A stretch of DNA of 64,000 nt from assembly GCA_964538855.1 (NCBI GenBank), contig CAZIEY010000001.1, positions 82,811 to 146,810 on the forward strand, in the 5' to 3' direction. The stretch comes from an uncultured Candidatus Saccharibacteria bacterium. Its GTDB lineage: Bacteria > Patescibacteriota > Minisyncoccia > Phycocordibacterales > JAACPR01. Of this stretch, positions 1 to 64,000 are shown piece after piece. How positions within the stretch are numbered: the stretch's first letter is position 1; every line of letters begins with the position of its first letter. Made by a program: the position numbers and the translations under genes. Below the pieces are notes generated by a model that was not told where the DNA came from, made no database searches, and saw only the letters and a list, made by a program, of their open reading frames with translations.

Positions 1-181
1 TAGAAGTTCTTAGTTCCAAAGATCCGTCAGAGAGTTCTTGAAATATATCTCTGAATTCAAAACGTTTTAAAGCCATATACTTGATATTATAATTTTATAC
101 CGTCTATTACAAGACTTGAATTATACTCAATATGTGATGTTAGTTGATATACTCCCTTAAGCAAATCGATGGGTATAACTT

Positions 182-814
182 TTATTTACTATCCAATTCG
201 TTCAATTGATTTTCTACAAGCTTAAAAATATACCCCCAAGTCGCATTTCGAAAACAAAGTTCAGAAAAAAGCTCAAATTGAGTCCTAATGTATTCAGGTT
301 TTATACCGACAGAAGATTTACCACTTACTATATAATTTGCGGCATTGGTTATATTTTGCTCGATATAATTTGAAAAAATGGGCGCTATTTGTGGAACAAC
401 AAAATATTCTTTTTTCAGAGAATCTATAGAAATAGAATCTATTCCAAGATTAGCATCCAAATAATCGCTTGCCTTTGTTAGCCTATCGATTCGAGATTCA
501 TTTTTATTATTCAAAATCTTTAAAAAGTTCTCGTCTTGTATTTTGGAGATCTTTCCAAACTTCTCTTCCACCAGTCTAAATAAGTAACCAAAAATCATGA
601 AAGATCTGTACAGATCCTTCATAGTAAACAGACCCAGGTCAGATTCTTTACCTAAAACATCTTTAAAATCTCGAGAAAAATATGATTCTTTTCTAGAGAA
701 AACATACTCCTGAACTTCAGCAAAACTAGATGTATTAAAATCACCAATAACCTTTTTACCACAATTAGCGCAATATTTACCGTTTGTAGGTTCTTGGCAA
801 TAAAAACATTTCAT
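182..814 (-). CDS. hypothetical protein with N-terminal CxxC-x9-CxxC zinc-ribbon
   Basis: 210 aa ORF; N-terminus MKCFYCQEPTNGKYCANCGK; last gene of a three-gene minus-strand operon; no recognisable catalytic motifs. Confidence 0.45.
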   Translation of the reverse strand: MKCFYCQEPTNGKYCANCGKKVIGDFNTSSFAEVQEYVFSRKESYFSRDFKDVLGKESDLGLFTMKDLYRSFMIFGYLFRLVEEKFGKISKIQDENFLKILNNKNESRIDRLTKASDYLDANLGIDSISIDSLKKEYFVVPQIAPIFSNYIEQNITNAANYIVSGKSSVGIKPEYIRTQFELFSELCFRNATWGYIFKLVENQLNELDSK

Positions 815-855
815 GAATTTACTCTATCATTAAAATAATATTTAAGCACCCATCC

Positions 856-1614
856 TTATTCCACCTCCCACACAAACCCATTTCGGCTCCAAAACCAGAG
901 CGGCGAGTGCATATCGATGGGGTCGATGCCACTTGTGGCGAGCAACAATCGCCATCGCTCGGAAATCGCGTCTTTGGTGAGCGTGAGGGCTTCTTCTGCA
1001 GTGATGACGCCGAGCCGTATTGAACATTGCGTGATGTGTGTGTCCGGTGCAATTTCGATGTGGTCGCGATGCGTCAGGACGAGCTTGCCGTACGTGCTCA
1101 TAATAAACAACCAGTAATTAAAAATCTTTGGGCCGGAGAGATACGGAAAACCTTTTTTATGCACCACCTTCACCTGTTCTTTGAGGACGAGAAAGTCATT
1201 ACCTGTGGCTTCAAAAAATTTCGTGAATGAGCCCCAATTCGTCGCAATCGTCTGCGCGATAGTGCGCCAGGTGTGCACGTGTTTGTTCGGTTGAAGCGCG
1301 AGCTTGTATTTCAGGAGCGCCTGTCGCACATCGTCTTCGCTCGCCTCACTGACTTTTTTCACATCAAACACAAATCGAGTTTCTGGATCATTGTATGTTG
1401 TGAGCGCCGCTTCCCACAATTTGTAACTGTCCCGCTGATAGTTGAGCGCCATCGGCAACGTGAAATACGCGATTCGATTTTCGCTCTCGTTTTCCTTGAA
1501 GCCGGGATTTGCGTCCTCGGGCATCACCGTCTGACCGAGCTTGCCTGATTTGTAGGCGACGATGAGAGCACGGCAGGTTGTGTGGAGGTTAGATTTCATT
1601 GAGAAACTTCTCAT
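856..1614 (-). CDS. HhH-GPD superfamily DNA glycosylase-like protein (endonuclease III-like core)
   Basis: 252 aa; segment FPYLSGPKIFNYWLFIM...APDTHITQCSIRLG aligns to EndoIII helix-hairpin-helix plus catalytic Asp region (LPGVGRKTANVVL...VDTHIFRV). The stop of the upstream SET gene overlaps this start codon. Confidence 0.5.
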   Translation of the reverse strand: MRSFSMKSNLHTTCRALIVAYKSGKLGQTVMPEDANPGFKENESENRIAYFTLPMALNYQRDSYKLWEAALTTYNDPETRFVFDVKKVSEASEDDVRQALLKYKLALQPNKHVHTWRTIAQTIATNWGSFTKFFEATGNDFLVLKEQVKVVHKKGFPYLSGPKIFNYWLFIMSTYGKLVLTHRDHIEIAPDTHITQCSIRLGVITAEEALTLTKDAISERWRLLLATSGIDPIDMHSPLWFWSRNGFVWEVE

Positions 1615-2003
1615 TAAATCCCTCGATGTTTTAAATCTTCCTCACTTTCAAATTCGAGATAATTCTGTGTCAACTCCTCTCCCTTTTTCACATCACGAGA
1701 TGCAACCAAATATACCTCGGTATGATTTAGATCTTGAGTTACAGTACCTTCGGGTAAGTGATTTATGAATTTCGAAACATCAAAATCGACATGCCAACGT
1801 TGTGAAGCCGCATCAAAGAAACCCCACCAACGAAATTCTTCTTTTTCTCTATCACTGAGAGAATCAAATTGTGCTTGGGTTAGATTCACATCCAAAAGAG
1901 GGCTTGCGGTATATATAAGCTGTCCTTTTTTCAAATCTTCATCTGCAAATAAACCAATACCGTGATGTTCTGACCTATCGAGTTTATATTTAATATGAAT
2001 CAT
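1614..2003 (-). CDS. SET-domain protein (putative protein lysine methyltransferase)
   Basis: 129 aa; GIGLFA...KGQLI, FINHLPEGTV (NHxCxPN-like) and GEELTQNY (ELxxxY) SET signatures; translationally coupled to downstream gene (TAATG overlap at 1612-1616). Confidence 0.65.
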   Translation of the reverse strand: MIHIKYKLDRSEHHGIGLFADEDLKKGQLIYTASPLLDVNLTQAQFDSLSDREKEEFRWWGFFDAASQRWHVDFDVSKFINHLPEGTVTQDLNHTEVYLVASRDVKKGEELTQNYLEFESEEDLKHRGI

Positions 2004-2055
2004 ATAATTATTTTAAAATATGCCGAATCTTTGAATATACAATCCAATATAACAA

Positions 2056-2469
2056 TTACAACCCAAAAAAACCAATCAACGCACTGCCCACCCAACCAAT
2101 TGCAGACAAAGCACCCGACACCATCAATAGTCGGCGCTCTTCTGGGGCAAGTGCAGCATACGACGTGACAGTCGCTTTCATCATCAAGTTGTGAATGAAA
2201 AATCCATTCAATGCAATAGAGGCGACTAATGCTAATTTTGCATAGAACAACGGCTTTTCAAACCAGACGGCCCAATTCCCTGCAACAAGCACAATTCCAG
2301 ACACGATTAACAGAAAAAGTCCTGTCATCACTGCGCGATGAGCCCAGCGAATATGTCGAGCGTCGAGCGTTTGAACTCGTCCTGTAAAATAAGTAAAGCC
2401 CATATGATCGGCATAGATAATAGCCGGCACAACAAGCACAAAAAACGCAAAGTGTAATGTGGTGAACAT
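2056..2469 (-). CDS. hypothetical integral membrane protein (4 predicted TM helices)
   Basis: 137 aa, hydrophobic helices throughout; no motif recognised. Confidence 0.45.
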   Translation of the reverse strand: MFTTLHFAFFVLVVPAIIYADHMGFTYFTGRVQTLDARHIRWAHRAVMTGLFLLIVSGIVLVAGNWAVWFEKPLFYAKLALVASIALNGFFIHNLMMKATVTSYAALAPEERRLLMVSGALSAIGWVGSALIGFFGL

Positions 2470-2478
2470 ACAAATATA

Positions 2479-3006
2479 TTATCGCAATGAACCTATCCGA
2501 TAATTCGCCAAGATTTTTTCTGGTCGAGATTCTCCGCCGTGTTGACCTTCAAATTCAGATGAGCCGTCAGTTCCGCAGATTCTCAAAATTTTGCTGGAGC
2601 CTCCTGGATGCTTCGGAATATACGACGTCAAATCGTACACACCACCGTTGATTGCAGACCAACAACTTGTTCCATCACTATGAGCCGAGACTTCTGCCAT
2701 TGTAAACGAAGTTGGAGCCGGAGCCGGCGCTGGTGCTGGAGCAGGAGTAGGCGCCGGAGTTGGTTGTGGTGCAGGTGTAGGAGTTGGGGTCGACGCTGGT
2801 ACTGGAGCTGGTGTTGGTGCGGGAGTAGGTGTCGATGTTGATGTCGTCGGAGTTGGTGCAGTCACAATTGGCTCAACCATATTCATATCACCATCCAATA
2901 CACGTGTCGCTTGTGGTGCAATCGTAAAATACAGACCACTGGCCACAACGAAAATTCCTACTACTGATAAAATTAAATTTTTTGTATTCATACCTATATT
3001 ATACAC
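2479..3006 (-). CDS. membrane-anchored cytochrome b5-like heme-binding domain protein with Pro/Thr/Ala-rich linker
   Basis: N-terminal TM helix, ~50 aa PTPAPTPAP low-complexity linker, C-terminal cyt-b5 fold signature (TSYIPKHPGG...ICGTDGS). Confidence 0.55.
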   Translation of the reverse strand: MYNIGMNTKNLILSVVGIFVVASGLYFTIAPQATRVLDGDMNMVEPIVTAPTPTTSTSTPTPAPTPAPVPASTPTPTPAPQPTPAPTPAPAPAPAPAPTSFTMAEVSAHSDGTSCWSAINGGVYDLTSYIPKHPGGSSKILRICGTDGSSEFEGQHGGESRPEKILANYRIGSLR

Positions 3007-3017
3007 CCGAGGTATTC

Positions 3018-4670
3018 CTACAACAAAATACGTAACGCATTTAATATCACCGTCACATCAATCGCTTCTTGGATAAAGGCGCCGACGACAGGGTTGATGT
3101 AACCGAGCGCGGCGAACACCATTCCGATAGTAGAGAGTGCGATTCCACCATACACACTTTGGCGAGCGATGCTCATTGTGCGGCGGGATGTCTTCATAAT
3201 GTATTCCAAGCGATCAATGCCGGAACCGAGCACTGCGATATCGGCCGCTTCTATTGCTGCACCATTTTCGCTGCCAGAAAAAACGATGCCGACATTTGCG
3301 GTTGCCAAAGCCGGCGCATCATTCACACCGTCACCAATCATCGCGACGACTTCGCCGCGCTGTTGCGCCTCGCGAACCAGACGCATTTTATCTGCGGGTG
3401 TCTGTTCCGCGTAAATTTTCATACGAGTATCGTTGAACAAATTTGTCGCGTGCGCCAATGTGTCGCCAGTAATCAGAGCAGACGTTGCGCCCCTTTCCGC
3501 AAGCGTCGTAATAAAATCTGCAGATCCGTGTTTCATCACATCGGAAAAAGCAAAGTTCGCGATTGTTGCATCGCCTCGCATCAAATGCGTTCCATCAAAT
3601 TTATATTCCGCACCATCAACACGTCCGGAAATTCCCTTGCCGATTTCTTCGTGTACATCGGTGGCGACTGGAAACGCGACATTTCGCCGACGAGCTTCGG
3701 CCACAATTGTCCGCGCACGCGGATGCAACGAATGAATTTCGAGCGCGGCTGCAATTCGCAAATCTATATCTGAAATTTTTGACACAAGCGCCGGCTCACC
3801 GAGCGTCAGTGTCCCCGTCTTATCAAAGAAAAAAGTTGTCGCGCTGTCGATCGATTCCAACGCCGAAGGTTTGCGCACAATAATTCCAGCCTTGGCGGCA
3901 CGCGACATTCCAGACACGAACGCAACTGGTGCGGCGATAATCAACGGGCACGGTGTTGCAATGACGAGCACGGCGAGAACTCGTCCCAATTCCCCAGTGT
4001 AGACATACGCACACGTTGCGAGAGCCACCGACAATCCTGTGAAATACGCATTCGCTCGCGCCGATAATCGCACCATACGAGCCGGATGAGTTCGGGCTTT
4101 TTCAACCACTTCGACAATTTTGTGATATGTGGATGTGGTGAAGTCGCCGGTGACGCGCATTTCGAATGCCTCACCTTTGTTAATCACGCCCGATTTAATG
4201 GAAGTGTCAGCAACGACTTCGACCACATCGCTTTCGCCCGTCAAATTCGCTGTGTCGAGCAACGCCCCGCGCGGCGATACCACCACGCCGTCGAGCGGAA
4301 TGATTTCTTGATGCTTGACCAAAATAATTGAGCCGTCATGAATTGATTGTAGAGGTGTGTCGACGAACATGTCGCCTTGTCGCACGGCGCACGTTTTTGG
4401 AATTGTATGTGCCAATTGAGACAGCGACGACGAAGCTTTACGAGTCGCATATCGCTCTAACGCCTCGCCTCCCAAAAACATCACCGCGATCACTGCGCCC
4501 GCAATATATTCCCCCGTCACAAGCGACAACACCATCGCCGCTGCTGCGATATAATCCAAACTGTATTCACCGCGTCGAATGTGTTGAAACGAATCTATCG
4601 CAATGCGAATGAGTCCGAGGCAGATGATGGGGATGAGGAATATTTCCATACATAAAGTATACCAACACAT
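3018..4670 (-). CDS. P-type ATPase, heavy-metal (P1B-like) translocating, minimal architecture
   Basis: DKTGTLT phosphorylation motif, MIGDGVNDAPALA hinge motif, TPCPL (CPx-type) membrane motif; 550 aa, no N-terminal metal-binding domain. Confidence 0.8.
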   Translation of the reverse strand: MCWYTLCMEIFLIPIICLGLIRIAIDSFQHIRRGEYSLDYIAAAAMVLSLVTGEYIAGAVIAVMFLGGEALERYATRKASSSLSQLAHTIPKTCAVRQGDMFVDTPLQSIHDGSIILVKHQEIIPLDGVVVSPRGALLDTANLTGESDVVEVVADTSIKSGVINKGEAFEMRVTGDFTTSTYHKIVEVVEKARTHPARMVRLSARANAYFTGLSVALATCAYVYTGELGRVLAVLVIATPCPLIIAAPVAFVSGMSRAAKAGIIVRKPSALESIDSATTFFFDKTGTLTLGEPALVSKISDIDLRIAAALEIHSLHPRARTIVAEARRRNVAFPVATDVHEEIGKGISGRVDGAEYKFDGTHLMRGDATIANFAFSDVMKHGSADFITTLAERGATSALITGDTLAHATNLFNDTRMKIYAEQTPADKMRLVREAQQRGEVVAMIGDGVNDAPALATANVGIVFSGSENGAAIEAADIAVLGSGIDRLEYIMKTSRRTMSIARQSVYGGIALSTIGMVFAALGYINPVVGAFIQEAIDVTVILNALRILL

Positions 4671-4712
4671 TCACACCTATACAAAAACATATTTTTTGCC
4701 ATAATATCGCGT

Positions 4713-5513
4713 ATGAACATGCTCGAGAAATTTGAAGCTTATAAAAAGATGCGCCGTGTATTCGATCAAAAAGACGAATCGGGTTTCACCTCGACGCACG
4801 AAATTGGAATCGACTACACAACGACCGAGAAGGGTTTGTTTTTGCCGGCAGAAACCGCGGTGATGTATCAATTACTGGACGACGCATTGAAGAGTGGGTT
4901 TATGAATCCTGCCCAACCTTTTGTTGATGCAGGTTCTGGTGACGCTCGGGTGAATCACATCGCAGCGCTGCTTGGTGTACGCACATCGATTGGTATTGAA
5001 TACGACGGCGACATCGTAGAAAAAAGTCGCGCACAAACAAAAGCGTTCGAGGACGCCGGCATCATTCCCGCTGGTCGCATCACATTATTGCAAGGCGACT
5101 TTACCGACACTGCGACGTACACACGACATGGCATAAATGTTCAGGACATTGGGACTTTTTTTAATTATGTAAACGGCTGGAAAAGTTTGCTCGATTTTAT
5201 TTCGACGCACGGCGCGGTCGGAACTAAATTAATTTTAATTGACGAGCAATACAATGTATCGAACAGAATTGTCGAAACCATCGGCGTACACCCAACACTC
5301 TCCATCACAGACACCGTCAAATATGTGTACGACGCGAAACGCGACACCTCTGAAAAATTAACTGACGAGAAGCTACATAAATTGCAAAAAATTGATGCAG
5401 AATTAACCTCACAACACATGCACTTAGACGCTTCGCACGCCGGCCAATTTGCAATTACCCCAAGAGATTACAGAGTCGTGACTGTGTATTTGTGTGAAAA
5501 GATACAGCAATAA
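4713..5513 (+). CDS. hypothetical protein, class I SAM-methyltransferase-like
   Basis: 266 aa; VDAGSGDARV glycine-rich motif-I-like segment; TAA stop. Confidence 0.4.
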   Translation: MNMLEKFEAYKKMRRVFDQKDESGFTSTHEIGIDYTTTEKGLFLPAETAVMYQLLDDALKSGFMNPAQPFVDAGSGDARVNHIAALLGVRTSIGIEYDGDIVEKSRAQTKAFEDAGIIPAGRITLLQGDFTDTATYTRHGINVQDIGTFFNYVNGWKSLLDFISTHGAVGTKLILIDEQYNVSNRIVETIGVHPTLSITDTVKYVYDAKRDTSEKLTDEKLHKLQKIDAELTSQHMHLDASHAGQFAITPRDYRVVTVYLCEKIQQ

Positions 5514-5518
5514 ATAAA

Positions 5519-6697
5519 TTACGCCTCTGATAAATTTATCACACATGTCACCGCGACATTTGTTACGTTTGATGATGCCACGGTGCCTGAACCAGAAGTC
5601 ACCACACATGTCATAGCCGGAGAACTTGGTTGCGTGAGGACGGTGACTGAATACGATTGACCTGTAGTCAAAGAAGTCGCGAATGAAAATGCTCCGTTTC
5701 CGGAAATAGCCAAGTTATCACCACCATTATTTTGTAGTACCAAACCGGAACCAGATAAACCAGACACAGTACCTCCGACAGTATATGTAGCCAGTGCAAA
5801 CGTCGCAGTTACAGTCGTATCATCGGACATCGTCAACACACATGTACCAGTTCCAGAACAACTTCCACCAGACCAGCCAGTGAATGTAGAGCCGACTGCT
5901 GCAACAGCGGTTAATGTAACTTCGGTAATATTATCAAACACCCCTTCGCAGGTTGAGCCGCAATTAATGCCTGTAGGAGAACTGGTCACAGTACCAGAAC
6001 CGGTTCCAGCTCGGTTTACAGTCAACGTATATGTAATGAGCTCGAAATTCGCAGTGACAGTCGTGTCGTCGGTCAATGTCACGACACAGGCACCTGTTCC
6101 AGAACATCCTCCGCCAGACCAACCAGTAAACGTTGCGTTAGGTGCGACAACCACAGCGAGTGATACTGCGGTGTTATCATCGAAATCTTCGCTACAATTT
6201 TCAGAACACGAAATGCCCGCCGGTGTGCTTGTTATAAAGCCGTCACCAGAACCGGTAAAGTTAATACTCAGCGTATGGGTAGTTGGATCTGGCTCTGGTT
6301 CGGATGTACGATGAGAAGATCGCGAACCGCCTCTACGACGGACTGGTGGTGTAACTTCTGTCACTGTAGTAGTTGGATTTGAAATTTCGAGAATTTTTGC
6401 ACGAGTAATTGGCCCGACTGCACCCACCGGCGAAATGCCGTACGCAATTTGGAATGATACAACTGCGGCGCGTGTAAATGCACCGAAATATCCGGTCACT
6501 GTTGGATATGTAAAGTAACCGAGATTTTTTAAGAATTGTTGCAACGATGCGACTTGCTCGCCTTCGAGTCCGCCATATAAATCTGCGGTGATTGTAGGAT
6601 TTGGAGGAGTAACAGTTTGTGCGTGAACCGATGTATGTGATACCAATAGAGAACCAACCGCGATGAATGCTAATAAAAGTTTTTTATATAATGACAT
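5519..6697 (-). CDS. secreted protein: signal peptide, peptidoglycan-binding domain, tandem bacterial repeat domains
   Basis: N-terminal signal peptide; QQFLKNLGYF...GPITRAKI resembles PG_binding_1; two ~80 aa repeats (NFTGSGDGFITSTPAGISCSENC... / VNRAGTGSGTVTSSPTGINCGSTC...) resembling InlB B-repeat-type domains. Confidence 0.6.
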   Translation of the reverse strand: MSLYKKLLLAFIAVGSLLVSHTSVHAQTVTPPNPTITADLYGGLEGEQVASLQQFLKNLGYFTYPTVTGYFGAFTRAAVVSFQIAYGISPVGAVGPITRAKILEISNPTTTVTEVTPPVRRRGGSRSSHRTSEPEPDPTTHTLSINFTGSGDGFITSTPAGISCSENCSEDFDDNTAVSLAVVVAPNATFTGWSGGGCSGTGACVVTLTDDTTVTANFELITYTLTVNRAGTGSGTVTSSPTGINCGSTCEGVFDNITEVTLTAVAAVGSTFTGWSGGSCSGTGTCVLTMSDDTTVTATFALATYTVGGTVSGLSGSGLVLQNNGGDNLAISGNGAFSFATSLTTGQSYSVTVLTQPSSPAMTCVVTSGSGTVASSNVTNVAVTCVINLSEA

Positions 6698-6758
6698 GCG
6701 AAAATTATATCACCGTTTGGAAAGTGCGAAATGGGTTTATTCTGCGACTAGAGACACA

Positions 6759-7211
6759 CTATTTCTCCGCCAACTCTTTTAACGATTGCAATGCGCGCGG
6801 CCACATATCTTCAAACATAATTTTATAGTCGTCAGGAACATCGATGTCAATGAGAAGTTCTGTCGCACCGGCAGATTCCCGAAAGGTATAGTTTTCAAAC
6901 GCAGATGTCCATTGTTTGACAGCGTCACTTGTTGTATCTTCGACACCATTATTGATCATACCGAGATGCTCGATGGAAACAAATTCGTGTAAGCGGTTTT
7001 TAACGATGCGACTGGTCATACCACCTTCACCATTTCCATCAGGATTTGGACCGAGAAAAAGAATTTTTGAACCCTCGTCCCAACTGCCTTTGAAATACGA
7101 GCCGGGGTTAAACGCCGTAGTCCATTGTCGATATGTCGCGTCGGAAAGCATCGTGTTCCAGACCTTTTCGCGTGGTGCGTTGATTGTAATGGTGAAGTGA
7201 AGTTTTTGCAT
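6759..7211 (-). CDS. SRPBCC/AHSA1-like domain protein
   Basis: 150 aa; sequence pattern of activator-of-Hsp90-ATPase/polyketide-cyclase-like fold (EKVWNTMLSDATYRQW...). Confidence 0.5.
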   Translation of the reverse strand: MQKLHFTITINAPREKVWNTMLSDATYRQWTTAFNPGSYFKGSWDEGSKILFLGPNPDGNGEGGMTSRIVKNRLHEFVSIEHLGMINNGVEDTTSDAVKQWTSAFENYTFRESAGATELLIDIDVPDDYKIMFEDMWPRALQSLKELAEK

Positions 7212-7268
7212 ACACAGTTGTATTATCTATTAACTATCTTATCATCTCATAATTTCCTCGTTCCCACA

Positions 7269-8006
7269 CTACAATAAATCAGCTATCAACGGGCGGTAAC
7301 CATTCATTGATTTCAGAAAAGATCGTATGTTATTTCCAGGAACAAAAACTAATTCTGACATCTCATCTTCTGCACGATGAGTAAATGCATCTACTGTTTG
7401 TTGTTGGGACAAGGTGAGCTCAACAAAAAATACCAGCAAAATATTCGATGAGGTAGATTGTACAATACCGAGACCTTGTAATGATGTAACCGAAGATTGT
7501 TCAATACCAGTCTCTTCAGTAATTTCTTTTATAACATTTTTCTCAAGATCAATTCCGCTCGAAATAGCAAATTCGTCTGGTTGTGCGCCACCCCCGATTA
7601 AATCAATAGTTCCATTTTTACGGCGTTTACCAAATATGTACACACCGTCTGATGTGCGAATGATAGCAGTAGTTGAGAGATGATACAAAGGTGTGACCCC
7701 ATACTGCTGATGTAGTGGCAACAAATCAACAAAGGTTGCGACATAACGATACGAGATAATCCCCAATTTCAAATGCAAAATTCTATCGTCTTCTATCTCT
7801 GATACATTCATTACCCGGTACTGAATCCCATCCCATATTTCCACACCAGCATTGTGAGCGAGTCGCTCTTTCTCCTTCCATGCTTCACGCACTTTTCCAT
7901 CATACACAGGGTGTGTAGTCCACACCGCATTTGGCAGACATTCGATTTTAATATCAGAAGCAGAAAACTTTTTAGAAAATAATGTCTTTGGTTGGTACAT
8001 GAACAC
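7269..8006 (-). CDS. Nudix-family hydrolase with N-terminal extension
   Basis: Nudix box-like GGGAQPDEFAISSGIDLEKNVIKEITEETGI. Confidence 0.5.
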   Translation of the reverse strand: MFMYQPKTLFSKKFSASDIKIECLPNAVWTTHPVYDGKVREAWKEKERLAHNAGVEIWDGIQYRVMNVSEIEDDRILHLKLGIISYRYVATFVDLLPLHQQYGVTPLYHLSTTAIIRTSDGVYIFGKRRKNGTIDLIGGGAQPDEFAISSGIDLEKNVIKEITEETGIEQSSVTSLQGLGIVQSTSSNILLVFFVELTLSQQQTVDAFTHRAEDEMSELVFVPGNNIRSFLKSMNGYRPLIADLL

Positions 8007-8064
8007 GTATATTTACTACTACTCCACTTATCAACGCCATCTCACAATTCCCCTTCCGAACACC

Positions 8065-8514
8065 CTACACAAACAACCCCGCCACACCCGCAATCACCAT
8101 CAATGTCACCAAAATTTCCAAGATGTCAGAGAAGAATTTTTTCCACGCAATCGCGCGGTCGCAATTTCCCCACAAAATTGTTCCACCTACAGTCGGCACC
8201 ACAAAACAAAGCCACACAAACGCTACTAATCCGAGTGAAGCGCTGAATGACAGACCACCTTGCGTACCCACAGTAATAATTACGACCGTCGCAAATGCAG
8301 TGAGAAACGATAACACCATTTGCCCCGCGTACATTTTCGGCATCATTGGTTTTGCTTCGGCCATTTTTGCTTGCTGTTCTGCCGGCGTCAATTTATCGAA
8401 TCCCAAAAATCGCATGTGCAATTTCCCCACTGGAGTGGCGTTTGAATACCAAATTGTGCCGATAACTGCTGCGATGATTGCTCCGACGATTGAAAGAATG
8501 ATGATTGTGGTCAT
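8065..8514 (-). CDS. hypothetical integral membrane protein
   Basis: 149 aa, four hydrophobic segments. Confidence 0.4.
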   Translation of the reverse strand: MTTIIILSIVGAIIAAVIGTIWYSNATPVGKLHMRFLGFDKLTPAEQQAKMAEAKPMMPKMYAGQMVLSFLTAFATVVIITVGTQGGLSFSASLGLVAFVWLCFVVPTVGGTILWGNCDRAIAWKKFFSDILEILVTLMVIAGVAGLFV

Positions 8515-8531
8515 GTGTGTAGGTAGTTATG

Positions 8532-9596
8532 TTATTCAACTTTAAATAATTTGCTTTGTGCTGTAATACCCCTCACAATACCATCGTCATCAAGTTCAAG
8601 TGTTCCGGTTAAACCTTTTACAGAAGTATCATAAAGATTTTTGCGGAATTCTTCAGGATTACTACCCTTCTCCAAGGTCTTCAAAATAAAAGTCATTGCG
8701 TCGTAGCCAAGCGCAACAAATAGAGGTTGTGATGGTTCGGACTTATATTCTTCTTTGTACTTGCGGACAATTTCTTTGTATTCTTTAGATTCTTGATCCC
8801 AACCGAGGTAATACAATGGGAGGTTAATCTTTCCAGCATTACCAAGAAAGCCTGGACTCGTAAAACTCGCGAGCCCAAAGACAGTTGGTGCAAAATTAAG
8901 TTCGTCCGACTGTCGAATAAAGAAACCTGTTTCATCCCAACCGATCAAAAGGACAGTATCTACACCCAAATCCTTCATCTTGCTCACCACCGTTCTGAAA
9001 TCTGTAATGCCCGGTTGATATCCTTCAGTTAAAACAAGATTTCCTTTGAATTGCTCCTTAAACGCATTGACAATTAATTGAGTAAACGTCTCGCCTTGGT
9101 TATAAAAAACTGCAACCTTTTTGCCTCCAGAAGCTTCTATAGTTCTCGCAAAATTTGTACCGTGCCCATCAGCATAGTAACCAATACCTAAAAGATATTC
9201 ACCCGCTTTTGCAATCTCGCTGCTCGCATCAATACTGTTGGCTACGAAAATTTTATCTCCATCTGCCTTTGAAGCAAGTGCCATGATTCCATTATATGTA
9301 GGAGACATCATCATGAAGACATTTTCAGTCTTAAGTTTCTCGTATGCGCTGAGAGAATTTTTAGCAGTAAATTGATCATCTTCTGTACGTAAATCAATCA
9401 TTCCATTGCCGTGGTCTTTTATAGCTAACTGAATACCGCGCAAGTTTTGTTCTCCCAAAGAAGCTACTGGTCCTGAAAGTGGACCGAACCACCCGATAGA
9501 GACTTTGTCCCCTATTTTATCTGACCCTCTTTGATTTGTAACTATTAAAAGTGCGATTACTACGATTACAACTGCGGTTGTTAAAATTTTTTTCAT
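8532..9596 (-). CDS. ABC transporter substrate-binding protein, branched-chain amino acid (LivJ/K-like, type I PBP)
   Basis: Signal/TM anchor then SIGWFGPLSGPVASLGEQNLRGIQLAI characteristic of Leu/Ile/Val-binding protein family. Confidence 0.7.
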   Translation of the reverse strand: MKKILTTAVVIVVIALLIVTNQRGSDKIGDKVSIGWFGPLSGPVASLGEQNLRGIQLAIKDHGNGMIDLRTEDDQFTAKNSLSAYEKLKTENVFMMMSPTYNGIMALASKADGDKIFVANSIDASSEIAKAGEYLLGIGYYADGHGTNFARTIEASGGKKVAVFYNQGETFTQLIVNAFKEQFKGNLVLTEGYQPGITDFRTVVSKMKDLGVDTVLLIGWDETGFFIRQSDELNFAPTVFGLASFTSPGFLGNAGKINLPLYYLGWDQESKEYKEIVRKYKEEYKSEPSQPLFVALGYDAMTFILKTLEKGSNPEEFRKNLYDTSVKGLTGTLELDDDGIVRGITAQSKLFKVE

Positions 9597-9640
9597 AAAA
9601 CCACTATACTAAAGGTTTAGGGATTTGTCGACATAGCAAC

Positions 9641-10339
9641 TTACGAAACGTTTACATTAAGATTTCTGCCGGCAAGCACCCTCTCCGCTCGCTCCACATC
9701 TTCAGGATAACCAATCGGAATCCAAAGCTGCTCTTCGACTACTGCCAAAGGATATTTGTCCTTGTAACGCATAATAATTTCCGGCATAAAGTACTCATTC
9801 TTGATTGGCGCTTCGGGATTATAATCAAAAATATGTTGATCGAGCACCATCGGGCCAGTGGCGACCAAGTTAGACGATGGTGACGTCGGCTTTTCTTCCA
9901 TGTCAGCAATAGTGCCGTCGGGATTTCGTACAATCACACCGAAACGTTCTGGAGTGTCGCTTGTCGTCGCGAGAATCGATCGACTAAACGAAACTGCACG
10001 GGCCAAATCTTGTGCACCATGAATATCATCAGCAAACATGAACAAGAAACGACCGCGAACGTATTGTTTGCACAACCAGAGCGCCTTGGCTGGCCCATTA
10101 ATTTCTGTCTGTTCTACATACGTAACTGGTCGGCCATGAAAAACATTTCCGCAATATTCGCGGATCATTTCACCTTTATACCCCGTCACAATAATAATTT
10201 CTTTGACGGCAGTTGGAAATGCTTCGACGATATGATCAAGCAACGTTTTCCCCGCAACTTTTACAAGCGGTTTAGGAATAGTATCGGTGAGCGGACGCAA
10301 TCTGGTACCCCTTCCTGCTGCTAAAATGACGCATTGCAT
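9641..10339 (-). CDS. sugar-phosphate nucleotidyltransferase (NTP_transferase domain)
   Basis: VILAAGRGTRLRPLTDTIPKPLV signature; likely start at MQCVILAAG (10339) rather than the ORF-track start 10360. Confidence 0.7.
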   Translation of the reverse strand: MQCVILAAGRGTRLRPLTDTIPKPLVKVAGKTLLDHIVEAFPTAVKEIIIVTGYKGEMIREYCGNVFHGRPVTYVEQTEINGPAKALWLCKQYVRGRFLFMFADDIHGAQDLARAVSFSRSILATTSDTPERFGVIVRNPDGTIADMEEKPTSPSSNLVATGPMVLDQHIFDYNPEAPIKNEYFMPEIIMRYKDKYPLAVVEEQLWIPIGYPEDVERAERVLAGRNLNVNVS

Positions 10340-10393
10340 ATATAAGAGACATAGTATCACATACCGCCTCTGGCTTCCACGCGTACGAAATAA

Positions 10394-10696
10394 CTATTTC
10401 TCCCCTTTGACAATAATTCGATTATCGAAAGCGCCTTTTTCGTCGCGCTTGTGCAGACGAACATGTTCGAGGTCTTTGTATTCCGGCAATCGCATAAGCG
10501 CCATCACCACCTCCATCACATCAGCGAGCTCTTCTGTGACTGGTGTTGCCTGAAATTCGTGTGCTTCTTCAACTAATTTTTTAATTAACTCGGTCCTGTA
10601 TTCCGTGTCATCGGCGATGCGTTGTTGATATGGAACACCTTTGCAATCCAAAATGCGCGGGATGTTGTCGCGGACGAGTTTTTCGTAGGGGGTCAT
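10394..10696 (-). CDS. MazG-like nucleotide pyrophosphohydrolase (house-cleaning NTPase)
   Basis: 100 aa; EExxE pattern LVEEAHEF...ELADVMEVV typical of MazG/HisE-like all-alpha NTP-PPase. Confidence 0.65.
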   Translation of the reverse strand: MTPYEKLVRDNIPRILDCKGVPYQQRIADDTEYRTELIKKLVEEAHEFQATPVTEELADVMEVVMALMRLPEYKDLEHVRLHKRDEKGAFDNRIIVKGEK

Positions 10697-10744
10697 GGGG
10701 TTATTTTTATACTACCAATATTATAGCAGACTTTATATATGATA

Positions 10745-11314
10745 CTATTTTAATTTTTGAGTAATAGCCCTAAACAATTTTTCATATCCGCTTGCATTTG
10801 GATGCACACCATCAAACAAATCTGATTCGGGCTGTAATACATTAAACACATCAATAAATTGCAAGTTTTTTTCTTCAGCAATGTGTTTTAAATTATCGCA
10901 GTAAATTTGAATGTCTCGATTAACAAATCGCGTCCCCCCATATCTTGGCACAGACTCGTCTACAGCAGTAAGTCCCACGATAACAACATTGTTCGTATAC
11001 ACCTGTGCTTGTTGTATAAGCAGCCGCATATTTGCTTGAAACTTTTCTAATGGAACTTTATTTTTTGTCTCCCCATCTAAATATTTAGTATCATTAATAC
11101 CTATAGCAAAAATAATCTGAGTCGGCTCCAGAGAATCTGCTTCAGTTAAAAATCTTTTAAGTACATCCTCAGTGGTATCTCCATTCACCCCTCTGTTATA
11201 TACTGCGACGTAATCTCCTGTTGAGAATGTGTTTCTAAATCTACCAACCCAACCAAGCCCAGCCTCATCGCATGATCCGTATGTAATACTGTCTCCCCAA
11301 ATAGCTATTTGCAT
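10745..11314 (-). CDS. SGNH/GDSL family hydrolase
   Basis: IAIWGDSITYG (GDS block I), GINDT block, DGVHP block V. Confidence 0.75.
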   Translation of the reverse strand: MQIAIWGDSITYGSCDEAGLGWVGRFRNTFSTGDYVAVYNRGVNGDTTEDVLKRFLTEADSLEPTQIIFAIGINDTKYLDGETKNKVPLEKFQANMRLLIQQAQVYTNNVVIVGLTAVDESVPRYGGTRFVNRDIQIYCDNLKHIAEEKNLQFIDVFNVLQPESDLFDGVHPNASGYEKLFRAITQKLK

Positions 11315-11324
11315 AAGTTATATA

Positions 11325-11813
11325 TTAACATTTTTGTGGAGCTTTGAAATAAACCGTGAGTATCTCAACAACCTCCTCAAGCGACCTCTCGGTACTTACA
11401 GGTATCGCTCCTTTCTCAAGCATACTCTCCTCAAAATTCTTGTAAGTATCCAGCAGATACTTCTGAGCAGTTTCGTCCTTGCCGAAGTCGTTGTCTTTTC
11501 TTTCCATAATTCTTTTGAGAAAAGTTTCTGGAGCACACTGGAGCAATATAATTTTATCGAATAGGTGCAAAAAATCAGCCTGATTCTCTGCATGACCAAA
11601 GATGATAGTACCTTTGCCTTCATCAAGCATTTTTGCCAATCGCTCTTTATCACATACCCACATATGAGAATTAATAAATTCCTGATTGAGCACAGCTTCG
11701 TAATCTATTTTCTGACCATCTAATCTATTTATCCAACTACATTCTAAAGCTTCGAGGATTTTCTCGGAATTAGATAAGTTACATTCCAACAAAAAACTCT
11801 TGCCTATCTTCAA
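11325..11813 (-). CDS. hypothetical protein, degenerate P-loop kinase-like
   Basis: 162 aa; MKIGKSFLL resembles a decayed Walker A; 35-nt 3' overlap with upstream Nudix gene. Confidence 0.3.
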   Translation of the reverse strand: MKIGKSFLLECNLSNSEKILEALECSWINRLDGQKIDYEAVLNQEFINSHMWVCDKERLAKMLDEGKGTIIFGHAENQADFLHLFDKIILLQCAPETFLKRIMERKDNDFGKDETAQKYLLDTYKNFEESMLEKGAIPVSTERSLEEVVEILTVYFKAPQKC

Positions 11814-12222
11814 ACCATTTCGCTAGTACCAGCTTCAACTGTACAGGCAAAAGTTCAACAGTTGATAGATCGGATATTTTAATCTTTTCAAAACTCAGAA
11901 AAGATTCTCGGCTCTTGAATACGACATCAGCAGCGACTTCGGTTACAAATATGTGATTGATTTCGTGTTGAATAGCACCATCTTTGAAATCAAATTGATG
12001 TTCACACACACCGATGTGAACCGGTGTTGAATGTGGAAATCCACCCAGTTCTTCGATAAATTCCCTCTCGAGCGTTTGCGTCAAAGATTCTCCGCTCTCG
12101 ACATGTCCACCAGGCAGAAAGTAGAGATTATTACGCTTACAAATCAACACTGCATCACCTTGAATAATCAAGGCTCGGGCCAAGACGTGAATTGAAGAGT
12201 TTGAGGGGTGGTATAATTTCAT
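11779..12222 (-). CDS. Nudix hydrolase
   Basis: Nudix box GGHVESGESLTQTLEREFIEELGG. Confidence 0.8.
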   Translation of the reverse strand: MKLYHPSNSSIHVLARALIIQGDAVLICKRNNLYFLPGGHVESGESLTQTLEREFIEELGGFPHSTPVHIGVCEHQFDFKDGAIQHEINHIFVTEVAADVVFKSRESFLSFEKIKISDLSTVELLPVQLKLVLAKWFEDRQEFFVGM

Positions 12223-12798
12223 TTAATCAGTATAACATTTCAATATCAAATCACTCATAACTAACTTATTCGCAAACCGATGTATATGCGGATCAAGATT
12301 TATAATATCAGTTTTCAGTATCTCCTCGTAATCAAACCACCGACATCCATTAAATTCCCCTGGATCATAGGTAACTTTTTTGGTCGAATCTGCCTTGAGC
12401 ACATACCAAAGACTTACATCTGTGTGCCCCGCCGTCTTTCCGACAGTTACCGTTTGTGTAATGAAAAATGGATTCACGCTCAGAAATTCCGCTGGCATAT
12501 GTAACTCCTCTTGAATTTCGCGCTCGACAGTTGCACGCGGGTCCTCGTCTTTTTCGACATGACCCCCAGTAGGAAGCCATCTCTCTGCTTTGATATGATC
12601 GACGAGCAATATCTTACGTCTCGCGACATCAACAAGTACAAAATACGAAACGAGATGTTTTGGTGGCGTCGCTGGTTTCTCGATTCGAAATATTTCTACT
12701 CCACTATCTATCCAAGCAAGCGCATCGAAAATATGCTCAGCCTCGATATTATCGAATGGTCGTATCGATTGAATAAGTTGTTTAATGTGATTTCTCAT
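12223..12798 (-). CDS. Nudix hydrolase
   Basis: Nudix box TGGHVEKDEDPRATVEREIQEEL. Confidence 0.8.
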   Translation of the reverse strand: MRNHIKQLIQSIRPFDNIEAEHIFDALAWIDSGVEIFRIEKPATPPKHLVSYFVLVDVARRKILLVDHIKAERWLPTGGHVEKDEDPRATVEREIQEELHMPAEFLSVNPFFITQTVTVGKTAGHTDVSLWYVLKADSTKKVTYDPGEFNGCRWFDYEEILKTDIINLDPHIHRFANKLVMSDLILKCYTD

Positions 12799-12799
12799 T

Positions 12800-13222
12800 T
12801 TATATTACCCGGAATAAATCTTTATTCTTATGCGATTCAAGAAACCACTCTTTTATCGTATGCGGAACGAGGTTCAAATCCGCCACCTCTGATATATCTT
12901 TCCACATCGGCTCGTATTGATTCGATTCGTTTCTTTTTTGTATTTCATTCCCATTTCCCAATTGTGGCTCGCCAGATATATATGAGCAAAGATAAAAGTA
13001 GCTCTCTGAAGTCTCGTCAGTAATTTTATACAGATATTTTTCAACTTTCACTTTGATAGAAGTTTCTTCCATCGCTTCTCTAGCGACAGCTTCTTCGATA
13101 GTTTCACCTTCCTCTTTTCCTCCACCAGGAAATACGAAATACGTGTTGCCGTTCTTTTTTCTCCACAAGAGTAGGACTCTTTCTTTGTCGACGACTATGG
13201 CGACTGCGCGGGTGCGTTTCAT
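12800..13222 (-). CDS. Nudix hydrolase
   Basis: Nudix box PGGGKEEGETIEEAVAREAMEETSI. Confidence 0.8.
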   Translation of the reverse strand: MKRTRAVAIVVDKERVLLLWRKKNGNTYFVFPGGGKEEGETIEEAVAREAMEETSIKVKVEKYLYKITDETSESYFYLCSYISGEPQLGNGNEIQKRNESNQYEPMWKDISEVADLNLVPHTIKEWFLESHKNKDLFRVI

Positions 13223-13258
13223 AGTGTGATTATAACTCAGAAAACAGTTTCATCGAAA

Positions 13259-13903
13259 CTACTTCACAATCGACTGTATACGTTTAATCGCCTTCGGTTG
13301 ATTCATTCGTCCATGACCAACTGGATAGTAGGTTGGATAAATATGATACGTGTGACCATCAATTACCATATCTTCTTTCTGACTGCCACTATATTTACTG
13401 ACTGAAACTTGTTGACCAAGTAAAATAGAGCTGACTTGATTGCCAAACGTAATAATGTGTTGAGGCTTGATCAATGCAATTTCCCTTTTCATTAACTCGA
13501 CATATTTTCGAAAGACATCATCTTTCAAAGGACGAGCGTCGAGCTGAGTACATTTTGCTAAATTTGTTACGTAAACTCCTTTCTTTTGTAACTCAGTATA
13601 TATGTCTTCGCACACATTCAATGACCATTCGTGTGGTTGAAGCGTTTGCGTAATTTTAAAATATTTTTCAGGAAGAAAACGTAAATCTCTCAAAAGGCTC
13701 CAAATGTTTTTGGTGCCGAGCCAAGGAGCTCGCATTCCTTTCCACGATTTCTGTGCAGATACATTTTTTGCAGTCGGATTCATAAAAATAAGCATTACTT
13801 TAGGCTTATCTATACAACCAGCTCCATACACAGAACAAAGAGAGCTGTCTCCATACAGATTATGTAGCACGTCTATTTCATGGTGTATTTCTTTTACTTG
13901 CAT
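13259..13903 (-). CDS. uracil-DNA glycosylase superfamily protein (MUG/SMUG-like motif)
   Basis: VMLIFMNPTAKN resembles the G[IM]NPG motif A of MUG/SMUG-type UDGs; C-terminal YPVGHG in the position of motif B; assignment tentative. Confidence 0.45.
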   Translation of the reverse strand: MQVKEIHHEIDVLHNLYGDSSLCSVYGAGCIDKPKVMLIFMNPTAKNVSAQKSWKGMRAPWLGTKNIWSLLRDLRFLPEKYFKITQTLQPHEWSLNVCEDIYTELQKKGVYVTNLAKCTQLDARPLKDDVFRKYVELMKREIALIKPQHIITFGNQVSSILLGQQVSVSKYSGSQKEDMVIDGHTYHIYPTYYPVGHGRMNQPKAIKRIQSIVK

Positions 13904-13962
13904 AGTGAATTAATTGAAGCTGATAATTAGAACGTCCTATTTTCTGCACGACTGATTTTTTA

Positions 13963-14436
13963 TTAATAACCTTCAGGTGGTCGAATCTTTGGGCCTAACA
14001 AGCTATAGCTCTTCGCTTTCAGTTGCATATCTATATTATGAACTTCAGTCTCTAACATAGATTTTTCTTCTGGTGTTTTCGACTCAAGAATATAAGCCAA
14101 TGTTTTATCAAAATCATTTTTAAACTTTTGATTTATATCTTTCCACGCAATACCTTTAAGTATTTGTGCGATCTTTGGAGAATATTGTAATTCACCAATC
14201 ATCATCAAAAACGCAATCGCGGGATATCCTAAATAACCTTTGTAAAAAGAAGCATTATCATTAACCATAATCGAATCCGAATCTGAGTCAAAATTAACTG
14301 TATAAAATTTATTCCCGCTTGAAGAATACACTTTTGCAGAATTTCCTTCTATTGTTAATCTATTATCTGCGACAGAACCAAGAGCTTCGTAAATCTTTAT
14401 TATCGGTGGATGTTGCCATTTCATATTACATATCAT
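13963..14436 (-). CDS. hypothetical protein
   Basis: 157 aa ORF with good coding periodicity; no motif recognised. Confidence 0.4.
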   Translation of the reverse strand: MICNMKWQHPPIIKIYEALGSVADNRLTIEGNSAKVYSSSGNKFYTVNFDSDSDSIMVNDNASFYKGYLGYPAIAFLMMIGELQYSPKIAQILKGIAWKDINQKFKNDFDKTLAYILESKTPEEKSMLETEVHNIDMQLKAKSYSLLGPKIRPPEGY

Positions 14437-14504
14437 ATCACTCGTTCAAATTTTTCTAAATAGAGGGGGCGCCCTTTCGTTATGAAAATTTACACCAAAT
14501 CTAA

Positions 14505-15227
14505 TTATCGTTTTACCAATTCCCAAACTTCGACAAATGCTCCAACGTCTTCAGAAAATGTTGTATCTGTTGCCAAAGGCCAAACTTTAATTCCATCTCG
14601 AAGGACAAAACCAGCGTTGATTAATTGGCGATGGGCAAACTCTCTAGATACTTTATATTCGAATCGATCACTGTGTGCAGTCTGCATAATGAAATTTTCC
14701 AACTCAGAGCTTCTACTATTTTGAGGTATATTCTTCAGTAAATAATCATAATATGCCAAAGTCGTTGCTTTATCTGGACTATATATTTCTCCTAAAAGTA
14801 ACACGCCTCCAATTTTAAGTGCGTCTTTAGATACTTCAACGTATTTTTCTTTATCTTCATCTGCTACATGATGATAGGCAAACATCGATATTATTGCGTC
14901 ATGCTCTGACTTCAATGAAACTTTTAAAATATCCGACTGTATTGGAACTACATTTTCGGCTCTTATATTAGATTTGGCTGCGATTGCGAGAAATTCTTTA
15001 TTGATATCAATTAAAGTTGCCTGGTGTAATGCGATGCGATCTGCAATAAGATGAGTATTGTTACCTGTGCCGCAACAAAAGTCTGCAATTGTTAGCGGGG
15101 CTTTATCTTTGAGAAATTTTAAAGTTAATTCCAACAACACTTTTCGAGCGCCGACATAATCTGGTCTCTTTTCCTGAAGAGTTTCATATAAAGCCGTTGT
15201 CTTTGTATATAAATCTATGTCTGTCAT
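14505..15227 (-). CDS. class I SAM-dependent methyltransferase
   Basis: Motif I IADFCCGTGNNT, acidic motif II LIDIN; UbiE/small-molecule MTase-like. Confidence 0.75.
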   Translation of the reverse strand: MTDIDLYTKTTALYETLQEKRPDYVGARKVLLELTLKFLKDKAPLTIADFCCGTGNNTHLIADRIALHQATLIDINKEFLAIAAKSNIRAENVVPIQSDILKVSLKSEHDAIISMFAYHHVADEDKEKYVEVSKDALKIGGVLLLGEIYSPDKATTLAYYDYLLKNIPQNSRSSELENFIMQTAHSDRFEYKVSREFAHRQLINAGFVLRDGIKVWPLATDTTFSEDVGAFVEVWELVKR

Positions 15228-15366
15228 GTTGCGTATAATTGTAGACTTTTATGGAGAATATTCAATTGGTGGGACTTAGGTGTGTTTAATTTGCTTAGAC
15301 CTCTTTGGCGATGTTAGAACCGTTTTATTGCATGAAAAAAGTAAATTTTATTGTTGATGTAAAATT

Positions 15367-17952
15367 CTAATTTACTGATGTGCTTAATGAATATGTATTT
15401 ATAAACGCCTGAGTGTGTGGACCAAGAACTCCTGTCCCTGATGTCAGACCAGCGGGTTCAAGAATACTTTCTTTGTTTGCTTCTTGGAATTTCTTGAGGG
15501 CAATTTGAGTTAGTATACCAAAATACGATGTCTCAGAACCCCTTGAACCCGGGCCTGAAGTATTTATCGTAAATCCGTTTGCGTTAAGGAATTTTTGAAG
15601 CTCTACAACATCTGGATCTGTCACCTGAGGACGAAGGATTTTATTAAAAATAAACTTTGTATTGGTTGTTGATGTAACCTCTATCGGCGCTATGTTATTT
15701 TCTGGTTCAACTTCGCTTTGTACCACAACTGATATTGATTGTTGATCTGTAAATTGATTTGGGTATTGATTTATGAGAACGTTTGCTGCCTCGATATTGC
15801 CCATGTCGGTTAAATTCCTAACCCTTCTTGCAACAGAAGAACCCGGGGATCTTCTTGGTGTATCTTCCTCAACTACAGGTTCACTTTCTGTGGTAAAACT
15901 CCAAGTTGTGGCGTCAGAAATTCCTGCATAACTATTACCACTCGTGTCATCAAATGCCGTCGCATCGATTTGCACATAATACTCTGTTTCATATTCAAAA
16001 TCCGCAGTTGGATTTATTGTAATTATCGTTGTACCTGTTCCTGTTACTAAAAGTCCAGTGACGTCCATCGCCTGTACTAATGAATCATCACTTGATTTAT
16101 AAAGAGAAATATTTCCTGTCTCAACGTCTACTATTTCATCAAAAGTAATAACCAAATTTGCATCAAGGTCAACATCGATCGCTCCATCAAGAGGCGAAAG
16201 ACTAGATACTGCAGGAACACCAGTGTCGGCGGTGGTAAAACTCCACGAAGTCGTATCTGAAATTCCTGCATAACTATTACCACTCGTGTCATCAAATGCG
16301 GTCGCGTCGATTTGGATATAATATTGAGTAAAGCTAGATAATACTGTATTCGGATTTATAGTAATGATTGTTGTTCCGGTACCAGTGACAAGACCACTCG
16401 TCACATCGATGGTTTCAATAGTGGAATCGTCGCTTGATTTTTTAATCGTAATGTTTCCTGTTTCCACATCGACCGCCGTATCGAATGTCAAAATCAAGTT
16501 CGCTGTTGCAGAAACGCCTGTTGCATTATCGGCTGGCGATAATGTCGAAATAATCGGTGCAGTCGTATCAATCACCAACGCCTTGTTTGCGGCGAGGTTT
16601 GTCGTCGGTACAAAATTACTCATTGCATTTGCTGATGCGTCTGCGATCGTTCCAGAAATACTTGAAACAGTCAGGTCAGCCGACGTATCACCTGCTTGAA
16701 CGGTATAGTTACATGTTCCTGTTGTAGTTGCAGTCACTGAAAAAGTACATGTTCGATCAGTATCTCCCGTTTCCAATGTAACAGTCACATCTCCCGTCGA
16801 GGTTACTACTTCGGAAAATGTGACGTCAATATCAATTACTTCACCAACGGTGTAAGAACCATTTGTTTTATCGGATGAAACATTAGTAATTGTCGGCGCA
16901 GTAACATCAGAATAGTCTTGCCATAACAGATATGGGTATCCATCATTATTTACCCCATCAATAGCCCAAATAGTACTAAAATCCCAACCGGAATAGGTTC
17001 CTTGGGTTTTCATTTGTGATGTTGTTTTACCTACGACACCTGCCCCACCACCGGATGTGGCGCGCCCAGATGTTTCGGTATCCCAATACGAACTTGTCGT
17101 GTTGGTATAGCTTGATCCAGCCAGACCTCCGACATTACTCGGAAAACTGCCAGACACCATCGTTATTGACCCTGTGGAGTACAAATTTGTTTTAGTACCA
17201 CTACTATAATCATTTCCATACAATCCTCCAACAGATCCTTGGTTAGCAACACTGTATGTCAATACAATATTACTGCGTGAATAAGAATTGTTAATCGTCC
17301 CACCACTATACGCTTCACCAGCAAGACCTCCAAAACAACAAGTCGCAGCCCCCGTCGGAGTGAAGTAGACTGTGTTATCTGAATATGTTTGCGTCATGGA
17401 TCCATAATTTGAACCAACTAATCCACCGGTGCGTTGGAAACCAGTGATTGAACCATCAACAACACTCACTTTTGATATGGCACCAGTATTTGACCCTACT
17501 AATGCTCCAACACCCACATTTCCCGTGACTACAGCATTGTTTAATAATAAATTTGAAATAGTTGCACCACTGGCTACATATCCAAAAAGTCCAACATTGT
17601 TTGTTCCTGAACTGTTGTAATATAAATTCGAAATGGTTTTGAAATCACCGTCAAACTTTCCGTAAAAATACGAACCACTTGTTCCAATCGGTGTCCATCC
17701 GGTTCCTGTATTATAAGGGGAAACGTTTAAATCAATATCAGCATCCATTTTAAAATACTTCCCTGAATTTCCTGCACCTAGACAATTTGAAATCGCAGCA
17801 AGTTCAGTCGGTGTGCTAATTAAATAGGGTGCTCCTACGGTTCCTGATCCGCCTGTAATACTATCTCCGCATGCAGCAAAAGCCTCTGGTGTCATCACCG
17901 CAAATAACACAATTGCAATAATAAAATAAAGCCATCTCTTCATAGAAAACAT
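15367..17952 (-). CDS. large cell-surface protein: signal peptide, GLUG/beta-helix repeats, two tandem Ig-like (Big) domains, C-terminal peptidoglycan-binding domain
   Basis: Two ~115 aa near-identical repeats (…LSPADNATGVSATANLILTFD… / …LSPLDGAIDVDLDANLVITFD…); G-rich GGLVGSNYG/GGLAG repeats; C-terminal PDVVELQKFLNANGF… PG_binding_1-like; start chosen at MFSMKRW (17952) directly abutting a TGTTATAAT -10 element. Confidence 0.7.
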   Translation of the reverse strand: MFSMKRWLYFIIAIVLFAVMTPEAFAACGDSITGGSGTVGAPYLISTPTELAAISNCLGAGNSGKYFKMDADIDLNVSPYNTGTGWTPIGTSGSYFYGKFDGDFKTISNLYYNSSGTNNVGLFGYVASGATISNLLLNNAVVTGNVGVGALVGSNTGAISKVSVVDGSITGFQRTGGLVGSNYGSMTQTYSDNTVYFTPTGAATCCFGGLAGEAYSGGTINNSYSRSNIVLTYSVANQGSVGGLYGNDYSSGTKTNLYSTGSITMVSGSFPSNVGGLAGSSYTNTTSSYWDTETSGRATSGGGAGVVGKTTSQMKTQGTYSGWDFSTIWAIDGVNNDGYPYLLWQDYSDVTAPTITNVSSDKTNGSYTVGEVIDIDVTFSEVVTSTGDVTVTLETGDTDRTCTFSVTATTTGTCNYTVQAGDTSADLTVSSISGTIADASANAMSNFVPTTNLAANKALVIDTTAPIISTLSPADNATGVSATANLILTFDTAVDVETGNITIKKSSDDSTIETIDVTSGLVTGTGTTIITINPNTVLSSFTQYYIQIDATAFDDTSGNSYAGISDTTSWSFTTADTGVPAVSSLSPLDGAIDVDLDANLVITFDEIVDVETGNISLYKSSDDSLVQAMDVTGLLVTGTGTTIITINPTADFEYETEYYVQIDATAFDDTSGNSYAGISDATTWSFTTESEPVVEEDTPRRSPGSSVARRVRNLTDMGNIEAANVLINQYPNQFTDQQSISVVVQSEVEPENNIAPIEVTSTTNTKFIFNKILRPQVTDPDVVELQKFLNANGFTINTSGPGSRGSETSYFGILTQIALKKFQEANKESILEPAGLTSGTGVLGPHTQAFINTYSLSTSVN

Positions 17953-18016
17953 GGACATATTATAACACAATATTTTTTCCAAACTTAAATAAAACCCAAA
18001 TTCTCTGCCTCACGTT

Positions 18017-18195
18017 TGCTGCCCGACAGGGACTCGGTCACAGGTTTTCTTCGCTTCGCTACGAAACCCGCGACCCCGCCTCGCGACCTATTTCTCACTA
18101 CGTTCGAAACAGGTAACCCGCTCCGGCTTTCGAGTCCTGACGTAACGCTCTCGCGTTACTTCGGACATCACTCCGCTCGCTTCGCTTGCTCCGTG
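18017..18195 (-). repeat. tRNA-trailing GC-rich element ending in 20-nt direct copy of tRNA-Gln 3' end
   Basis: 18017-18036 is identical to 18194-18213 (tgctgcccgacagggactcg); contains GGGGTCGCG and GTGACCGAG blocks shared with the Leu and Trp elements; strong internal hairpins (GTAACGC/GCGTTAC). Confidence 0.6.
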
Positions 18196-18266
18196 CTGCC
18201 CGACAGGGACTCGAACCCCAATACCCGCCTCCAAAGGGCGGTGTCCTACCATTAGACGATCGGGCA
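18196..18266 (-). tRNA. tRNA-Gln (anticodon TTG)
   Basis: Manual fold: acceptor TGCCCGA/TCGGGCA, D-loop AATGGTA, anticodon loop CTTTGGA, T-loop TTCGAGT; CCA not encoded. Confidence 0.8.
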
Positions 18267-18324
18267 AAAAGACAATACGACAAGCATACTATTTTTAGGT
18301 TGAAATTTCAACTTATTTTTAATC

Positions 18325-18353
18325 TTGACCTTGGCAAAATATTTTTGATATAA
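18325..18353 (+). promoter_or_regulatory. near-consensus sigma70 promoter (TTGACC-N17-TGATATAAT)
   Basis: Seen directly; points toward the hairpin terminator 25 nt downstream; convergent with the NYN gene. Confidence 0.45.
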
Positions 18354-18379
18354 TCATTGGGTAGAATAAACGGTAGAAA

Positions 18380-18418
18380 CAAGGCCTGCAGGTTCCGTCC
18401 TGCAGGACCTGTTTGTTT
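18380..18418. terminator. bidirectional intrinsic terminator (palindromic CCTGCAGG stem, loop TTCCGT)
   Basis: 8-bp perfect stem; T-tract GTTTGTTTTT on plus strand, U-rich tract on minus; ends the NYN gene (minus) and any plus-strand short transcript. Confidence 0.6.
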
Positions 18419-18919
18419 TTATCTCATAGATAATTTGTGTTGCAAATGATTTAAATACTCTATTAAACCACCGGCTTCGAATTTCAAAAGTTTTGCGCAT
18501 TTGTGCACGTTGGGACTCAAGACACACCCTAACTTATGACCATGTCGCAAAAAGCGCACTGTCGAATAGAAATCTCCATCACTAGTCACCACAATCGCTT
18601 TATCGTAATTACGTAATCTAGACATAATGTATACAATCATATCTCCGTCACAATTTCCTTTTATATTTCTATGTATATCAATCACGACGGGTTTGAAAAC
18701 AAGAATATAGCCACATCGCCGTAACAAATTATAAAACTCTGTATTCGTTTCAATAAAACCAATAAAGACAAATACTTTATCGATTTTGTACTTATCCTTG
18801 AGATAAACAAAGAACTTTTTCCAGTCTAATTTCCAACCCATAGCGACAATCCCCATCGTCAAATTCTGCGCGTCTATAAAAGCAAAATTGCGTCGCTGAT
18901 TTTTCATCATGCCACGCAT
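18419..18919 (-). CDS. NYN-domain (LabA-like) predicted RNA nuclease
   Basis: NYN hallmarks: FIDAQNL (first Asp), NIKGNCDGDM, VVTSDGDF. Confidence 0.7.
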   Translation of the reverse strand: MRGMMKNQRRNFAFIDAQNLTMGIVAMGWKLDWKKFFVYLKDKYKIDKVFVFIGFIETNTEFYNLLRRCGYILVFKPVVIDIHRNIKGNCDGDMIVYIMSRLRNYDKAIVVTSDGDFYSTVRFLRHGHKLGCVLSPNVHKCAKLLKFEAGGLIEYLNHLQHKLSMR

Positions 18920-18966
18920 TATACTCAGCAGGTCTAAAATAATTATAAAGAAAGTCTAAAGTTTTT

Positions 18967-20031
18967 TTATTTCTTCCCCATCATTTCCACGACAGCCATC
19001 TCGATCGGCAAGTACGGCAAATATGATCGTCCGATTTCGTTCATGGCGTCAATGAGACGTGACAATTTCGCAGAGTCCACCGCCGCCGCGTTTTTCCCGA
19101 GCAATTCGGCGAGCCATTTCGCATCATCTTCGGACACAGAATTTTCATACAAATTTTTCTTGCCGGGCGCAACGCGCATGAGCAAAAGGCAGCGGAATTT
19201 TTCGAGTAACAATTTCATGAAAACTTTGGCGTCGAGGTTCGCATCATTCGCGGTTTGAATCGCAGAAAGTCCACGCGAAACATCGCCATCAACAATCGCT
19301 TCCACACATTCGTTAATGAGTGCATTTTTAGGAGCGCCAGTCACACGTTCGACTTCGGCAAGCGTGATTTTTGCATCGCCAGAAATCCGGGACAATTTCT
19401 GTAAAATCGTATGTGTATCGCGGAACGATCCATCACCAAGCACCGCCACAAGTTCAATCGCCGCAGGTTCCAAATCATACCCCTCTTTTTTCGCAGTCGT
19501 CGCAATCATCTTCTTCAAGATCTCGCGATTCGGCGTCTTGAAATTGTATTGCTCGCAACGAGAAATGACAGTCTCGGGAATTTTGTGAGGCTCGGTGGTC
19601 GCCAAAATGAACACGACATAGTGTGGCGGCTCCTCGAGCGTTTTCAAAAGCGCGTTAAATGCCGACTTCGACAGCATGTGCACTTCATCCAAAATGTAGA
19701 CTTTGTATTTCGAATCAAACGGCAAAAGATTTACTGACTCGTTAAGTTCGCGAATGTTCTCAACACTTGTGTTTGAAGCGGCGTCAATTTCAAAAATATC
19801 ACGAGGTGTGGTGCCAATTTCCCGCGCAAAAATTCTCGCGATCGAAGTCTTGCCAGTCCCGCGTGAACCTGTAAATAAATACGCATGCGCAATGTTCCCA
19901 TTTTTCACCGAGTCAGACAAAACGCTCGTGATGTGTTCTTGGCCCAACACCTGCGCAAAAGTCTGCGGGCGATATTTTGTGTACAGCGCAACGTTGTGCT
20001 CACCCCCTTTGGTTTCTGCGGATTTTTTCAT
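18967..20031 (-). CDS. dnaX: DNA polymerase III subunit gamma/tau, short form
   Basis: YRPQTFAQVLGQEHI…LFTGSRGTGKTS Walker A, clamp-loader AAA+ motifs; 354 aa (no tau C-terminal extension). Confidence 0.9.
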   Translation of the reverse strand: MKKSAETKGGEHNVALYTKYRPQTFAQVLGQEHITSVLSDSVKNGNIAHAYLFTGSRGTGKTSIARIFAREIGTTPRDIFEIDAASNTSVENIRELNESVNLLPFDSKYKVYILDEVHMLSKSAFNALLKTLEEPPHYVVFILATTEPHKIPETVISRCEQYNFKTPNREILKKMIATTAKKEGYDLEPAAIELVAVLGDGSFRDTHTILQKLSRISGDAKITLAEVERVTGAPKNALINECVEAIVDGDVSRGLSAIQTANDANLDAKVFMKLLLEKFRCLLLMRVAPGKKNLYENSVSEDDAKWLAELLGKNAAAVDSAKLSRLIDAMNEIGRSYLPYLPIEMAVVEMMGKK

Positions 20032-20344
20032 AGGGATATTATATCAGGTGCGGGTGTGGAGTTGAAGGAGATAAACTCAATACTACTATAAAATAATAGC
20101 CCCGCGCTTGACCTACCTAGTGTGGTGGCGCGCGGGGCTCGTCTCTTGAACAAGTGAAGAATAATTGTGCTACTTGCCATCTGGTGAATTTTGGCTGAGG
20201 CCGTGGCCAAAGGCCTTGATCACGAGAATTAGGCTTTCACTCGCTCAGAGGAACTTGAATGTATACTTTCGTCCTACACACAATTCTACACCCACCATCC
20301 GACGAGTCAACTACTTACGCACAGTGAAAATGAATATGTAAATA

Positions 20345-20395
20345 AAAAACGCAGGACGTCGAGGGAAAACCTCTTATTCCTGCGAAAAGCTGCAC
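20345..20395 (-). terminator. intrinsic terminator on minus strand inside dnaX upstream intergenic region
   Basis: CGCAGGA…TCCTGCG 7-bp stem with inner GAGG/CCTC, followed by TTTTTTATT on the minus strand. Confidence 0.5.
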
Positions 20396-20607
20396 TGGGC
20401 ATTTAATCAACCTAACCACCCATGACGTGTCCGGGTCACAGACATAAGCTGATCATTTGCCCATCTGCATGCGTGCAACAGCATGCCCTCCCAAAAAGAT
20501 TGGGATACTTATACCGCGACATAGTAGCAGTCTTTTCCGAACTCAATCCACCTGAGTTGAGGTGTTTGGCTCCCTGCTAACACATCGCGATCTTACATAA
20601 TCTTACA
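20396..20607 (-). ncRNA. candidate structured ncRNA (unidentified) between dus and dnaX
   Basis: ~210 nt non-coding, GC-richer than surrounding spacers, bounded 3' by the minus-strand terminator; occupies the slot where ffs (SRP RNA) precedes dnaX in many bacteria, but no SRP domain-IV motif could be confirmed by eye. Confidence 0.25.
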
Positions 20608-21651
20608 TCATTTTAATTTATTTGTCAAATACCCCTCCACCACCGCCTCTACTTCAGCCGGCGTATTGCATTCCATCAGTTTCAATTTCAAATCGTGGGC
20701 GCCAGGCAAACAGCTGGTGTATGACTTGTAATGTTTTTTCATAAGTGCGAAATTTTTGTGAGGCAACAGCTCAGCGAACAATTTTGTGTGCTCGACTAAA
20801 ACGTTCAAACGCTCCTCAACACTAGGAACCCGCCCACTGAAAAACCACGGGTTACCAAAAATTCCGCGACCAACCATGACACCATCGCATTTTGTTTGTT
20901 CAGTCAGCGCGCGTGCCTTTTCCAGACTATCAACATCACCATTTCCAAAAATGAGTGTACGTTCATCCGCCGGCACATCCGCCTGAACCGCGTCGCGAAT
21001 TTCAACAGCGCGTTTCACCCGTTCCCATCGAGCTGGAACTTTTGACATTTCTTTTCGAGTGCGTGCGTGAATCGTCACCACCGCCGGACGTTCGGCCAGC
21101 AAAATCGGCAACCACTCTTCTAGCTGGTCTTTGTTATATCCGAGGCGAGTTTTCACCGAAACCGGCATATTCGGCGCACCACGTTTCACCGCGCGAATAA
21201 TCGCCACCGCGCTTTCTGGATTTTTAATCATCGCAGAACCACATCCCTGTTTTTCGATGCTTTTATCAGGGCAACCCATATTCAAATCGATGCCGTCGAA
21301 TCCAAGTTCCGCGCACAACGCCGCCGCCTTTTCCATATTTTCAACACGCGATCCAAACAACTGCGCTACAATCGGACGCTCGATTTCGGCGTATTTCAAA
21401 TCGGCTCGCAATTTGTCTTGGCTCGTAATACCTTGTTCATTCGGATTATCATTCGGCGCTTTGACCAAGCCGTCAGCTGACACGAATTCCGTCCACATTA
21501 CGTCTGGCTTGCCGTATTTTGCGATGACACGTCGAAAAGAAACGTCAGTAACGTCCGCCATTGGAGCGAGCACCATAATCGGTTCGCTGCCCTTTTCTGC
21601 TTTTATTTTGTGCCAGAAATTGTTCATGCGTGTGTTTTGAGGTCCGCCCAT
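20608..21651 (-). CDS. dus: tRNA-dihydrouridine synthase
   Basis: LAPMADVTD…, DLNMGCP FMN/active-site region; Dus family. Confidence 0.85.
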   Translation of the reverse strand: MGGPQNTRMNNFWHKIKAEKGSEPIMVLAPMADVTDVSFRRVIAKYGKPDVMWTEFVSADGLVKAPNDNPNEQGITSQDKLRADLKYAEIERPIVAQLFGSRVENMEKAAALCAELGFDGIDLNMGCPDKSIEKQGCGSAMIKNPESAVAIIRAVKRGAPNMPVSVKTRLGYNKDQLEEWLPILLAERPAVVTIHARTRKEMSKVPARWERVKRAVEIRDAVQADVPADERTLIFGNGDVDSLEKARALTEQTKCDGVMVGRGIFGNPWFFSGRVPSVEERLNVLVEHTKLFAELLPHKNFALMKKHYKSYTSCLPGAHDLKLKLMECNTPAEVEAVVEGYLTNKLK

Positions 21652-21663
21652 ACTACCTCATTT

Positions 21664-22659
21664 TTAATAAAACTCAATGTTACGCAAGAGATACAAAATA
21701 ATTGCTCGCACATCCTTTTCGTTCCGTTCACCATCAAGCAAAATAATTGCGATAGTGCGCGACTCGGAATCCGAACCCAAGGGTAATTTGAAAAGCGCCA
21801 CGAGAGTGTGATTCGCTTCTTCTGTATAACCATTCTTCCCACCCACATATTTCGAGTCATTCACAAACACATTATTGTTATACCAAAGGTGCGATCCAAC
21901 GCGGTACATTCTCTCGTGCGTCATATCAATAATTTCCGGATAGCTACGATACACATACTGTGCGAGGCGCAACAAATCATCCGCGCTCGAGACATTTTTT
22001 TCTGACAAACCGCTCGGGTCGGAAAAACGCGTATTGCGCATTCCCAAATATTCTGCCTCCGAATTCATTTTGGAGATAAAATCATCTCGCCCTGCAACTT
22101 CAGCCAAAACTTCTGCGGCGTCATTAGACGATTGCAACAAAAGTGCACGCATCAATGCACTCACCGTGAGATTTTCTCCGGCACGCAAACCACCTTGTGT
22201 GCCATACGTCGAAACCGCTGAATACGAAACGCGCGTAGTCGCACCCTGATCAATATTTTTCAAAGCAACGAGCGCAGTCATCAATTTAGAAACTGAAGCG
22301 ATTGGGTGTTCAACAAATGAATCATAACTTTTAATTATTTCCCCAGTATCGAGATCTGCAATCAAATACGATCCGGCAGTTAATTTTGGGAAAGCCATGT
22401 CGGCATGTATCACGTGATATCCTCCATTTTTAGTTACATAGCTAATCGCACGACGAATAAAATTTGATTCGGTATTTGGTAGAGCAGCATCTTGGTCCTG
22501 TGTACCATTCTCGTATTGCTCAACAACCTCGGAATTACGATCTTCAAACAAGGATGAAACAAAATACATAGTAAGCCTCGCGAGACTTACTACACCATAC
22601 CCCGCAACTATCCCCACAATCATCGTTGTAAAAAATGTAGTGTATAATTTTGCCCTCAT
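21664..22659 (-). CDS. D-alanyl-D-alanine carboxypeptidase (peptidase S11, PBP5-like)
   Basis: SxxK (ASVSK), SxN (QSSND) and KTG-like motifs; N-terminal TM anchor. Confidence 0.8.
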   Translation of the reverse strand: MRAKLYTTFFTTMIVGIVAGYGVVSLARLTMYFVSSLFEDRNSEVVEQYENGTQDQDAALPNTESNFIRRAISYVTKNGGYHVIHADMAFPKLTAGSYLIADLDTGEIIKSYDSFVEHPIASVSKLMTALVALKNIDQGATTRVSYSAVSTYGTQGGLRAGENLTVSALMRALLLQSSNDAAEVLAEVAGRDDFISKMNSEAEYLGMRNTRFSDPSGLSEKNVSSADDLLRLAQYVYRSYPEIIDMTHERMYRVGSHLWYNNNVFVNDSKYVGGKNGYTEEANHTLVALFKLPLGSDSESRTIAIILLDGERNEKDVRAIILYLLRNIEFY

Positions 22660-24137
22660 GAAAGTTCCTCGACGTACTGCGAAGTTACCACCCGTTCATT
22701 ATCGCGACGCACATTGTCGGCTAGCTTTTTCAAAAACTTTACAATAGAGATAAGATACGTTCCATCAATACTTGGACCTGAAAATTTCGCGGCGACGTCC
22801 CGAATAACTTGGTATGTAAAAAATACATTTTTCTCAGATTCAATCATTTTAACTTGATCCTTCAGAATGCGATGCAGGGTTTGATTATCAATTTTAGAAA
22901 ATTGAATCTTTTCGAAATGTCGAACAAATTTTGTATGCGGTGCAATTGTTGCATGATATTCATCTGTATCGACTACTGCGATAATATTCAAATCGGTCGA
23001 CTTCAAGAAACTATCCATCAATTCCGAAGCATCGAGCCCTAATGCATGAGCCTGCTCTATAAAGACTGAAGTTTGGGGCAACACCAAAATTACTTTTCCA
23101 TCTCTATGCGCTTCTTCAAGAACGCCGCGGATAATACGCTCGAACTCGTCTTTGGTTTTCACTGCATCCAAAAATTTTTCGGAACTCAAAAAATAAATTT
23201 CCTTACCCTCAATCGCATACAACGCGTTACCTCGTAAAATAATTTGTCCGAGTGCCGACACAATTTCCATCCCCGCCTCGATGGTCGGAGCAACCAACAA
23301 AACATTACGGCCACGTTTATGAGCCAGAACGTTCTCCACTTCCTGCGCCTCCTTTTTATAAATACGCCACTCTTCTCCGAGACTTGTGTACAGACGACTT
23401 TTGTAAATTGGCAGACAATATGTATCAAGAATGGAAAATTGAGTATACGTCCACGTCTTGCCGATACTCGGGATCCGTTCCAATCGATCACGTGATAAAA
23501 AGAGTGCCCGCTTTCTCTGTTCATACAAAATTTCATTTGCCCATTGTAATGCACCCAAAAAGGTCTTTTCATCGACAAAATTAATGTCTAAAAAATATCG
23601 CAATTCAGAGTCACGTGTATACAACGCGGAACCATACAGCACAGGTGTGGTCTCGCCTCGCTCTGTTTCAATAAACTCGACACTTACTTCACGAAGTTTT
23701 TTTCGATCCTTGTTTTTAATAAAATACGTAACAGATGCGTCTGGAATATTTAACCGATCCAATGTAGTACTACCAATTTCCGACTCGAAGAAACTTTTGA
23801 CCACGTCATTTTCATCTGACCAAAAAACAAGCTGAGCGACCTCAAAATCGACGAGCGTTTTTCTGAAATAGTATGACAGATAAAACCATTCGGTAAGATA
23901 TGCAAATAATGTTGCAAGAAAAATGAGGAAAAATCCACCGCGAATGCGATACATATCCGTGGTCACATTATCACCCATGACAATATGCGTAAAAAGCATC
24001 GCTATCAGCGCAGTAATTGTTGAAACCAATAAAATGGTTCGAAAAATCTTTCTGCTCCTGTATGGAAAATGTCGTTCCATAAGCAAAGCCGGATATAAAT
24101 CTTCACTATGTTTTCTGAGTTGGGCAAACGTTATCAT
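22656..24137 (-). CDS. membrane-anchored protein with degenerate (catalytically dead) ClpA/ClpB-type AAA+ D1-like domain
   Basis: Two N-terminal TM helices; C-terminal half aligns block-by-block to ClpB NBD1: LGEEWRIY…VLAHKRGRNVLLVAPTIEAGMEIVSALGQII vs GRDEEIRR…[24 protein letters not shown] (Walker A GxxGxGKT lost), VILVLPQTSV vs VILFIDELHT (Walker B DE lost), TDEYHATIAPHTKFVRHFEKI vs [22 protein letters not shown]. Stop overlaps the PBP5 start (ATGA). Confidence 0.5.
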   Translation of the reverse strand: MITFAQLRKHSEDLYPALLMERHFPYRSRKIFRTILLVSTITALIAMLFTHIVMGDNVTTDMYRIRGGFFLIFLATLFAYLTEWFYLSYYFRKTLVDFEVAQLVFWSDENDVVKSFFESEIGSTTLDRLNIPDASVTYFIKNKDRKKLREVSVEFIETERGETTPVLYGSALYTRDSELRYFLDINFVDEKTFLGALQWANEILYEQRKRALFLSRDRLERIPSIGKTWTYTQFSILDTYCLPIYKSRLYTSLGEEWRIYKKEAQEVENVLAHKRGRNVLLVAPTIEAGMEIVSALGQIILRGNALYAIEGKEIYFLSSEKFLDAVKTKDEFERIIRGVLEEAHRDGKVILVLPQTSVFIEQAHALGLDASELMDSFLKSTDLNIIAVVDTDEYHATIAPHTKFVRHFEKIQFSKIDNQTLHRILKDQVKMIESEKNVFFTYQVIRDVAAKFSGPSIDGTYLISIVKFLKKLADNVRRDNERVVTSQYVEELS

Positions 24138-24138
24138 A

Positions 24139-24516
24139 TTATTGGAAGAAACTTATTAAACCGGCTCCGAAAAGACCTAGAGACAAAAATGGAAGAGCGA
24201 TCCAAAAAATAAAAACTGCAGTCCAAAATACGAATGTCAAAATGAATGAAAGAAGCCCACATAAAATAGTTGCGATTCTGACTAGAAATCCGACGAGTCC
24301 CACGACAATAGTGACGAGCACCATTTCCCGATCCTTCTCATCAGACCCTGCCTCTGGTCGAGAACGAAATGGTTGAAAAATAGTCTTGAATAAGAGTTTG
24401 ATAGAAAAGAAGTTATACGAAAAGAACACAATATTTCTATACACGGCCAAAATATGAGCAAAGGCAGTGGTGTAATGCCACGAGAGATAATATGCAGGAA
24501 TTAAAAAAGCTTTCAT
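24139..24516 (-). CDS. small integral membrane protein
   Basis: 125 aa, 3-4 TM helices; start abuts the downstream gene. Confidence 0.4.
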   Translation of the reverse strand: MKAFLIPAYYLSWHYTTAFAHILAVYRNIVFFSYNFFSIKLLFKTIFQPFRSRPEAGSDEKDREMVLVTIVVGLVGFLVRIATILCGLLSFILTFVFWTAVFIFWIALPFLSLGLFGAGLISFFQ

Positions 24517-24553
24517 TGCTCACTTATTATATCGCACTCCTTAAAAAGAAAAA

Positions 24554-25393
24554 CTAAGTTTTCGGATCAAGTGGCGTGGTGATTTTATAAAAAACCTTGT
24601 TACCGAATCGCAAATCAATATATTGTAAATTTTGAAATTGCGCCTTATTAATTTCCTCTTGCTCGATCACGATTTTCAGGTTTTCATAAATCTGGTCCGC
24701 CTCGTTATTTTTCTCTACGAGCAGATATGGCCCCTTTACGGTATGAATTGCAAACGTTTCAAAATCCTCGGTTTCAATCGTCTTGACGACAATGTGTAGT
24801 TGAGGAACTTTTTGTACGAAATTGATTAAATTATTAAAGTTTTCTATTGGCAAGTAATGAGTGCCGACGATAGTCGTTGTTGCGACATCACCAAATAATT
24901 TTGGAACCTCAAAAAAATGAGCGTCAGTCTCTGGTGCAAAAAATTGACCTTTCCTATTTACTACATAACAAGGCTTGGATTCGGTACGCGCGTCACGACC
25001 ACACCACTTTGCGACCACTTCGTGCTCTTTTACTACAATATTGAGGTGATGGAGAGATTCTCGGTTTACAAATACTTCAGAAATAGATGAATTATTCGCG
25101 AGCAAACGTGTGCGAATAGAAGTTGACGGGACGAAAAGGAAATTTCTTTTTGAAAAAAGACCAAAATATTTTTCATCGAGCACGCCATTAATTTCCTTCA
25201 GCAAATCTGAGGACGCTGCAAATGTAGCCTCGGAAACAGTAACTGATGAAATCGAAAAAGATGGATGATTAAACCAGAAGACAAATCCATAAAGACAAAT
25301 CAAAGTGCACACCACCCAAAAAAACATTTTGAGCATCAGGAGATTTTTTTTCTTTTTCTCGAGTTGCGGTGAACGGTATTGATTTTTAGACAT
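24554..25393 (-). CDS. FtsQ/DivIB-like cell division protein (TM + POTRA-like)
   Basis: Single TM then ISSVTVSEATFAASSDLLKEINGVLDEKYFGL… pattern as in the FtsQ POTRA region; tentative. Confidence 0.45.
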   Translation of the reverse strand: MSKNQYRSPQLEKKKKNLLMLKMFFWVVCTLICLYGFVFWFNHPSFSISSVTVSEATFAASSDLLKEINGVLDEKYFGLFSKRNFLFVPSTSIRTRLLANNSSISEVFVNRESLHHLNIVVKEHEVVAKWCGRDARTESKPCYVVNRKGQFFAPETDAHFFEVPKLFGDVATTTIVGTHYLPIENFNNLINFVQKVPQLHIVVKTIETEDFETFAIHTVKGPYLLVEKNNEADQIYENLKIVIEQEEINKAQFQNLQYIDLRFGNKVFYKITTPLDPKT

Positions 25394-25398
25394 AGGTC

Positions 25399-26664
25399 TT
25401 AATCTTTTTTAATAAACTCCTTGCCCATGTATGGGACAAGCACCTCTGGTACCTTAATACTACCATCTGCCTGCTGGAAATTTTCCACAAGTGAGACCAA
25501 GATGCGTGGTGTTGGAATTGCAGTGCAGTTTAGTGAGTGCGCGAATCGCAGTTTTTCATCGGTGTCGCGATAACGAATATTGAGGCGGCGAGTTTGAAAA
25601 TCATGGAAATATGAAGCTGAGGAAATTTCGCGATATGTTTTTTCTCCTGGCACCCACAATTCGATATCAAATTTTTTGACTTGACCAAGCCCAAGGTCAC
25701 CTCCGCAATTCACCACAGTGTGATATGGAATGCCGAGCGATTCAATAAATTCTTCGGTGTTGCGATTAATTTCTTCGTGAAGTGCGGCTGATGTTTCGTG
25801 ATTTGCTTCGCATAACACAACTTGTTCCATTTTGAAAAATTCATGCACACGAATGAGACCTTTTGTATCCTTGCTGTGTGCACCTGCCTCACGTCGGAAA
25901 CACGGTGAAAATGCAAGTACCTTGACTGGAAACTTTTTCGCGTCGATGACGGTGTCAGTGAAATAACTCATTGCAGAGACTTCGCCTGTTCCTGCTAAAT
26001 AATCGTCGTCTTGCGTTCTGTAGAGGTCTTCTTCACCTTGTGGTAGATATCCAGTACCATACATAGTCTGCTTTCGAACAAGTGAAGGGACGATCATAAA
26101 TTGAAATCCTTTTTTCATCCAGAAATCACGTGCATAATTCCAAATTGCAAACGTAAGTACCGCACCAGCATTTTTCAAAAAATAACCACGGAAACCGGCA
26201 ACCTCGGCGCCTTTTTCAAAATCAGCCATGTCCAAGTCCTTCATCAAATCAATGTGATTTTTCGCAGCGAACGTAAAAGTGTTTTGTTCTCCCCACTTTT
26301 TGACTTCTTGATTGTCTGCATCGTCGTCACCATCTGGCACTGTCATGTCTGGCACATTAGGCACTTGCACCATTAACAATTGCCACTTTTTCATAATTTC
26401 ACGTAACGTTTCATCGTCTTTTTGAAGATCCTCTTTCAAGACTTTCATTTCGGCGAGCAATGCTGCTTTTTCTTCTGGAGTCGCCTTTGGAATTTTTTCA
26501 CTGACGGCGTTTTGCTTTGCGCGCTTTTCCTCGACTCGCAAAAGAGTCGCTCGACGTTCATCATCCACCGAGATCAATTCGTCTACGTTAAAATTGATGT
26601 GCTTTTTCTTTGCACCTGCTGCGACGACGTCTTTATTTTCTCGTATGAATTTAATATCAAGCAT
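25399..26664 (-). CDS. serS: seryl-tRNA synthetase
   Basis: N-terminal coiled-coil arm, class II motifs (FRREAGAHSKDTKGLIRVHEF…), 421 aa. Confidence 0.9.
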   Translation of the reverse strand: MLDIKFIRENKDVVAAGAKKKHINFNVDELISVDDERRATLLRVEEKRAKQNAVSEKIPKATPEEKAALLAEMKVLKEDLQKDDETLREIMKKWQLLMVQVPNVPDMTVPDGDDDADNQEVKKWGEQNTFTFAAKNHIDLMKDLDMADFEKGAEVAGFRGYFLKNAGAVLTFAIWNYARDFWMKKGFQFMIVPSLVRKQTMYGTGYLPQGEEDLYRTQDDDYLAGTGEVSAMSYFTDTVIDAKKFPVKVLAFSPCFRREAGAHSKDTKGLIRVHEFFKMEQVVLCEANHETSAALHEEINRNTEEFIESLGIPYHTVVNCGGDLGLGQVKKFDIELWVPGEKTYREISSASYFHDFQTRRLNIRYRDTDEKLRFAHSLNCTAIPTPRILVSLVENFQQADGSIKVPEVLVPYMGKEFIKKD

Positions 26665-26752
26665 TTTCTTTATTTTTTCTCTATTATTTCTTTATTACAA
26701 CATCATACCAGATTTGTCATACTTTGAGAACCTGCGTAACCAGCAGGACAAC

Positions 26753-27619
26753 ATGCTACATATATTAGACGATTATCCGATCAGGGTCTTTCCCAAATCG
26801 GAGTGGCCTTTGGGATTATTAGAAATTCCCACACCGCCCGCACAATTACATATTCGGGGCACCATTCCGACCGAGGTGAAGTTTCTATGTGTCGTCGGTC
26901 CACGCAAATACACGGAATACGGTAAAATGGCGTGTCAGAAATTAATTTCCGGTCTCGCAGGATTTCCTGTTTGTATTGTTTCAGGGCTCGCATATGGTAT
27001 GGATTCAATTGCACACAAAGCAGCAATGGAAAGTGGGCTTGTTACAATTGCCTTCCCGGGATCAGGACTCGGTGAAGATGTCATCTATCCATCAGCGCAC
27101 ATTCACCTCGCTAAAGAGATTTTAGAACGAGGTGGATGTCTCATATCGGAATTCGACAATACTTTTGGTATTCAAAATTGGATGTTTCCACAGCGCAATC
27201 GCCTACTCGCGGGAATTGCCGACGCAGTCCTTATTATAGAGGCTCACGAAAAATCTGGAACCTCGATCACAGCGCGCCTTGCTACTGACTATAATAGAGA
27301 GCTATGTGTTGTGCCTGGTTCAATTTTCAATGACAGTTCGATTGGGTCAAATCGAATGATTCGTGCTGGTGCGACCGTAGTTACATCTTCGAAAGATATT
27401 TTAGAAGCACTTCGCTTTGAGCCACAACAAACCGAACTCGTTTTTAACAATGTAAACGAGGAAGAAAAAATGCTGCTTAAAAACATCCTCGAACCAACAA
27501 GTGTCGAGGAATTACTACGCCGAACTGGAATGCAGATCAACGAAATAAACGTGCTTATCACTGGGCTTGAAATAAAAAATATTGTACAAGTTATAAACGG
27601 AAAAATTTGCAAAAAATAG
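26753..27619 (+). CDS. dprA: DNA processing protein DprA (Smf)
   Basis: Rossmann-like DprA core (CIVSGLAYGMDSIAHKAAMESG…); start moved to ATG 26753 to avoid overlap with serS; dprA-topA synteny. Confidence 0.85.
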   Translation: MLHILDDYPIRVFPKSEWPLGLLEIPTPPAQLHIRGTIPTEVKFLCVVGPRKYTEYGKMACQKLISGLAGFPVCIVSGLAYGMDSIAHKAAMESGLVTIAFPGSGLGEDVIYPSAHIHLAKEILERGGCLISEFDNTFGIQNWMFPQRNRLLAGIADAVLIIEAHEKSGTSITARLATDYNRELCVVPGSIFNDSSIGSNRMIRAGATVVTSSKDILEALRFEPQQTELVFNNVNEEEKMLLKNILEPTSVEELLRRTGMQINEINVLITGLEIKNIVQVINGKICKK

Positions 27620-27633
27620 TCAGATGAGTTATT

Positions 27634-29868
27634 TTGTCATTAATGGCTACAAAAAAAATCAACATGGCATCGACAACAAATGGGAGCGGAAAAAAACTTC
27701 TCATTGTTGAGTCACCTGCAAAAGCAAAAACTATTTCCAAATATCTGGGCGCGGATTTTACTGTGGTCGCATCAGTTGGTCACGTGCGCGATTTACCGAA
27801 GAATAATAAAAAAGCGATCGACATCAAAGCGGGCTTCGTGCCGACCTATGAAATCAGCGCCGGCAAAGATCACGTCATTTCAGAAATAAAACGCCTCGCA
27901 AAAAAAGCAGACGAAATTTATCTCGCGACTGACCCCGACCGTGAAGGTGAAGCAATCGCATGGCACTTGAAAGAAGTGCTCGGCCTCAAAAACGCACAGC
28001 GTGTCACATTTAACGAAATCACAAAAGAAACTGTGAACGAAGCTGTGTTACATCCGCGCAAAATCGACGACAATTTGCGAATCGCCCAGGAAGCGCGTCG
28101 TGTGTTGGACCGTCTCGTCGGTTACGATTTGTCAGGTTTGATTTGGAAAAAAGTTCGCTACGGATTATCTGCAGGTCGAGTTCAATCCCCTGCGCTCCGC
28201 ATTATCATGGAACGCGAACGCGAAATTCGCGCTTTCAAGCCAGAAGACTTTTGGGTTATTACTGCGACAACTGAAAATGCGAAAGCTCGATTTGGATTAA
28301 CTTGCGCCGAAGAGCCAAAAACTGTCGCGGAAGCCGACCGAATCGTGAGTGTCGGTCGCGCTGGAACGTGGACTGTTCGCGACGTAAAAGAAACCGCGGC
28401 GAAACGTTCTGCTCGTCCACCTTTTATTACTTCAACATTGCAACAGACAGCATCGACTCGTCTTGGATTTTCTCCTTCTCGAACCATGGGAATCGCTCAA
28501 AAATTGTACGAAGCCGGTCACATCACCTATATGCGTACCGACAGCGTGAACCTCAGCCAAAATGCGCTCGGGCAAATTCGCACCGTCGTTGGAAAATTAT
28601 TCGGTGAGGACAAATATCAATCGCGAGTGTTCGCTTCAAAATCAAAAAATGCACAAGAAGCCCACGAAGCAATTCGTCCGTCAGATATTTCAAAACGTTC
28701 TGCCGGCTCTACACCTGAACAGAAAAAATTGTACGAAATGATTTGGGCGCGTACTGTTGCGAGCCAAATGAAAGATGCCGAAGTTATGCGCACAAAATTG
28801 AGTGTCGCAGTTAATGGCGGCGAAACTCCTGATTTCACTGCAAACGGCCAGCGTGTGATTCGCGAAAACTGGTTGATGGCAGATCCTGCAGCGCGCGGCG
28901 AAGACGTCGAATTGCCGAGTGTTATAATTGGCGAGACTTTGAAATTGGTTCAAATTAATTCTGAAGGCAAACAAACATTGCCGCCAGGACGTTACACCGA
29001 AGCAGGCCTCATTAAAGAATTAGAAAAGCGCGGCATCGGTCGCCCTTCTACCTATGCATCTATTATTCGCACAATTACCGAACGTGAATATGTAACAAAA
29101 GAAGGCAAAACATTAATTCCAACTGATACTGGCGATGTTGTGTCTTCTTTCCTCGAACAGAATTTCGAAAAATACATCAGCGATTCTTTTACTGCTGAAA
29201 TGGAAAATGAATTGGATGAAATCGCAAATGGTGAACGCGATTACGTAAAAACAATGAAGGATTTTTACGGACCATTTTCTGATGACGTAAAATCAAAAGA
29301 AAAAATCGATAAATTAACAACGCTCGGCGAAGCTGATGCGAAATGGAAATGTCCAAAATGCGGCGCAAGTATGCAGATAAAACTCGGTCGTGGAGGAAAA
29401 TTTTTAAGCTGTTCCAAATATCCTGAATGCGATGGCGCTTTGACTATTGAAGGTCACGAAATCAAAGCCGACGAACCAATTGGAAATCACCCAACAAGCG
29501 GCGAACCAATTTTTGTGAAAGTCGGACGATTCGGCCCATACGTACAACTCGGAATCGGAGGTAAAGATGAAAAAGGCAAAAAAATAAAAGCGCGTATGGC
29601 AAGCATTCCGAAAGAAAAAAATCCAACGGAAGTTACAGTTGAAGAGGCAGCAAAATATTTGAGTGTACCTCGACCACTCGGTGCACACCCTGAAACAGGT
29701 GCAACTATTACCGCAGGCGTCGGACGCTTTGGTCCTTACATTGTGCACGAAAAAGATTTCCGATCTCTCAAGACCGACAGTGTGTACGATATTTCTCTCG
29801 AACGTGCCATCGAAATTTTGAAGGAACCGAAAAAGCCGCGAGGGTTTAAAAAGAAGGAGAAAAAGTAA
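27634..29868 (+). CDS. topA: DNA topoisomerase I
   Basis: TOPRIM (LLIVESPAKAKTI, TDPDREGEAIAWH), active-site Tyr region, C-terminal CxxC zinc ribbons (CPKCGASM…CSKYPECDG). Confidence 0.95.
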   Translation: MSLMATKKINMASTTNGSGKKLLIVESPAKAKTISKYLGADFTVVASVGHVRDLPKNNKKAIDIKAGFVPTYEISAGKDHVISEIKRLAKKADEIYLATDPDREGEAIAWHLKEVLGLKNAQRVTFNEITKETVNEAVLHPRKIDDNLRIAQEARRVLDRLVGYDLSGLIWKKVRYGLSAGRVQSPALRIIMEREREIRAFKPEDFWVITATTENAKARFGLTCAEEPKTVAEADRIVSVGRAGTWTVRDVKETAAKRSARPPFITSTLQQTASTRLGFSPSRTMGIAQKLYEAGHITYMRTDSVNLSQNALGQIRTVVGKLFGEDKYQSRVFASKSKNAQEAHEAIRPSDISKRSAGSTPEQKKLYEMIWARTVASQMKDAEVMRTKLSVAVNGGETPDFTANGQRVIRENWLMADPAARGEDVELPSVIIGETLKLVQINSEGKQTLPPGRYTEAGLIKELEKRGIGRPSTYASIIRTITEREYVTKEGKTLIPTDTGDVVSSFLEQNFEKYISDSFTAEMENELDEIANGERDYVKTMKDFYGPFSDDVKSKEKIDKLTTLGEADAKWKCPKCGASMQIKLGRGGKFLSCSKYPECDGALTIEGHEIKADEPIGNHPTSGEPIFVKVGRFGPYVQLGIGGKDEKGKKIKARMASIPKEKNPTEVTVEEAAKYLSVPRPLGAHPETGATITAGVGRFGPYIVHEKDFRSLKTDSVYDISLERAIEILKEPKKPRGFKKKEKK

Positions 29869-29869
29869 A

Positions 29870-30598
29870 TTAGAATTTCAAAATCCAAGTCGTTTGATTA
29901 ACATAATCAGCATCTTTTAATATCTCTGAAACTTGCTGGGCATCTGTATCGGATAATTTATACTTCTCAATTAATAATTCGGATAAACCTAGCACTTTTC
30001 GATTTTGTATACATTCGAATTCGATACCTTGTTCCTTAAAGAAGTCTTCAATTTGATTCGGTGTACTAAAAAAGAATTCCGATCTTTGTAATTGAGGGAT
30101 AGCACCACCAAACAACTTTTTCGACGCACTTTGTAATGGATCAGGATCTTGTGATTCCGCACCTTGATGTTGGATAATTCCAATTGTACGTCCAATTCTT
30201 TTCATCTCGGCAATAATTTGATGTTGTGATTCTAAATTATTCCATGCCAAAACATATCTGCATACAACAACATCTATACTTTTTTCTGGTATATCAATAT
30301 GACCTAAATCAGATTTAATCTTAATATCAGCCGAGTTATCAAGTAAATCATCTTCATTAACATCAACCGCAATTGAGTGAAATTCATATTCTGGTAGTAT
30401 GTTCAGTAAATCCCTTAAAAAAGCGCCCTTATGACTACCTAGATCTGCTAAGGAATAAGAGATTCCTGGTTGTATATACTTTCTCACCACATCAGCAAAT
30501 AGTGGCGCGGATTCAGCATACATAGAGTAGGCAGCATTCGATACAGCCTCGCCATGAAACATTTTAGGAGCATTATCTCCTTGTTCTTTGGGATTCAT
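29870..30598 (-). CDS. class I SAM-dependent methyltransferase
   Basis: LADLGSHKGAF motif I-like, VVVCRYVLAWN; 242 aa. Confidence 0.65.
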   Translation of the reverse strand: MNPKEQGDNAPKMFHGEAVSNAAYSMYAESAPLFADVVRKYIQPGISYSLADLGSHKGAFLRDLLNILPEYEFHSIAVDVNEDDLLDNSADIKIKSDLGHIDIPEKSIDVVVCRYVLAWNNLESQHQIIAEMKRIGRTIGIIQHQGAESQDPDPLQSASKKLFGGAIPQLQRSEFFFSTPNQIEDFFKEQGIEFECIQNRKVLGLSELLIEKYKLSDTDAQQVSEILKDADYVNQTTWILKF

Positions 30599-30617
30599 AG
30601 TACCAATATATACTACG

Positions 30618-31577
30618 TCAAATCGAAAAATTCTTCAACGAATACAAATCATCATCCTCTCTTAATTCATTTTTTGGATGATCAGCAATTTCTGTTGGGG
30701 CCACTTCATCCACGCCAGCAAGCGCCGTTTCACGTCGAGCTGCTTCGCGAGTTCGCAAAATTTCCATAATTTTTCGGAGGCTTTCTTCATCAAAATAATC
30801 AATTTCAATGCGACCACCGATTTCGCGAGGTTCAATGTGCACACGTGTACCTAATGTAGAGCTAACTTCTTCTTCCCATTCCACAATTTCAGGGTTGAAC
30901 ATGCGTTCTTTCTTGCGCACTTTGTCATAGGCGATTTTGCGAGAAATTTTTTCCGCATCACGCACCGTCATTTTCTTGAGCAAAATTTCTCGGAATAATA
31001 CCATTTGTTCTTCGGGACGATCAGCAAGCATCAACAGTGGTCGTGTGTGCCCTTCTGAAATCTTTCGATCGCGCAATGCATCTTGCATTTCTTGAGGCAA
31101 CAACAAAATACGAATCGTGTTTGAAATATATTCGCGGCTGCGTCCTACTTTTTTACCAATTTCGGCATGCGTGAAATTAAATTTTTCAGCGAGTTGTTGG
31201 AATGCGAGCGCGCGATCAATCGAATTCAAATCTTCGCGTTGCAAGTTTTCGATAATGGCCAATTCGAGTTTCGTTTTATCATCATCCTGCGAAGAGCGAA
31301 TCAACGCCGGCACTTCTTTGAGCCCCGCCAATTTTGAAGCACGCAAACGTCGTTCACCCGCAATCAATTCATATTCAGATGCGATTCCCCCGTCGTCTTT
31401 GATGATTTCGCGACGTGTCACCACAAGCGGTTGCAAAATACCGTACATACGAATCGAGTCAGCCAATTCCTGGAGGCGATTCGGATCAAATTCTTTCCGA
31501 GGTTGAAAAGGGTTCGGCTTGATTTTGTCGACTTCGATAAAGAAGACGGCATTATTTTGAAATGAAGAGTGTTCCAT
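30618..31577 (-). CDS. parB: ParB/Spo0J-family partition protein (no adjacent parA)
   Basis: ParB box GERRLRASKLAGL, HTH region, N-terminal IEVDKIKPNPFQPR. Confidence 0.8.
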   Translation of the reverse strand: MEHSSFQNNAVFFIEVDKIKPNPFQPRKEFDPNRLQELADSIRMYGILQPLVVTRREIIKDDGGIASEYELIAGERRLRASKLAGLKEVPALIRSSQDDDKTKLELAIIENLQREDLNSIDRALAFQQLAEKFNFTHAEIGKKVGRSREYISNTIRILLLPQEMQDALRDRKISEGHTRPLLMLADRPEEQMVLFREILLKKMTVRDAEKISRKIAYDKVRKKERMFNPEIVEWEEEVSSTLGTRVHIEPREIGGRIEIDYFDEESLRKIMEILRTREAARRETALAGVDEVAPTEIADHPKNELREDDDLYSLKNFSI

Positions 31578-31671
31578 GCAGACTATCTTACCATATTGAT
31601 TTCGGATAAAAAATCGAGTACACTTCTCTTATTGTGCATTTCGGGTGGATATCTGAAATGTGCGCAAAATT

Positions 31672-31755
31672 GCCGGAGTGGCGGAATTGGTAGACGCGCA
31701 CGACTCAAAATCGTGTATTCGAGAGGATGTGAGGGTTCGAGTCCCTCCCCCGGCA
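31672..31755 (+). tRNA. tRNA-Leu (anticodon CAA)
   Basis: GCCGGAGTGGCGGAATTGGTAGACGC… long variable arm, anticodon loop CTCAAAA, T-loop TTCGAGT; CCA not encoded. Confidence 0.85.
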
Positions 31756-31767
31756 CATTATTAAAAA

Positions 31768-31797
31768 ATCTCCTATTCTTTAGGGGATTTTTTAATA
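31768..31797 (+). terminator. intrinsic terminator after tRNA-Leu
   Basis: ATCTCCTA…TAGGGGAT hairpin followed by TTTTTT. Confidence 0.6.
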
Positions 31798-31969
31798 ACT
31801 GTGTAAGGGATCTGGGACGAGAAAGGCGGAGGCGTGGGTCCCCTGTGTCGAGAGTATCGAGACCTGGGGCGCCGAGCCGGGGTCGCGAACACTTAGATTT
31901 TTATGAGTGAGTCCCTCGAGCGAAATAAAAAGCTTAGTGATTCGTGACCGAGTCCCTCCCCCGGCACCA
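31798..31969 (+). repeat. tRNA-trailing GC-rich element ending in 19-21-nt direct copy of tRNA-Leu 3' end (with CCA)
   Basis: Blocks GCCGAGCCGGGGTCGCGAACACTT (31871-31894) and TTAGTGATTCGTGACCGAG (31934-31952) are shared with the Trp element; 31949-31969 cgagtccctcccccggcacca copies the tRNA-Leu T-arm/acceptor. Confidence 0.65.
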
Positions 31970-32027
31970 TTCAAAATTGCAGGACTTAATTGCGTATGAT
32001 AGATTAACAATCAGAAAGGAGGGTCCC

Positions 32028-32456
32028 ATGACGGAACCTCGTGAAGTGTCGCCGACAATAAAGCTGCGTAATTCTCTTTTGGAAATCATCGAGCAGTCGC
32101 GCAGGCAAGACGTCGGCCTCGTATTCATTATAGAAAAATATTTATCACGTGAAGATATGGAGTTTGCATTCCCAATACAACAAATCGGAGTGTTCAAGGA
32201 TGATACCATAAAATTCTTCGTAGATAGACAGTTTTGGAGTATCAATGGTGTATGGTGTGTCAAAAAAGGCTGCACAACCATCGCATTCACAATAAATCCG
32301 CACTTTAAAATTCAAAGGAATGGTGATATTATCACATGGTCTATGGGGCAAGACCCTGGTGCAAAACCTCCACCACACACGCAAGGGATTATCATGCGTC
32401 ACGTGGTTTTTGAGAGAAAGTTACCAGCCCCCAAACAACTATATCTGAACCTGTAG
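32028..32456 (+). CDS. hypothetical protein
   Basis: Strong SD (AGGAGGG) 7 nt before ATG at 32028; 142 aa; followed by a perfect 11-bp-stem terminator. Confidence 0.5.
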   Translation: MTEPREVSPTIKLRNSLLEIIEQSRRQDVGLVFIIEKYLSREDMEFAFPIQQIGVFKDDTIKFFVDRQFWSINGVWCVKKGCTTIAFTINPHFKIQRNGDIITWSMGQDPGAKPPPHTQGIIMRHVVFERKLPAPKQLYLNL

Positions 32457-32500
32457 CGCATTATATAAAAAATAATATGCGCTACAGGTTCGACTTTTTT
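32452..32500. terminator. bidirectional intrinsic terminator
   Basis: CTGTAGCGCAT…ATGCGCTACAG 11-bp stem flanked by A/T tracts; serves convergent genes 32028 (+) and murE (-). Confidence 0.7.
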
Positions 32501-33806
32501 ATTTCACCAGCTTTTGCAACTCTTCCCTCACCACAACTCGATCATCCCAGGGCGCAGATTTTTCACCAATCATAATCGACTGCTCCGCACCTTTACCTGT
32601 GATAAGCACCACATCTCCAGTTCTCGCTAATGTAAGCGCCTGATGAATCCCCGCGCGGCGATCTTCAATGACAAATAAATCTTTGCCACGAACTTTTCCA
32701 AACTTTTCAGCCACAATTGCAATATCCTCCAAAATTTTCTTCGGATCATCTTCGTATGGATCGACATTTGTCACCACCACAAAATCCGCCATCTTCGCAG
32801 AAAGCTCGCCCATAATTGCGCGCTTTGCCGTATCACGACCACCACCTTCGGCACCAAGTGCAATAATTGTTTTCGCACCAGCCGGTTTCATATTATTCGC
32901 GGTCTGCAACACATTCGTAATGCTTTGCTTTTCATGAGCATAGTCCACGAGCACGGTGAAATCTTGTCCTTCAATAATTTTTTCCATGCGACCAGGAATA
33001 ATTTTCAAGTCCAAAAGACCACGCGCAATTTCCGCATCGCTCGCCCCAAAAAGTCGCGCAATAATAATTCCGGGCATTGCATTGTACACATTAAACTTCC
33101 CTAAAATGCCAAGCTCGAAATTCGCAGAGTCGACACGGAATTTCACACCAGAACCAATTTCCTGAACCGCAGTCGCCACGACATTCGCCGGTTTTGAAAT
33201 TCCAAAGGTGATTTTTTTATCAGCTTTATGATTCAAATAGAAATCTGCGTGCTCACTATCAGCATTTGCAATGATAACTTTTTCAACACGTTTGCCCGAA
33301 ATCTTTTTCTGATGTGACGACAAGGCCGCAAACATCTTTGCCTTCATCTGTTTATATTTTTCAAAACTTCCATCATGCGAAGGCAAATGTTCCGGAGACA
33401 AATTCGTAAACACACCGATATCATAATAAATTCCAGTGTGACGAAATTGCTTGAGCCCCTCCGAAGTTGTCTCGACAATACAGAACTTGCACCCAGCACG
33501 AACCATCTCGGCCATTTTCTCTTGGATAACAAATCGCCCCGGCATCGTCATGTGATATTTATTCAAAAATTCTTGCTCTCCGATGCGGATATTTGCAGTG
33601 GTGATAATGCCAGTTGTATGACCACTTGCCATTAAACACGACCAAATAAAATTAATAGTGGAAGTTTTACCCTTGGTCCCCGTCACACCAATCACAATCA
33701 TTTTTTTCGAAGGAAATCCGAAATAAATTGTCGCACACATCGCGAGCATATAGTGATACAAGTACAAAAGTTGCTTTGGTAATAATTGTTTAATGAGTTT
33801 TTTCAT
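32499..33806 (-). CDS. murE: UDP-N-acetylmuramoyl-tripeptide synthetase (MurE-like Mur ligase)
   Basis: GVTGTKGKTST P-loop, DYAHEK…GGRDTAKRAIMG, NVDPYEDDP (DNPR-like) motifs; lacks an N-terminal domain. Confidence 0.65.
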   Translation of the reverse strand: MKKLIKQLLPKQLLYLYHYMLAMCATIYFGFPSKKMIVIGVTGTKGKTSTINFIWSCLMASGHTTGIITTANIRIGEQEFLNKYHMTMPGRFVIQEKMAEMVRAGCKFCIVETTSEGLKQFRHTGIYYDIGVFTNLSPEHLPSHDGSFEKYKQMKAKMFAALSSHQKKISGKRVEKVIIANADSEHADFYLNHKADKKITFGISKPANVVATAVQEIGSGVKFRVDSANFELGILGKFNVYNAMPGIIIARLFGASDAEIARGLLDLKIIPGRMEKIIEGQDFTVLVDYAHEKQSITNVLQTANNMKPAGAKTIIALGAEGGGRDTAKRAIMGELSAKMADFVVVTNVDPYEDDPKKILEDIAIVAEKFGKVRGKDLFVIEDRRAGIHQALTLARTGDVVLITGKGAEQSIMIGEKSAPWDDRVVVREELQKLVK

Positions 33807-34885
33807 CGTAGTAATGATTTGAAATATCGACGGAGATTATACATATGATACCAAAATGAATTCGTAACTACATCAAAAAATTCAGAGCGAATTACAGCCT
33901 CTCCTCCAAATTTCTTTTTGAAGGTTGTGATACCGTCCCAACCCTTGTACGTATCTGATTCAGCAGAAATTGCGCCGAAACTATAAAAATCGCAGCCGAG
34001 TTTTTTTGCGTGGCACACTGCGCGCCACTGTGCCAAATACGTCGGCATGCGGTTTCGTTCGTCGGCACTCGATCCGCCAAAGACGTAATTCGCCACCCCA
34101 CTAAACACAATAACTAAATCAATCGCCAAAACTTTTTCACCGAATTTCGCAACAGAAATATAGGAATCTTTCGAATCAAGGCCTGCAAAAACATTCTGAT
34201 AGTATTCTTTGGAATGGAGATGGAAATTATTTCGTTTCGCAGTATCCACCATTAATTGATAAAAGATGTCGAAGTATTTCCCAAAGTTTTCGGTCACAAT
34301 TTCTGAAGTGATTTGTTTTCGTTCAGCGAGACGAATCGAGTAACGAGTCTTTTCATGCATGTCCATCAAAATTTCATTTTCTGTTTTGTCCAATTTCAAA
34401 AACCATTCTACGCGAGGCTGAAAATATGCCGAGTGATAGGTGCAACGTGGTGACTTGGTAAAAAGTTTCGATAACACATCCGGCGCGATTGGTGGTGAAA
34501 AATCAAGTCGAGCAAAAACCGCGTTCTCTGCGCGGGCAATTTTTTGCAACTCTTGCCTTAAAAAGACAAGGAGTGGTTCCGAAACGCTTTTCACGACCGG
34601 CCCGAGTGGTACATACAAATATGTTTTTCCAAACACGAGTGGAAATCGTAATATCTGGAAATATGCGACCGGACCAGTATCATCAGAAATTAAAAAACGC
34701 TTTACCTCTCGACCCAAATTTTTCTGCCAAGATCCATACACATCGGCCTGAGTAAATGGTACATGTTGCGAAAGAGTACTCGGATCAAAATGTTCCTTGT
34801 CGCTCAGGGCCTTAATAATAAACGTGTTCATGGTGAATAAAAAATAATTTACGAGCTGATGCCTTGTTATAGAATAGTTTATCAA
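33803..34885 (-). CDS. FemAB-family peptidoglycan interpeptide-bridge aminoacyltransferase
   Basis: FemAB/FemX fold pattern (…FQILRFPLVFGKTYLYVPLGPV…, …VFGGSSADERNRMPTYLAQWRAV…); adjacent to murE. Confidence 0.6.
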   Translation of the reverse strand: MINYSITRHQLVNYFLFTMNTFIIKALSDKEHFDPSTLSQHVPFTQADVYGSWQKNLGREVKRFLISDDTGPVAYFQILRFPLVFGKTYLYVPLGPVVKSVSEPLLVFLRQELQKIARAENAVFARLDFSPPIAPDVLSKLFTKSPRCTYHSAYFQPRVEWFLKLDKTENEILMDMHEKTRYSIRLAERKQITSEIVTENFGKYFDIFYQLMVDTAKRNNFHLHSKEYYQNVFAGLDSKDSYISVAKFGEKVLAIDLVIVFSGVANYVFGGSSADERNRMPTYLAQWRAVCHAKKLGCDFYSFGAISAESDTYKGWDGITTFKKKFGGEAVIRSEFFDVVTNSFWYHMYNLRRYFKSLLR

Positions 34886-34965
34886 TTTTTCGTGGTTACG
34901 CCAAATGTAGCATTGTCAAAACTTCCCATATGTGGTAATTTCATATATAGAAAGGAGGCAAACCA

Positions 34966-35217
34966 ATGAAAGCCTCGAATTTGATCAGGGTGATCTTTCT
35001 CGTCATAGCCCTGTTTGGCGCAGGTTGCTATGAGAACGAGCCGTACATCGAGAACCGTGAACGTCAAGCGCGGTATGAACGAATCTACTACAAATCAGGA
35101 GAACAATACACGCACGGGGATTACTATTACTACTCTGACGGCTACTGTCACTACTGCAATTATAGGCAAGACGGTACCCCGGAGTGCGGCGAGAAACGTT
35201 GGAGGGATGATCACTAA
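34966..35217 (+). CDS. small Tyr-rich putative lipoprotein
   Basis: Strong SD AAAGGAGG; signal peptide with lipobox-like LFGAGC; 83 aa. Confidence 0.45.
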   Translation: MKASNLIRVIFLVIALFGAGCYENEPYIENRERQARYERIYYKSGEQYTHGDYYYYSDGYCHYCNYRQDGTPECGEKRWRDDH

Positions 35218-35298
35218 GAACACCACCACCCCTCGCGAACAGTTATCCCGAAAACCCGCCGCCAACGGGTTTTCCTTTTTATACTCATCAAATGTTTT

Positions 35299-36198
35299 AT
35301 GAAAAAAATAAAATCTAAGCCAAAAATCATCGTAATCCTCGGCCCGACCGCAACCGGCAAAAGTGACCTCGCGGTGAAAATCGCACGTACATGTAACGGC
35401 GAGGTTATTTCGGCTGACTCACGCCAAGTATATCGCGGCATGGACTTGGGCTCAGGAAAAATTACGCATGCGGAAATGCGTAACGTGCCACATCACTTGA
35501 TTGATGTCGCATCGCCTCGTTCGGTATACAATGTTGCGAAATTTCAACGCGACGCATATAAAGCCATCGATGACATTATTGCTCGCGGTAAAACTCCAAT
35601 CGTATGCGGAGGCACCGGTTTTTATATTCAATCAATTGTTGACGGCGTCATCGTTCCAGAAGTTCCTCCAAATCACGCACTCCGTAAAAAACTGGCGCGT
35701 ATGACGATAGACAAATTGTGCGAGAAGCTTAAACAATTAGATCCAGAACGATTGGCTGACATCGACACACAAAATCCCGTGCGCCTCATTCGAGCAATTG
35801 AAATTGCAACTGCGCTTGGTGCCGTGCCACAGATTGTGAAACAGCCACGATACAATTGTCTGCAAATCGGATTGACTATTCCCTTTGAAGAACTCGAGAA
35901 AAAGATTGCGAAACGCCTCACGAAGCGTATGAAACTTGGGATGCTCGACGAAGCAAAAAAGCTGCGCAAGGCCGGCATGTCGTGGAAACGAATGGAGTCA
36001 TTCGGGCTTGAATATCGATTCATGGCGCAATTTTTGCAAAAGAAAATTTCACGCGCTGAAATGATCGAGCAAATTCGTGTAAAAAGTTTACAATTTGCAA
36101 AGCGACAGATGCGGTGGTTTAAACGAGATGAGAGAGTGAACTGGTTTGCACCACATGACTTAAAAGGAATTTGTAAGATGTGGCATGGGTTTTTATAA
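35299..36198 (+). CDS. miaA: tRNA dimethylallyltransferase
   Basis: P-loop GPTATGKS, SADSRQVYRGMDLGSGK signature. Confidence 0.9.
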   Translation: MKKIKSKPKIIVILGPTATGKSDLAVKIARTCNGEVISADSRQVYRGMDLGSGKITHAEMRNVPHHLIDVASPRSVYNVAKFQRDAYKAIDDIIARGKTPIVCGGTGFYIQSIVDGVIVPEVPPNHALRKKLARMTIDKLCEKLKQLDPERLADIDTQNPVRLIRAIEIATALGAVPQIVKQPRYNCLQIGLTIPFEELEKKIAKRLTKRMKLGMLDEAKKLRKAGMSWKRMESFGLEYRFMAQFLQKKISRAEMIEQIRVKSLQFAKRQMRWFKRDERVNWFAPHDLKGICKMWHGFL

Positions 36199-36283
36199 TT
36201 ACTATTAAATTTGACAAAGCATATTTATATATGTAATGTATAGATGAAGCCCCGATCTTTGACCCACCCACAGGAGAACTGTT

Positions 36284-36544
36284 ATGCCCATCAAGTTGTG
36301 CGCCTGGATTGTAATCTTTTCCATACCTATAAAGGCCTTTTTCAAGTGGGCACAAAGAAAAATAACGTGCCCATACTGCAAAAAACCGACCTTGCCTTGC
36401 AGACTGGAAAGGGCGCCGCTCACCGTATGGTGCCCAAAGTGCAAATACCGTAGCCAACTCTTACCTTCTGGGTATTGGACCAGCGGTTGGTACAACTGGA
36501 GAACCGATCCTAAAATCCCGAAAAAATATAGGCTCCCACGCTAA
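36284..36544 (+). CDS. small Cys-rich (CxxC…CxxC) hypothetical protein
   Basis: SD AGGAGA; CPYCKK…CPKCK zinc-ribbon-like; followed by a terminator. Confidence 0.35.
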   Translation: MPIKLCAWIVIFSIPIKAFFKWAQRKITCPYCKKPTLPCRLERAPLTVWCPKCKYRSQLLPSGYWTSGWYNWRTDPKIPKKYRLPR

Positions 36545-36565
36545 CACAGCGTCCGGGAAAAACCG

Positions 36566-36598
36566 CCGATCCAATGAGGTCGGCGTGTTTATTTTTTA
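36566..36598 (+). terminator. intrinsic terminator
   Basis: CGCCGA…TCGGCG stem followed by TGTTTATTTTTT. Confidence 0.55.
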
Positions 36599-36611
36599 GG
36601 CTAACCCGTAA

Positions 36612-37073
36612 TTATTCTTCAAAACCCCGATACTCTAGTTTTGTAATATTGTATGGAATATGTATTGAAGTTATCTTATCGAGCAAGGTACCGTCCTCTT
36701 CTGCATAATAGACAGCGACGGATCCTGATTCGAAAACAGGTACTATATAATCCCCTTCACATCGTATTGTTCGAGAAATATCGTCGAAATCCACTGCCGC
36801 ATCTTCACAACTGAGAATTGCTTGTTTATACATCACATTTTCATACCAAGCTCTAAAAACTAATCCAGATTCACACACCATTATCCCGGTACAAACCGGA
36901 GCAAAGTCCAAGTCATAAAACACAGTATCTTTTTCTGTCAGTGATTCAGATAAAATAGTTTTAATAGGCTGTTTATCGATTTTATATTTAGCCGGGAAAA
37001 ACTGATAATCGATCACTAAAAGGATAGTAATGGCTGCGAAAATACAAAGTGAATATTTTATAGTTTTCTTCAT
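36612..37073 (-). CDS. hypothetical secreted/membrane-anchored protein
   Basis: N-terminal hydrophobic anchor; 153 aa. Confidence 0.45.
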   Translation of the reverse strand: MKKTIKYSLCIFAAITILLVIDYQFFPAKYKIDKQPIKTILSESLTEKDTVFYDLDFAPVCTGIMVCESGLVFRAWYENVMYKQAILSCEDAAVDFDDISRTIRCEGDYIVPVFESGSVAVYYAEEDGTLLDKITSIHIPYNITKLEYRGFEE

Positions 37074-37104
37074 GTGATTATACTAGCTTACATTATATAT
37101 CACT

Positions 37105-37333
37105 TGCGGGTCCACCACTCTCGGTCACGAATCACTAAGTAAAATGCTTCGCCTCGACCATATTTCGATAGATGATGACGGCTCGCATTTTACAAAGTGT
37201 TCGCGACCCCGGCTCGGCCATCCCAGATTTCGCTGCGCTCCATACTGGGACCCTTGGCCTGCGCCTTTCGAATCCTGGTGGACCTCGCAACAAAAATCGC
37301 CGCCTCCTCTCGGAGACGGCTCATTTTGTTGTG
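37105..37333 (-). repeat. tRNA-trailing GC-rich element ending in 13-14-nt direct copy of tRNA-Trp 3' end; contains inverted copy of tRNA T-arm
   Basis: Blocks GCCGAGCCGGGGTCGCGAACACTT (rc of 37195-37218) and ACTTAGTGATTCGTGACCGAG (rc of 37119-37140) are shared with the Leu element; 37105-37117 tgcgggtccacca duplicates 37332-37344; 37267-37284 ttcgaatcctggtggacc is the inverted complement of the tRNA 3' region. Confidence 0.65.
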
Positions 37334-37405
37334 CGGGTCCACCAGGATTCGAACCTGGAACCTCAGTTTTGGAGACCGATGTTTTACCATTGAAACTATA
37401 GACCC
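37334..37405 (-). tRNA. tRNA-Trp (anticodon CCA)
   Basis: GGGTCTATAGTTTCAATGGTAAAACATCGGTCTCCAAAACTGAGG…TTCGAATCCTGGTGGACCCG; CCA not encoded. Confidence 0.85.
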
Positions 37406-37432
37406 TAGAAATAAGATTCTAACATAAAACGA

Positions 37433-37515
37433 GCAAATAAAAAGTACTCAAATTTTGAAGTCCTCGGGTCGCTCTGCTCAACCAGACATTCAAAATTTGA
37501 GTACTTTTTATTTGC
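37433..37515. repeat. AT-rich terminal-inverted-repeat element E1 (27-bp perfect IR, 29-nt GC-rich core)
   Basis: gcaaataaaaagtactcaaattttgaa … ttcaaaatttgagtactttttatttgc; core GTCCTCGGGTCGC is shared with E3. Confidence 0.6.
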
Positions 37516-37747
37516 CTGCTACGAGAATCCTACTTCTTCACTTCTTTGAACACTACAACCTTTCGTAATTTTCGGCTGAATTTTCGTAATTCCAATTTTT
37601 CCGCGTTATTTTTACGATTTTTTCTAGAATAATAAACTTCGCCAGTTGGCTTGTGCTTTAAAATGACTAATTTCTCTTGTGACATAGTTAAACTAGATTA
37701 CTATATTATTAAGGTTTTAGCAACTGTTTATAGGTCAAAAATGACTT

Positions 37748-37777
37748 GACATAGAGGCATTAAACGTGGTATTATAC
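37748..37777 (+). promoter_or_regulatory. sigma70-like promoter (TTGACA-N18-TATTAT) for the CARDB-protein gene
   Basis: Seen directly 6 nt upstream of ATG 37783. Confidence 0.45.
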
Positions 37778-37782
37778 GCATT

Positions 37783-39132
37783 ATGTCAGAAAACACAAAC
37801 GTATTTAAAAACATATTCACCAAGGCGCTTTTCATCCTTGGCATTATCATAATCGTAGTAATTTTGGCTTTCGCGGTGATTAAAATCATGCCGAAGGTAT
37901 TTTCAGGCTTTGCATCAGTCGGAAAAATCTTTAAATCCCCTTTTGTTGATAAAACCATCAGTATTTCTTCAGCAAATGACGACGATTTGAAATCTGGCGA
38001 GACAACCGTGCTTGCATGGGAATACGAACCAACAGAAGAAGGTTCATATATTTTGAAATACTCTTGTGTGAGCAATGTTCAATTATCGATGGCGACCACA
38101 AACGGTTTGCAGCGATTGATTTGTAATACTCCTTATACGTTTGGCGCAGATATCCAAGCAGTTGAAATCACACCTACTTTAACCAAAGAAAATATTGATG
38201 TCACTATTCCTTTTTCTATTGAATTTATTAACGACGAGGATGACTCAGTAGCAGATGGTGATGTAAAAATTGGCGTAACAAATAAAAAAGGAGACGCGCT
38301 CGCAAGCGCAGGTACAATCATCAGCACCACTCCTGTTATTACTGGTGCTGCGAATAATCAACCAACAACACCTCCAGCAGTACGACCAACAACACCTACG
38401 AACACACAACCGGTTTATAATTACCCACGAATCGCAGATATCGCCCTCTCAAACATGGTGGATACAGGAAACGGTTTGATTTCATTCACAGTTTCAAATA
38501 TCGGTTCAGCTGTTACAGGAAATTGGGTATTTAATTACACAACTCCAGACGGCGAGACGACTTATTCCCCTACCCAAGTTTCACTTAATCCAGGTGATGC
38601 AATCCGATACACTTTGCGATTCACAGATTTGACCGAAGGAACAATGACAGTAGTCGCTGATCCTCAAAACTTTGTGTATGAAACAAACAACTCGAACAAC
38701 TCTATTTCGATGCGGGTAAGTGAAAATGGTAATGGTGGCGGTTCCGTTGACTATGACCGAAACGATGATGCCGACCTAGAAATCGACTCGTTTGAAGTCG
38801 GTCGTATGGATGGTAATCGATTCCGCGAAGACGACACGATTGACGAGGATGACGACGCAGCCGTTCAATTCACAGTTATCAACCGTGGTGGCGAATCAAC
38901 TGGTTCATGGAGATTTGAAATCGAAAACACTCCTGACGATGACGACGACTACCGATCACGAGTTCAATCATCAATGCGTCCGGGCGAATCTCGCACATTT
39001 ACTGTCGAATTCGAAAACCCAGACACTGGCACATTCCGAATGAAATTGACTGTCGATTCTGATGACGACGTCGACGAAGAAGACGAAAACAATAACGACG
39101 AGACAGAGGAATTAGAAGTAGAGCCAGATTAA
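37783..39132 (+). CDS. membrane-anchored secreted protein with two CARDB-like domains and poly-Asp segments
   Basis: N-terminal TM; CARDB signature (NIGSAVTGNW…VADPQNFVYETNNSNNS; VINRGGESTGSW…); acidic D/E-rich C-terminus. Confidence 0.6.
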   Translation: MSENTNVFKNIFTKALFILGIIIIVVILAFAVIKIMPKVFSGFASVGKIFKSPFVDKTISISSANDDDLKSGETTVLAWEYEPTEEGSYILKYSCVSNVQLSMATTNGLQRLICNTPYTFGADIQAVEITPTLTKENIDVTIPFSIEFINDEDDSVADGDVKIGVTNKKGDALASAGTIISTTPVITGAANNQPTTPPAVRPTTPTNTQPVYNYPRIADIALSNMVDTGNGLISFTVSNIGSAVTGNWVFNYTTPDGETTYSPTQVSLNPGDAIRYTLRFTDLTEGTMTVVADPQNFVYETNNSNNSISMRVSENGNGGGSVDYDRNDDADLEIDSFEVGRMDGNRFREDDTIDEDDDAAVQFTVINRGGESTGSWRFEIENTPDDDDDYRSRVQSSMRPGESRTFTVEFENPDTGTFRMKLTVDSDDDVDEEDENNNDETEELEVEPD

Positions 39133-39138
39133 TTAAAT

Positions 39139-39172
39139 AAAAAACACCTCGCACATCGCGAGGTGTTTTTTA
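39139..39172. terminator. bidirectional intrinsic terminator between convergent CARDB gene and gyrB
   Basis: CACCTCGC…GCGAGGTG 8-bp stem flanked by AAAAA / TTTTTTATTTTTT. Confidence 0.75.
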
Positions 39173-39176
39173 TTTT

Positions 39177-41234
39177 TTAAAGGTCAATCTCCGCCAACTT
39201 CGCGTTCGTTGTAATGAATGATTTTCGAGCAGGAACGTCTTTACCCATGAGCATATCGAAGACTTTGTCGGCTTCGATTGCGTCGTCAATCACGACTTTT
39301 TTGAGGACACGATTGTTTTTATCCATTGTAGTTTCCTTCAATTCGTTCGCGTTCATTTCTCCGAGACCTTTATATCGTTGAACTCGCCATTTTGTAGAGT
39401 TTTTCTTTGTGGCAACTTCGACTTCAGCGTCGGCTGGTTCAACCTCGCCTTCTCCACCTTCTTCGTTGATTTCGTCATTGTCGGCACCGATCAATTTCAC
39501 TTTTTCTTCGTCGCTGTACAAATAGTGAACTTCTTTACCTCGCATCACTTTATACAGAGGAGATTGCGCGATGAACAAATATCCACCATCAATAATTGGT
39601 CGAAAATATCGATAGAAAAGAGTGAGCAACAATGTCGCGATGTGCGCACCGTCGACGTCGGCATCTGTTGCGATAATAATTTTGTGATATCGCAATTTTG
39701 TAATATCAAATGTGTCACCGATTGCAGCACCAAGCGCAACGACGAGATTTTTGATTTGCTCTGACGCCAACATTTTATCGAGACGAGCTCGTTCCACGTT
39801 CAAAATCTTACCTCGCAATGGAAGCACGGCTTGAGTTCGGCGATCTCGACCAGTTTTAGCTGTACCACCCGCAGAGTCTCCCTCCACAATGAAGAGTTCG
39901 GCTTCGGCTGCGTCTTTGACCTGACAGTCGGCGAGTTTTCCAGGCAACGTCATGCCTTCAAGTGCGCCCTTTCGGAGCACAGAATCTTTTGCTGCTTTTG
40001 CGGCTTTTCGAGCACGCACAGCGAGCACTACTTTTGAAACGATAGCTTTACCATCTTCTGGGTGTTCTTCGAGGAATGCAGCGAATGCTTCACCAAATAC
40101 GGCTTCAGTCGCACCACGCGCTTCGGTTGAACCGAGTTTTGCTTTGGTCTGACCTTCGAATTGAATTTCAGGCATCTTGATCGACACGACCGCAGTGATA
40201 CCTTCGAGAACGTCTTCACCTGTGAAAGCACCGTCGGCTTCTTTGATCAAGTTATTTGCCTTGCCGTAGGTATTCAATGTTCGAGTGAGCGATGTTTTGA
40301 AACCAGTCACATGTGTACCACCTTCGCTGTTGTAAATGTTGTTTGCAAATGCAGTGAGGCGAGGAGAAATATCGTCCACGTATTGAAGCGAAACTTCGAC
40401 CTGAATATCACCGACAGATTTTTCAACGTAAAAAATATTCGGGTTGATTGGTTTTTGAAATTGATTTTGAAATTTTACAAGCGACGCGAGTCCTCCTTCG
40501 AAATAGAAAGTTTGTGACGGAGCTTCGACTTCGGAATCTTGGAGGTAATAAATGTCGTCGAAGTCCATTTTGTCTTTGACGAGACGCGCATCAATCGCAG
40601 TGATTTTCAAACCACGCACGAGATAGGCTTGTTGGCGCAAGTGACCGAGAATCTTTTTGAAATCATATTCAACAGTTTCGAAAATTGTATCGTCGGCTTT
40701 GAAAGTAACAATAGTACCGCGCATTTTTGTAGCACCGATTTTCTTTACATCTGATTTTTTCTTACCGATATTGTATTCTTGACGATATTTAAAACCGTCG
40801 CGGTGAACTTCGGCAATGAGGTGCGTCGAAAGCGCGTTTACCACAGAAGCACCCACACCGTGGAGACCTCCAGACACTTTGTAACCGCTGCCTTCCCCAC
40901 CGAATTTACCTCCGGCATGGAGCACTGTCATAACAGTTTCAAGCGCAGACACTTTTGTTTTAGAGTGTTTATCAACCGGAATACCACGACCGTTGTCGAC
41001 AACGCGAACATAACCGTCCGGCAAAAGCGCGACTTCGATGCGATTCGCGTGACCACCCATGGCTTCGTCGCGAGAGTTATCAAAAATTTCTGTAATCAAG
41101 TGATGCAGACCATCCGGGCCAGTTGTACCAATGTACATTCCGGGTCGCTTTCGTACCGGCTCGAGCCCCTCGAGAACTGTAATCTCATCCGCACCATACT
41201 TTTTAACGTCTTTTTCTGATTTTTTGTCTGCCAT
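39177..41234 (-). CDS. gyrB: DNA gyrase subunit B
   Basis: GHKL ATPase (GLHHLITEIFDNSRDEAMGG), TOPRIM EGDSAGG, PLRGKILNVE; start set to MADKK (41234) because TGCTATAAT -10 element lies 9 nt upstream. Confidence 0.9.
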   Translation of the reverse strand: MADKKSEKDVKKYGADEITVLEGLEPVRKRPGMYIGTTGPDGLHHLITEIFDNSRDEAMGGHANRIEVALLPDGYVRVVDNGRGIPVDKHSKTKVSALETVMTVLHAGGKFGGEGSGYKVSGGLHGVGASVVNALSTHLIAEVHRDGFKYRQEYNIGKKKSDVKKIGATKMRGTIVTFKADDTIFETVEYDFKKILGHLRQQAYLVRGLKITAIDARLVKDKMDFDDIYYLQDSEVEAPSQTFYFEGGLASLVKFQNQFQKPINPNIFYVEKSVGDIQVEVSLQYVDDISPRLTAFANNIYNSEGGTHVTGFKTSLTRTLNTYGKANNLIKEADGAFTGEDVLEGITAVVSIKMPEIQFEGQTKAKLGSTEARGATEAVFGEAFAAFLEEHPEDGKAIVSKVVLAVRARKAAKAAKDSVLRKGALEGMTLPGKLADCQVKDAAEAELFIVEGDSAGGTAKTGRDRRTQAVLPLRGKILNVERARLDKMLASEQIKNLVVALGAAIGDTFDITKLRYHKIIIATDADVDGAHIATLLLTLFYRYFRPIIDGGYLFIAQSPLYKVMRGKEVHYLYSDEEKVKLIGADNDEINEEGGEGEVEPADAEVEVATKKNSTKWRVQRYKGLGEMNANELKETTMDKNNRVLKKVVIDDAIEADKVFDMLMGKDVPARKSFITTNAKLAEIDL

Positions 41235-41396
41235 ATGGGGGTTATTATAGCATTTTTTCAAGCGGTCTCCAAGTGGTTTTTTATTAATTTAAGTCTTATT
41301 TTATAAGGTCTTTGTACATATTGACATTGTTATACGTATATGATACTTTACATATGTACTGACTGATCCTTACAACCCACAAACCGGAGAACGAAC

Positions 41397-41936
41397 GTGA
41401 AGCGGAAGATCTTGCCTCTCTTTATTGCAATCAGCACACTGATTGCAATAATCTGGAACCTCCTTGTTTACAAGGACGAAGTGGAATATTCCTGGGACAA
41501 CCTAACCAGGACCACTACAATCGAAACGCATTCAACTAATGTCATGGTTGTCACCGAACGCCCATCGCCAATTGCTCTCACATGTAACGGAGAACTCATA
41601 TTGCGAGAACTCTCTGAAGTGGTTACGGTTGTACTGTATCCACACGAAGGAAAAATTGACTACTATATAAAGGGAAAGAATCGATATCTCTTGATATATA
41701 CTGACACCCTGTCATTCGAGAAACCCGTAGAAGGGGTTCAGATTGAAGGAACGAAAGTCACCATGAAGAGTGGTAGCTCACAAGCCGTGGCTGAGGTGAC
41801 ATTCAAAAAGTCACCTGACACAGTAAACAAAAGTGCTATACTCATATTCTTCATTTGGCTGACTATAGCTAGTATCGGAGGTTTTATTGTATATATTTAC
41901 AGCCTTAACCACAAAGAGGTTAGCACGGGGGAATAA
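41397..41936 (+). CDS. hypothetical membrane protein (N- and C-terminal TM helices)
   Basis: 179 aa; followed by a terminator. Confidence 0.4.
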   Translation: MKRKILPLFIAISTLIAIIWNLLVYKDEVEYSWDNLTRTTTIETHSTNVMVVTERPSPIALTCNGELILRELSEVVTVVLYPHEGKIDYYIKGKNRYLLIYTDTLSFEKPVEGVQIEGTKVTMKSGSSQAVAEVTFKKSPDTVNKSAILIFFIWLTIASIGGFIVYIYSLNHKEVSTGE

Positions 41937-42006
41937 TTTCTCGCGCCACAGCACCGTTCATCACCGGTCTTCACGACCGAACCGAGGACTTCGATCCTCG
42001 TAAAAA

Positions 42007-42045
42007 CCGCCCGACGCCCTGTGCGCCTGGCGGTTTTCTTGCATC
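42007..42045 (+). terminator. intrinsic terminator
   Basis: AAACCGCC…GGCGGTTT stem followed by a T-tract. Confidence 0.6.
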
Positions 42046-42126
42046 TCAAGAAACAACGAGAAAACTTTATTTTTTCTTTGGACTTTCTTTAACGAAACTT
42101 CATACCCAATCCGTATAATGTGATAC

Positions 42127-42516
42127 GTGAAAGATTTTGACAGTTGGAATCTAAAGAAACAAGAAATAGATAGAAAAGCATATTTTTTCCACCCAAAAGT
42201 TGGAGAAATTTGGTGGTGCATGATAGGAATGAATATTGGATCAGAAATATATGGTAAAGGAAAAAATTACCTCCGACCAGGGCTTGTGATTGAATTGGGT
42301 CAACACGACAATTTTATCGGTATCCCCTTAACATCAAAAAAGAAGAAATCACGACGTTCATGTATCATACGTTCAGAAGATGGAATATTACATACTGCTC
42401 TTATCACTCAACTGCGTTGTTTCGACAAGAGGAGATTACTAGAGAAAAAATCCGCTTTATCAAATGATGAATTTACACTTATTAAAAATTGTCTGAGGAG
42501 CGTTCTTAAAATATAA
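42127..42516 (+). CDS. PemK/MazF-like endoribonuclease toxin family protein (solitary)
   Basis: GEIWWCMIG…RPGLVIELGQ…GIPLTSKKK pattern matches the MazF/PemK fold (GxIWxVDF…RP.LVL…P.TS); GTG start 7 nt after a TATAAT box; no antitoxin-like small ORF adjacent. Confidence 0.4.
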   Translation: MKDFDSWNLKKQEIDRKAYFFHPKVGEIWWCMIGMNIGSEIYGKGKNYLRPGLVIELGQHDNFIGIPLTSKKKKSRRSCIIRSEDGILHTALITQLRCFDKRRLLEKKSALSNDEFTLIKNCLRSVLKI

Positions 42517-42693
42517 TAGCCCCTTTCGGGGCATATCTGGCTCTTTCGAGCAAGGATGGCCAAACCATCCTAGAACATGATTGTATCAAACTATTCTCGC
42601 GAAAGTCAACCTGAAAATTCATTATTTCTTTAAAATGCTTATTTCGCGATTTCTTCAAACCAACAAGAGTTAGTAGGGCGAATAAAAATTCCG

Positions 42694-42731
42694 AGTAATC
42701 AAAAAAGCGATTAAAGATTTACTCTAACCGC
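42694..42731 (-). terminator. intrinsic terminator downstream of pheST
   Basis: AAAAAAGCG…CGCTTTTTT hairpin on the minus strand. Confidence 0.5.
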
Positions 42732-42832
42732 TTTTTTGTATTTTCCTCCCTAACATCTTGCGATGTTTCGGGCGAGCCATAGGCGTTTATGTGTCTAATA
42801 TAGTAAAAATTAGGGAAAAGTCAATCTGCATT

Positions 42833-45178
42833 TTACCTCACCTCCCACCCACTCTTCTTCATCTCGCCGGCAATGCCATCCATAATCGCGTTCACTTCCG
42901 CATCCGTCAGAGTTTTTTCGAATGATTGGAATACGAGACGGAATGCATATGAAGTGCGACCGTCTTTTTTGAATACGTCGAACAAGCGATTTTTAATCAT
43001 CAAAGGGCCGGCGTTTTTCGTAATGAGCGCAAGCACGTCCGATTCCGCCACCGCATCAGGCACCCACACCGCAACGTCTCGAATCATAAAAGGATACGCT
43101 GAGATCGGCGCGTATGTAACCGTCTCCACCGGCACAAGCGGTTCGTATGAAATATCGCCAATCGACGCCACGACTTTTTCCAAATCAATTTCCACGAAAA
43201 GCGGTGTATCTGAAATTTCCGTAGTAACTAATTTCACCCCCAGAACTTCTGAGAGCTTCGATAAGGTATCCTTAATGGTCTCTTCTGGTCTTGGTTTTTT
43301 GAAACCATTGCGATTCGCCACACAAATACCAAGCATCACGCGTTCTATACCCTTCTTTGGAAAGACTTTACCAATTTCAAACACACGCACCTGATCAAGC
43401 ATCAAGAAATCAATATTGTAGAGATTTTGAGGGAGTGTTGTACCAATACCATGAGCAAGCGTCGTTCGCAAAAACGCCTTGTCTTCTGAAATAGGATTCT
43501 CAGGAGCAATCACACCAGTCGGCACGAATGTGTACGTGTAGACTTCGGAAAAGCCAAGGCCGTTGAGCGTCGCTTTTATTTTCTGCGACACCGCATACAT
43601 TTTGTTTTGTGCAGGGGCAAAATCCATCTGCGAGATCGCAGTTTCTTTGACGTGTTCGTATCCGAGGACGCGACCAACTTCTTCGATAACATCCGCGCCA
43701 GTTTTAATATCCAATCGTTCAACAGGCACCGTCAATGCAAATCGATTTTCATTCGGAGCAAAAAATCGACCGTACCCTACAATATTTTGAAAGCGCGCAC
43801 TGTCAGCAATTTTTTCTTCGACAACGCCAGCGTCATTCAATTCAGTCGCATGCAACACTTTACCATCGCCAGTATAAAATCCAACATGATCCACGCCATG
43901 GACCACATCAGTGCCTTTGGCAAACTCGACGCTCTTGTAATCAATTTTATGTTTCAAATCGCCAGTGTTTGCAAAAATCACATCGCCTGGTTGCATGTCA
44001 GCTTGCGAAATTTTTTCTGCGTACACAAATTGGTCGACAGACATGCGAGGCACCGACAAACCAGCGAGCGCTGATACGTACGCAGTGAAACTCGAACAAT
44101 CAAATGCATTCGGTGCGTCAAAAAATACACTTGAAGCCCACTTGTATGGAACTCCTACCAATTTTTGTCCTTCAGAAATAACCACCTCGCGAGGATTCAC
44201 AATTACATATTCAAAACCGAGACGGTCGAATGCGCCAGCAATTTCTTTTTCAGAATATGCAGTACCGAGCAACGCGTTGACTTCACGCACCGACACACCT
44301 GTGCGATATGGTCGCCATGTTTTTGGATAATGTTCGGCCTTGAGCGACACCGCAGTCACATCGGTCGCCGCATATTTCAAAATCAATTCAGTCGCCATAT
44401 CCATCGCGAGATCCGCAATCGCAGGCGTCACTTCGTTTTCGAAACGCTTTGATGAGTCGGTCATCACGCCGATTTTGCGCGACGTTTTTCGCACATATGT
44501 CGGATTGAAATTGGCAGACTCCAAAATGATGCGCTTTGTCGCACCGTCGACTTCTGGAATTTTTCCGCCCTTGATGCCGGCAATTGCGAGAGGTGTGTCA
44601 TTGTCATAAATTACCACCGCATCCATATTTAATTTCACCTGCTTGTTATCAAGCGTCGTGATTTCTTGTTCGTCTGTAGCGCGACGTACCACAATATTCC
44701 CCGTGATTTTATCCGCATCAAACGCGTGCATCGGTTGCCCCACCGCAAACATCACAATATTTGTGATATCGACAATGTTGTTAATTGAGCGTTGACCGAG
44801 AGCTTCGATTTTCGCTTTCAGTTCAGGAGCGCTTTCAGCCACGCGGACATTCGTAATTTCACGAGCCACATATCGGCGGCACAAATCGGTTTCGACGGAT
44901 AAAGTAAAGCTTGGCGCAAAAGTACCAGCATGCAGTGGAATCTCGCGCTTTTTTAATTTCAAGCCCGTCATCATTGCAATTTCGCGTGCAATTCCGTCGT
45001 GCGACAAACAATCGTGTGCGCGGTTCGGCAACACATCAACATCAATAATCCAATCATCGCCGTGCGCGGTCACTTCTTCAATTTCAAAAGCCTTGAGCGA
45101 AATCATAGACGCCAAATCCTCGGCCGGTGGCAACGGCGCATCGAAATATTCTTGAAGCCATTTGTATGAGACGAGCAT
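42833..45178 (-). CDS. pheT: phenylalanine--tRNA ligase beta subunit with inserted NlpC/P60-like domain
   Basis: B3/B4, B5 (VSVREVNALLGTAYSEKEIAGAFDRLGF), catalytic-like core and C-terminal FDX-ACB domains; ~150 aa insertion (residues ~325-478) carrying NlpC/P60 motifs (GVPYKW…FDCSSF…PGDVIF…HVGFYTGDGKVLHA). Confidence 0.9.
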   Translation of the reverse strand: MLVSYKWLQEYFDAPLPPAEDLASMISLKAFEIEEVTAHGDDWIIDVDVLPNRAHDCLSHDGIAREIAMMTGLKLKKREIPLHAGTFAPSFTLSVETDLCRRYVAREITNVRVAESAPELKAKIEALGQRSINNIVDITNIVMFAVGQPMHAFDADKITGNIVVRRATDEQEITTLDNKQVKLNMDAVVIYDNDTPLAIAGIKGGKIPEVDGATKRIILESANFNPTYVRKTSRKIGVMTDSSKRFENEVTPAIADLAMDMATELILKYAATDVTAVSLKAEHYPKTWRPYRTGVSVREVNALLGTAYSEKEIAGAFDRLGFEYVIVNPREVVISEGQKLVGVPYKWASSVFFDAPNAFDCSSFTAYVSALAGLSVPRMSVDQFVYAEKISQADMQPGDVIFANTGDLKHKIDYKSVEFAKGTDVVHGVDHVGFYTGDGKVLHATELNDAGVVEEKIADSARFQNIVGYGRFFAPNENRFALTVPVERLDIKTGADVIEEVGRVLGYEHVKETAISQMDFAPAQNKMYAVSQKIKATLNGLGFSEVYTYTFVPTGVIAPENPISEDKAFLRTTLAHGIGTTLPQNLYNIDFLMLDQVRVFEIGKVFPKKGIERVMLGICVANRNGFKKPRPEETIKDTLSKLSEVLGVKLVTTEISDTPLFVEIDLEKVVASIGDISYEPLVPVETVTYAPISAYPFMIRDVAVWVPDAVAESDVLALITKNAGPLMIKNRLFDVFKKDGRTSYAFRLVFQSFEKTLTDAEVNAIMDGIAGEMKKSGWEVR

Positions 45179-45182
45179 AGGT

Positions 45183-45869
45183 TTAAAATTGATTATTAAA
45201 GCGCAAATCCCCTGAATAAAAGTTTCGCAAATCGTCGATTCCGTATTTCATCATCGCGATTCGTTCCACGCCAATACCAAAGGCAAAGCCTCGATATTTT
45301 CGTGAATCAATACCAACGTTGTTAAGGACTTTTGCATTCACCATGCCGGCGCCGAGGACCTCAATCCAATTGCCGCCCTTTTTGCGCATATCGATTTCAA
45401 CGCCAGGTTCCACGAATGGGAAAAAGCCCGGTCGAAAACGAATCTCCATATCATCGCCGAATAACTTTTTCAAAAACGAGCCGAGCGCATATTTCAAATT
45501 CGCCATTGAAATGTCTTCACCAACGACAAGCCCTTCAATTTGATGGAATTGCACTTCGTGCGTTCGATCGGTGGCTTCATATCGATACACTTTTCCTGGT
45601 GCAACAATTTTAAACGGAGGTTTATGTGACTCCATAAAGTGAATTTGCGCGTTCGACGTCTGAGTTCGCAACAAATGTTTCGGAAAATCGCGCAACCAAA
45701 ATGTGTCCTGCATGTCGCGCGCCGGGTGATCAGCCGGCACATTGAGTGCGTCGAAATTGTGATACTCATCGTCGACTTCGTTACATGTCACAATTTCAAA
45801 ACCCATTCCGGCAAAGACCGAAACGATTTCATCCATGACGCGTGTGATTGGGTGCAAATGTCCTTTCAT
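45183..45869 (-). CDS. pheS: phenylalanine--tRNA ligase alpha subunit (short, core only)
   Basis: Class II motifs (FRPGFFPFVEPG…, GAGMVNAKV…); 228 aa; 4 nt upstream of pheT. Confidence 0.9.
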   Translation of the reverse strand: MKGHLHPITRVMDEIVSVFAGMGFEIVTCNEVDDEYHNFDALNVPADHPARDMQDTFWLRDFPKHLLRTQTSNAQIHFMESHKPPFKIVAPGKVYRYEATDRTHEVQFHQIEGLVVGEDISMANLKYALGSFLKKLFGDDMEIRFRPGFFPFVEPGVEIDMRKKGGNWIEVLGAGMVNAKVLNNVGIDSRKYRGFAFGIGVERIAMMKYGIDDLRNFYSGDLRFNNQF

Positions 45870-45883
45870 AAAAATCTATTTTA

Positions 45884-46804
45884 TCAGATTCGGAGCTCAA
45901 AAAATACCCCTTCGTCTGACACGATAATTCTGTCGTTTTCATTGATGCGAAAATCGAGACCCGCACCTAAATACACAGGTTGAATATTTCTCTCTGATCT
46001 ATCGTCGATTTCAACTGCCCACAACCCTTCATTATTCAGAACGAGAAGCACATCGGGTCGTTCTGGCATGAATGCGAAACGCACAATATCAACATCCCAA
46101 TCAAGTACGATTTGATCTCGACAATGTGTCACAGTACAAAAATAAAAAGGAGTAGTTTCTTGCTCATTCACCCATGTTACAATCACATTTCCATCTTCTA
46201 ACCACGCGACTTGATCTCCTACAATTTCAAAATTGACCAAATCGGCCACATCCGACACTCCATGTAATGCGAGTGCTTCGAGTATGTCCGATGGTGTCGT
46301 TGATGCACTCTGTGCCACATCCGACACCACAAAAAGTGACTCAATCGCCGTGTATGTTTTCTGTGGTACTTTATTCGCCAACCCTAATGTGGTAGTTCCG
46401 TTTCCTTGTGCATCAACTGCAGGGTATGTCGCCATTGTTTTAATACTCGTCGGCAACATCAACGCATACGCTTCTGTGACCATGCCTTCCGCCACTGATA
46501 AATTTTTTGTCCACGAATGATAGCCATCCTTGTGCATTTCAACTGTGTGTGCAACATCCGGATTAAGTGTTTGAACTAACACATTACGCATCCACACACT
46601 ATTATTTTTGACATATTCACCATCCACAAATACTTCGGTATCAGAAACATCAGAGTGCACGTAAATACCGCCAGTTTTCACAATACCCTTATCATCAAAG
46701 CGATATCCAAATGAATACGACAAAATAAAGGGACTAATCGCAATAAATACAAGGAAGAGCAATCCCCAAGAAATTTGTCGTGTTTTTTTTGAAAGTGGTT
46801 TCAT
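45884..46804 (-). CDS. membrane-anchored PEGA-like domain protein
   Basis: N-terminal TM; VHSDVSDTEVFVDGEYV…HTVEMHKDGYHSW resembles a PEGA domain. Confidence 0.4.
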   Translation of the reverse strand: MKPLSKKTRQISWGLLFLVFIAISPFILSYSFGYRFDDKGIVKTGGIYVHSDVSDTEVFVDGEYVKNNSVWMRNVLVQTLNPDVAHTVEMHKDGYHSWTKNLSVAEGMVTEAYALMLPTSIKTMATYPAVDAQGNGTTTLGLANKVPQKTYTAIESLFVVSDVAQSASTTPSDILEALALHGVSDVADLVNFEIVGDQVAWLEDGNVIVTWVNEQETTPFYFCTVTHCRDQIVLDWDVDIVRFAFMPERPDVLLVLNNEGLWAVEIDDRSERNIQPVYLGAGLDFRINENDRIIVSDEGVFFELRI

Positions 46805-46828
46805 GTGTTGAATAAATTACGCACCCTT

Positions 46829-48370
46829 TTATTTCCTATGCTTTGGTGTCACCCAGAATTCACCCATGTATCTGCCGAGCATCAATTTTGTCTGAGCATG
46901 CAATCCTGGTAATGAGCCGAACAAGATAATCGTAAATGGCACAAACACCCATTGCAAAATTTGTACTGCCCAGCGGATTTTTCGTCGCTCCATAGTGACT
47001 GGCATTGCAGGCAGTAATGACGCAGAAATGATTGCAGCCAAAATAATTCCGAGTGTCGAAATCGTCATCAATGTTCGTGTCACGATCGGCAAGTTATACG
47101 ACAACAATGTTTCTCGGAAAGCTTCCCCACCCACAATAATCGGTAACCAGCCGAGCACTAAAATCATAATTGGGTTTGTTGCGAGTGACCAAAAACCAAC
47201 CAATTGTGTGAATGATTTATCCCACTTTTGCTTCCAAGAAATTTTCTTGTTTTTAATAAAGCCAAACAGCATGTACGGGATATTTTCGACACCCCACATC
47301 CATCGCATGTGTTGTTTATAAATATTACGCAATGTCGCAAATAATGTCGGCGCCAAATTCGCATCCATCGAAACCGGATATGCCAATGGCACAACTTCGT
47401 AATTACCGTCTTTTGCCAAGAACAAATTCCAGAAAATACGTGAATCTTCTGACACCATATTTTTTTGCCAATACCCTACTTCGTACAGAGCTTTGAATGG
47501 AATTGAGTGTGAAGAAAATGTCGCCAACTTTTCAGGGCGCTCCTGTTGAATCATTTGCCAGAATGTCGAAGTCACCGCAGCAACGCGAGACAACGCTGGA
47601 GCTTGCCAAATGTTGTTGTTATACAAAGGCACCGGTTGATACGATTTATTATATCGATTTTCCGCGGTCAAAAAGTGCCATGTGAGGCATGCAAAATAAT
47701 GTGGCCAAATCACTGTATCGATATCGAATGATGACACGAGAATGTTTTCGTATGGTATTTGTTTTGGGTCGATGACTCGCAATTGAGTTTCTTTGAGCGC
47801 GTATGCGATGTTTGAGCCCTTGCCGCGTACTTCCCCCGGTAAATTATCCGGGTGCATTGTCACAATAAAATCATCGAAATATTTTGCGTACATATTTTGC
47901 AATTCAACAGTGACGCCTGTGTATTCGGAACCAGCGCGAACTTCTGCTGCTAAAACGATAATCATTTTCTTTGGGTCGTAATGTGACGCGAGTAGTGATT
48001 TTAATGATGCTTCAATCACATCTTTACCTTCTTTATAAAATGGAAGCAAAATAACGTGACGAAGATGTTCATATTTCAAATCTGCTAATTTCGCTTGCCA
48101 ATCAACATTGATATTATGTTTGAGGCGGCGCCAATTGTAATACTGGTGAAACGAAAGGTGTACAGTTTTCAGTAACCAATACAAATCAAACACAATAATA
48201 AACACCGCGACATACAGAGGAAGAAAAACCGAACCCACCACAATCAATATCAACGTCCCCCACGATAGAAAGCCTGGTAAAATTTCGAGTAATCGGAAAA
48301 TAATTCGGTCACGCCCAGTCAAATCGCGGGCATGCGCTACATGAAAATAAGGAGTTTTCGAATAGTCCAT
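46829..48370 (-). CDS. membrane glycosyltransferase family 2, processive (QxxRW motif)
   Basis: Multiple TM helices, GT2 DxD region, QHMRWMWG (Q(Q/R)xRW) as in cellulose/PNAG/chitin synthase-type GT2. Confidence 0.7.
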   Translation of the reverse strand: MDYSKTPYFHVAHARDLTGRDRIIFRLLEILPGFLSWGTLILIVVGSVFLPLYVAVFIIVFDLYWLLKTVHLSFHQYYNWRRLKHNINVDWQAKLADLKYEHLRHVILLPFYKEGKDVIEASLKSLLASHYDPKKMIIVLAAEVRAGSEYTGVTVELQNMYAKYFDDFIVTMHPDNLPGEVRGKGSNIAYALKETQLRVIDPKQIPYENILVSSFDIDTVIWPHYFACLTWHFLTAENRYNKSYQPVPLYNNNIWQAPALSRVAAVTSTFWQMIQQERPEKLATFSSHSIPFKALYEVGYWQKNMVSEDSRIFWNLFLAKDGNYEVVPLAYPVSMDANLAPTLFATLRNIYKQHMRWMWGVENIPYMLFGFIKNKKISWKQKWDKSFTQLVGFWSLATNPIMILVLGWLPIIVGGEAFRETLLSYNLPIVTRTLMTISTLGIILAAIISASLLPAMPVTMERRKIRWAVQILQWVFVPFTIILFGSLPGLHAQTKLMLGRYMGEFWVTPKHRK

Positions 48371-48436
48371 CTTGTCTACTAGACTACCATTTTTACGAGC
48401 TTTTTCAACCTTTTTTTGTTTTTTCCTCTTTGTAAA

Positions 48437-48468
48437 AATTTAGACAGGCACAATTTGTGCCTGTCTAA
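48437..48468. terminator. bidirectional intrinsic terminator immediately 3' of tRNA-Thr
   Basis: TAGACAGGCAC-AATT-TGTGCCTGTCTA perfect 11-bp stem flanked by A5/T5. Confidence 0.8.
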
Positions 48469-48473
48469 ATTTT

Positions 48474-48549
48474 TGGAGCCACCTGTCAGGCTTGAACTGA
48501 CGACCTGCCGTTTACAAAACGGCTGCTCTACCAACTGAGCTAAGGTGGC
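48474..48549 (-). tRNA. tRNA-Thr (anticodon TGT), CCA encoded
   Basis: GCCACCTTAGCTCAGTTGGTAGAGCAGCCGTTTTGTAAACGGCAGGTCGTCAGTTCAAGCCTGACAGGTGGCTCCA. Confidence 0.85.
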
Positions 48550-48564
48550 AATTACTACACGCTT

Positions 48565-48951
48565 CTACTCTTTATCCTTCGGCAAAGAGTCTTTGTGATC
48601 ATGCATTGATTTCCAATACGATGACATCGGACCTTGTTTACCAGAGACGTGGTGGCGATGGAATCGATCAAAATATCGATCAACCTTCACCCGAACTTTT
48701 GCCCACACCCGCGCGAGAGACAAACTGATTCTATGAGGAATCACTGCCCATTTCTCTATTGCGAGTTTTTTTATTCTAGCAAGTATTCGCAAAATAGCCA
48801 AGCCGAATCTAGACAAACCACGATCAGCCCATGTTCGACACCCCATTGAAAAAATCTGTCGATTGTTTTTTAATTCGTAATTACGAATCGCAAGCATAAT
48901 CAAAATCCCTATAAGCGACACGCAAAACAAAATAATAAGGGTGGGGTTCAT
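48565..48951 (-). CDS. small membrane protein, hypothetical
   Basis: N-terminal TM helix; 128 aa. Confidence 0.35.
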   Translation of the reverse strand: MNPTLIILFCVSLIGILIMLAIRNYELKNNRQIFSMGCRTWADRGLSRFGLAILRILARIKKLAIEKWAVIPHRISLSLARVWAKVRVKVDRYFDRFHRHHVSGKQGPMSSYWKSMHDHKDSLPKDKE

Positions 48952-48960
48952 ATTGAAGGC

Positions 48961-49470
48961 TTAACCAACAACAGAAAATCGCGCGATGCGACCGATTGCA
49001 ACCTTTTCTCCAAATTTTTGAACAGCTTGTTCGAGCAGACTTTCGATAGTCTGGTCTGGATTTTTAATATAGGCCTGTTTTACGAGCACTTTCCCTTCTG
49101 CAACAGCTGCCTCGAGCGCATCTGCTGCAACATCAGTAACGTTTGCAAATTCGGGTGCAGTCGCAGACACTTGTACTGCAATTTCACGCGCGAGTTTTTT
49201 AAACTCTTCATTATTGGAAACGAAGTCAGTTTCACACATCAATTCAACCATAGAACCAATCATGCCATTCCCATGAATATATGTTGCTACAGTTCCCGCA
49301 CCCAAAGTACGATCAGCTTTTTTTGCAGCAGATACCGCGCTATTTTTGAGTAGAACGGCTTTAGCTGCCTCCAAGTCACCATTCGCTTCTTCCAAAGCTT
49401 TTTTACATTGACCAATAGAAACACCTGTTGCTTCACGTAATACTTTGACTTGATCCATTGAAATTGCCAT
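48961..49470 (-). CDS. tsf: translation elongation factor Ts (short form)
   Basis: UBA-like N-terminus MAISMDQVKVLREATGVSIGQCKKALEEANGDLEAA; rpsB-tsf synteny. Confidence 0.85.
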   Translation of the reverse strand: MAISMDQVKVLREATGVSIGQCKKALEEANGDLEAAKAVLLKNSAVSAAKKADRTLGAGTVATYIHGNGMIGSMVELMCETDFVSNNEEFKKLAREIAVQVSATAPEFANVTDVAADALEAAVAEGKVLVKQAYIKNPDQTIESLLEQAVQKFGEKVAIGRIARFSVVG

Positions 49471-49510
49471 GGTTCTTGAGGGTTAAACTATTAAAACTCG
49501 AAAAACAAAA

Positions 49511-50215
49511 CTACGCTGTTTTCCCAGACTTATATGATTCTACTATCTCGTTGAGGAAAAATTTAATACTATCAACAGATGAATCGTTACCAGGGATAAC
49601 ATAATCGATGAGGCTGTAGTTACAGTCAGTGTTTGCGAGGCTGATGATTGGCACGCCAGTTTGAATTGCTTCGTCTCGGGCGATGTTTTCTTTGTCAGCG
49701 TCAATAATGAAGATTGCTGCTGGTTTTTTGTCCATTGAAACAATTCCACTGAATCGTTCTTCTAATTTTGCGATTTCTCGGTCGATCAAAAGTCGTTCTT
49801 TCTTTTTGTATTTTACGAGCTCGCCTTTTTCTTTTTGAGAAAGTAATTTTGTGTAGTGGTCGATTCTCTTTCGGATTTCTGTAAAGTTAGTCAAAGTTCC
49901 ACCAATCCATCGTCCAGACACATGTGGCATATCAATTTTTTCTGCTGCATCTTTGATTGCGGCTTGTGCTTCTTTTTTACCACCAACGAAAAGAATGCGT
50001 TTGCCTTCTTTGGCGAGTGTTGCAACGAATGCTTTTGCCTTTTCTAATTGAACCTCGACTTTTTCAAGGTCAAAAATTTCGACATTATTTTTTCGGCCGA
50101 AAATATACGAAGCGGTTGTTGGGTGTCGTCGTGATTTGATATAACCAAAATGAGCCCCGACGTCAAACATCGACTCAATTTTGTTCTTTGAAACCTTGTT
50201 TTTTGTTGAAATCAT
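49511..50215 (-). CDS. rpsB: 30S ribosomal protein S2
   Basis: MFDVGAHFGY…HVSGRWIGGTLTNF. Confidence 0.95.
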   Translation of the reverse strand: MISTKNKVSKNKIESMFDVGAHFGYIKSRRHPTTASYIFGRKNNVEIFDLEKVEVQLEKAKAFVATLAKEGKRILFVGGKKEAQAAIKDAAEKIDMPHVSGRWIGGTLTNFTEIRKRIDHYTKLLSQKEKGELVKYKKKERLLIDREIAKLEERFSGIVSMDKKPAAIFIIDADKENIARDEAIQTGVPIISLANTDCNYSLIDYVIPGNDSSVDSIKFFLNEIVESYKSGKTA

Positions 50216-50261
50216 GTAGGACGAAGTCTAGCAAATCGGCGGTTTTAAATCAAGAGGCAAC

Positions 50262-51254
50262 CTATAATGAGGTTGTGGAATCATCCTGTACCTGTGCTTC
50301 ATCAGCTTTTTTGGCCAAAGTATCAATAATATCGGCAATATCCCCTTTCATTGCTTCTTCTATGTTATGCCAGGATTCACCAATACGGTGATCAGTAATA
50401 CGGTTTTGAGGAAAATTATACGTGCGAATCTTTTCTGACCGGTCATTCGTACCAATTTGTGATTTTCGATTTGCAGCGAATTTTTTGGCTTCTTCCTCCT
50501 CTTTATGAAGTTGCAATTTAGACATCAAAAGCGACATAGCAGTTTCTCGGTTTTTGAGCTGACTGCGTTCTGAGGTACAGCGCACATCAATACCAGTCGG
50601 CAAGTGCACAAGGCGCACTGCGGTCTCAACTTTGTTCACGTTCTGACCACCTTTACCACCAGCACGCGAAAATTCCATATGAATTTCTTCTGGACGAACT
50701 TCGATATTGTACTTTTTACGAATCGGCAAAATAGCAACTGACGCGGTCGAAGTATGAATACGTCCCATTTTTTCAGTAATTGGAATTCTCTGAACACGAT
50801 GCACACCAGTTTCAAAACGCATCTTTTTATAGACTCCCTGGCCGTGCATCTCTATAGAAACCTCCTTATAGCCACCCGCTTCAGAAAGAGATTCCTCGGT
50901 CTTTTTCACTTGCCAACCCTGAGCCTCGCCATAACGGCTATACATTTCAGCGAGCTGAGCTGCAAAAATAGAAGCTTCGTCACCACCAGCACCAGCACGA
51001 ATTTCCAGCATAATTTCATTTGGGAACTGCTCTTCTTCTTTTTCACTTTTCACAATCTCTTTGATTTGAGACATCATCGCCGCTTTTTGTTCGGCAATAG
51101 ATTTAGACTCTTCCTCAACCATATCCTTCATGTCGGGATCGGTTTCAAGAAGTGCTATATTTTCCTGCTCCTTAGCCAAAAGTCGCTCCAACTCCTCGGC
51201 GAAGAATTTAGTTTTGACGTTTTCTTTGTGCTTTTTTAGATCTTCTGGATTCAT
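50262..51254 (-). CDS. prfA: peptide chain release factor 1-type (PxT = PIT; GGQ present)
   Basis: GGQNVNK GGQ motif; [15 protein letters not shown] aligns to the RF1 PxT tripeptide region (not the SPF of RF2). Confidence 0.8.
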
Positions 51255-51297
51255 GTTATTTTTTGCACTTCGTATGGAATAAGTCTACTACAAAAAT

Positions 51298-51431
51298 AAA
51301 TTTAAAAATACTCATTATTTTGAGCCTTTCGGAGGACGCCTGTTTTCTCCCAATTAGCGTCCGGGAACGAGCTGATTTTTCCTGATAAGGCAAAATACAG
51401 CGTGCTCAAAATAATGAGTATTTTTAAATTT
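51298..51431. repeat. AT-rich terminal-inverted-repeat element E2 (28-bp perfect IR, 78-nt core) between rpmE and prfA
   Basis: aaatttaaaaatactcattattttgagc … gctcaaaataatgagtatttttaaattt; right arm overlaps the rpmE stop codon; inner GGACGC/GCGTCC palindrome. Confidence 0.6.
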
Positions 51432-51690
51432 ATTTCTTTGTCTTAGCCTTGGACATTCGAGTCTTGAACTTCTCTACGCGACCAGCAGCATCAAGAATGT
51501 TTTCCTTGCCAGTATAGAATGGGTGTGACGCAGATGAAATTTCAATGTTATAAGCAGGATATTCCTTACCATCTGTCCATTTTTCGACTTTGTCTGTTTC
51601 AACAGTTGAATAGACCAAGAATCGCTCGCTTGATGAGTCGTCGATAAAAATCACTTTTCGGTTATTTTGTGGATGAATGTCTTTTTTCAT
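51430..51690 (-). CDS. rpmE: 50S ribosomal protein L31 (no CxxC; type B-like)
   Basis: MKKDIHPQNNRKV…HPFYTGK. Confidence 0.85.
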   Translation of the reverse strand: MKKDIHPQNNRKVIFIDDSSSERFLVYSTVETDKVEKWTDGKEYPAYNIEISSASHPFYTGKENILDAAGRVEKFKTRMSKAKTKK

Positions 51691-51738
51691 GTACTTATAA
51701 TACGTTAAATTTGTCCACAGACTATATCAAAATACAGC

Positions 51739-53118
51739 TTAATCGTCAACTTCTTCCAAGAAATTCAGCTGTTCTTGGAAAGTCGCAGCGTGCGACAAGA
51801 CGCTATTTGCATAACCAAGTCCAAGCGTAGCCCAAGCGCCTCCTGCATAATACCGCGCTGCTGCTTGCTGTTCTGCACTATAACCGCCCGCCGCTGCACC
51901 GAGATCTTTTACGAAAAGGCCCGTTGCCATAAAGGCGTGCTCTGGTAGCCATGGATTTGCAGCTGAAATTCCGAGCGTTGTCGCGACACGTGCCGCATAA
52001 CCGATCCACGTTGAAGGAATAAACTGTGAGGGACCCATCGCACCTCCGTACCCAACCGAAAGTGGGCACGATACAGGTGTCTGATATGGATCTAATCCAA
52101 GCGCTCGAGTAATCGTCAAGAATGGAGTCACATCTCGATCCGGTTTCATCACTTTGGCAAACGGTGTACCAGTATTTTTACCGATTCCCGCGCCCGTTTC
52201 AGTATTCGATAGGTAACACTGACCGACATTAACCCCGAGATTTGATTCTTGTTTCAAAATACCCAAAATAAATGCGGCGCGCACCCCGGTAAATTTCGAA
52301 GCTTTATTCGCATATTTTACCGCATCTCCAAACGAAATCCCCTCCTGATCGCGCAACTTAAAAAGCTGAGCCCTGATTGATGCCGCCTTGGCATTTTTCT
52401 GTTGGATGACAGTTTGATAATTTGCCTCGGTTTGTTTACTGATCGATAGAAGCCCTGCTTTTTCCTGCTTTTTAATAGTCACCGTACGCTTATCTTGTTC
52501 AATTTCTGCTTTCACATCTTGCTCCTTATTTTGTTTAATTTGTAACTCTTGCTTCTCTTTCTCGTTTTGTTCTTGAATAACTTTCACTTCATCGATTAGG
52601 TCATTCAGCTGTCTCTCTACTACAGTGAACTCATCAAATTCCACGAAAAAATCTGACAAGGTTTCGTTGCCCAGCAAAATTTCTGGCAGAGACATATTGT
52701 CTGCCTCGTTCGTCTTGCGCATTAGATCAATGAGGTTTTTTTTACTACGATTAATTTTTTCTTCAAGTTGGTTAATAGTCTGCTCTTTTAATTCAATTCC
52801 AGACATGAGATTTTTGATTTCGATATTTTTCTTTTGAATAACAAGCTCGGCTTGTTTAACTTGATTTGTGAGGACAGAAATATCGCGTGAAATGGTGGCG
52901 GTTTGACTCTGTTGCTGTTTGAGAGATTCATTCAAGACACGAGCCTCTTCCTCGATTTGAGCAAGTTCTTTGCGTAGTTGAGCTTCCTGTTGCGGCGTAA
53001 GAGCAGCAAATACCTGTAAAGGCAGGATATTAAACACAAAAGCCACAAGAACGAGCATTAGTGCCGGTTTTTTAAGAATAGCAAAAATCATCTTCTTTAT
53101 TATAGCAAAAAAACTCAT
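51739..53118 (-). CDS. secreted coiled-coil protein with C-terminal lytic-transglycosylase (SLT)-like domain
   Basis: Signal peptide, ~250 aa heptad-rich region, then ILKQESN…GAMGPSQFIPSTW resembling SLT catalytic Glu and GxMQ blocks. Confidence 0.5.
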   Translation of the reverse strand: MSFFAIIKKMIFAILKKPALMLVLVAFVFNILPLQVFAALTPQQEAQLRKELAQIEEEARVLNESLKQQQSQTATISRDISVLTNQVKQAELVIQKKNIEIKNLMSGIELKEQTINQLEEKINRSKKNLIDLMRKTNEADNMSLPEILLGNETLSDFFVEFDEFTVVERQLNDLIDEVKVIQEQNEKEKQELQIKQNKEQDVKAEIEQDKRTVTIKKQEKAGLLSISKQTEANYQTVIQQKNAKAASIRAQLFKLRDQEGISFGDAVKYANKASKFTGVRAAFILGILKQESNLGVNVGQCYLSNTETGAGIGKNTGTPFAKVMKPDRDVTPFLTITRALGLDPYQTPVSCPLSVGYGGAMGPSQFIPSTWIGYAARVATTLGISAANPWLPEHAFMATGLFVKDLGAAAGGYSAEQQAAARYYAGGAWATLGLGYANSVLSHAATFQEQLNFLEEVDD

Positions 53119-53157
53119 CGGCGCACCTTGGTGAGTTTAGAAGAACCCTGGCCTGGA

Positions 53158-53279
53158 AAGTAAAGCAAAACTGCTTAATTTTAAAAGTCTGGTTGAGCAT
53201 CAACACAAAACGCACGTTCTTTACAGAACGTGCGTGATGCGACCCGAGGACTTTAAAATTAAGCAGTTTTGTTTTACTT
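53158..53279. repeat. AT-rich terminal-inverted-repeat element E3 (~31-bp IR, 1 mismatch + 1 indel) immediately 3' of rplY
   Basis: aagtaaagcaaaactgcttaattttaaaagtc … gactttaaaattaagcagttttgttttactt; core ends in GCGACCCGAGGAC (reverse complement of the E1 core GTCCTCGGGTCGC) and has an inner ACGCACGTTCT/AGAACGTGCGT hairpin. Confidence 0.6.
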
Positions 53280-53942
53280 CTTGTCCTGACCTTCCGCCGC
53301 TGGAGTTCCTCCTGGCACACCTTCTTCGTCTTTCTTACCCTTCTTTTCAACTTCGATTGAAGCGAGGTCAACTGGAGCCGCCTCTTCTTCCTTCTCTTCG
53401 CGAGGTTCTTTAACGAGCGCAATCACTTCGTCAGATTTTGAAACTAATTCAACACCTTCTGGCAATTTCACATCTTTTGCTTGAATGTGCGCAGCAAAAT
53501 CCACGAGAGAAGAGATGTCTACAGTAATATTGTGTGGGAGGTTTTTAGGCATCGCTTCGATTTCGACTTCGTGCATAACTTTCATCAAAATACCACCGAG
53601 GTTTTTCACTGCAGCAGATACACCAACGAATTCGAGAGGAACGTTAACTTTGAGCTTCTTACCTTTTTCAATAACATAAAAGTCTGCGTGGAGAGGTCGC
53701 AATGACACCGCGTCAAATTGTACATCTTTTAACAATGTGTCGTGTTCTTCTGAACCAAGTTTAAGAGTAATAATTGAAGATTCACCGGCTTCTTTGTACG
53801 CTTTCAAAAATTCGACTTCGTTAATAGTAATAGGTGTAGATGCTTCTTTTGGACCGTAAAATACAGCAGGAATATTGCCGCCTTTTCGCATTTGGGCTTT
53901 ATCTGACTTTAATTCTCGTGTCTTTGCGTTTAATATCAACAT
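53274..53942 (-). CDS. rplY: 50S ribosomal protein L25 / general stress protein Ctc
   Basis: MLILNAKTRE…NIPAVFYGP…; Ctc-type C-terminal extension with acidic tail. Confidence 0.85.
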   Translation of the reverse strand: MLILNAKTRELKSDKAQMRKGGNIPAVFYGPKEASTPITINEVEFLKAYKEAGESSIITLKLGSEEHDTLLKDVQFDAVSLRPLHADFYVIEKGKKLKVNVPLEFVGVSAAVKNLGGILMKVMHEVEIEAMPKNLPHNITVDISSLVDFAAHIQAKDVKLPEGVELVSKSDEVIALVKEPREEKEEEAAPVDLASIEVEKKGKKDEEGVPGGTPAAEGQDKK

Positions 53943-53963
53943 ATAGGGCTGTATTATACACGA

Positions 53964-54995
53964 CTAGTCCAAATATTCAAGTGATACGTCGTAATCACCG
54001 GCGTCGGCGAGCTGATTGAGGCGAAGGCGCTTTGTGAATTCAGTGCGCGCTGCGGTGACGTTTTCATCTTTTCCCTGCCAAATTGTGAGGGCACTTTCCT
54101 GCAATGCACGCGCATATGAGAAGGCAATTTCCCAAGGAAGATCGTCTTTTTCTGCAATTGCGTCGAGGTGTGCAGTGGCTTCGACTGCAGTTTGTCCGCC
54201 TGACAAAAACACTACTCCGCCGATTTCTGTTGGCACAGTTTTTCGTAACATTCGCACAGTTGCATCGGCGACTTCGGTAGGAGAAGCTTCGTCGGCATTT
54301 TTATTTCCGTTGATCACCATGCTCGTCTTCAAAATAACACCTGGCAAGTAGGCTTTGTAGTCCTGCAATTTTTGCATGACGGCGCCGACCACGCGAGTTG
54401 TCACGATTTCAGAAGTTTTCAAGTTGTGCGGACCTTCGAGCAACACTTCTGGTTCGACAATTGGCACAAGACCGAATTGTTGTGCGGCAACTGCGTAACG
54501 AGCGAGTGCGTCGGCGTTAGCTTCGATACACGCGTCAGTTGGGAGGCCGGCCGATTCATCGATTTTTATGACGGCTCGCCATTTTGTGAACGCGGCTCCT
54601 GCATCTGCGTACTTTTTGATACGCTCTGGTAAATCATCGAGACCGACTGTCAATTTTTCATCTGGAAAACCTGGGAAGTCCTTTGCGCCGAGGTCGACTT
54701 TGATTCCTGGCAAAATTCCCTTTTCAGCAAGTGCAGTGCGAAATGGTGTCCCGTCGCAATTGTTTTGCCAAAATGTCTCGTCGTATAAAATGACGCCAGA
54801 TAGAAATTCCTCGAGGCCTGGCATACATAAAAAGAGATGGCGGAATTTGCGGCGCATGTCTTCACCGGTTGCGATACCGAAAGATTCGAGGCGCTTATCG
54901 GCTGTGCTGTTTGATTCATCAGCTGCAAGAATTCCTTTTTCAGGTGCGAGTAAATGTGCGACGGTTGCCGTCAGTTTTTGTGTTTCGATGTTCAT
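53964..54995 (-). CDS. fructose-bisphosphate aldolase, class I
   Basis: GKGILAADES signature, Schiff-base Lys region; start set to MNIETQKL (54995). Confidence 0.8.
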   Translation of the reverse strand: MNIETQKLTATVAHLLAPEKGILAADESNSTADKRLESFGIATGEDMRRKFRHLFLCMPGLEEFLSGVILYDETFWQNNCDGTPFRTALAEKGILPGIKVDLGAKDFPGFPDEKLTVGLDDLPERIKKYADAGAAFTKWRAVIKIDESAGLPTDACIEANADALARYAVAAQQFGLVPIVEPEVLLEGPHNLKTSEIVTTRVVGAVMQKLQDYKAYLPGVILKTSMVINGNKNADEASPTEVADATVRMLRKTVPTEIGGVVFLSGGQTAVEATAHLDAIAEKDDLPWEIAFSYARALQESALTIWQGKDENVTAARTEFTKRLRLNQLADAGDYDVSLEYLD

Positions 54996-55037
54996 GAGAA
55001 TAGTATAACAAAGAATAAATAATGTTATAATTGCCAC

Positions 55038-56048
55038 ATGAGCTTGTTCCATAAACAATTAGATTTTATCGGCGTCGGCGATGCAGTCGTCGATACCTTT
55101 ATCGAGCTCCAAGACGCGTGGATCGAAAATGACAATCCGAAAAAGACACGAGAATTGTGTATGCGATTCGGCGATAAAATTCCGTATAAAAACGAGGTGA
55201 CAGTACGAGGAACAGGAAACGCATTGAATGCAGCGCACGCGGCGATGAAGCTCGGCTTGAAAACCGGAATTATTACAGATATCGGAGATGATGATAACGG
55301 TCTCGAGATTTTAAAAAGTTTTAACCACAAAGGTATCGATACACGACATGCGACCATACACAAAAAGTCACTCACTAATCACAATTACATTCTACGATAT
55401 CAAGAAGAACGCACTATTTTAATTCAACATCACGATTACGATTACAAGTTTCCAAAATTCGCACGCGGTAGTGGACCAAAGTGGATGTATCTAAGTTCAC
55501 TATCACAAAATTCTCTTCCCTATCATTTAGAAATTATTGAATTTTTAAAAGCTCATCCTGAAACAAAGTTAGCGTTTCAGCCTGGCACGTTTCAAATCAA
55601 GCTCGGCGTAGAAAAAATTCCCGATTTATATAAAATGTCAGCCATCTTTTTCTGCAACAAAGAGGAAGCGCAGAAAATTCTTGCAACCAAAGAAAGCGAT
55701 ATAAAAAGTCTTTTGACCGGCATGCACGCACTTGGCCCAAAAATCGTCGTCATCACTGACGGCCCGGACGGAGCATTCGTCTACGATGGTACCGAATTTT
55801 GGCATGGACCAATGTACCCGGATATTGCTCCGCCAGTTGATCGAACCGGTGCCGGAGATTCCTTCTCTGCGACGTTCACCGTCGCAATTGCGATCGGAAA
55901 AACAATTCGCGAAGCTTTGATGTGGGGACCAATCAATTCAATGAGTGTCGTGCAATTTGTTGGCGCACAAGCCGGACACTTAACATACGCGCAAATTGCA
56001 GAGTATTTAAAAAAAGCGCCGGCAGGATACGAGCCGAGAAAAATGTAA
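55038..56048 (+). CDS. PfkB-family carbohydrate kinase (ribokinase/fructokinase-like)
   Basis: GG motif near the N-terminus, C-terminal DRTGAGDSFSATF anion-hole motif. Confidence 0.8.
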   Translation: MSLFHKQLDFIGVGDAVVDTFIELQDAWIENDNPKKTRELCMRFGDKIPYKNEVTVRGTGNALNAAHAAMKLGLKTGIITDIGDDDNGLEILKSFNHKGIDTRHATIHKKSLTNHNYILRYQEERTILIQHHDYDYKFPKFARGSGPKWMYLSSLSQNSLPYHLEIIEFLKAHPETKLAFQPGTFQIKLGVEKIPDLYKMSAIFFCNKEEAQKILATKESDIKSLLTGMHALGPKIVVITDGPDGAFVYDGTEFWHGPMYPDIAPPVDRTGAGDSFSATFTVAIAIGKTIREALMWGPINSMSVVQFVGAQAGHLTYAQIAEYLKKAPAGYEPRKM

Positions 56049-56059
56049 ATCTCGAAAAT

Positions 56060-56350
56060 CTAAACGATTTTGAAATGAATTGTAGGTGTATCACCCGCAA
56101 GCACGCTCTCCTTCTTGCGGACTTGTGTTTTGACTGCTAATAGATAGGTACCTTCGCTTGTGTGAGGAAAGAGACTGGTGCGCCACGTCGTTGCGCCGAG
56201 CGTTGCTTGAATTGGCACAAACCCAACACGTTTTCGGACGCCACCTTTTTTAATTTCAGCAGATAATTTTTTAGGAAGCGTAACAAAATGCCACCCTGCC
56301 GCTCCGGGCCATATCCAAACTTTTTCACGAATTGTGTAGTTACTTTTCAT
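56060..56350 (-). CDS. hypothetical protein (DUF1905-like)
   Basis: 96 aa; WIWPGAAGWHFVTLP resembles the DUF1905 family; tentative. Confidence 0.35.
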   Translation of the reverse strand: MKSNYTIREKVWIWPGAAGWHFVTLPKKLSAEIKKGGVRKRVGFVPIQATLGATTWRTSLFPHTSEGTYLLAVKTQVRKKESVLAGDTPTIHFKIV

Positions 56351-56612
56351 TACCGAGCGCCTTATATAAAGTTCCTGTCAAGAACAAGGCCACAATACCA
56401 ATCCAAATCAACGCAAATGGATGTGTATGGAAAAATTCGATTTGATCTGCCCACAATTCGAAACCGTGGAGAACCGCAGCGACACTAAATGTGAAAGTAA
56501 AAGCAAATAGTAGTGGGTAGCGTCGCAAAACTGGTCGAGTATATTTTCCTGCACTTTTATGCGCTTCTTTCAAAATTTTTTCCGCGTGATGAATTGGATC
56601 TTTTTTAAACAT
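56340..56612 (-). CDS. small membrane protein, hypothetical
   Basis: 90 aa, two TM helices. Confidence 0.35.
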   Translation of the reverse strand: MFKKDPIHHAEKILKEAHKSAGKYTRPVLRRYPLLFAFTFTFSVAAVLHGFELWADQIEFFHTHPFALIWIGIVALFLTGTLYKALGNEK

Positions 56613-56624
56613 GTGTTTTATGAA

Positions 56625-57617
56625 TTACTTGCGATTCAAAACTTTTTCAACTGCTTCGGTGATGCCGTTTTCGTCGAGGTCAAAGAAATTGATGAGCTCC
56701 ATTCCCTTGCCGGATTCGCCGAACTTGTCGCGGATGCCGACGAATTCGATTGGGACTGGGCGATGTGCGGCGAGTACTTCTGCAACAGCGCTGCCCATTC
56801 CGCCAGCGATTTGATGTTCTTCGACTGTCACGATTGCGCCAGATTTTTTTGCAAAATCGATGACGGCTGATTCGTCGAGCGGTTTAATTGTCGCGAGATT
56901 CATCACACCTACGTTGATGCCGCGCATTCCCATTTCACGAGCCACCCGCATCGCAGTGTGCACCAAAAATCCGCACGCGATAATGCCAACATCCATTTTT
57001 TCTTTTGGAGCGTAAAAAATTTGTGCCTTGCCGATTTCAAATGGAGTTTTGTCCGTGGTGATGACCGCGGTTTTTTCTCGACCCAAACGCAAATATGAAG
57101 GGCGAGAATTTTGTGCGAGAGCGAGCGTCGCCTTGCGAGCTTCGATATGATCGCACGGCACAATGACTGTCATGTTTGGGATGACGCGTGTGATTGCGAT
57201 ATCTTCCAAGGCTTGATGAGTTCCGCCGTCAGGGCCAGTCGTCACACCCGCGTGTGAACCAACCACTACAACCGGCTGATTATTGTATGCGACTGTCGTG
57301 CGAATTTGTTCCCAGCTGCGACCCGGAGAAAACATCGCGTAACTTGCGGCAAACGGAACTTTTCCCATCGCAGCGAGACCTGACGCAACCGATACCAAGT
57401 TTTGTTCCGCAATTCCAATTTCAAAAAATCGATTTGGAAATTCTTTTGCAAAAAGATCGGTTTTTACGGACTCTGACAAATCAGCGGTGAGCGCGACAAC
57501 TCGTGCGTCCGCCTTGCCCGCCTCGAACAATCCTTGTCCAAATCCCATGCGCACAGGAACAACTTCGACGTTATCTTCGAAAATGTTTGGATTGAGATGT
57601 GGGGTTTTGTTAATCAT
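56625..57617 (-). CDS. tkt: transketolase, C-terminal section (pyrimidine-binding + C-terminal domain)
   Basis: FEIGIAEQNLVSVASGLA…; split-Tkt subunit B. Confidence 0.85.
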   Translation of the reverse strand: MINKTPHLNPNIFEDNVEVVPVRMGFGQGLFEAGKADARVVALTADLSESVKTDLFAKEFPNRFFEIGIAEQNLVSVASGLAAMGKVPFAASYAMFSPGRSWEQIRTTVAYNNQPVVVVGSHAGVTTGPDGGTHQALEDIAITRVIPNMTVIVPCDHIEARKATLALAQNSRPSYLRLGREKTAVITTDKTPFEIGKAQIFYAPKEKMDVGIIACGFLVHTAMRVAREMGMRGINVGVMNLATIKPLDESAVIDFAKKSGAIVTVEEHQIAGGMGSAVAEVLAAHRPVPIEFVGIRDKFGESGKGMELINFFDLDENGITEAVEKVLNRK

Positions 57618-58059
57618 TGGTTTTATAAAAAGTATTATCCTTATATCTGTCTATTATATACCGACTTGGTGGAAATAATTTTGTTGGAAGATTGCCGAGT
57701 GCAAACCACCTCCATTCTGTAATTTCATCCGGTTCCATAACACGCGGTTCTCCTGAAAAAGCTTCTGCGAAAATTCCAATGGTAATGAAATGGGCTTTTG
57801 CTCCTATGCAATTTTCGACACAAATAATTTTAGATCGACTCAACGTCATACCAGTCTCTTCTTTTAATTCGCGGCGCGCACCATCCTCAAATTGTTCTGC
57901 GTAGTCTAATTTCCCACCAGGCATAGTCCAAGTCCCCTCTCCTGATAATTCAGAACTAGCTTTTTCTGGATCATCATTTCTTTTACCGAGTAAAACTTTC
58001 CCATCTTTTAAAAGCATAATTCCAAACCCCGCGCCGATTTTTTTAATATCAGAAGACAT
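57610..58059 (-). CDS. Nudix hydrolase
   Basis: Nudix box MPGGKLDYAEQFEDGARRELKEETGM; sits between the two transketolase halves. Confidence 0.8.
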   Translation of the reverse strand: MSSDIKKIGAGFGIMLLKDGKVLLGKRNDDPEKASSELSGEGTWTMPGGKLDYAEQFEDGARRELKEETGMTLSRSKIICVENCIGAKAHFITIGIFAEAFSGEPRVMEPDEITEWRWFALGNLPTKLFPPSRYIIDRYKDNTFYKTND

Positions 58060-58062
58060 AAA

Positions 58063-58932
58063 TTAATATTGATGAAAATCCACCTTACCACCGAGTGTAC
58101 GCAATTCGCGAAGCGCCATTTTGGCCTCTTCAGCATTCGGAGCTTTGCCGTGCCATTCGGGTTTTCGTTCGAATTCGTGAACACCTTTGCCGGGAATTGT
58201 GTTTGCGATAATCACGGATGGTTTATCGAAAATCGCCTTGGCCTGACCGACAGCGTCGTCAATCATTTCAAAATTGTGCCCGTCGATTTCTTGCACATGC
58301 CAATTGAAAGCGCGAAATTTTGCACCGAGGTCATTGAGCGGCATAACGTCTTCGGTATATCCATCGATTTGAATATTGTTACGATCAACAATCACAATTA
58401 GGTTGTGCAATTTTTCTTTGGCAGCAAGCATCAAGGCTTCCCAATTTTGACCTTCGTCCAATTCCCCGTCGCCCGTCACACAATACACAAAACGATTCGC
58501 CGATTTACCCAAGTCAATTCGAATCGCAAGCGCCATTCCGACAGCCTGCGAAATTCCAGAACCGAGCGGCCCCGACGAAGTCTCAATTCCCGGAAGCGCC
58601 GTTCGATGCGGATGCCCCTGCAATCGCGAACCTAATTTTCGCAACGTTTGCAATTCTGCAACCGGAAAATATCCCGCGTGCGCAAGCGTCGCGTACAATC
58701 CCGGACAGACGTGCCCGTTCGACAACACAAACATATCACGCTTGTCCCACATCGGATTCTTTGCATCATGCTTCATCGCATGAAAATATAAATAGGTAAA
58801 GATATCAGCGAGTCCGAGCGGTCCAGCTGTGTGACCAGAACCTGCTTCGAGAAGCGCTTCGATTGTCGATTTTCGAATTTCGTTTGCGATCGCTTGCAAT
58901 TTTTTAATGTACGCGTCGGTGAGGTTGCTCAT
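58063..58932 (-). CDS. tkt: transketolase, N-terminal section (TPP-binding)
   Basis: GSGHTAGPLGLADIF…, GDGELDEGQNWEA TPP motif; start set to MSNLTD (58932), 7 nt after TGGTATAAT. Confidence 0.8.
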   Translation of the reverse strand: MSNLTDAYIKKLQAIANEIRKSTIEALLEAGSGHTAGPLGLADIFTYLYFHAMKHDAKNPMWDKRDMFVLSNGHVCPGLYATLAHAGYFPVAELQTLRKLGSRLQGHPHRTALPGIETSSGPLGSGISQAVGMALAIRIDLGKSANRFVYCVTGDGELDEGQNWEALMLAAKEKLHNLIVIVDRNNIQIDGYTEDVMPLNDLGAKFRAFNWHVQEIDGHNFEMIDDAVGQAKAIFDKPSVIIANTIPGKGVHEFERKPEWHGKAPNAEEAKMALRELRTLGGKVDFHQY

Positions 58933-59045
58933 ATAAATAATTATACCAAGAAAATGAAAATACGAAGCCATTTTATACGAGAGTAAATGAAAATGACCCT
59001 CGGTCGCCGTGAAGCAAACCGAGGATCGGATATGAGCAGAATCTT

Positions 59046-59576
59046 TCATCCTGGAGCAAATCGATACACACGACTATCGACACGCCAATTACTAGAGACT
59101 CCAAAATAGCTAATATCTAGAGACCATGAGTTACCAGACCCATACAGAAAGATAACCTGTTTCCGACCTCTACAATCTAAAGCAAAGAATATATTTGCCA
59201 TACGATCAATTAAGATATCTTGCGCTCCTTGTATGTTGAGCACCAAAAGAGCGCAAACGTCTGCGATATCGGTCAGTGCGTCAGGACCTCCAAGTGTGAG
59301 TGCAGCAAAAAGATCCTGATTGTTCAGTTCCACTTCCAAATCTCCACACCACACGTCATGAGCCGGCATGGCAGAATAAGTATTGGACCCGAACGCCTTG
59401 TCAAAAGCCAGTGAAGTATCAATCATCAGCCCAGGTGCAACACCACTCACCAAATGCCTACCGACCACAAACTCAGTGGGGCGAGCAGGAATAGAGAAAG
59501 TGCCATGAGGTTTAATGGACATGTGAGACTCTCCTTCTTTCAAATAACAAGAGATTAAGAGCCGATACGGGCGCAC
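59046..59576 (-). CDS. hypothetical protein
   Basis: 176 aa ORF; no motif recognised; true start may be internal (MSIKPHG). Confidence 0.3.
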   Translation of the reverse strand: MRPYRLLISCYLKEGESHMSIKPHGTFSIPARPTEFVVGRHLVSGVAPGLMIDTSLAFDKAFGSNTYSAMPAHDVWCGDLEVELNNQDLFAALTLGGPDALTDIADVCALLVLNIQGAQDILIDRMANIFFALDCRGRKQVIFLYGSGNSWSLDISYFGVSSNWRVDSRVYRFAPG

Positions 59577-59615
59577 CCATATCGTGATAACTCTTATTCC
59601 TTAAACATAATTACA

Positions 59616-60329
59616 TTACCCCAACACCTCTGTCAACTCCCTCACCACCTCCACCGGATCCCCCGCATTTAAAATGAGTGACCCCGTCGCAAAACGCGTC
59701 ACACCAGCATCGCGCAATTTCGGAGCCGTCTCCATAGTCACGCCAATATCAATTGCAATCGGAAAATCCGCGCGACCGAGCGAATCCATTTTCTCACGCA
59801 ACGCACGCACCTTGTCATACACCCGCGCATCGAGTGTCATACCGTGATATCCAATATTGTCATTTCCCATAAATTGAACGCCGTCGGCAATATCCAAATA
59901 TTCATCAAGTGCCTCGTTCGGAGTGCTCGGGTTCAAGGCAAACACCACTTGCACATTGTATTGATTCTTAAGCTCGAACAATTCGGCCTTGTCGCTGTCT
60001 TTCAACGCTTCGATATGAGGAATGATTCGCGTCACACCAGCCGAAATCCAATCGCGAGCAGCGGCGATTTGGTCAATAACCATTAGGTCCACCTCGAAAT
60101 CAAGCTCCTCCCAATACGGCAAGCCGACGTTTTGATTCAACAATTCACGCCAATTTTCGTCTTGCTCGTCGTTATACGGCCATGTTATCGACGGCGCGAA
60201 TTTTCCATCCGTCACATCAATTTGCACAATTTTTGCAGCGCGATGTACATGCCCGATTTCGCTTTCTAAATGCTCAAAGTCTTCGGGCAATATTGCAGGG
60301 ACTATTTCGATTGGTAATTTTTCTGACAT
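59616..60329 (-). CDS. rpe: ribulose-phosphate 3-epimerase-like (TIM barrel)
   Basis: IVPAILPEDFEHL…IVQIDVTDGKFAP aligns to RPE N-terminal strands (IAPSILSADF…HFDVMDNHYVPN); DLMV. Confidence 0.6.
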   Translation of the reverse strand: MSEKLPIEIVPAILPEDFEHLESEIGHVHRAAKIVQIDVTDGKFAPSITWPYNDEQDENWRELLNQNVGLPYWEELDFEVDLMVIDQIAAARDWISAGVTRIIPHIEALKDSDKAELFELKNQYNVQVVFALNPSTPNEALDEYLDIADGVQFMGNDNIGYHGMTLDARVYDKVRALREKMDSLGRADFPIAIDIGVTMETAPKLRDAGVTRFATGSLILNAGDPVEVVRELTEVLG

Positions 60330-60354
60330 GTTTTTGTTTTATAACGCGGCGCGT

Positions 60355-60840
60355 TTACATTCCGATCTGATCGATTTTTTGAATTCGTCGAATGTGACGT
60401 TCGTCACCAGAAAAATCAGTCTCGAGCCACAGTTCAACTGCTTCGAGTGCTTCTTCTGTCGTCAAAAATCGCGCACCGAGCGACAGCACGTTCGAATCGT
60501 TGTGCTGACGAGAAAGTTCGACAACGTTCGGTACTTCGCGACCATCAACAGGTTCCGGCTGACCGATGAAAAGTCCAGCTCGCACACCTTTAACACGATT
60601 TGCAACAATCATTTCGCCCTGTCCTGACCCACCAATCACGATGCCAACGGCTTCTGGATCAAGCGACACGTCGAGCGCCACCGGATAACAATAGTCTGGA
60701 TAATCATCCTCCTCGTCATATTCGTATGGGCCATGATCAATCACTTCGTAGTCACGCTTTTCTAAAAACGCAACAATTTCTTTTTTAAGCTCGAATCCCG
60801 CGTGGTCAGAGCCGATAAAAATTTTTCGGATATTTCGCAT
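60355..60840 (-). CDS. rpiB: ribose 5-phosphate isomerase B
   Basis: KIFIGSDHAGFELK…, GIVIGGSGQGE RpiB/LacAB signature. Confidence 0.85.
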   Translation of the reverse strand: MRNIRKIFIGSDHAGFELKKEIVAFLEKRDYEVIDHGPYEYDEEDDYPDYCYPVALDVSLDPEAVGIVIGGSGQGEMIVANRVKGVRAGLFIGQPEPVDGREVPNVVELSRQHNDSNVLSLGARFLTTEEALEAVELWLETDFSGDERHIRRIQKIDQIGM

Positions 60841-60970
60841 AGATATATTGTATCAAATAAATAAAGAAAGTATGAATTTTGTAGTTGACTTTTCCCAAAA
60901 TCACGCTACTATACTTGTATCACCTCGAATTGCTCCTGTTGCGGTTTCGTCCGCAATGGGGGCTTTTCAT

Positions 60971-61561
60971 TTAATCTCGCTTAATCAAGTTTTTGATTTC
61001 TGGCAAAAAGGTTAGTTTCGGAGCAAGTCTTTTAATCAAGCTCGAACATTTTTCCTTCCCTCTCGGACTTAATACTATTTGTAACTTATTCTTTTCCTGT
61101 AGAAATTTGATGAGGCACCCAAAATCCCCATCACTCGACACCACAACCATTTTTTCGAAATTATTTTCATAATAATCTCTAACCGCCTTCAAAACTAATT
61201 CCGCATCACAATTCCCCTTTATGTTTCCACGTCCGTCGGGTAAAGTTGGTTTAAATATTAACGTATACCCTTGTTCTTGAAACCGCTTATACCTTTCCTC
61301 ATTACCAGGAACATAACCAGTAAATATGTAGGCAGCTTTAATACGAAATTTATCCCTTAAATAAGTTCTAAATTTGACATAATCAGTAGTGAAACCTTCC
61401 GCCTCGCATCCTTTATAGAAATTTGTATTGTCTATATATGCAACATTTTTTAGATCTTTATTTTCCACCTCGTCTATTATACGGACCCGACCTAAAAGCT
61501 TTATAAAGAAACAATCAAGAAATTCTAAAACTGTCTGTATAGCGATTTCCGCACCCTTCAT
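60971..61561 (-). CDS. NYN-domain (LabA-like) predicted RNA nuclease, second paralog
   Basis: AYIDNTNFY, NIKGNCDAELVL, VVVSSDGDF NYN motifs; paralog of 18419..18919. Confidence 0.7.
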   Translation of the reverse strand: MKGAEIAIQTVLEFLDCFFIKLLGRVRIIDEVENKDLKNVAYIDNTNFYKGCEAEGFTTDYVKFRTYLRDKFRIKAAYIFTGYVPGNEERYKRFQEQGYTLIFKPTLPDGRGNIKGNCDAELVLKAVRDYYENNFEKMVVVSSDGDFGCLIKFLQEKNKLQIVLSPRGKEKCSSLIKRLAPKLTFLPEIKNLIKRD

Positions 61562-61575
61562 ATATAATCAAGCCA

Positions 61576-62453
61576 TGTATATTGTCCTCCAATCACATAA
61601 CACGCCGTCTGTTGACCTCGCGGGTACTGCGGTGGTAAAGGCTTTGCACAAGGCGCATCCAGACGCGAAAATCATCGTCACCAGCAATTTTCCAGAGATT
61701 TGGCTTCATAATCCGGATGTGTGGCGGGTGTATCGGCTTGGACAGACGCCATATTTTTTCGAAGACTTTGTCGAAGGGCGCGACACGAAAATTTTTGCGC
61801 ATGACCCGACAAAATCGAGCGACTATGTAACGGGCGTAAAACACCTCATCGAAGCGTGGTGTGATATGTGCGAGGTGCCGTATTCGGGTGAACTTCCCTC
61901 TTTGCATTTTACTCAACGTGAAAGCGAAGTCGCAATGCGCATGACAAAATCGGACCGCCCGCTGTTTTTCATTCAACCATATGAAATGTACGGCGCAGTT
62001 TCGCAAACTGGCTGGTCATGGCCCAAAGATTTACCAACGGACATTGCTTCAAAAATCGTAAACAAAATGATAGTGGCGGGATATCAACCAGTGCTCATCA
62101 AAAATCAAAACCAACCAGCAATCGCAGGTGCGGGCATTTTACAAATGAGTCTACGTCTCGCCCTTGCGGCGTTGCAATATTCGACAAAACGCCTTTTTGT
62201 AGATTCATTTATGCAAGTTGCAGCGGCGGCGATCGGTAAACCATCGGTTGTGACCTGGCTTTCAACGCATCCACAAAAAACAGGGTACGATATTCATACA
62301 AATATCCTGGCGCGCATCGATACAGACCTCAAAAACATTTTGGATCAATATCACCCATTTTTTGATGTCGATAATAAAATGCTTAATTCTAACGTCGACA
62401 CCAGCCGTGCGTACGACGTGGACGCAATCGTTAAAGCGCTTCTACAAGCATGA
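61576..62453 (+). CDS. glycosyltransferase family 9 (heptosyltransferase-like), paralog 1
   Basis: Start set to MYIVLQSH 6 nt after TATATAAT; C-terminal RLFVDSFMQVAAAAIGKPSVVTW resembles GT9 (NDSGPMHLAAALGxPxVALFG) region; TGA stop overlaps the start of the next gene (ATGA). Confidence 0.55.
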
Positions 62454-63349
62454 AATTACACAATACCGACAGATTAATATTTGTAATTTCCGGTGGTACT
62501 GGAAAAAACATCATCGCAACTGGCGTAATTGAGGCCGCACGCAAACAATTTCCCGCTGCCGAAATCATCATTGCAACCCCATGGACCGATGTGTGGCTCA
62601 ATAATCCACACATTAACCGCGCAGTCGATTTCATCAAAGAACCAGACCTCTACAAAAATTATGTGAACAAGCCGAACACGACAGTATTCCTGCACGACGT
62701 ATATCACGAAGAGTCATTTATTCACAAGCGCAAACACTTGACCGAATCCTGGGCGGACATGTGCGGAATCAGATACAATGGCGAAGCTCCAAAATTATAT
62801 TTTACAGATGCGGAACGTGCGGCGACAAAAGCAAAATTGCCGCAGGACGGCAAGCCGTTGTTTTTCATACAGACGTCAGGTGGAGCTCAAAATCAAGACT
62901 ACCCCATTTCGTGGATGCGCGACATGCCACTCTCCATTGCACAGCGCGTTGTCGATAGGATGAATGCACTCGGTTATACGACAGTGCATTTGCGACGGCC
63001 TGATCAGTATGGACTCGATGGGACATTTGTACCGCATTTTACAGTACGCGAATTACTCTGCTCAATAGAATTTTCTAATAAACGCCTATTTATTGATTCA
63101 GTAGCAGAACACGCGGCGGCTGCTCTAGATAAACCATCCGTCATTGTATGGACCGGCAATCGTCCAAATATCTTTGGTTGGAACATACATACAAACTTAC
63201 TTCCTAGAGAAACTCCAAAATTCCGTCATAAAATAGACTCGTACCTGGAACTATACAACATCACTGGCCTTATCCACGAATGTCCTTATGATACAGATGA
63301 ATTGTTTGATGTAGATAAAATTATAACAGAGCTACTTAAACAAAAATAG
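62450..63349 (+). CDS. glycosyltransferase family 9 (heptosyltransferase-like), paralog 2
   Basis: RLIFVISGGTGKNIIATGVIEAARKQFPAAEIIIATPW (GT9 N-terminal pattern), RLFIDSVAEHAAAALDKPSVIVW; shares PLFFIQ, SNKRLF, IHTNL blocks with the upstream paralog. Confidence 0.6.
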   Translation: MKLHNTDRLIFVISGGTGKNIIATGVIEAARKQFPAAEIIIATPWTDVWLNNPHINRAVDFIKEPDLYKNYVNKPNTTVFLHDVYHEESFIHKRKHLTESWADMCGIRYNGEAPKLYFTDAERAATKAKLPQDGKPLFFIQTSGGAQNQDYPISWMRDMPLSIAQRVVDRMNALGYTTVHLRRPDQYGLDGTFVPHFTVRELLCSIEFSNKRLFIDSVAEHAAAALDKPSVIVWTGNRPNIFGWNIHTNLLPRETPKFRHKIDSYLELYNITGLIHECPYDTDELFDVDKIITELLKQK

Positions 63350-63362
63350 ACGCACTCCGGAT

Positions 63363-63893
63363 CTATTCCGTTCCTCCAGTTGAAGAGTCGGCACCACTCG
63401 GATCTCCTGATGAATCACCTGCATCAGTAGAGTCGCTTTCGCTAGGTGTTTCAGATGCGTCCGAAACGGAATCGGGTTCTGATGGAGCCTCTACGTCAGA
63501 ATCAGGAGCATCATCAGAAACAATTTCAGAATCGTCAGTCTCGACAGGCACATCCTCTGTCATATCAGTACCATCCCCGTTTTCTGAAGTATTTTCATCT
63601 TCAACTGGTTCTGTAATTTCATCTACACTACCACCATTGCCGACATCGTTCGACTCTTCTGAGGTATCACCTTCTGCAACATCTTCATCTTGTACGTCAT
63701 TATTATCCTCATCATCGTCAACCTCAACTTCTTCACACTCACCCTGTTGGGTTTTCATTTCACCATTTTCAAAGTACACACAAATTGGTTCCCCTGTCTT
63801 TCGATCATAAATAATTAAGCCTGTTTTTTCTGGGTGATCTTCGTTGTTGATAATAACCTCAGAAGCAGTAATTTTCTTCGCGACAACATCCAC
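63363..63893 (-). CDS. acidic (D/E/S-rich) low-complexity protein, hypothetical
   Basis: 176 aa; ~60 aa structured N-terminus then a long acidic, disordered-looking tail. Confidence 0.35.
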   Translation of the reverse strand: MDVVAKKITASEVIINNEDHPEKTGLIIYDRKTGEPICVYFENGEMKTQQGECEEVEVDDDEDNNDVQDEDVAEGDTSEESNDVGNGGSVDEITEPVEDENTSENGDGTDMTEDVPVETDDSEIVSDDAPDSDVEAPSEPDSVSDASETPSESDSTDAGDSSGDPSGADSSTGGTE

Positions 63894-64000
63894 AAAAGTT
63901 ACGATGCCTTCATAAACTGTTGCGCCGAAAGATTCAAGCCGAGCAAATATATCATCAACTCTATCAGAAAGAGTGATAATCTCTTCGGATTGAGCATCGA

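Follow-up and report, generated by a model that had tools for sequence, protein, structure and literature searches.

The 20-nt direct repeat at the tRNA-Gln gene of a 64,000-nt stretch of Patescibacteria (CPR) DNA, here called the window, may well be the footprint of a gene-less element of 0.15–0.25 kb that sits in the tails of CPR tRNA genes and arrived as a selfish insertion. We give this reading a probability of roughly 0.45. The element itself is ORF-less, probably selfish and a mimic of a tRNA minihelix.

The repeat reported in the preliminary description (18017–18036 and 18194–18213) is identical at 20 of 20 positions. Its upstream copy is the last 20 nt of the minus-strand tRNA-Gln gene, from T-loop C56 through G73-C74-A75, and the second copy follows 157 nt further on in the direction of the tRNA. 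Thirty composition-preserving shuffles of the window yielded no exact repeats of at least 16 nt lying up to 400 nt apart; the repeat is therefore not explained by chance. The real window has such exact repeats behind tRNA-Gln (20 nt) and behind tRNA-Leu (19 nt, 31738/31949), and a 13-nt repeat lies behind tRNA-Trp (37105/37332). A repeat-domain gene elsewhere in the window carries a 41-nt internal repeat unrelated to those at the tRNAs. The 157-nt insert between the Gln repeats contains no ORF and is GC-rich, as first described: 58% GC versus 42.7% for the whole window, and 58–63% versus 25–40% in the flanks when measured over 100 nt at a time. Spacer and repeat together fold with −75.4 kcal/mol (z = −3.9 against dinucleotide shuffles). 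The neighboring genes identified with Pfam (ParB, DnaX, Mur ligase, Dus, and NYN) are of the housekeeping kind.

A general caveat applies to any metagenome assembly, namely that a repeat may be collapsed or chimeric, and the preliminary description had allowed for such an origin. The Logan assembly of run SRR13208889, however, is identical over 521 nt of the Gln locus, and the element architecture recurs in more than 100 unrelated assemblies from separate projects. An assembly artifact is thereby excluded for all practical purposes.

The intact tRNA-Gln(TTG) gene (18195–18266, minus strand; ARAGORN; Rfam tRNA, 56.7 bits) has a promoter-like TTGAAA-17-TATGCT at 18311–18283 and no encoded CCA, G73-C74-A75 being followed by cgg. 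All parts of the element lie on the same strand. The working tRNA 3′ end, T-loop C56 to A75 (repeat copy 1 or X_up, 18194–18213), is followed by a linker (18168–18193), and a search for a minus-strand terminator between tRNA-Gln and the element found none; in most family members this position holds a terminator-like hairpin. An antisense copy of the tRNA 3′ end, termed X′, comes next in two halves. The outer half (TGTCCGA, 18161–18167) is antisense to the acceptor 3′ strand and pairs with 18021–18027 of the downstream repeat in the minimum-free-energy fold; the inner half (GTCAGGACTCG, 18131–18141) is antisense to the T-loop and the T-stem 3′ strand and provides the inner 5′ strand of helix P1, with the start of the covariance model at 18140. 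Between the halves is inserted a hairpin, P0 (GTAACGC GAGA GCGTTAC, 18142–18159), that has an equivalent at many loci. The core then consists of J1/2 (AAA) and P2 (18078–18130), with a GCC...GGC base, an internal loop GGA/GA and an upper hairpin, and of J2/3 (GG) and P3 (18036–18077), GGTCGCG...TGTGACC, with a conserved G·U pair and a bulged A. Repeat copy 2 (X_down, 18017–18036), the displaced original tRNA 3′ end, supplies the 3′ strand of P1.

This order of tRNA, optional hairpin, X′, conserved core and X_down is the layout of the whole family, and in the 64 kb it is found at three of the four tRNAs (Gln, Leu, and Trp) and nowhere else. The Leu copy (31757–31969, plus strand) stands behind tRNA-Leu(CAA) (31672–31756) and comprises a terminator hairpin, the element (model match 31812–31959) and an X_down (31949–31969) that ends in an encoded CCA, which the tRNA-Leu copy lacks. 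The Trp copy (37105–37332, minus strand), behind tRNA-Trp(CCA) (37333–37405), comprises a terminator, an 18-nt perfect antisense copy (ggtccaccaggattcgaa), the core and an X_down at 37105–37117; its fold has z = −7.0. A covariance model trained without the Leu or Trp copy recovered exactly these three sites in the 64 kb (72.9, 63.9, and 39.6 bits). One model thus finds all three, which bears out the initial view of the Gln spacer as a diverged relative of the tRNA-Leu and tRNA-Trp trailers.

The interpretation offered in the preliminary description is partly supported beyond this point. The strings it listed as shared, GGGGTCGCG and GTGACCGAG, are the two strands at the base of P3, and its GTAACGC-GAGA-GCGTTAC hairpin is the recurrent P0. 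Its pairing of TCGAAA with TTTCGA did not hold; this pairing lies outside the conserved fold, and TCGAAA is the conserved junction J1/2. The proposed tandem duplications (GGTCGCGAGG/GGTCGCGGG and GCGAAGCGAAG) proved to be by-products of the conserved P2 3′ and P3 5′ strands and of GNRA-like mini-hairpins, with no duplication events involved. To that description we add an antisense copy of the 3′ part of the tRNA, a fold with a three-way junction and a distribution across the CPR.

X′ and X_down form P1, the closing helix of a predicted three-way junction in which P2 and P3 make up the core; the conserved part spans 109 positions. Compensatory changes support this fold strongly, and it is confined to the strand of the tRNA. 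Pairing was seen in 89–90% of alignment cells, compared with 66–73% for shuffled and 32–40% for slid controls, and double changes occurred at all 30 pairs, with a covariation score of 0.58 versus 0.18. The P1 columns are 77–80% paired and show compensatory changes; the P2 helices are 87–99% paired and include a covarying S-S pair (GC:27, CG:24); and in the model-based alignment each of the 14 pairs of P3 has changes on both sides, its G·U pair being retained in 85 of 93 sequences. For P3 the sense strand gives the better fold in 89 of 90 sequences, and for P2 in 79 of 90. The predicted folds show minihelix geometry (∼12 bp stacked, with an unpaired discriminator), and as modeled P1 is in effect the acceptor/T-arm minihelix of the neighboring tRNA. 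The covarying helix P3 includes GUGACC, and hammerhead, HDV, twister and C/D-box readings of the junction strands, checked by hand, were therefore rejected.

X′ covers, in antisense, the T-loop, the T-stem 3′ strand and the acceptor 3′ strand of the cognate tRNA. Family-wide, its match to that tRNA averages 10.6 nt, compared with 5.9 nt when tRNAs are permuted, and exact matches of at least 10 nt were obtained with the own tRNA in 52% of cases and with permuted tRNAs in 5%. X_down repeats, in sense orientation, the tRNA 3′ end between C56 and approximately C74, being identical at 18–20 of 20 positions in ∼40 loci and decayed in another ∼35. Its trailer is CCA or CAA throughout the family, as behind element-free tRNAs, and at six loci CCA is present in X_down and absent from the tRNA copy, the reverse being seen at none. 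The native CCA or trailer on X_down identifies it as the original, now displaced 3′ end of the tRNA. What currently terminates the tRNA body came in with the element or was duplicated along with it, and the tRNA therefore stays functional. Where T-loops differ from CGAG, X′ tracks the tRNA and not X_down, and P1 formed with X_down is then imperfect.

The family is widespread in Patescibacteria. A covariance model (R1) identified 154 copies in 96 sources, of which 98 follow a same-strand tRNA (17 isotypes in all) at a distance of up to 150 nt and 16 stand in tandem behind another copy, in arrays of 2–3. About half of the tRNAs in the loci sampled with this model (97 of 185) are occupied. A sequence-pattern scan matched at least 117 genome loci; among the matches listed, the AT-rich ones are nearly all from Patescibacteria, and the GC-rich ones were taken as chance because they fall in GC-rich DNA with no nearby tRNA. 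Occurrence across domains, in DPANN archaea, was likewise rejected, the “Nanoarchaeia” contigs concerned encoding a bacterial RodZ and an M23 peptidase. The core is conserved across CPR classes, and decayed and orphan copies also exist. Median identity is 0.62 between copies of one genome and 0.56 between copies of different genomes, a slight difference which indicates that the spread is old and not ongoing. The distribution is patchy. Among 34 metagenome loci that share this tRNA-Gln 3′ end, two carry this core, ∼8 carry another core in the same layout, and ∼20 carry nothing; in three of the empty loci the visible tRNA-Gln (last 74 nt) is identical to that of the window. At least two unrelated cores therefore use the same tRNA-tail layout.

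In 15 cases the next tRNA lies no more than 90 nt behind the element, and for 8 of the 15 the distance is at most 32 nt. Such copies lie inside tRNA operons and leave no room for a promoter, which argues that the element, judged from this position, is transcribed as part of the pre-tRNA; the lack of a terminator between tRNA-Gln and its element points the same way. Runs of four or more T occur in 58 of the 98 family spacers, with a terminator-like hairpin upstream of the core, so that RNA polymerase would have to read through in order to transcribe those copies. Same-strand downstream ORFs follow 59% of elements and 61% of element-free tRNAs; the element therefore relates to the tRNA and not to the surface-protein gene. 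A 5′-UTR, riboswitch or T-box leader of the downstream gene was rejected on these orientation statistics, and many copies precede another tRNA or a convergent gene. Neither an intrinsic terminator nor a simple tRNA trailer describes the element, as the Gln copy has no terminator and the conserved part is a 109-position junction.

Searches for relatives and for a vehicle gave the following results. At the gathering score, Rfam 15 recognized only the four tRNAs of the window. At E ≤ 10 nothing credible was found on the three elements, overlapping rows being chance matches far below threshold, and the ribozyme, intron and tRNA-like families gave no match at all, among them group I and II introns and the hammerhead, HDV, twister, pistol and hatchet ribozymes. 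IMG/VR returned only chance coding matches to the 20-mer alone and none to the full sequence pattern, and blastn against phage and plasmid collections gave no match. Within 4 kb of ∼100 pattern-found copies, no integrase, reverse transcriptase, transposase or HUH gene was enriched, and protein clustering of these flanks revealed housekeeping families only. A search for ORF-bearing or split variants of the element found none. In the search for an empty site through homologues of the adjacent NYN gene, the nearest were ∼60% identical, and the three relatives examined were without synteny. No clean filled-versus-empty orthologous pair was recovered; one candidate pair (L139 and L141) was discarded, as complete divergence after the tail hairpin marks a synteny break and not a clean insertion. 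Several of these observations weigh against a selfish insertion. No mobility gene is enriched near the copies, no ORF-bearing variant was found and no phage or plasmid matches, so that the searches yielded neither a vehicle nor an enzyme for mobility. The age of the spread, the lack of a clean filled-versus-empty pair, the terminator-like hairpins ahead of many cores and the imperfect P1 at some T-loops count against it as well, and conservation of the core across classes would also fit a host function.

Such a function would make the element a domesticated or native part of tRNA transcription units. It would then be a stable tRNA-like non-coding RNA with a role in the cell, or else a processing module whose dummy acceptor helix gives RNase P or the 3′ machinery a cut site behind single tRNAs in RNase-poor genomes. 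Besides the strong conservation of core sequence and structure, the presence at roughly half of the tRNAs sampled, the copies that abut the next tRNA within operons, the sense-strand specificity and the age and divergence of the copies all agree with a host-serving RNA. We nevertheless consider it somewhat unlikely, because copies are patchy behind identical tRNA-Gln genes, form tandem arrays of 2–3 or persist as decayed and orphan copies, and because at least two unrelated cores follow one layout; many copies also lie behind a terminator-like hairpin, and a processing signal has no need to copy a specific tRNA. Another reading is an ordinary relic, the attL/attR scars of a conventional integrase-borne island or prophage that integrated in the T-loop and was later deleted to ∼160 bp. 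Integration by tyrosine integrases classically leaves a direct repeat that extends from the T-loop to the end of the tRNA gene, and islands of that type resemble the present element in their insertion into the 3′ part of a tRNA gene, in supplying a working tail while displacing the original, which here keeps its native trailer, and in accumulating in tandem at the regenerated site. The flanking tRNA-tail repeat is present at the Gln, Leu and Trp loci and at ∼40 others, whereas an integrase or recombinase and cargo between the repeats are missing, with no integrase remnants, no phage or plasmid similarity and no IMG/VR match to the element pattern. Unlike such islands, the element has no gene of any kind, measures only 0.15–0.25 kb, forms a covarying, strand-specific three-way-junction RNA with an internal antisense copy of its target, and occurs within tRNA operons. 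Deletions that occurred independently would not all leave the same structured segment, and a single ∼110-nt covarying core in at least 150 copies behind 17 tRNA isotypes makes the relic highly improbable; we regard it as effectively refuted.

The fold could alternatively be active in single-stranded DNA, as in IS200/IS605-type (PATE-like) elements or in folded recombination sites such as attC and the CTX-phage attP, with the palindrome of X_up, hairpin and X′ rebuilding a double-stranded tRNA tail for a trans-acting recombinase. About 200 bp of duplex DNA is too small for easy circularization, which favors this idea, as do the strand-specific structure with a conserved G·T mismatch and bulged base in P3, the long perfect palindromes running from the T-loop through the hairpin to X′, the presence of d(GCGAAGC)-type mini-hairpins, and serial tandem insertion, which is typical of target-regenerating sites. 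PATEs, REP/BIME sequences and TnpB omega-RNAs are likewise multi-copy, ORF-less, strand-specific hairpins, with a scaffold joined to flank-derived 3′ sequence and a terminator-like hairpin at the upstream end. In contrast to these, the element is found strictly at tRNA tails, has a closing helix made of target sequence, and has no TnpA, TnpB or RAYT nearby (TnpA and TnpB were absent from the 4-kb flanks); it also duplicates 13–36 nt of its target, which IS200/IS605 elements do not. No Y1/HUH transposase, TnpB, IntI or Xer-type gene is enriched in its vicinity, the position in tRNA operons means that the strand is transcribed anyway, and GNRA-type loops and multiple G·U pairs suit RNA well. Activity at the DNA level is in our judgment quite unlikely. 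Slightly less probable still is a silent T-loop intron or ribozyme, inserted from C56 to the core end and bringing its own 3′ exon copy, in which the junction unites both “splice sites” and may self-cleave, ligate or exchange the tRNA tail. The boundaries 55|56 of the tRNA and P3 end|C56 of X_down do converge on the junction with either X′ pairing, and the junction strands are conserved and purine-rich (GAAA, GG), with a conserved G·U pair besides. Patescibacteria are moreover rich in ORF-less self-splicing tRNA introns, according to PMC13011429, and the group I introns described there share with the element the phylum, a protein-gene-less structured RNA in tRNA genes and a GC content above that of the genome. 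Those introns interrupt the anticodon loop and must splice, whereas the element follows an intact tRNA. It has only P1–P3, and its two-helix core of ∼110 nt is far too small for a group I architecture with P3–P9; neither Intron_gpI nor any other Rfam intron or ribozyme family matched at E ≤ 10. Virtual splicing of 56 copies without an adjacent tRNA revealed no interrupted tRNA, and as no additional tRNA was recovered an obligatory intron was rejected. With a complete tRNA in front of the element in every case, there is no need for splicing, and X_down is decayed in many loci.

For the selfish insertion that we prefer, spread would proceed from one tRNA gene to another. Insertion would be harmless because the tRNA tail is restored and a terminator is often brought along. 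The tRNA-like closing helix may lead to excision of the element as a discrete, stable RNA by tRNA-processing enzymes, with RNase P acting at the 5′ side and 3′ trimming and the CCA machinery at the 3′ side; the core might then bind a factor or be catalytic in the service of propagation, and the mobilizing enzyme could be encoded elsewhere or belong to the host. Helices that imitate an acceptor/T-arm are also found in mascRNA (MALAT1 3′ end), bacterial YrlA Y-RNA modules, viral 3′ tRNA-like structures and the Neurospora Mauriceville retroplasmid, where at the end of a non-tRNA transcript they could recruit RNase P, 3′-end enzymes or polymerase. The present mimic differs in being copied from the adjacent tRNA and hence locus-specific, in having two conserved helices in place of the T-loop, and in matching no Rfam family; the likeness comes from predicted folds.

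A more specific and unlikely version holds that the element belongs to a new class of protein-gene-less tRNA-gene parasite that acts through RNA and copies itself via an RNA intermediate. The three-way junction would then be a catalytic or polymerase-recruiting core, and X′ a guide for the tRNA tail. This could happen by a swap of tRNA tails at the T-loop. Alternatively, a terminated pre-tRNA could be copied in a self-primed (“snap-back”) manner, and perfect tail/hairpin/antisense palindromes that end at the T-loop would then be a direct consequence. With at least two unrelated cores, the family could belong to a broader, so far unrecognized set of tRNA-tail elements in CPR. The primer-binding site of retroviruses and LTR elements offers a parallel, as it also has 10–24 nt exactly complementary to the 3′ end of a specific tRNA, just inside the upstream repeat. 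The complementarity described here, in contrast, runs into the gene trailer and not into a post-transcriptional CCA, and it is not accompanied by a reverse transcriptase. Group II introns, a common source of bacterial reverse transcriptases, are reported absent from Patescibacteria (PMC13011429).

The element is absent from Rfam and from the literature searched. Displaced tRNA tails and antisense copies can confuse the annotation of tRNAs and att sites in CPR genomes, and the covariance model is a ready marker for mis-binned CPR contigs. CPR genomes are among the smallest and most streamlined of bacteria, yet at the sampled loci a structured, GC-rich RNA core of ∼110 nt persists behind roughly one tRNA in two. 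A host-serving element would point to an unknown step in the making of tRNAs by reduced genomes. A selfish one would be a rare mobile element without a gene of its own that spares its target by means of a spare tRNA tail; it may exploit universal tRNA processing, and the old “genomic tag” idea about tRNA-like ends could then be put to the test in living bacteria.

tRNA-Gln(TTG) occupies 18266..18195 on the minus strand of the window, and its last 20 nt (X_up; 18213..18194, minus), which run from C56 of the T-loop through the 3′ strands of the T-stem and acceptor to G73-C74-A75, recur exactly at 18036..18017 (X_down; minus), 157 nt downstream in the tRNA direction. Both the perfect direct repeat and the GC-rich spacer of the preliminary description were recovered; the spacer has 58% GC compared with 42.7% for the window (58–63% in 100-nt windows, against 25–40% in the flanks), and its fold has a z-score of −3.9. 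An assembly-derived repeat, which had been named as the refuting case, was not borne out, as the identical sequence is present in the Logan assembly of SRR13208889. Thirty shuffles of the window that preserved local composition produced no exact repeat of at least 16 nt within 400 nt; the real window contains the 20-nt repeat of tRNA-Gln, one of 19 nt at tRNA-Leu and one non-tRNA repeat of 41 nt, and tRNA-Trp is followed by a 13-nt direct repeat. The 41-nt repeat (15917-15957 and 16259-16299, 342 nt apart) lies inside an 858-aa Big_5/PG_binding surface-protein gene, is unrelated to the elements and probably derives from repeated Ig-like domains. At 18385-18406, in the interval from the NYN-domain gene to the tRNA-Gln promoter, there is a perfect palindrome of 8 bp (CCTGCAGG n6 CCTGCAGG); with T-runs on either strand, it resembles a bidirectional terminator.

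The segments behind tRNA-Gln, tRNA-Leu and tRNA-Trp follow a common plan on the tRNA strand: an intact tRNA, a spacer, an antisense copy of the tail (X′), a junction, the core helix P2, GG, the core helix P3 and X_down, the sense tail copy 3′ of P3. The spacer is a classical terminator-like hairpin behind tRNA-Leu and tRNA-Trp and a plain linker without terminator behind tRNA-Gln. X′ is a perfect antisense 18-mer (ggtccaccaggattcgaa) behind tRNA-Trp, and behind tRNA-Gln it consists of TGTCCGA and GTCAGGACTCG, with a small hairpin (P0) between the halves. The junction reads (U/G)(C/A)GAAA; P2 has a GSC...GSC base, an internal loop and an upper hairpin, and GG links it to P3, GGUCGCG...CGUGACC, with a G.U pair and a bulged A. 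Pairing of X′ with X_down closes a three-way junction, and this closing helix (P1) reproduces the acceptor/T-arm stack of the adjoining tRNA. tRNA-Thr (48474-48549) has a terminator only, without the element. The apical parts of P2 and P3 often share a module in which a tandem G.A / A.G step flanks a 2–3-bp stem with a GNRA-like or GAAG loop (GA-GC-GGAA-GC-GA, GCGAAGC; at window 18046-18060 and in the database loci L006 and L015), and which may serve for protein binding (K-loop-like) or docking; conservation extends to the P0 loops (CUGC / CCUGCGC).

In the hand-aligned set, 89.4% of cells were paired, compared with 73.1% after shuffling and 33–40% after sliding, and the covariation score was 0.44 against 0.17, a value reached in 0 of 500 shuffles. 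A model-based alignment of 96 copies, some of them free of the search-pattern constraint, gave 90.2% paired cells versus 66.0% shuffled and a covariation score of 0.58 versus 0.18, although its fitting to the model makes it lean towards the structure. In it, double-sided changes occurred at all 30 of 30 pairs and the G.U pair of P3 was kept in 85 of 93 sequences; a MAFFT alignment independent of the model gave the same picture. Compared with its complement, the tRNA-sense strand had the better fold in 89 of 90 sequences for P3, with a median difference of −7.4 kcal/mol, and for P2 in 79 of 90; the tRNA strand is therefore the active one. These results indicate that the transcript region on this strand folds into a covarying, strand-specific three-way junction closed by inverse and direct copies of the adjoining tRNA tail.

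A search pattern made from invariant strings matched 3 of 3 window sites (0 expected) and at least 117 loci in a collection of species-representative genomes. Among the AT-rich matches listed, nearly all were from Patescibacteria (Saccharibacteria, Paceibacteria/Parcubacteria, ABY1 and others), to which the source organism also belongs. GC-rich matches from other phyla had GC-rich surroundings and lacked an upstream tRNA; they were taken to be chance matches. A covariance model (R1) was trained on 52 sequences with a hand-drawn structure, leaving out the Leu and Trp window copies; it found exactly three copies in the window, which upholds the earlier assignment of the Gln element to one family with the other two. 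With 151 copies in 95 loci outside the window, the total was 154. Ninety-eight of these begin no more than 150 nt (median 56 nt) behind a same-strand tRNA, with 17 isotypes represented; 16 stand in tandem behind another copy, 14 are at contig edges and 26 are orphans, and several of 19 orphan flanks inspected keep tail remnants. Elements were borne by 97 of 185 tRNAs in these loci, a share biased upward by the choice of loci with at least one element. Local density is extreme in L106, L114, L084, L060 and L100; L106 (5.4 kb) holds 7 copies and 4 tRNAs, and tRNA clusters with tails fill most of the contig. Two loci in a MAG labelled Candidatus Nanoarchaeia (L034 and L051; SMAG_U14930) are probably mis-binned CPR contigs, because they encode a bacterial RodZ-like protein and an M23/LysM murein endopeptidase; mis-binning is also suspected for short contigs labelled Gammaproteobacteria, Cytophagales, Bacteroidota and Pseudobacteroides (L014, L036, L079, L078).

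Comparison of the two sense tails showed which one is original. After the discriminator, element-free tRNAs in L006-L121 and the window most often have CAA (39/128) or CCA (33/128), and X_down has the same preference (CCA, 11/40; CAA, 9/40), while the tRNA-attached tail diverges into element sequence right after N73-C74(-A75). In these CPR tRNA genes the discriminator is most often followed at once by 'CA', also where no CCA is encoded. At six loci CCA is encoded in X_down and not in the tRNA copy, and the reverse was found at none; one of the six is tRNA-Leu of the window, whose displaced copy (31949-31969) ends in GGCACCA, with encoded CCA, and whose working gene (31737-31756) ends in GGCACAT, without it. 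The trailer of X_down and the one-way distribution of CCA thus identify X_down plus its flank as the ancestral end of the tRNA gene, the native tail having been displaced by the element. The stretch from C56 to about C74 of the present tRNA was brought by the element or duplicated along with it. The duplicated stretch has its left edge at the T-loop: behind TTCAAAT or TTCGATT T-loops, the element ends in ...GTGA(C/T) followed by CAAAT or CGATT. At some loci X_down has decayed to 7–13/20 identity, and there the tRNA's own tail is intact.

The longest exact match of X′ averaged 10.6 nt to its own tRNA and 5.9 nt to other tRNAs, and matches of at least 10 nt were found for 52% and 5%, respectively. 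Where the T-loop is other than CGAG (window Trp, L036, L068, L085, L120), X′ agrees with the actual tRNA, while X_down keeps CGAG(A). Since X′ tracks its own tRNA and pairs in Watson-Crick fashion at positions where the 5′ strands of the tRNA itself form G.U pairs, it is a true inverse copy of the tail and not a copy of those 5′ strands. At many loci the inverse repeat continues through the trailer into the terminator-like hairpin, and a perfect palindrome then extends from the T-loop as far as X′.

Elements stand between the genes of tRNA operons: the next same-strand tRNA lies within 90 nt of the model end in 15 cases and within 32 nt in 8, and in L015 X_down ends 2 nt before tRNA-Met, so that no room is left for a promoter or terminator. 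tRNA-Gln has a promoter-like site upstream and no terminator before the element. It follows that the element is transcribed together with the tRNAs. The next ORF is on the same strand behind 59% of elements versus 61% of element-free tRNAs, which excludes that the element acts on the downstream gene as a leader or riboswitch; this holds for the surface-protein gene pointed out earlier as well, and the element is tied to the tRNA and not to the next gene.

Several features point to a selfish or mobile past of the element. Arrays behind one tRNA comprise 1–3 copies, and orphan and truncated copies occur. Among 34 metagenome loci with exactly the tRNA-Gln tail of the window, only 2 carry this core, about 8 have the same cassette with another, shorter core, and about 20 have nothing behind tRNA-Gln, 3 of these with a visible tRNA-Gln (last 74 nt) identical to that of the window. 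The shorter-core cassette consists of a terminator, outer X′, P0, inner X′, CUCGAAAA, two small hairpins and a sense tail copy ∼140–155 nt downstream. This type 2 core (CUCGAAAA-GGUUGCC...GACAACC-UGUACUGAA-small hairpin) is unrelated in sequence to the main core, is not detected by R1 and lies behind tRNA-Gln in L130/L133/L160, L145, L147, L152, L143 and L134 (see also L019 and L030); L144, L155 and L158 may represent a third type. Median element identity was 0.62 within a locus and 0.56 between genomes, and the nearest neighbor came from the same locus for 24 of 94 copies (2 expected); copies of one locus being modestly more alike at most, several old subfamilies coexist and the spread is not recent. 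The metagenome contigs L139 (1720-1784) and L141/L156 are 98% identical over 1.78 kb, to 39 nt past tRNA-Gln, and unrelated beyond, with the element in one and absent in the other; the identity breaks inside the tail hairpin, which is thus a synteny breakpoint. In L046 (about 1530-2960), ∼1.4 kb separates tRNA-Leu(GAG) from its element, and an ORF ending ∼100 nt before the element bears at its C-terminus, judged by eye, the motif of IS3-family (rve) transposases, which suggests insertion of an IS within the tail hairpin.

That insertions can sit in tRNA tails between repeats of the tail is textbook knowledge. A relic att site, which would account for the repeat in this way, is effectively excluded, and an assembly artefact, given the Logan sequence, even more firmly so. 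Within 4 kb of element copies there was no enrichment of integrase, reverse transcriptase, transposase or HUH proteins, the window neighbors of the elements are housekeeping genes, no ORF-containing variants were found, and searches of IMG/VR, GenBank phages and PLSDB plasmids gave no element. That the element is a single-stranded-DNA element is improbable, and a silent T-loop intron or ribozyme is more doubtful still; on the intron reading of an interrupted tRNA, virtual splicing rescued no tRNA. Our literature search returned only the group I introns of Patescibacteria, which are different in that they sit in the anticodon loop, and no Rfam family matched the elements even at E ≤ 10. The main rival, a processed RNA or processing module serving the host, would fit the conservation of the core and the age of the copies, but the element's patchy presence, tandem arrays, decayed copies and alternative cores argue against it, and it is less likely than the favored reading.

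In the literature searched (other journals may hold one), we found no description of an element that jointly is gene-less, forms a conserved three-way-junction RNA closed by target-derived inverse and direct repeats, lies inside tRNA operons, has at least two alternative cores and is spread across a whole bacterial radiation. We tentatively favor, with a probability of roughly 0.45, a tRNA-restoring insertion that yields a minihelix-released RNA whose core serves its own propagation. The element would have entered through recombination or copying somewhere from the T-loop to position 74; through its resemblance to a minihelix, it may be freed from pre-tRNA transcripts as a discrete RNA by RNase P and the 3′-end machinery, and the conserved core would act in propagation via a trans-acting enzyme or catalysis. 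Many tRNA genes across the CPR are occupied by this element, whose insertion, because it would restore the tRNA, may be harmless.

Follow-up and report, generated by a model that had tools for sequence, protein, structure and literature searches.

A conserved, membrane-anchored Clp/Hsp100 relative of Paceibacterota without catalytic motifs and without a D2 module

Described AAA+ systems and how the locus compares

Paceibacterota (CPR/Patescibacteria) are abundant, uncultured bacteria with reduced genomes, whose envelope and division machinery is largely unknown. Catalytically inactive AAA+ modules are familiar from NSF (D2) and Pex1/Pex6 (D1), where a module that does not hydrolyze ATP is kept beside an active one for assembly or structural reasons. 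To our knowledge, the active tier is always retained in these systems and in Yta7 and FtsHi. In Yta7, the degenerate AAA2 tier lies inside a two-ring machine (PMC9898759), and chloroplast FtsHi also carries a degenerate AAA+ module (PMC10500165). LAP1, an atypical AAA+ fold anchored in the membrane, has no nucleotide-binding motifs and activates the Clp-D2-like ATPase Torsin (PMC4358337, PMC4999309). FtsH and Msp1/ATAD1, AAA+ proteins that work on membrane proteins, are catalytically active, form a single ring and have aromatic pore loops; FtsH additionally carries a protease domain.

We analyzed a 64-kb stretch of DNA (the window) in which one gene encodes a membrane-anchored Clp/Hsp100 relative (the window protein) that has neither catalytic motifs nor a D2 module and is nevertheless conserved. 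It is the short form of a family whose long forms carry D2. Both subdomains of its D1, large and small, can be aligned in order with those of ClpA, ClpC and ClpB and superpose on them; unlike these proteins, the window protein has an N-terminal transmembrane (TM) hairpin and no D2, and its D1 has lost Walker A, Walker B, the pore-loop tyrosine and the second arginine finger. The long relatives share with ClpA the order N-domain-like, D1, D2 without an M-domain, although their D2, unlike that of ClpA, ClpC and ClpB, lacks the GYVG pore loop and the IGF/IGL loop that binds ClpP. Like NSF, Pex1/Pex6, Yta7 and FtsHi, the long forms keep a dead AAA+ module beside an active one, whereas the short forms have repeatedly dropped the active tier and kept the dead tier alone.

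Two anchored systems come close in other respects. LAP1 and LULL1, like the window protein, have an anchored AAA+-type fold from a Clp-related branch with no nucleotide-binding motifs and no ATPase of their own (PMC4358337, PMC4999309). Unlike the window protein, LAP1 is eukaryotic, lumenal and single-pass, and it needs a strictly conserved arginine finger donated to Torsin, whereas the equivalent arginine varies among the short forms. FtsH and Msp1/ATAD1 share with the window protein an N-terminal membrane anchor and an AAA+ module turned toward the cytoplasmic surface of the membrane (for Msp1, PMC12793716), but the module of the window protein is a Clp-type D1 with no active site and no pore loop. 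A full-text literature search returned nothing on a membrane-anchored Clp-like family of Paceibacterota.

Architecture of the window protein

In the window protein, a membrane hairpin of two helices is followed by a domain of eight helices and then by a Clp/Hsp100 D1 AAA+ module that is complete; the AlphaFold2 (AF2) model of the protein has a pLDDT of 85. The gene and its parts are as follows:

22656..24137, (-) strand: N-D1 pseudo-ATPase gene, D2-less short form, 493 aa with an ATG start (reading of the open reading frame)
24063..24137, (-) strand: N-terminal peptide, aa 1-25, conserved as MITFAELxxKS..LYPAxLLE (family alignment)
23865..24062, (-) strand: transmembrane hairpin, aa 26-91 (model helices and hydrophobic stretches in the sequence)
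23493..23864, (-) strand: eight-helix domain (2 x 4 helices), aa 92-215 (AF2 of the domain alone, pLDDT 80)
23442..23504, (-) strand: N-D1 linker motif, aa 212-232, consensus WWSRExLxRIPSIGKxW, in the window protein LFLSRDRLERIPSIGKTW
22893..23351, (-) strand: Clp D1 large (alpha/beta) subdomain, catalytically degenerate, aa 263-415 (profile, phmmer, Foldseek)
23268..23291, (-) strand: Walker A position, aa 283-290, APTIEAGM for GEPGVGKT and no GK[ST] (phmmer alignment to ClpB/ClpC1)
23073..23093, (-) strand: Walker B strand, aa 349-355, VILVLPQ, with PQ for DE (ilfiDE to vlvlPQ)
22659..22892, (-) strand: D1 small (lid) subdomain, aa 416-493 (family alignment columns ~500-524)

The N-terminal peptide is modeled as two short helices (aa 4-10 and 12-23) and would lie in the cytoplasm by the positive-inside rule, given the positive cluster RSRKIFR ahead of the first TM segment. 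Two N-terminal TM helices had been proposed in an earlier reading made from the sequence alone; the hairpin is indeed modeled confidently, as two long hydrophobic helices (aa 26-57 and 59-90) that match the hydrophobic stretches. TM1 spans about aa 31-53 and is followed by a short outer loop and by TM2 (about aa 69-91), which ends in YLSYYF, ranked by a conservation scan among the family's most conserved 10-mers.

The sequence-only reading described what follows as an unknown domain of ~200 aa. It is probably a highly diverged Clp N-domain. Its 2 x 4-helix layout fits the double repeat of Clp_N (PF02861), the top Foldseek matches of the domain model in the PDB were mostly N-domains of Clp and Hsp104 proteins, at weak scores (E>=0.68, TM 0.35-0.45), and the whole model gave full-length alignments of ~390 columns to ClpC and ClpB chains that contain the N-domain. 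Pfam returned no Clp_N match in the window protein, hhalign of the domain against ten Clp_N sequences and of repeat against repeat was non-significant (probability 2-8%), and nothing significant was found in the PDB with the single sequence or a profile/HMM of the domain. The linker motif that joins this domain to D1 is, with the Walker B strand, among the most conserved stretches of the family. Residues L219, I222, G226 and W229 are invariant in the family alignment, model confidence is lower here (pLDDT 60-71) and RIPSIGKxW is a candidate partner-binding motif.

Clp-type D1 similarity, proposed earlier from the residues alone, was borne out by profile, sequence and structure searches. The NCBIfam ClpA model TIGR02639 matched aa 263-454 on model positions 193-385 (E=8.3e-12), with further NCBIfam matches to ClpB, ClpV, ClpK and ClpG, while scores lay far under the curated cut-offs (44 bits versus 993 for ClpA, 31 versus 1232 for ClpB). 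Pfam alone gave nothing significant for the window protein. In the PDB, phmmer matched D1 of ClpB, ClpC1, ClpC, ClpA and Hsp104 (E=1e-8 to 1e-5), and Foldseek with the AF2 model found ClpC/ClpC1/ClpB/ClpA (E=4e-13). The model places strands of the large subdomain at aa 278-283, 313-317, 349-353, 384-390 and 408-412, and lid helices at aa 418-436, 442-451, 459-478 and 486-492.

The residue alignment contains exactly the catalytic substitutions that the sequence-only reading had named. At the Walker A position the window protein reads llvAPTIEAGMeiv, and the Walker B strand with its PQ forms the family's most conserved 10-mer window. The sensor/lid stretch remains recognizable, with TLDEYR...RRFQKV of the Clp proteins aligned to TDEYH...RHFEKI. 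The D1 pore-loop tyrosine is a threonine (KYRGEFE versus KTKDEFE), and the aromatic pore loop is absent throughout the family. The arginine-finger pair RR of ClpB is RH in the window protein, and other short forms have R, K, Q or A followed by variable residues. Judged by its residues, the short form has no ATPase site left at all.

A two-module family with repeated loss of D2

The window protein represents the form without D2 in a large Paceibacterota family that comprises at least 227 clusters at 50% identity. A profile search gave 227 representatives at E<1e-30, matched from about residue 1, and their lengths were bimodal (475-525 and 775-850 aa). Most members are ~815 aa long and have a D1 as degenerate as that of the window protein, followed by an intact D2 ATPase. 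All family hallmarks are found in the window protein, namely the N-terminal peptide, the YLSYYF hairpin, the RIPSIGKxW linker, the degenerate D1 and the VFFTYQ lid motif. Close homologs (n = 21) were either short (~492 aa) or long (~815 aa, with AAA_2 and ClpB_D2-small) and covered ~90-100% of the query. Those of the window protein's length were 36-100% identical to it, with intact orthologs at 79, 66, 43 and 36%, and near-identical or identical proteins occur in independent assemblies (a cluster of four, on contigs of up to 388 kb). A profile search with an alignment of short forms added only generic Clp proteins, and a GTDB scan for related loci yielded one locus (L009). None of the current labels ('hypothetical', 'AAA family ATPase' or 'ClpA') fits the proteins of this family.

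In the long forms, the D2 motifs are canonical (GPTGVGKTE, LLLDEFEK, sensor-1, arginine finger and GAR). The window protein ends in VVTSQYVEELS and a stop codon exactly where the long forms run on into D2 (...VITREDILELVSIKTGIPQG...). The gene order serS-ftsQ-smallTM-AAA-(S11)-dus-dnaX surrounds short forms in the window and at L001, L009, L010, L012 and L013, and long forms at L003, L005, L007 and L008; short and long forms are orthologs at the same chromosomal position. Neighbor joining (NJ) with parsimony gave 11-14 changes between the two forms, with a long root in most replicates, and long forms lay between the window clade, P0025 and the P0109 clade in 25/25 NJ bootstraps. D2 disappeared at the D1/D2 boundary in at least three independent events, in the window lineage and in at least two others, and the window protein is not a stand-alone invention but a D2-truncated ortholog of two-module Clp-like proteins. 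An active ring discarded at least three times, with the dead ring, N-domain and anchor kept, bears on the origin of pseudo-ATPases such as LAP1/LULL1 and FtsHi.

Neighboring genes, possible roles and selection

Three genes lie next to the N-D1 gene on the same strand:

24139..24516, (-) strand: small polytopic membrane protein, 125 aa, the upstream partner gene, from an unnamed conserved family (YYLSWHYT...FSIKxLxxTLFxPxxR)
24554..25393, (-) strand: FtsQ homolog, 279 aa, with an N-terminal TM segment, POTRA and the FtsQ/DivIB C domain
21664..22659, (-) strand: S11 DD-peptidase (Peptidase_S11, E=1.5e-42) with an N-terminal TM anchor, directly downstream

The junctions are as had been claimed from the sequence: the AAA gene's TGA and the next gene's ATG share ATGA, a 4-nt overlap at ...TCATGAGGG, and the small-TM gene ends in TAA one nucleotide before the AAA gene's ATG, with ftsQ further upstream. 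By HMM, the small membrane-protein gene is the only invariant neighbor: it was directly upstream of the N-D1 gene at each of 13 distinct loci, the window among them (gaps of about -4 to +11 nt at the junctions read), and the pair is kept at two loci where the remaining context differs (L014 and L015). The small protein had no match in Pfam, NCBIfam or the PDB, and neither it nor the window protein matched the PADLOC defence models. The FtsQ-like gene proved to be a genuine ftsQ: its ortholog profile matched FtsQ in the PDB (E=4.4e-6, aa 85-264, POTRA and beta domains), and Pfam found POTRA_1 in eight of nine orthologs (best 1.6e-7) and FtsQ_DivIB_C in five of nine. FtsQ is present at 10/12 loci, and its adjacency is kept across lineages at 28-35% identity.

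The peptidase was less well described by its earlier label. 'PBP5-type' is loose, as the protein has an N-terminal TM anchor, no match to the PBP5 C-terminal domain and a PbpG-type endopeptidase as its best NCBIfam model. Its SxxK and SxN motifs are kept, and the third motif reads KNG for KTG in 7/7 orthologs. It lies directly downstream in seven of 11 loci and is absent from L007, L009, L012 and L015. AAA-S11 start/stop overlaps recur among the relatives, short-form stops lie -4 to +37 nt from the S11 or Dus start, and the packing of small TM, ftsQ and S11 genes recurs down to ~28% identity. This tightly packed array, in which all genes run in one direction, includes serS, dus and dnaX as well, and collinearity among these genomes covers the entire segment from ParB to DnaX. 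The picture of a dead D1 of conserved fold on a membrane anchor, packed with the small TM, ftsQ and S11 genes, therefore holds, while its embedding in a division or peptidoglycan (PG) cluster was overstated, given serS, dus and dnaX and an S11 gene missing from 4/11 loci. In a promoter and terminator scan of 18-27 kb of the window, counts were no higher than in shuffles.

We give even chances to the reading that the window protein partners the small membrane protein and serves, independently of ATP, as a scaffold or adaptor at the membrane, probably for processes of the envelope or of division; a role as divisome or PG adaptor, as suggested earlier, is plausible. The repeated loss of D2 suggests that the core selected function resides in the TM, N and D1 parts, without ATP hydrolysis by the protein. 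An anchored, cytoplasm-facing protein with a probable, diverged N-domain of Clp type and a D1 that is complete but dead would be co-translated and complexed with the small polytopic protein encoded directly upstream, and would probably oligomerize through the Clp D1 fold, as ClpA and ClpB D1 rings do. The N-domain and RIPSIGKxW linker, held at the inner face of the membrane, could then bind cytoplasmic or TM parts of envelope proteins, for which the obvious candidate clients would be the products of genes on its two sides, namely bitopic FtsQ and the S11 DD-peptidase with its N-terminal anchor. In long-form lineages, D2 may add ATP-driven remodeling or release. If the scaffold role is right, the family records several conversions of a molecular machine into a passive membrane scaffold among uncultured Paceibacterota.

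A bolder version is possible, and we offer it tentatively. In it, the hairpin-anchored Clp-like protein would join its small polytopic partner in a previously unrecognized, Paceibacterota-specific inner-membrane complex that acts from the cytoplasmic side to control division that depends on FtsQ and/or wall maturation that depends on the DD-peptidase, and the family would capture a repeated conversion of AAA+ motor to ATP-independent scaffold, a bacterial parallel to the origin of LAP1/LULL1. A membrane-anchored Clp derivative that is family-wide, syntenic, invariably paired with a small membrane protein and near ftsQ is a testable candidate component of the Paceibacterota envelope and division machinery.

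Two observations are counterpoints to an envelope role. Collinearity extends over the whole segment with serS, dus and dnaX, and the ftsQ/S11 adjacency could be frozen gene order; S11 is absent from 4/11 loci and FtsQ from 2/12.

These points recur in a rather unlikely alternative, in which the small-TM/N-D1 pair is a general module for membrane-protein quality control, insertion or tethering, the dead-motor remnant of an FtsH- or Msp1-like extractase, and it sits near ftsQ and the DD-peptidase by chance, through the conserved gene order of streamlined genomes. The small TM protein is the one partner present at every locus, the pair occurs in the unrelated contexts of L014 and L015, and serS, dus and dnaX sit in the same array with equally short spacers. 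The layout of TM hairpin, membrane-proximal N-domain and D1, and distal D2 also matches that of membrane-facing AAA+ rings such as FtsH and Msp1 (for Msp1, PMC12793716). However, neither ring has an aromatic pore loop, long forms included, which makes threading-extractase ancestry doubtful, and accidental adjacency is at odds with the persistence of FtsQ at 28-35% identity and with the recurring AAA-S11 overlaps.

An unlikely alternative is that the short form docks on a separate AAA+ ATPase (a free D2, ClpB/ClpX or FtsH), as a trans-acting regulator or one half of a split machine, and tethers or activates it at the membrane as LAP1/LULL1 do with Torsin. LAP1 sets the precedent of an anchored, inactive AAA+ fold that activates a Clp-D2-like ATPase (PMC4358337, PMC4999309), and the window protein keeps one arginine at the D1 arginine-finger position (RHFEKI versus RRFQKV), but this residue varies within the short clade (R/K/Q/A) and in long forms. 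The 64-kb window contains neither a D2 nor a candidate partner ATPase of the LAP1/Torsin type. One contig (L015) has an N-D1 frame overlapping a D2-only frame, in favor of a split machine; this is probably a sequencing artefact because the contig is riddled with other split genes, and the remaining matches in a search for free-standing D2 genes were mostly contig-end fragments (for example, L016), so that this search yielded no evidence of a true split enzyme.

That the short frame has no function, being what is left of a long gene in decay or an error of assembly or annotation, would account for the missing D2 and catalytic residues but is highly improbable, and was rejected on conservation and purifying selection, given the near-identical proteins in independent assemblies, the intact orthologs of the same length down to 36% identity, a truncation that falls cleanly between two domains and whose stop is overlapped by the following gene, and a pN (0.21 versus the L001 ortholog) far below the saturated pS (0.76). 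The pattern is uniform over the TM, N-domain, D1 and lid regions, and the short gene is under purifying selection, in keeping with the scaffold reading. Among short-short pairs, D1 is still about as conserved as the remainder of the protein, and the relative conservation of D1 and lid (0.98 and 0.82, versus 1.10 and 0.97 in long-long pairs) is slightly lower, which hints at some relaxation after D2 loss.

Clp D1 fold of the window protein

Similarity searches with the product of the AAA gene placed it among Clp/Hsp100 proteins.

22656..24137, minus strand: AAA gene, 493-aa ORF with an ATG start in the ORF listing

Pfam gave no significant match, and NCBIfam, whose Clp models are full-length, matched ClpA (TIGR02639, E=8.3e-12) at aa 263-454 to model positions 193-385, which is D1, with a score of 44 bits (cut-off, 993); ClpB, TssH/ClpV, ClpK and ClpG matched more weakly. 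Searching PDB sequences with phmmer returned only Clp/Hsp100 D1 regions (E=1e-8 to 1e-5; ClpB 1jbk, ClpC1, ClpC, ClpA, Hsp101 and Hsp104), and Foldseek ranked ClpC, ClpC1, ClpB and ClpA top among PDB matches to the structural model (E=4e-13), bearing out the D1 homology proposed in an earlier sequence-only reading. The substitutions listed there are all visible in the phmmer alignments: APTIEAGM for GEPGVGKT at Walker A, PQ for DE at Walker B, TDEYH for TLDEYR and RHFEKI for RRFQKV. In addition, the pore-loop Tyr is replaced by Thr (KTKDEFE versus KYRGEFE). The AlphaFold2 model, built on 17 homologs, was confident (pLDDT 85, pTM 0.75) and contained two long hydrophobic helices (26-57 and 59-90), matching the two TM helices expected, followed by eight helices (98-220), a five-stranded alpha/beta domain and a helical lid. 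The protein has the complete fold of a Clp D1 but no ATPase site and, by the model and the positive-inside rule, an N-in/C-in hairpin membrane anchor.

The region before D1 had been described as an unknown domain of ~200 aa. It is a helical domain whose 2×4-helix layout and position directly before D1 both fit a Clp N-domain. Modeled alone (pLDDT 80), it drew ~25 of its top 40 Foldseek PDB matches from Clp, Hsp104 and ClpT N-domains, none of them significant (E≥0.68, TM 0.35-0.45); profile and hhalign tests were also not significant, and both halves match the Clp repeat motif (...L...GI/D...) in register. The domain is probably a very diverged Clp N-domain. A linker outside both the helical domain and the ATPase core, where model confidence is lower (moderate), ranks among the family's most conserved stretches and is a candidate interaction motif.

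23442..23504, minus strand: linker motif WWSRExLxRIPSIGKxW, aa 212-232, between N-domain and D1

Short and long forms of one family

The window protein belongs to a large family, of which it is the short form. Full-coverage relatives were of two kinds, ~492 aa (36-100% identity) and ~807-826 aa (28-35%), the latter with C-terminal AAA_2 and ClpB_D2-small domains; one is titled 'AAA family ATPase [Candidatus Paceibacterota bacterium]'. Aligned with its relatives, the window protein ends (...VVTSQYVEELS*) exactly where long forms continue into D2 (...VITREDILELVSIKTGIPQG...). An exhaustive HMM search with a short-form profile yielded, at E<1e-30, 227 cluster representatives whose matches begin at residue ~1; their lengths are bimodal (32 of 475-525 aa, 113 of 775-850 aa). 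By source name, members come from Paceibacterota, Nomurabacteria, Vogelbacteria and 'Patescibacteria group', and one GTDB MAG with a member is labelled Saccharibacteria. Full-text literature searches found no description of this membrane-anchored Clp-like family, and PADLOC gave no match.

D1 Walker A varies among 168 family sequences: it is near-canonical in distant long forms (GEPGVGKM, GPPGVGKM and one GPEGSGKT) and unrecognisable in the window clade and in the long forms nearest to it (APTIEAGM, SPTSEAGL and APTTNIGM). Walker B is hardly ever DE (it reads DD, DN, EN, PN, PH or PQ), none of the sequences compared has the pore-loop Tyr and the Arg-finger pair is variable. Because D1 motifs are degenerate family-wide, D1 was dead by the time D2 was lost. 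The most divergent long form of the first search, P0021 (L007:8001-11800), has the near-canonical D1 Walker A GKDGVGKM.

Aligned with bona fide ClpA and ClpB, the long-form D2 retains GPTGVGKTE, LLLDEFEK, the sensor-1 N, the NRFD arginine and GAR, while a six-residue deletion takes out the GAPPGYVGY pore loop; long forms also lack the IGF/IGL ClpP-docking loop and the M-domain.

Long-form relatives with a D2 lacking the pore loop (locus:coordinates)
L003:8001-10478
L005:8001-10424
L008:4514-6994
L007:8001-10442

Given these missing elements, the ancestral protein is unlikely to have been a classical threading unfoldase or ClpP partner, and the 'active' long-form relatives are probably not threading unfoldases either.

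Several short forms are nearest to long forms by identity (for example, P0025 is 54% identical to the long form P0014). Fitch parsimony on a neighbour-joining tree built from the 493 shared columns requires 11-14 long/short changes, with the root inferred as long in most replicates. Since the window clade, P0025 and the seven-member P0109 clade were kept apart by long forms in 25/25 bootstraps, at least three independent D2 losses are confirmed at locus level; some singleton short forms may be frameshift artefacts. At L015:5481-8011, a 507-aa ORF of the N-domain-like region and D1 (N-D1) overlaps a 336-aa D2-only ORF by 4 nt. Several further genes on that contig are broken up as well (glutamate dehydrogenase into 3 pieces, M16 peptidase into 2), and the arrangement probably reflects assembly frameshifts, not a genuine split gene.

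Conserved locus and neighbouring genes

We compared contexts of four long forms (L003/4, L005/6, L007 and L008) and five short forms (L001/2, L009, L010/11, L012 and L013). All nine share the co-directional array of the window: serS, ftsQ-like, small TM gene (~128 aa), AAA gene, (S11), dus and dnaX, with ParB, topA and dprA upstream. The gene after the short-form stop (S11 in the window, L001, L010 and L013; Dus in L012 and L009) begins -4 to +37 nt from it, so D2 is absent and not locally split off. A promoter and terminator scan around the locus found nothing above shuffles.

HMMs built from orthologs and run over all loci placed the small TM gene immediately before the N-D1 gene at every one of the 13 distinct loci, including L014 and L015 despite their different wider context, with gaps of about -4 to +11 nt where read from gene calls. 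In the window, its ORF ends TAA one base before the AAA ATG, the 1-nt gap noted previously. This obligate membrane-protein neighbour has conserved motifs (YYLSWHYT and FSIKxLxxTLFxPxxR) and no relative in Pfam, NCBIfam or PDB. The FtsQ-like gene was found in 10/12 loci. Its ortholog profile matched PDB FtsQ across the POTRA and beta domains (E=4.4e-6), and POTRA_1 and FtsQ_DivIB_C matched 8/9 and 5/9 orthologs, respectively; the protein is a true FtsQ.

The AAA stop and the start of the downstream peptidase gene have ATGA in common, the overlap reported earlier.

21664..22659, minus strand: S11 enzyme gene, with orthologs in L001, L003, L005, L008, L010 and L013

Found in 7/11 loci (missing in L007, L009, L012 and L015), this gene encodes an S11 domain with an N-terminal TM anchor and a variable linker. 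SxxK and SxN are conserved, and KNG takes the place of the canonical KTG third motif in 7/7 orthologs. The proposed label of PBP5-type carboxypeptidase fits loosely: the PBP5 C-terminal domain was not matched, and the closest NCBIfam model is a PbpG-type endopeptidase. In L007, small ORFs without Pfam match or S11 similarity replace the gene.

Other features of the window include an NYN-domain (RNase-like) gene between dnaX and tRNA-Gln (18419..18919, minus strand; E=1.2e-12), followed by a perfect 8-bp GC-rich palindromic hairpin (18385..18406) scoring as a terminator on both strands. The PheRS beta chain (42833..45178, minus strand; B3_4, B5, tRNA_synthFbeta and FDX-ACB) carries an NlpC/P60 cell-wall-peptidase Pfam match between B3_4 and B5 (E=7.8e-14, aa 342-452), an odd insertion for an aminoacyl-tRNA synthetase subunit. 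Further cell-wall genes, all on the minus strand, encode a FemAB-family transferase overlapping a Mur ligase (32499..34885), an 871-aa Big_5 and PG_binding_1 protein (15367..17982) and an SLT_2 transglycosylase-like protein (51739..53118).

Possible functions and selection

The window protein works like and descends from Clp/Hsp100 class-I proteins, yet lacks most features of that class, having no D2, Walker A, Walker B or pore loop. Its anchor geometry recalls FtsH and Msp1 (PMC12793716), and the nearest analogues by function are LAP1/LULL1 (PMC4358337, PMC4999309) and, in AAA+ machines of two rings, the dead tiers. We give about even weight to a conserved, ATP-independent function residing in TM, N-domain, linker and D1. 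Most simply, the protein would serve as a scaffold or adaptor at the membrane, its D1 fold probably mediating oligomerisation. It would act with the small TM protein and likely contact FtsQ and the DD-peptidase at their cytoplasmic or TM segments; the D2 of long forms would contribute remodelling or release driven by ATP.

The division or peptidoglycan cluster first proposed is an overstatement: ftsQ and S11 lie close by, but serS, dus and dnaX have equally tight spacing and gene order is collinear throughout the segment, so adjacency alone does not prove such a role. That the small TM/N-D1 complex acts in a process unrelated to division or peptidoglycan is a doubtful but serious alternative. 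The feature seen in the sequence-only reading is real and correctly described, its interpretation partly right. It is unlikely that the protein is a trans-acting tether or activator, or half of a split enzyme, whose ATPase is encoded elsewhere, as in LAP1/Torsin: the Arg is not conserved, and tblastn with a long form found no D2 within the 64-kb window.

A non-functional remnant is highly improbable; against the 66%-identical L001 ortholog, synonymous sites are saturated (pS 0.76) and non-synonymous differences are 0.21, uniform over TM, N-domain, D1 and lid. The protein recurs, identical or nearly so, in independent assemblies, NCBI contigs of 388 and 88 kb among them. Where divergence is similar, D1 and lid are in relative terms slightly less conserved in short-short than in long-long pairs, and TM and N-domain more conserved; relaxation in short forms is mild, with no decay. 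The short gene is functional, and D2 was lost repeatedly under continued selection.

What the first reader, a model, noticed from the sequence alone, without database searches (positions are those of the whole stretch)
31672..31969. Family of GC-rich tRNA-trailing elements, each ending in a direct copy of the cognate tRNA 3' end (Leu locus)
Three of the four tRNA genes in the window (Leu, Trp, Gln) are each followed, 150-230 nt downstream and in the same orientation, by a GC-rich segment. Each segment ends in a 13-21 nt copy of that tRNA's own T-arm 3' half plus acceptor 3' strand. Leu: cgagtccctcccccggcacca, which unlike the gene itself includes CCA. The Leu and Trp elements share two conserved blocks, GCCGAGCCGGGGTCGCGAACACTT and TTAGTGATTCGTGACCGAG. 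These are mutually near-complementary (GGTCGCGAAC vs GGTCACGAAT) and can close a hairpin around a variable core. The Gln element carries diverged versions of both (GGGGTCGCG, GTGACCGAG). This is the classic attL/attR signature of tRNA-targeted integrative elements, but the intervening DNA is only ~200 bp and encodes nothing. The options I see are: (a) decayed or miniature non-autonomous integrative elements mobilised in trans; (b) a lineage-specific tRNA 3'-trailer or processing structure; (c) a tRNA-3'-end mimic RNA. The one tRNA that encodes CCA (Thr) lacks the element and instead has a canonical terminator. In all three cases the element is followed 30-60 nt later by a protein-coding gene.
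Basis: seen in the sequence. Interest (0 to 1): 0.8.

Follow-up and report, generated by a model that had tools for sequence, protein, structure and literature searches.

The report
Structured insertion cassettes behind tRNA genes
The three GC-rich segments are copies of a widespread, apparently undescribed family of about 200-bp protein-less, highly structured cassettes that sit behind tRNA and tmRNA genes of ultra-small (CPR) bacteria and Elusimicrobia, are built around copies of that gene's own 3' end, and come and go between close relatives.

Summary
Behind tRNA-Leu, Trp and Gln lies the same module.

A pattern from the core hit at least 118 loci, nearly all Patescibacteria or Elusimicrobia. 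Most lie 40-90 nt behind a same-strand tRNA of any isotype, or behind tmRNA. X2 tracks the neighbouring gene. P1b, P2 and P3 covary strongly. No Rfam family matches, and no paper in the searchable library describes it.

Two close relatives carry the same tRNA-Leu with an empty site. Tandem arrays exist. Near-identical cores sit behind different tRNAs while the flanks stay local. No integrase recurs nearby, and the core is almost absent from viral contigs.

Best reading: a non-autonomous, single-strand-structured insertion cassette that targets the T-loop/3' end of tRNA and tmRNA genes. Its enzymology is unknown. The "CCA" in the Leu copy, and the link between the Thr tRNA's encoded CCA and the missing element, are coincidental.

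The parts
31672..31756 (+). tRNA-Leu(CAA) gene. Its last 19 nt (31738-31756, T-loop C56 to C74) form X1, the first sense copy.
   Evidence: ARAGORN; Rfam tRNA, 55 bits; sequence; unit boundaries.
31757..31797 (+). T1: A-tract / hairpin / T-tract terminator between the tRNA and the element. It is absent from the empty-site relatives.
   Evidence: Sequence; folds as a long hairpin. L121 and L125 have no such hairpin after the same tRNA.
31799..31820 (+). X' (Leu): diverged antisense copy of X, ctgtgtaagggatctgggacga. It is the 5' strand of closing stem P1.
   Evidence: It covaries with X between the window and L124: GG to AA in X' when CC changes to TT in X.
31821..31949 (+). Conserved core (Leu): GAAAG, P2 hairpin (about 31825-31879), GG, P3 hairpin (about 31881-31949, with a variable tip), ending in GUGACC.
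   Evidence: Pattern hit; covariance-model hit, 66.5 bits, E = 9e-21; MFE z = -3.3; covariation.
31949..31967 (+). X2 (Leu): exact 19-nt sense copy of the tRNA segment C56-C74. The native downstream flank follows it.
   Evidence: Flank homology with the empty site L121 and the filled site L124.
37333..37405 (-). tRNA-Trp(CCA) gene. X1 is 37332-37351.
37288..37331 (-). T1 (Trp): canonical intrinsic terminator, GCCGTCTCC-GAGA-GGAGGCGGC followed by a T-tract.
   Evidence: Top terminator hit in the scan; sequence.
37270..37287 (-). X' (Trp): perfect 18-nt antisense copy of the tRNA T-loop, T-stem and acceptor 3' strand.
37123..37269 (-). Conserved core (Trp).
   Evidence: z = -6.9; 45.2 bits, E = 2e-13.
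37105..37123 (-). X2 (Trp): partly decayed sense copy. The exact 13 nt tggtggacccgca lie at 37105-37117.
18195..18266 (-). tRNA-Gln(TTG) gene. X1 is 18195-18213.
18132..18170 (-). X' (Gln), split in three parts: an acceptor-antisense part (18159-18170), hairpin H with a GAGA loop (18143-18158), and a T-arm-antisense part (18132-18140). No canonical terminator precedes it.
18036..18131 (-). Conserved core (Gln).
   Evidence: 85.4 bits, E = 3e-27.
18017..18036 (-). X2 (Gln): exact 20-nt sense copy.
48474..48549 (-). tRNA-Thr(TGT), an internal control. It encodes CCA, has a palindromic terminator only, and carries no element.

Best explanation
Each segment is one copy of a family of about 170-230-bp insertion cassettes with no coding capacity. 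The cassettes occupy the 3' side of tRNA and tmRNA genes in Patescibacteria and Elusimicrobia.

The inserted unit, in order:
- X1, a copy of the gene segment from T-loop C56 to the 3' end, which keeps the tRNA intact.
- T1, usually a hairpin terminator.
- X', an antisense copy of X, often interrupted by a small hairpin H with a CUGC loop.
- A conserved three-way-junction core.
- X2, the displaced original 3' segment, which follows the unit.

Shown:
- The anatomy.
- The folded single strand has tRNA polarity, and the structure is supported by covariation.
- Strict linkage to tRNA and tmRNA genes of any identity.
- Presence/absence between close relatives, bounded exactly by the X repeat.
- Tandem arrays.
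- Exchange of cores between loci while the flanks stay local.
- X' follows the functional X1 even when distal X2 decays, while the 7-8 nt of X2 that close the junction are kept.

Inferred:
- The cassette spreads or turns over by recombination or template switching at the T-loop-derived junctions (...TYGAA|core|CGAnTCC...).
- X' is templated from the local tRNA by fold-back at the terminator hairpin, and X (sometimes X plus the terminator) is re-copied.
- Whatever enzymes act do so in trans.
- The core is the cis-acting part under selection. It is probably an RNA made by read-through from the tRNA promoter, or possibly a folded ssDNA intermediate.
For: Distribution:
- 88 of 121 hits lie less than 400 nt (mostly 40-90 nt) downstream of a same-strand tRNA, covering 18 isotypes.
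- Six 'orphan' hits follow tmRNA, others follow another unit, and five are chance hits in GC-rich genomes.
- A window scan with filters off finds only the three tRNA-linked copies.

Tracking of the neighbouring gene:
-.
- Permutation test: 6.27 against 3.68 +/- 0.18, with 24 of 79 perfect.

Structure:
- 90% of cells are paired, against 35-45% in slid controls. The covariation score is 0.506 against 0.11-0.14.
- Invariant G.U pairs in P3 fix the folded strand.

Empty and filled sites:
- L121 (ParB 95% identical) and L125 (93%) have tRNA-Leu followed directly by the native flank.
- L124 (94%) and the window have the cassette, followed by the same flank.
- L121 also lacks the Trp cassette.

Arrays: L014, L031, L058 and L120.

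Local templating:
- Cores 98% identical lie behind tRNA-Leu in one genome and tRNA-Ser in another. Identity runs exactly from GAAAG to GTGACC; H stems, T1 and X' differ.
- Core similarity follows genome (0.5-0.89), not isotype (0.61, against a background of 0.59).
- L124 is a mosaic: its P2 resembles the window's Gln element and its P3 the window's Leu element.
- X' tracks X1 rather than X2 in 29 loci against 6.
- In L040, L055 and L069, X plus the terminator is duplicated, and the palindrome is extended only in the upstream copy.

Other core families share the same flank architecture: 27 of about 100 non-seed tRNAs.
Against: - No transposase, integrase or reverse transcriptase recurs within 8 kb, so no enzyme is identified.
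- Gene conversion between pre-existing copies could homogenise cores without any transposition.
- Empty sites could arise purely by deletion between X1 and X2, so gain has not been demonstrated.
- Purifying selection on the core and on P1b in integrated copies fits a host function equally well.
- For tRNA-Leu the empty sites have no terminator. The fold-back model then needs an extra loss step.
- There are no expression data.
Confidence: 0.55

Rival explanations
1. Host-beneficial non-coding RNA. The core is a functional RNA co-transcribed with the tRNA or tmRNA. It might be a read-through insulator or processing module, a protein-binding sRNA, or a self-cleaving ribozyme. Its closing stem borrows the neighbour's acceptor and T-arm sequence. 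Presence/absence reflects occasional deletion between the direct repeats.
For: - Strong covariation, invariant junction nucleotides and invariant G.U pairs.
- P1b is kept even where distal X2 decays.
- Conservation across two phyla and many habitats.
- Orientation is always that of the tRNA.
- The cassette supplies a terminator to a tRNA that otherwise has none.
Against: - Function alone does not explain why the stem must be the neighbour's own sequence.
- Distribution among tRNAs is patchy (3 of 4 in the window; about 27% of non-seed tRNAs).
- Tandem arrays and truncated units exist.
- Several unrelated core families share the same flanks.
- A terminator usually lies upstream of the core, which should limit its transcription.
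- Close relatives do without the element.
Confidence: 0.25
2. Folded single-stranded DNA recombination site. X' and X pair in ssDNA to rebuild a duplex copy of the tRNA gene's 3' end. A trans-acting tyrosine recombinase or HUH enzyme recombines this with the chromosomal gene, as with integron attC sites or the CTX-phage attP. The unit X-T1-X'-core would be the circular intermediate.
For: - The antisense-spacer-sense architecture, arrays behind a fixed site, and within-genome homogeneity of the structured part all parallel integron cassettes.
- The circular permutation is 68-74% paired, with z from -4.9 to -11.
- X' tracks X1, its partner in such a circle.
- The GCGAAGC mini-hairpin is enriched 12-fold and is strand-specific at 29:1. 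GNRA loops are rare and UNCG loops absent in core tips.
Against: - No recombinase recurs nearby.
- Invariant unpaired nucleotides and G.U pairs are more typical of RNA.
- The same GCGAAGC hairpin is used in an ordinary terminator in this lineage.
- The T-loop sequence does not fit the integron core site GTTRRRY.
- Retargeting to another tRNA would need both arms to change together.
Confidence: 0.15
3. Ordinary remnants of integrase-encoding prophages or genomic islands that integrated into tRNA genes and were then almost entirely deleted.
For: A direct repeat of the tRNA 3' segment, and use of tRNA and tmRNA genes, are the classic signature of such elements. This is established knowledge; tRNA gene fragments left by integrated elements are discussed in PMC9897764.
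Against: - Random deletion remnants would not share a roughly 120-nt covarying core across more than 100 loci and two phyla.
- They would not share a constant size and layout.
- There is only 1 hit in 2.9 million viral contigs.
- No integrase genes lie nearby.
Confidence: 0.03

Closest known systems
tRNA/tmRNA-gene-targeting integrative elements (tyrosine-integrase prophages, ICEs, genomic islands; T-loop sublocation class)
   Same: - Insertion at the T-loop-to-3'-end segment of tRNA and tmRNA genes.
- The insert supplies a replacement 3' end.
- The displaced 3' end remains as a direct repeat.
- Tandem occupancy occurs.
- Empty sites are found in relatives.
   Different: - Only about 200 bp, with no integrase or cargo.
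- Carries an antisense copy of the att segment and a conserved three-way-junction core.
- The same core is found behind many different tRNAs with locally matching flanks.
Integron gene cassettes with attC sites, and CTX-type elements that integrate as folded ssDNA
   Same: - Inverse copy, structured spacer, then direct copy forming a folded single-stranded site.
- Arrays behind a fixed site.
- Structure is conserved by covariation.
- The structured part is homogeneous within a genome.
   Different: - No IntI, attI or Xer/dif context.
- The arms are tRNA-specific rather than a common core site.
- The spacer has invariant nucleotides.
- The cargo is only a terminator.
MITEs / REPINs (short non-autonomous hairpin elements mobilised in trans, e.g. 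by RAYT transposases)
   Same: - Short, non-coding and hairpin-forming.
- Intergenic, multi-copy and without their own enzyme.
   Different: - The terminal repeats are not constant; they are copied from the adjacent tRNA.
- Strict linkage to tRNA and tmRNA genes, with fixed orientation.
- A 19-55-bp duplication of the target.
tRNA-like RNA structures (tmRNA tRNA-like domain, bacterial Y RNA YrlA, viral TLS, mascRNA)
   Same: The closing stem equals the acceptor and T-stem strands of a tRNA, and the element can end at the tRNA 3' end.
   Different: - No Rfam match.
- The T-loop is replaced by a two-hairpin junction.
- The 3' NCCA would be base-paired.
- The identity of the stem changes with the neighbouring gene.
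Guide-bearing mobile-element RNAs (IS200/IS605 omega RNA, IS110 bridge RNA)
   Same: A conserved scaffold directly abuts a roughly 20-nt segment identical to the local target.
   Different: - No TnpB, IscB or IS110 recombinase gene is adjacent.
- The target-matching segments are mutually complementary.
- The occupied site still contains the target.
- This comparison rests on memory of those systems, not on a test.

Membership tests
Integrase-type tRNA-targeting integrative element | Direct repeat of the tRNA 3' segment flanks the insert, and the tRNA gene stays intact | tested here: met
   X1 and X2 are identical over 19-20 nt for Leu and Gln. The tRNAs score 55-59 bits.
Integrase-type tRNA-targeting integrative element | Empty site in related genomes | tested here: met
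   L121 and L125 are empty; L124 and the window are filled, with the same flank.
Integrase-type tRNA-targeting integrative element | Element encodes, or lies next to, its integrase | tested here: not met
   The insert is about 200 bp with no ORF. No recombinase cluster recurs among 1300 ORFs from 118 8-kb loci.
Integron cassette / attC | Folded single-strand site made of an inverse and a direct repeat; cassettes in arrays | tested here: met
   P1 is formed by X' and X, with covariation. Arrays are seen.
Integron cassette / attC | Common core sites (RYYYAAC / GTTRRRY) and an adjacent intI-attI platform | tested here: not met
   The arms are tRNA-specific and the junction is GTT|CGAnT. No integrase ORF recurs.
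MITE / REPIN | Terminal inverted repeats that are constant between copies, and a short fixed-length target duplication | tested here: not met
   The inverted arms differ at every locus and match the local tRNA. The duplication is 19-21 nt, or up to about 55 nt.
Any curated RNA family (Rfam 15, including the small self-cleaving ribozymes, tmRNA, Y RNA and riboswitches) | Covariance-model match | tested here: not met
   Only tRNA hits at the gathering threshold. Nothing credible at E <= 10 on the elements, nor at E <= 0.05 on eight loci carrying other core families.
tRNA acceptor-end mimic (TLS-like) | Acceptor-type helix ending in a single-stranded NCCA | tested here: not met
   In genes that encode CCA, X' begins with tgg, complementary to CCA (L013, L018, L037, L061). 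Distal X2 is often decayed.
Self-cleaving ribozyme (new class) | Site-specific self-scission | not testable with these tools
IS200/IS605 omega RNA | Scaffold located at the 3' end of a tnpB or iscB gene | tested here: not met
   There is no ORF between the tRNA and the core. The downstream genes are unrelated to each other.

The most novel reading that the evidence does not exclude
The core is an autonomous nucleic-acid machine: a new ribozyme, or a viroid-like circular RNA/ssDNA unit (X-T1-X'-core). It would propagate without a dedicated protein by invading the T-loop of tRNA and tmRNA genes and re-templating its closing helix on the local gene. That would make it a programmable, tRNA-guided mobile element in the smallest bacterial genomes.
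Probability: 0.15. Interest if true: 0.95.

Novelty: new variant of a known kind. Interest (0 to 1): 0.78.

Why it matters
If the main reading holds, the most reduced bacterial genomes carry a large, previously unnoticed population of tiny structured cassettes at a large share of their tRNA and tmRNA genes.

Possible consequences:
- A new conserved RNA (or ssDNA) fold, with more than 100 covarying examples, ready for biochemical testing.
- A route to a mobility or recombination mechanism that copies its target-matching arms from the target itself.
- A practical point for annotation and assembly. Contigs break at these repeats, and partial tRNA copies can be miscalled.
- A population marker for strain turnover in CPR bacteria.

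Tried and rejected
- **Known RNA families.** Rfam at gathering and permissive thresholds, on the window elements and on other core families, gave nothing.
- **Hammerhead reading of the three-way junction.** GAAA is present, but there is no CUGAUGA segment and the junction lengths do not fit (by inspection).
- **Group I intron.** The Patescibacteria tRNA intron papers concern anticodon-loop position 35/36 and are not relevant.
- **T-loop intron or splicing to X2.** The Trp X2 cannot rebuild the T-stem.
- **Primer-binding site for mature tRNA.** In genes without CCA, X' continues as the complement of the gene's trailer, not of CCA.
- **Phage origin.** Only one hit in the viral collection, and that is an Elusimicrobium-type array at a contig end.
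- **Associated protein.** ORF clustering in 118 loci found only housekeeping neighbours such as SmpB and FtsH-like proteins.
- **CCA hypothesis.** Rejected.
- **Second synteny test through the NYN-domain neighbour of tRNA-Gln.** Homologues are at most 64% identical, so it was uninformative.
- **First look-up of the window's own ParB.** It returned only a contig that ends about 140 nt from the gene, an assembly break at the tRNA/element.
- **Literature searches.** Six queries found no description of the element (two Breaker-lab surveys checked).
- **IS91-type GTTC target idea.** Dropped, because family-2 copies include GGTTC inside X2.

Full report
**1. What is in the window**

ARAGORN and Rfam find four tRNA genes. 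Behind tRNA-Leu (31672-31756, +), tRNA-Trp (37333-37405, -) and tRNA-Gln (18195-18266, -) lies a GC-rich stretch in the tRNA's orientation. tRNA-Thr has only a palindromic terminator.

- CGGGGTCGCG occurs exactly once in each element.
- GTGACCGAG occurs once in each element plus one stray coding copy, where 0.27 are expected.
- A combined pattern, GAAAGSCG-N30-55-CGAGSCGGGGTCGCG, hits only the three elements and none of 100 shuffles.

The terminal copies of the tRNA 3' end are 19 nt (Leu), 20 nt (Gln) and 13 nt (Trp).

In Trp this is a perfect 18-mer, ggtccaccaggattcgaa. In Leu and Gln it is diverged, with changes that keep G-U pairing.

Single-sequence folds give the same architecture three times, with z-scores of -3.3, -6.9 and -3.3:
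- a closing stem P1, made of the antisense copy X' and the sense copy X2;
- GAAAG;
- hairpin P2;
- GG;
- then X2.

**2. The family elsewhere**

Almost all are Patescibacteria (Saccharibacteria, Paceibacterota, Kaiser-, Zambryski-, Nomura- and Taylorbacteria, and others) or Elusimicrobia.

- 88 of 121 hits lie less than 400 nt, mostly 40-90 nt, downstream of a same-strand tRNA. Eighteen isotypes are represented.
- Among the 'orphans', six follow tmRNA genes, others follow another unit in a tandem array or are cut by the locus edge, and five are chance hits in GC-rich coding DNA.
- With filters off, a covariance model built from 42 copies finds only the three tRNA-linked copies in the 64-kb window (85, 66 and 45 bits) plus one weak hit at E = 0.08.
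- 2.9 million viral contigs hold a single hit, an Elusimicrobium-type array at a contig end.

**3. The terminal copy tracks the neighbour**

In 86 adjacent cases the sequence after GUGACC is the T-loop (from C56), T-stem 3' strand, acceptor 3' strand and discriminator of the upstream tRNA or tmRNA.

Over the 11 distal positions, identity to the element's own tRNA averages 6.27. With permuted pairings it is 3.68 +/- 0.18, with a maximum of 4.25 in 2000 permutations. 24 of 79 copies are perfect, while only 0.9% of cross-locus pairs reach 9 of 11.

**4. It is a folded single strand**

On 42 diverse copies, the structure P1b/P2/P3 has 90% of cells paired, against 35-45% when partners are slid. It shows 288 double-sided changes against 96 in shuffles, and a covariation score of 0.506 against 0.11-0.14.

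The base of P3 contains two G.U pairs: one invariant (42 of 42) and one G.U in 28 copies and G-C in 13. These would be A.C mismatches on the other strand, so the tRNA-sense strand is the structured one.

The small hairpin H that often splits X' has covarying stems and a conserved CUGC loop.

No Rfam family matches this core or the other core types.

**5. General anatomy**

The layout is: tRNA ... X1 | T1 | X' (with or without H) | core | X2.

- T1 consists of an A-tract, a hairpin and a T-tract, and its flanks are mirrored right up to the tRNA end.
- X1-T1-X' therefore forms one long palindrome. It is perfect in L021, L025, L037 and the window's Trp copy.
- The native terminator of tRNA-Thr is also a mirrored hairpin, so the mirrored flanks of T1 are a lineage habit. 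The abutting X' is not.
- In genes that encode CCA, X' starts with tgg. In genes that do not, X' continues as the complement of the gene's trailer. The copy is therefore made from the gene or primary transcript, not from mature tRNA.

**6. Evidence that it is an insertion**

ParB, the gene next to tRNA-Leu, has close homologues in other assemblies.

| Locus | ParB identity | State at tRNA-Leu | Evidence |
|---|---|---|---|
| L121 | 95% | Empty: tRNA followed directly by agagttgacttcattttcaaattagtccatag..., the promoter region of the next gene; no terminator, no element | |
| L125 | 93% | Empty: an ORF follows directly | |
| L124 | 94% | Filled: tRNA-Leu, T1, X', core, X2, then the same flank (..agttgacttcatatttaaattagtccatag..) | |
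| Window | - | Filled, same flank | |

The difference is exactly [X-T1-X'-core], bounded by the X repeat.

The comparison also shows that the 'CCA' after the window's Leu X2 arises from an 11-nt loss in the flank.

L121 also carries the orthologous rpmG-tRNA-Trp locus without the element.

Tandem arrays of two to three units, some truncated, occur in L014, L031, L058, L105, L117 and L120.

**7. Flanks are local, cores travel**

- Core similarity does not follow tRNA isotype: same isotype in different genomes gives 0.61, against a background of 0.59.
- Copies behind different tRNAs in one genome are alike (0.5-0.89).
- The nearest neighbour of a core usually sits behind a different tRNA.
- The L034 (Leu) and L092 (Ser) cores are 98% identical. 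The identity runs exactly from GAAAG to GTGACC, while H stems, T1 and X' differ.
- L124's Leu element has a P2 like the window's Gln element and a P3 like the window's Leu element. Its tRNA acceptor differs from the window's (cttcggc against ccccggc), and X1, X2 and X' all carry the matching change.
- Where the acceptor part of X2 has decayed, X' still matches X1 in 29 loci and X2 in 6. The first 7-8 nt of X2, which close the junction, are kept.
- In 12 of 76 loci the sequence after X2 is homologous to T1. In L040, L055 and L069, X plus the terminator is duplicated and only the upstream copy has the palindrome extended into X'. This is what fold-back copying from the terminator hairpin would leave.
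- At least four further core types share the same flanks: 27 of about 100 non-seed tRNAs have a downstream copy of their own 3' end.

**8. Interpretation**

The facts fit a non-autonomous insertion cassette specific for the T-loop/3'-end segment of tRNA and tmRNA genes. Its conserved part is a structured single strand, and its target-matching arms are copied from the local gene.

Not shown:
- whether the cassette is gained as well as lost;
- whether cores move by transposition or by gene conversion;
- whether the active form is RNA or ssDNA;
- which enzymes act.

No integrase, transposase or reverse transcriptase recurs in the neighbourhoods.

A host function for the RNA remains a serious rival, because the core and P1b look selected in situ.

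A folded-ssDNA, attC-like mechanism is attractive for two reasons. The circular permutation is almost fully paired. Loop usage is unusual for RNA: C(GAA)G and C(GUCA)G dominate, few loops are GNRA, none are UNCG, and GCGAAGC is 29:1 strand-biased. However, the same mini-hairpin also serves in an ordinary terminator here.

**9. Novelty**

Six full-text searches and two surveys of bacterial ncRNA discovery gave no description of such an element. Rfam 15 has no model for it.

Partial tRNA gene copies left by integrated elements are known in general (PMC9897764). A 200-bp covarying cassette with tRNA-templated arms is not. The literature library is incomplete, so prior description elsewhere cannot be excluded.

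Noticed in passing
L010, L027, L004, L084, L101 (family 2); L083, L105 (family 3); L097, L108 (family 4); L104, L112 (family 5): At least four other core types sit behind tRNAs with the same layout of X1, hairpin, X', core and X2. One example is ..UCGAAAACCUUUUGAG..CCAAAAGGUGUACUG..CUGUAAG... In family 2 the sense copy starts further 5', at GGTTC.
   Followed up: partly
L003 and L035, downstream of tRNA-Pro: The stretch between the tRNA and its 3'-end copy contains partial tRNA-like pieces (a T-arm plus the acceptor 3' strand of a different Pro-like tRNA) instead of a recognisable core.
   Followed up: no
window 18171-18194; elements in many loci; L121 285-320: The heptamer GCGAAGC, often as GAGCGAAGCGAG, is 12-fold enriched in the elements and 29:1 strand-biased. 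It also forms the terminator hairpin of tRNA-Trp in L121. It matches the mini-hairpin known for unusual stability in DNA.
   Followed up: partly
window 48430-48473 (- strand): The tRNA-Thr terminator is a perfect mirrored A-tract / hairpin / T-tract that abuts the encoded CCA. Bidirectional-type terminators appear to be the norm in this lineage.
   Followed up: partly
L119 (Logan contig SRR13208889_67595): An independent assembly of the same ParB locus ends about 140 nt upstream of ParB, at the tRNA-Leu/element. This suggests that these repeats break short-read assemblies.
   Followed up: no
window 4574-4675 (+) and 40641-40649 (+): A weak covariance-model hit (11.4 bits, E = 0.08) and a stray GTGACCGAG lie inside coding regions. 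Both are probably chance matches.
   Followed up: no
window 18419-18919 (-): The NYN-domain protein upstream of tRNA-Gln has a 58%-identical paralogue on the same 388-kb source contig and no close orthologue in the relatives that share ParB.
   Followed up: no
window 32499-34885 against L121: Between tRNA-Leu and tRNA-Trp the window carries a Mur-ligase gene and a 360-aa neighbour that are missing from the otherwise syntenic L121 region. L124, which does have them, shows a FemAB-family gene next to the Mur ligase. This points to a local rearrangement or insertion.
   Followed up: no
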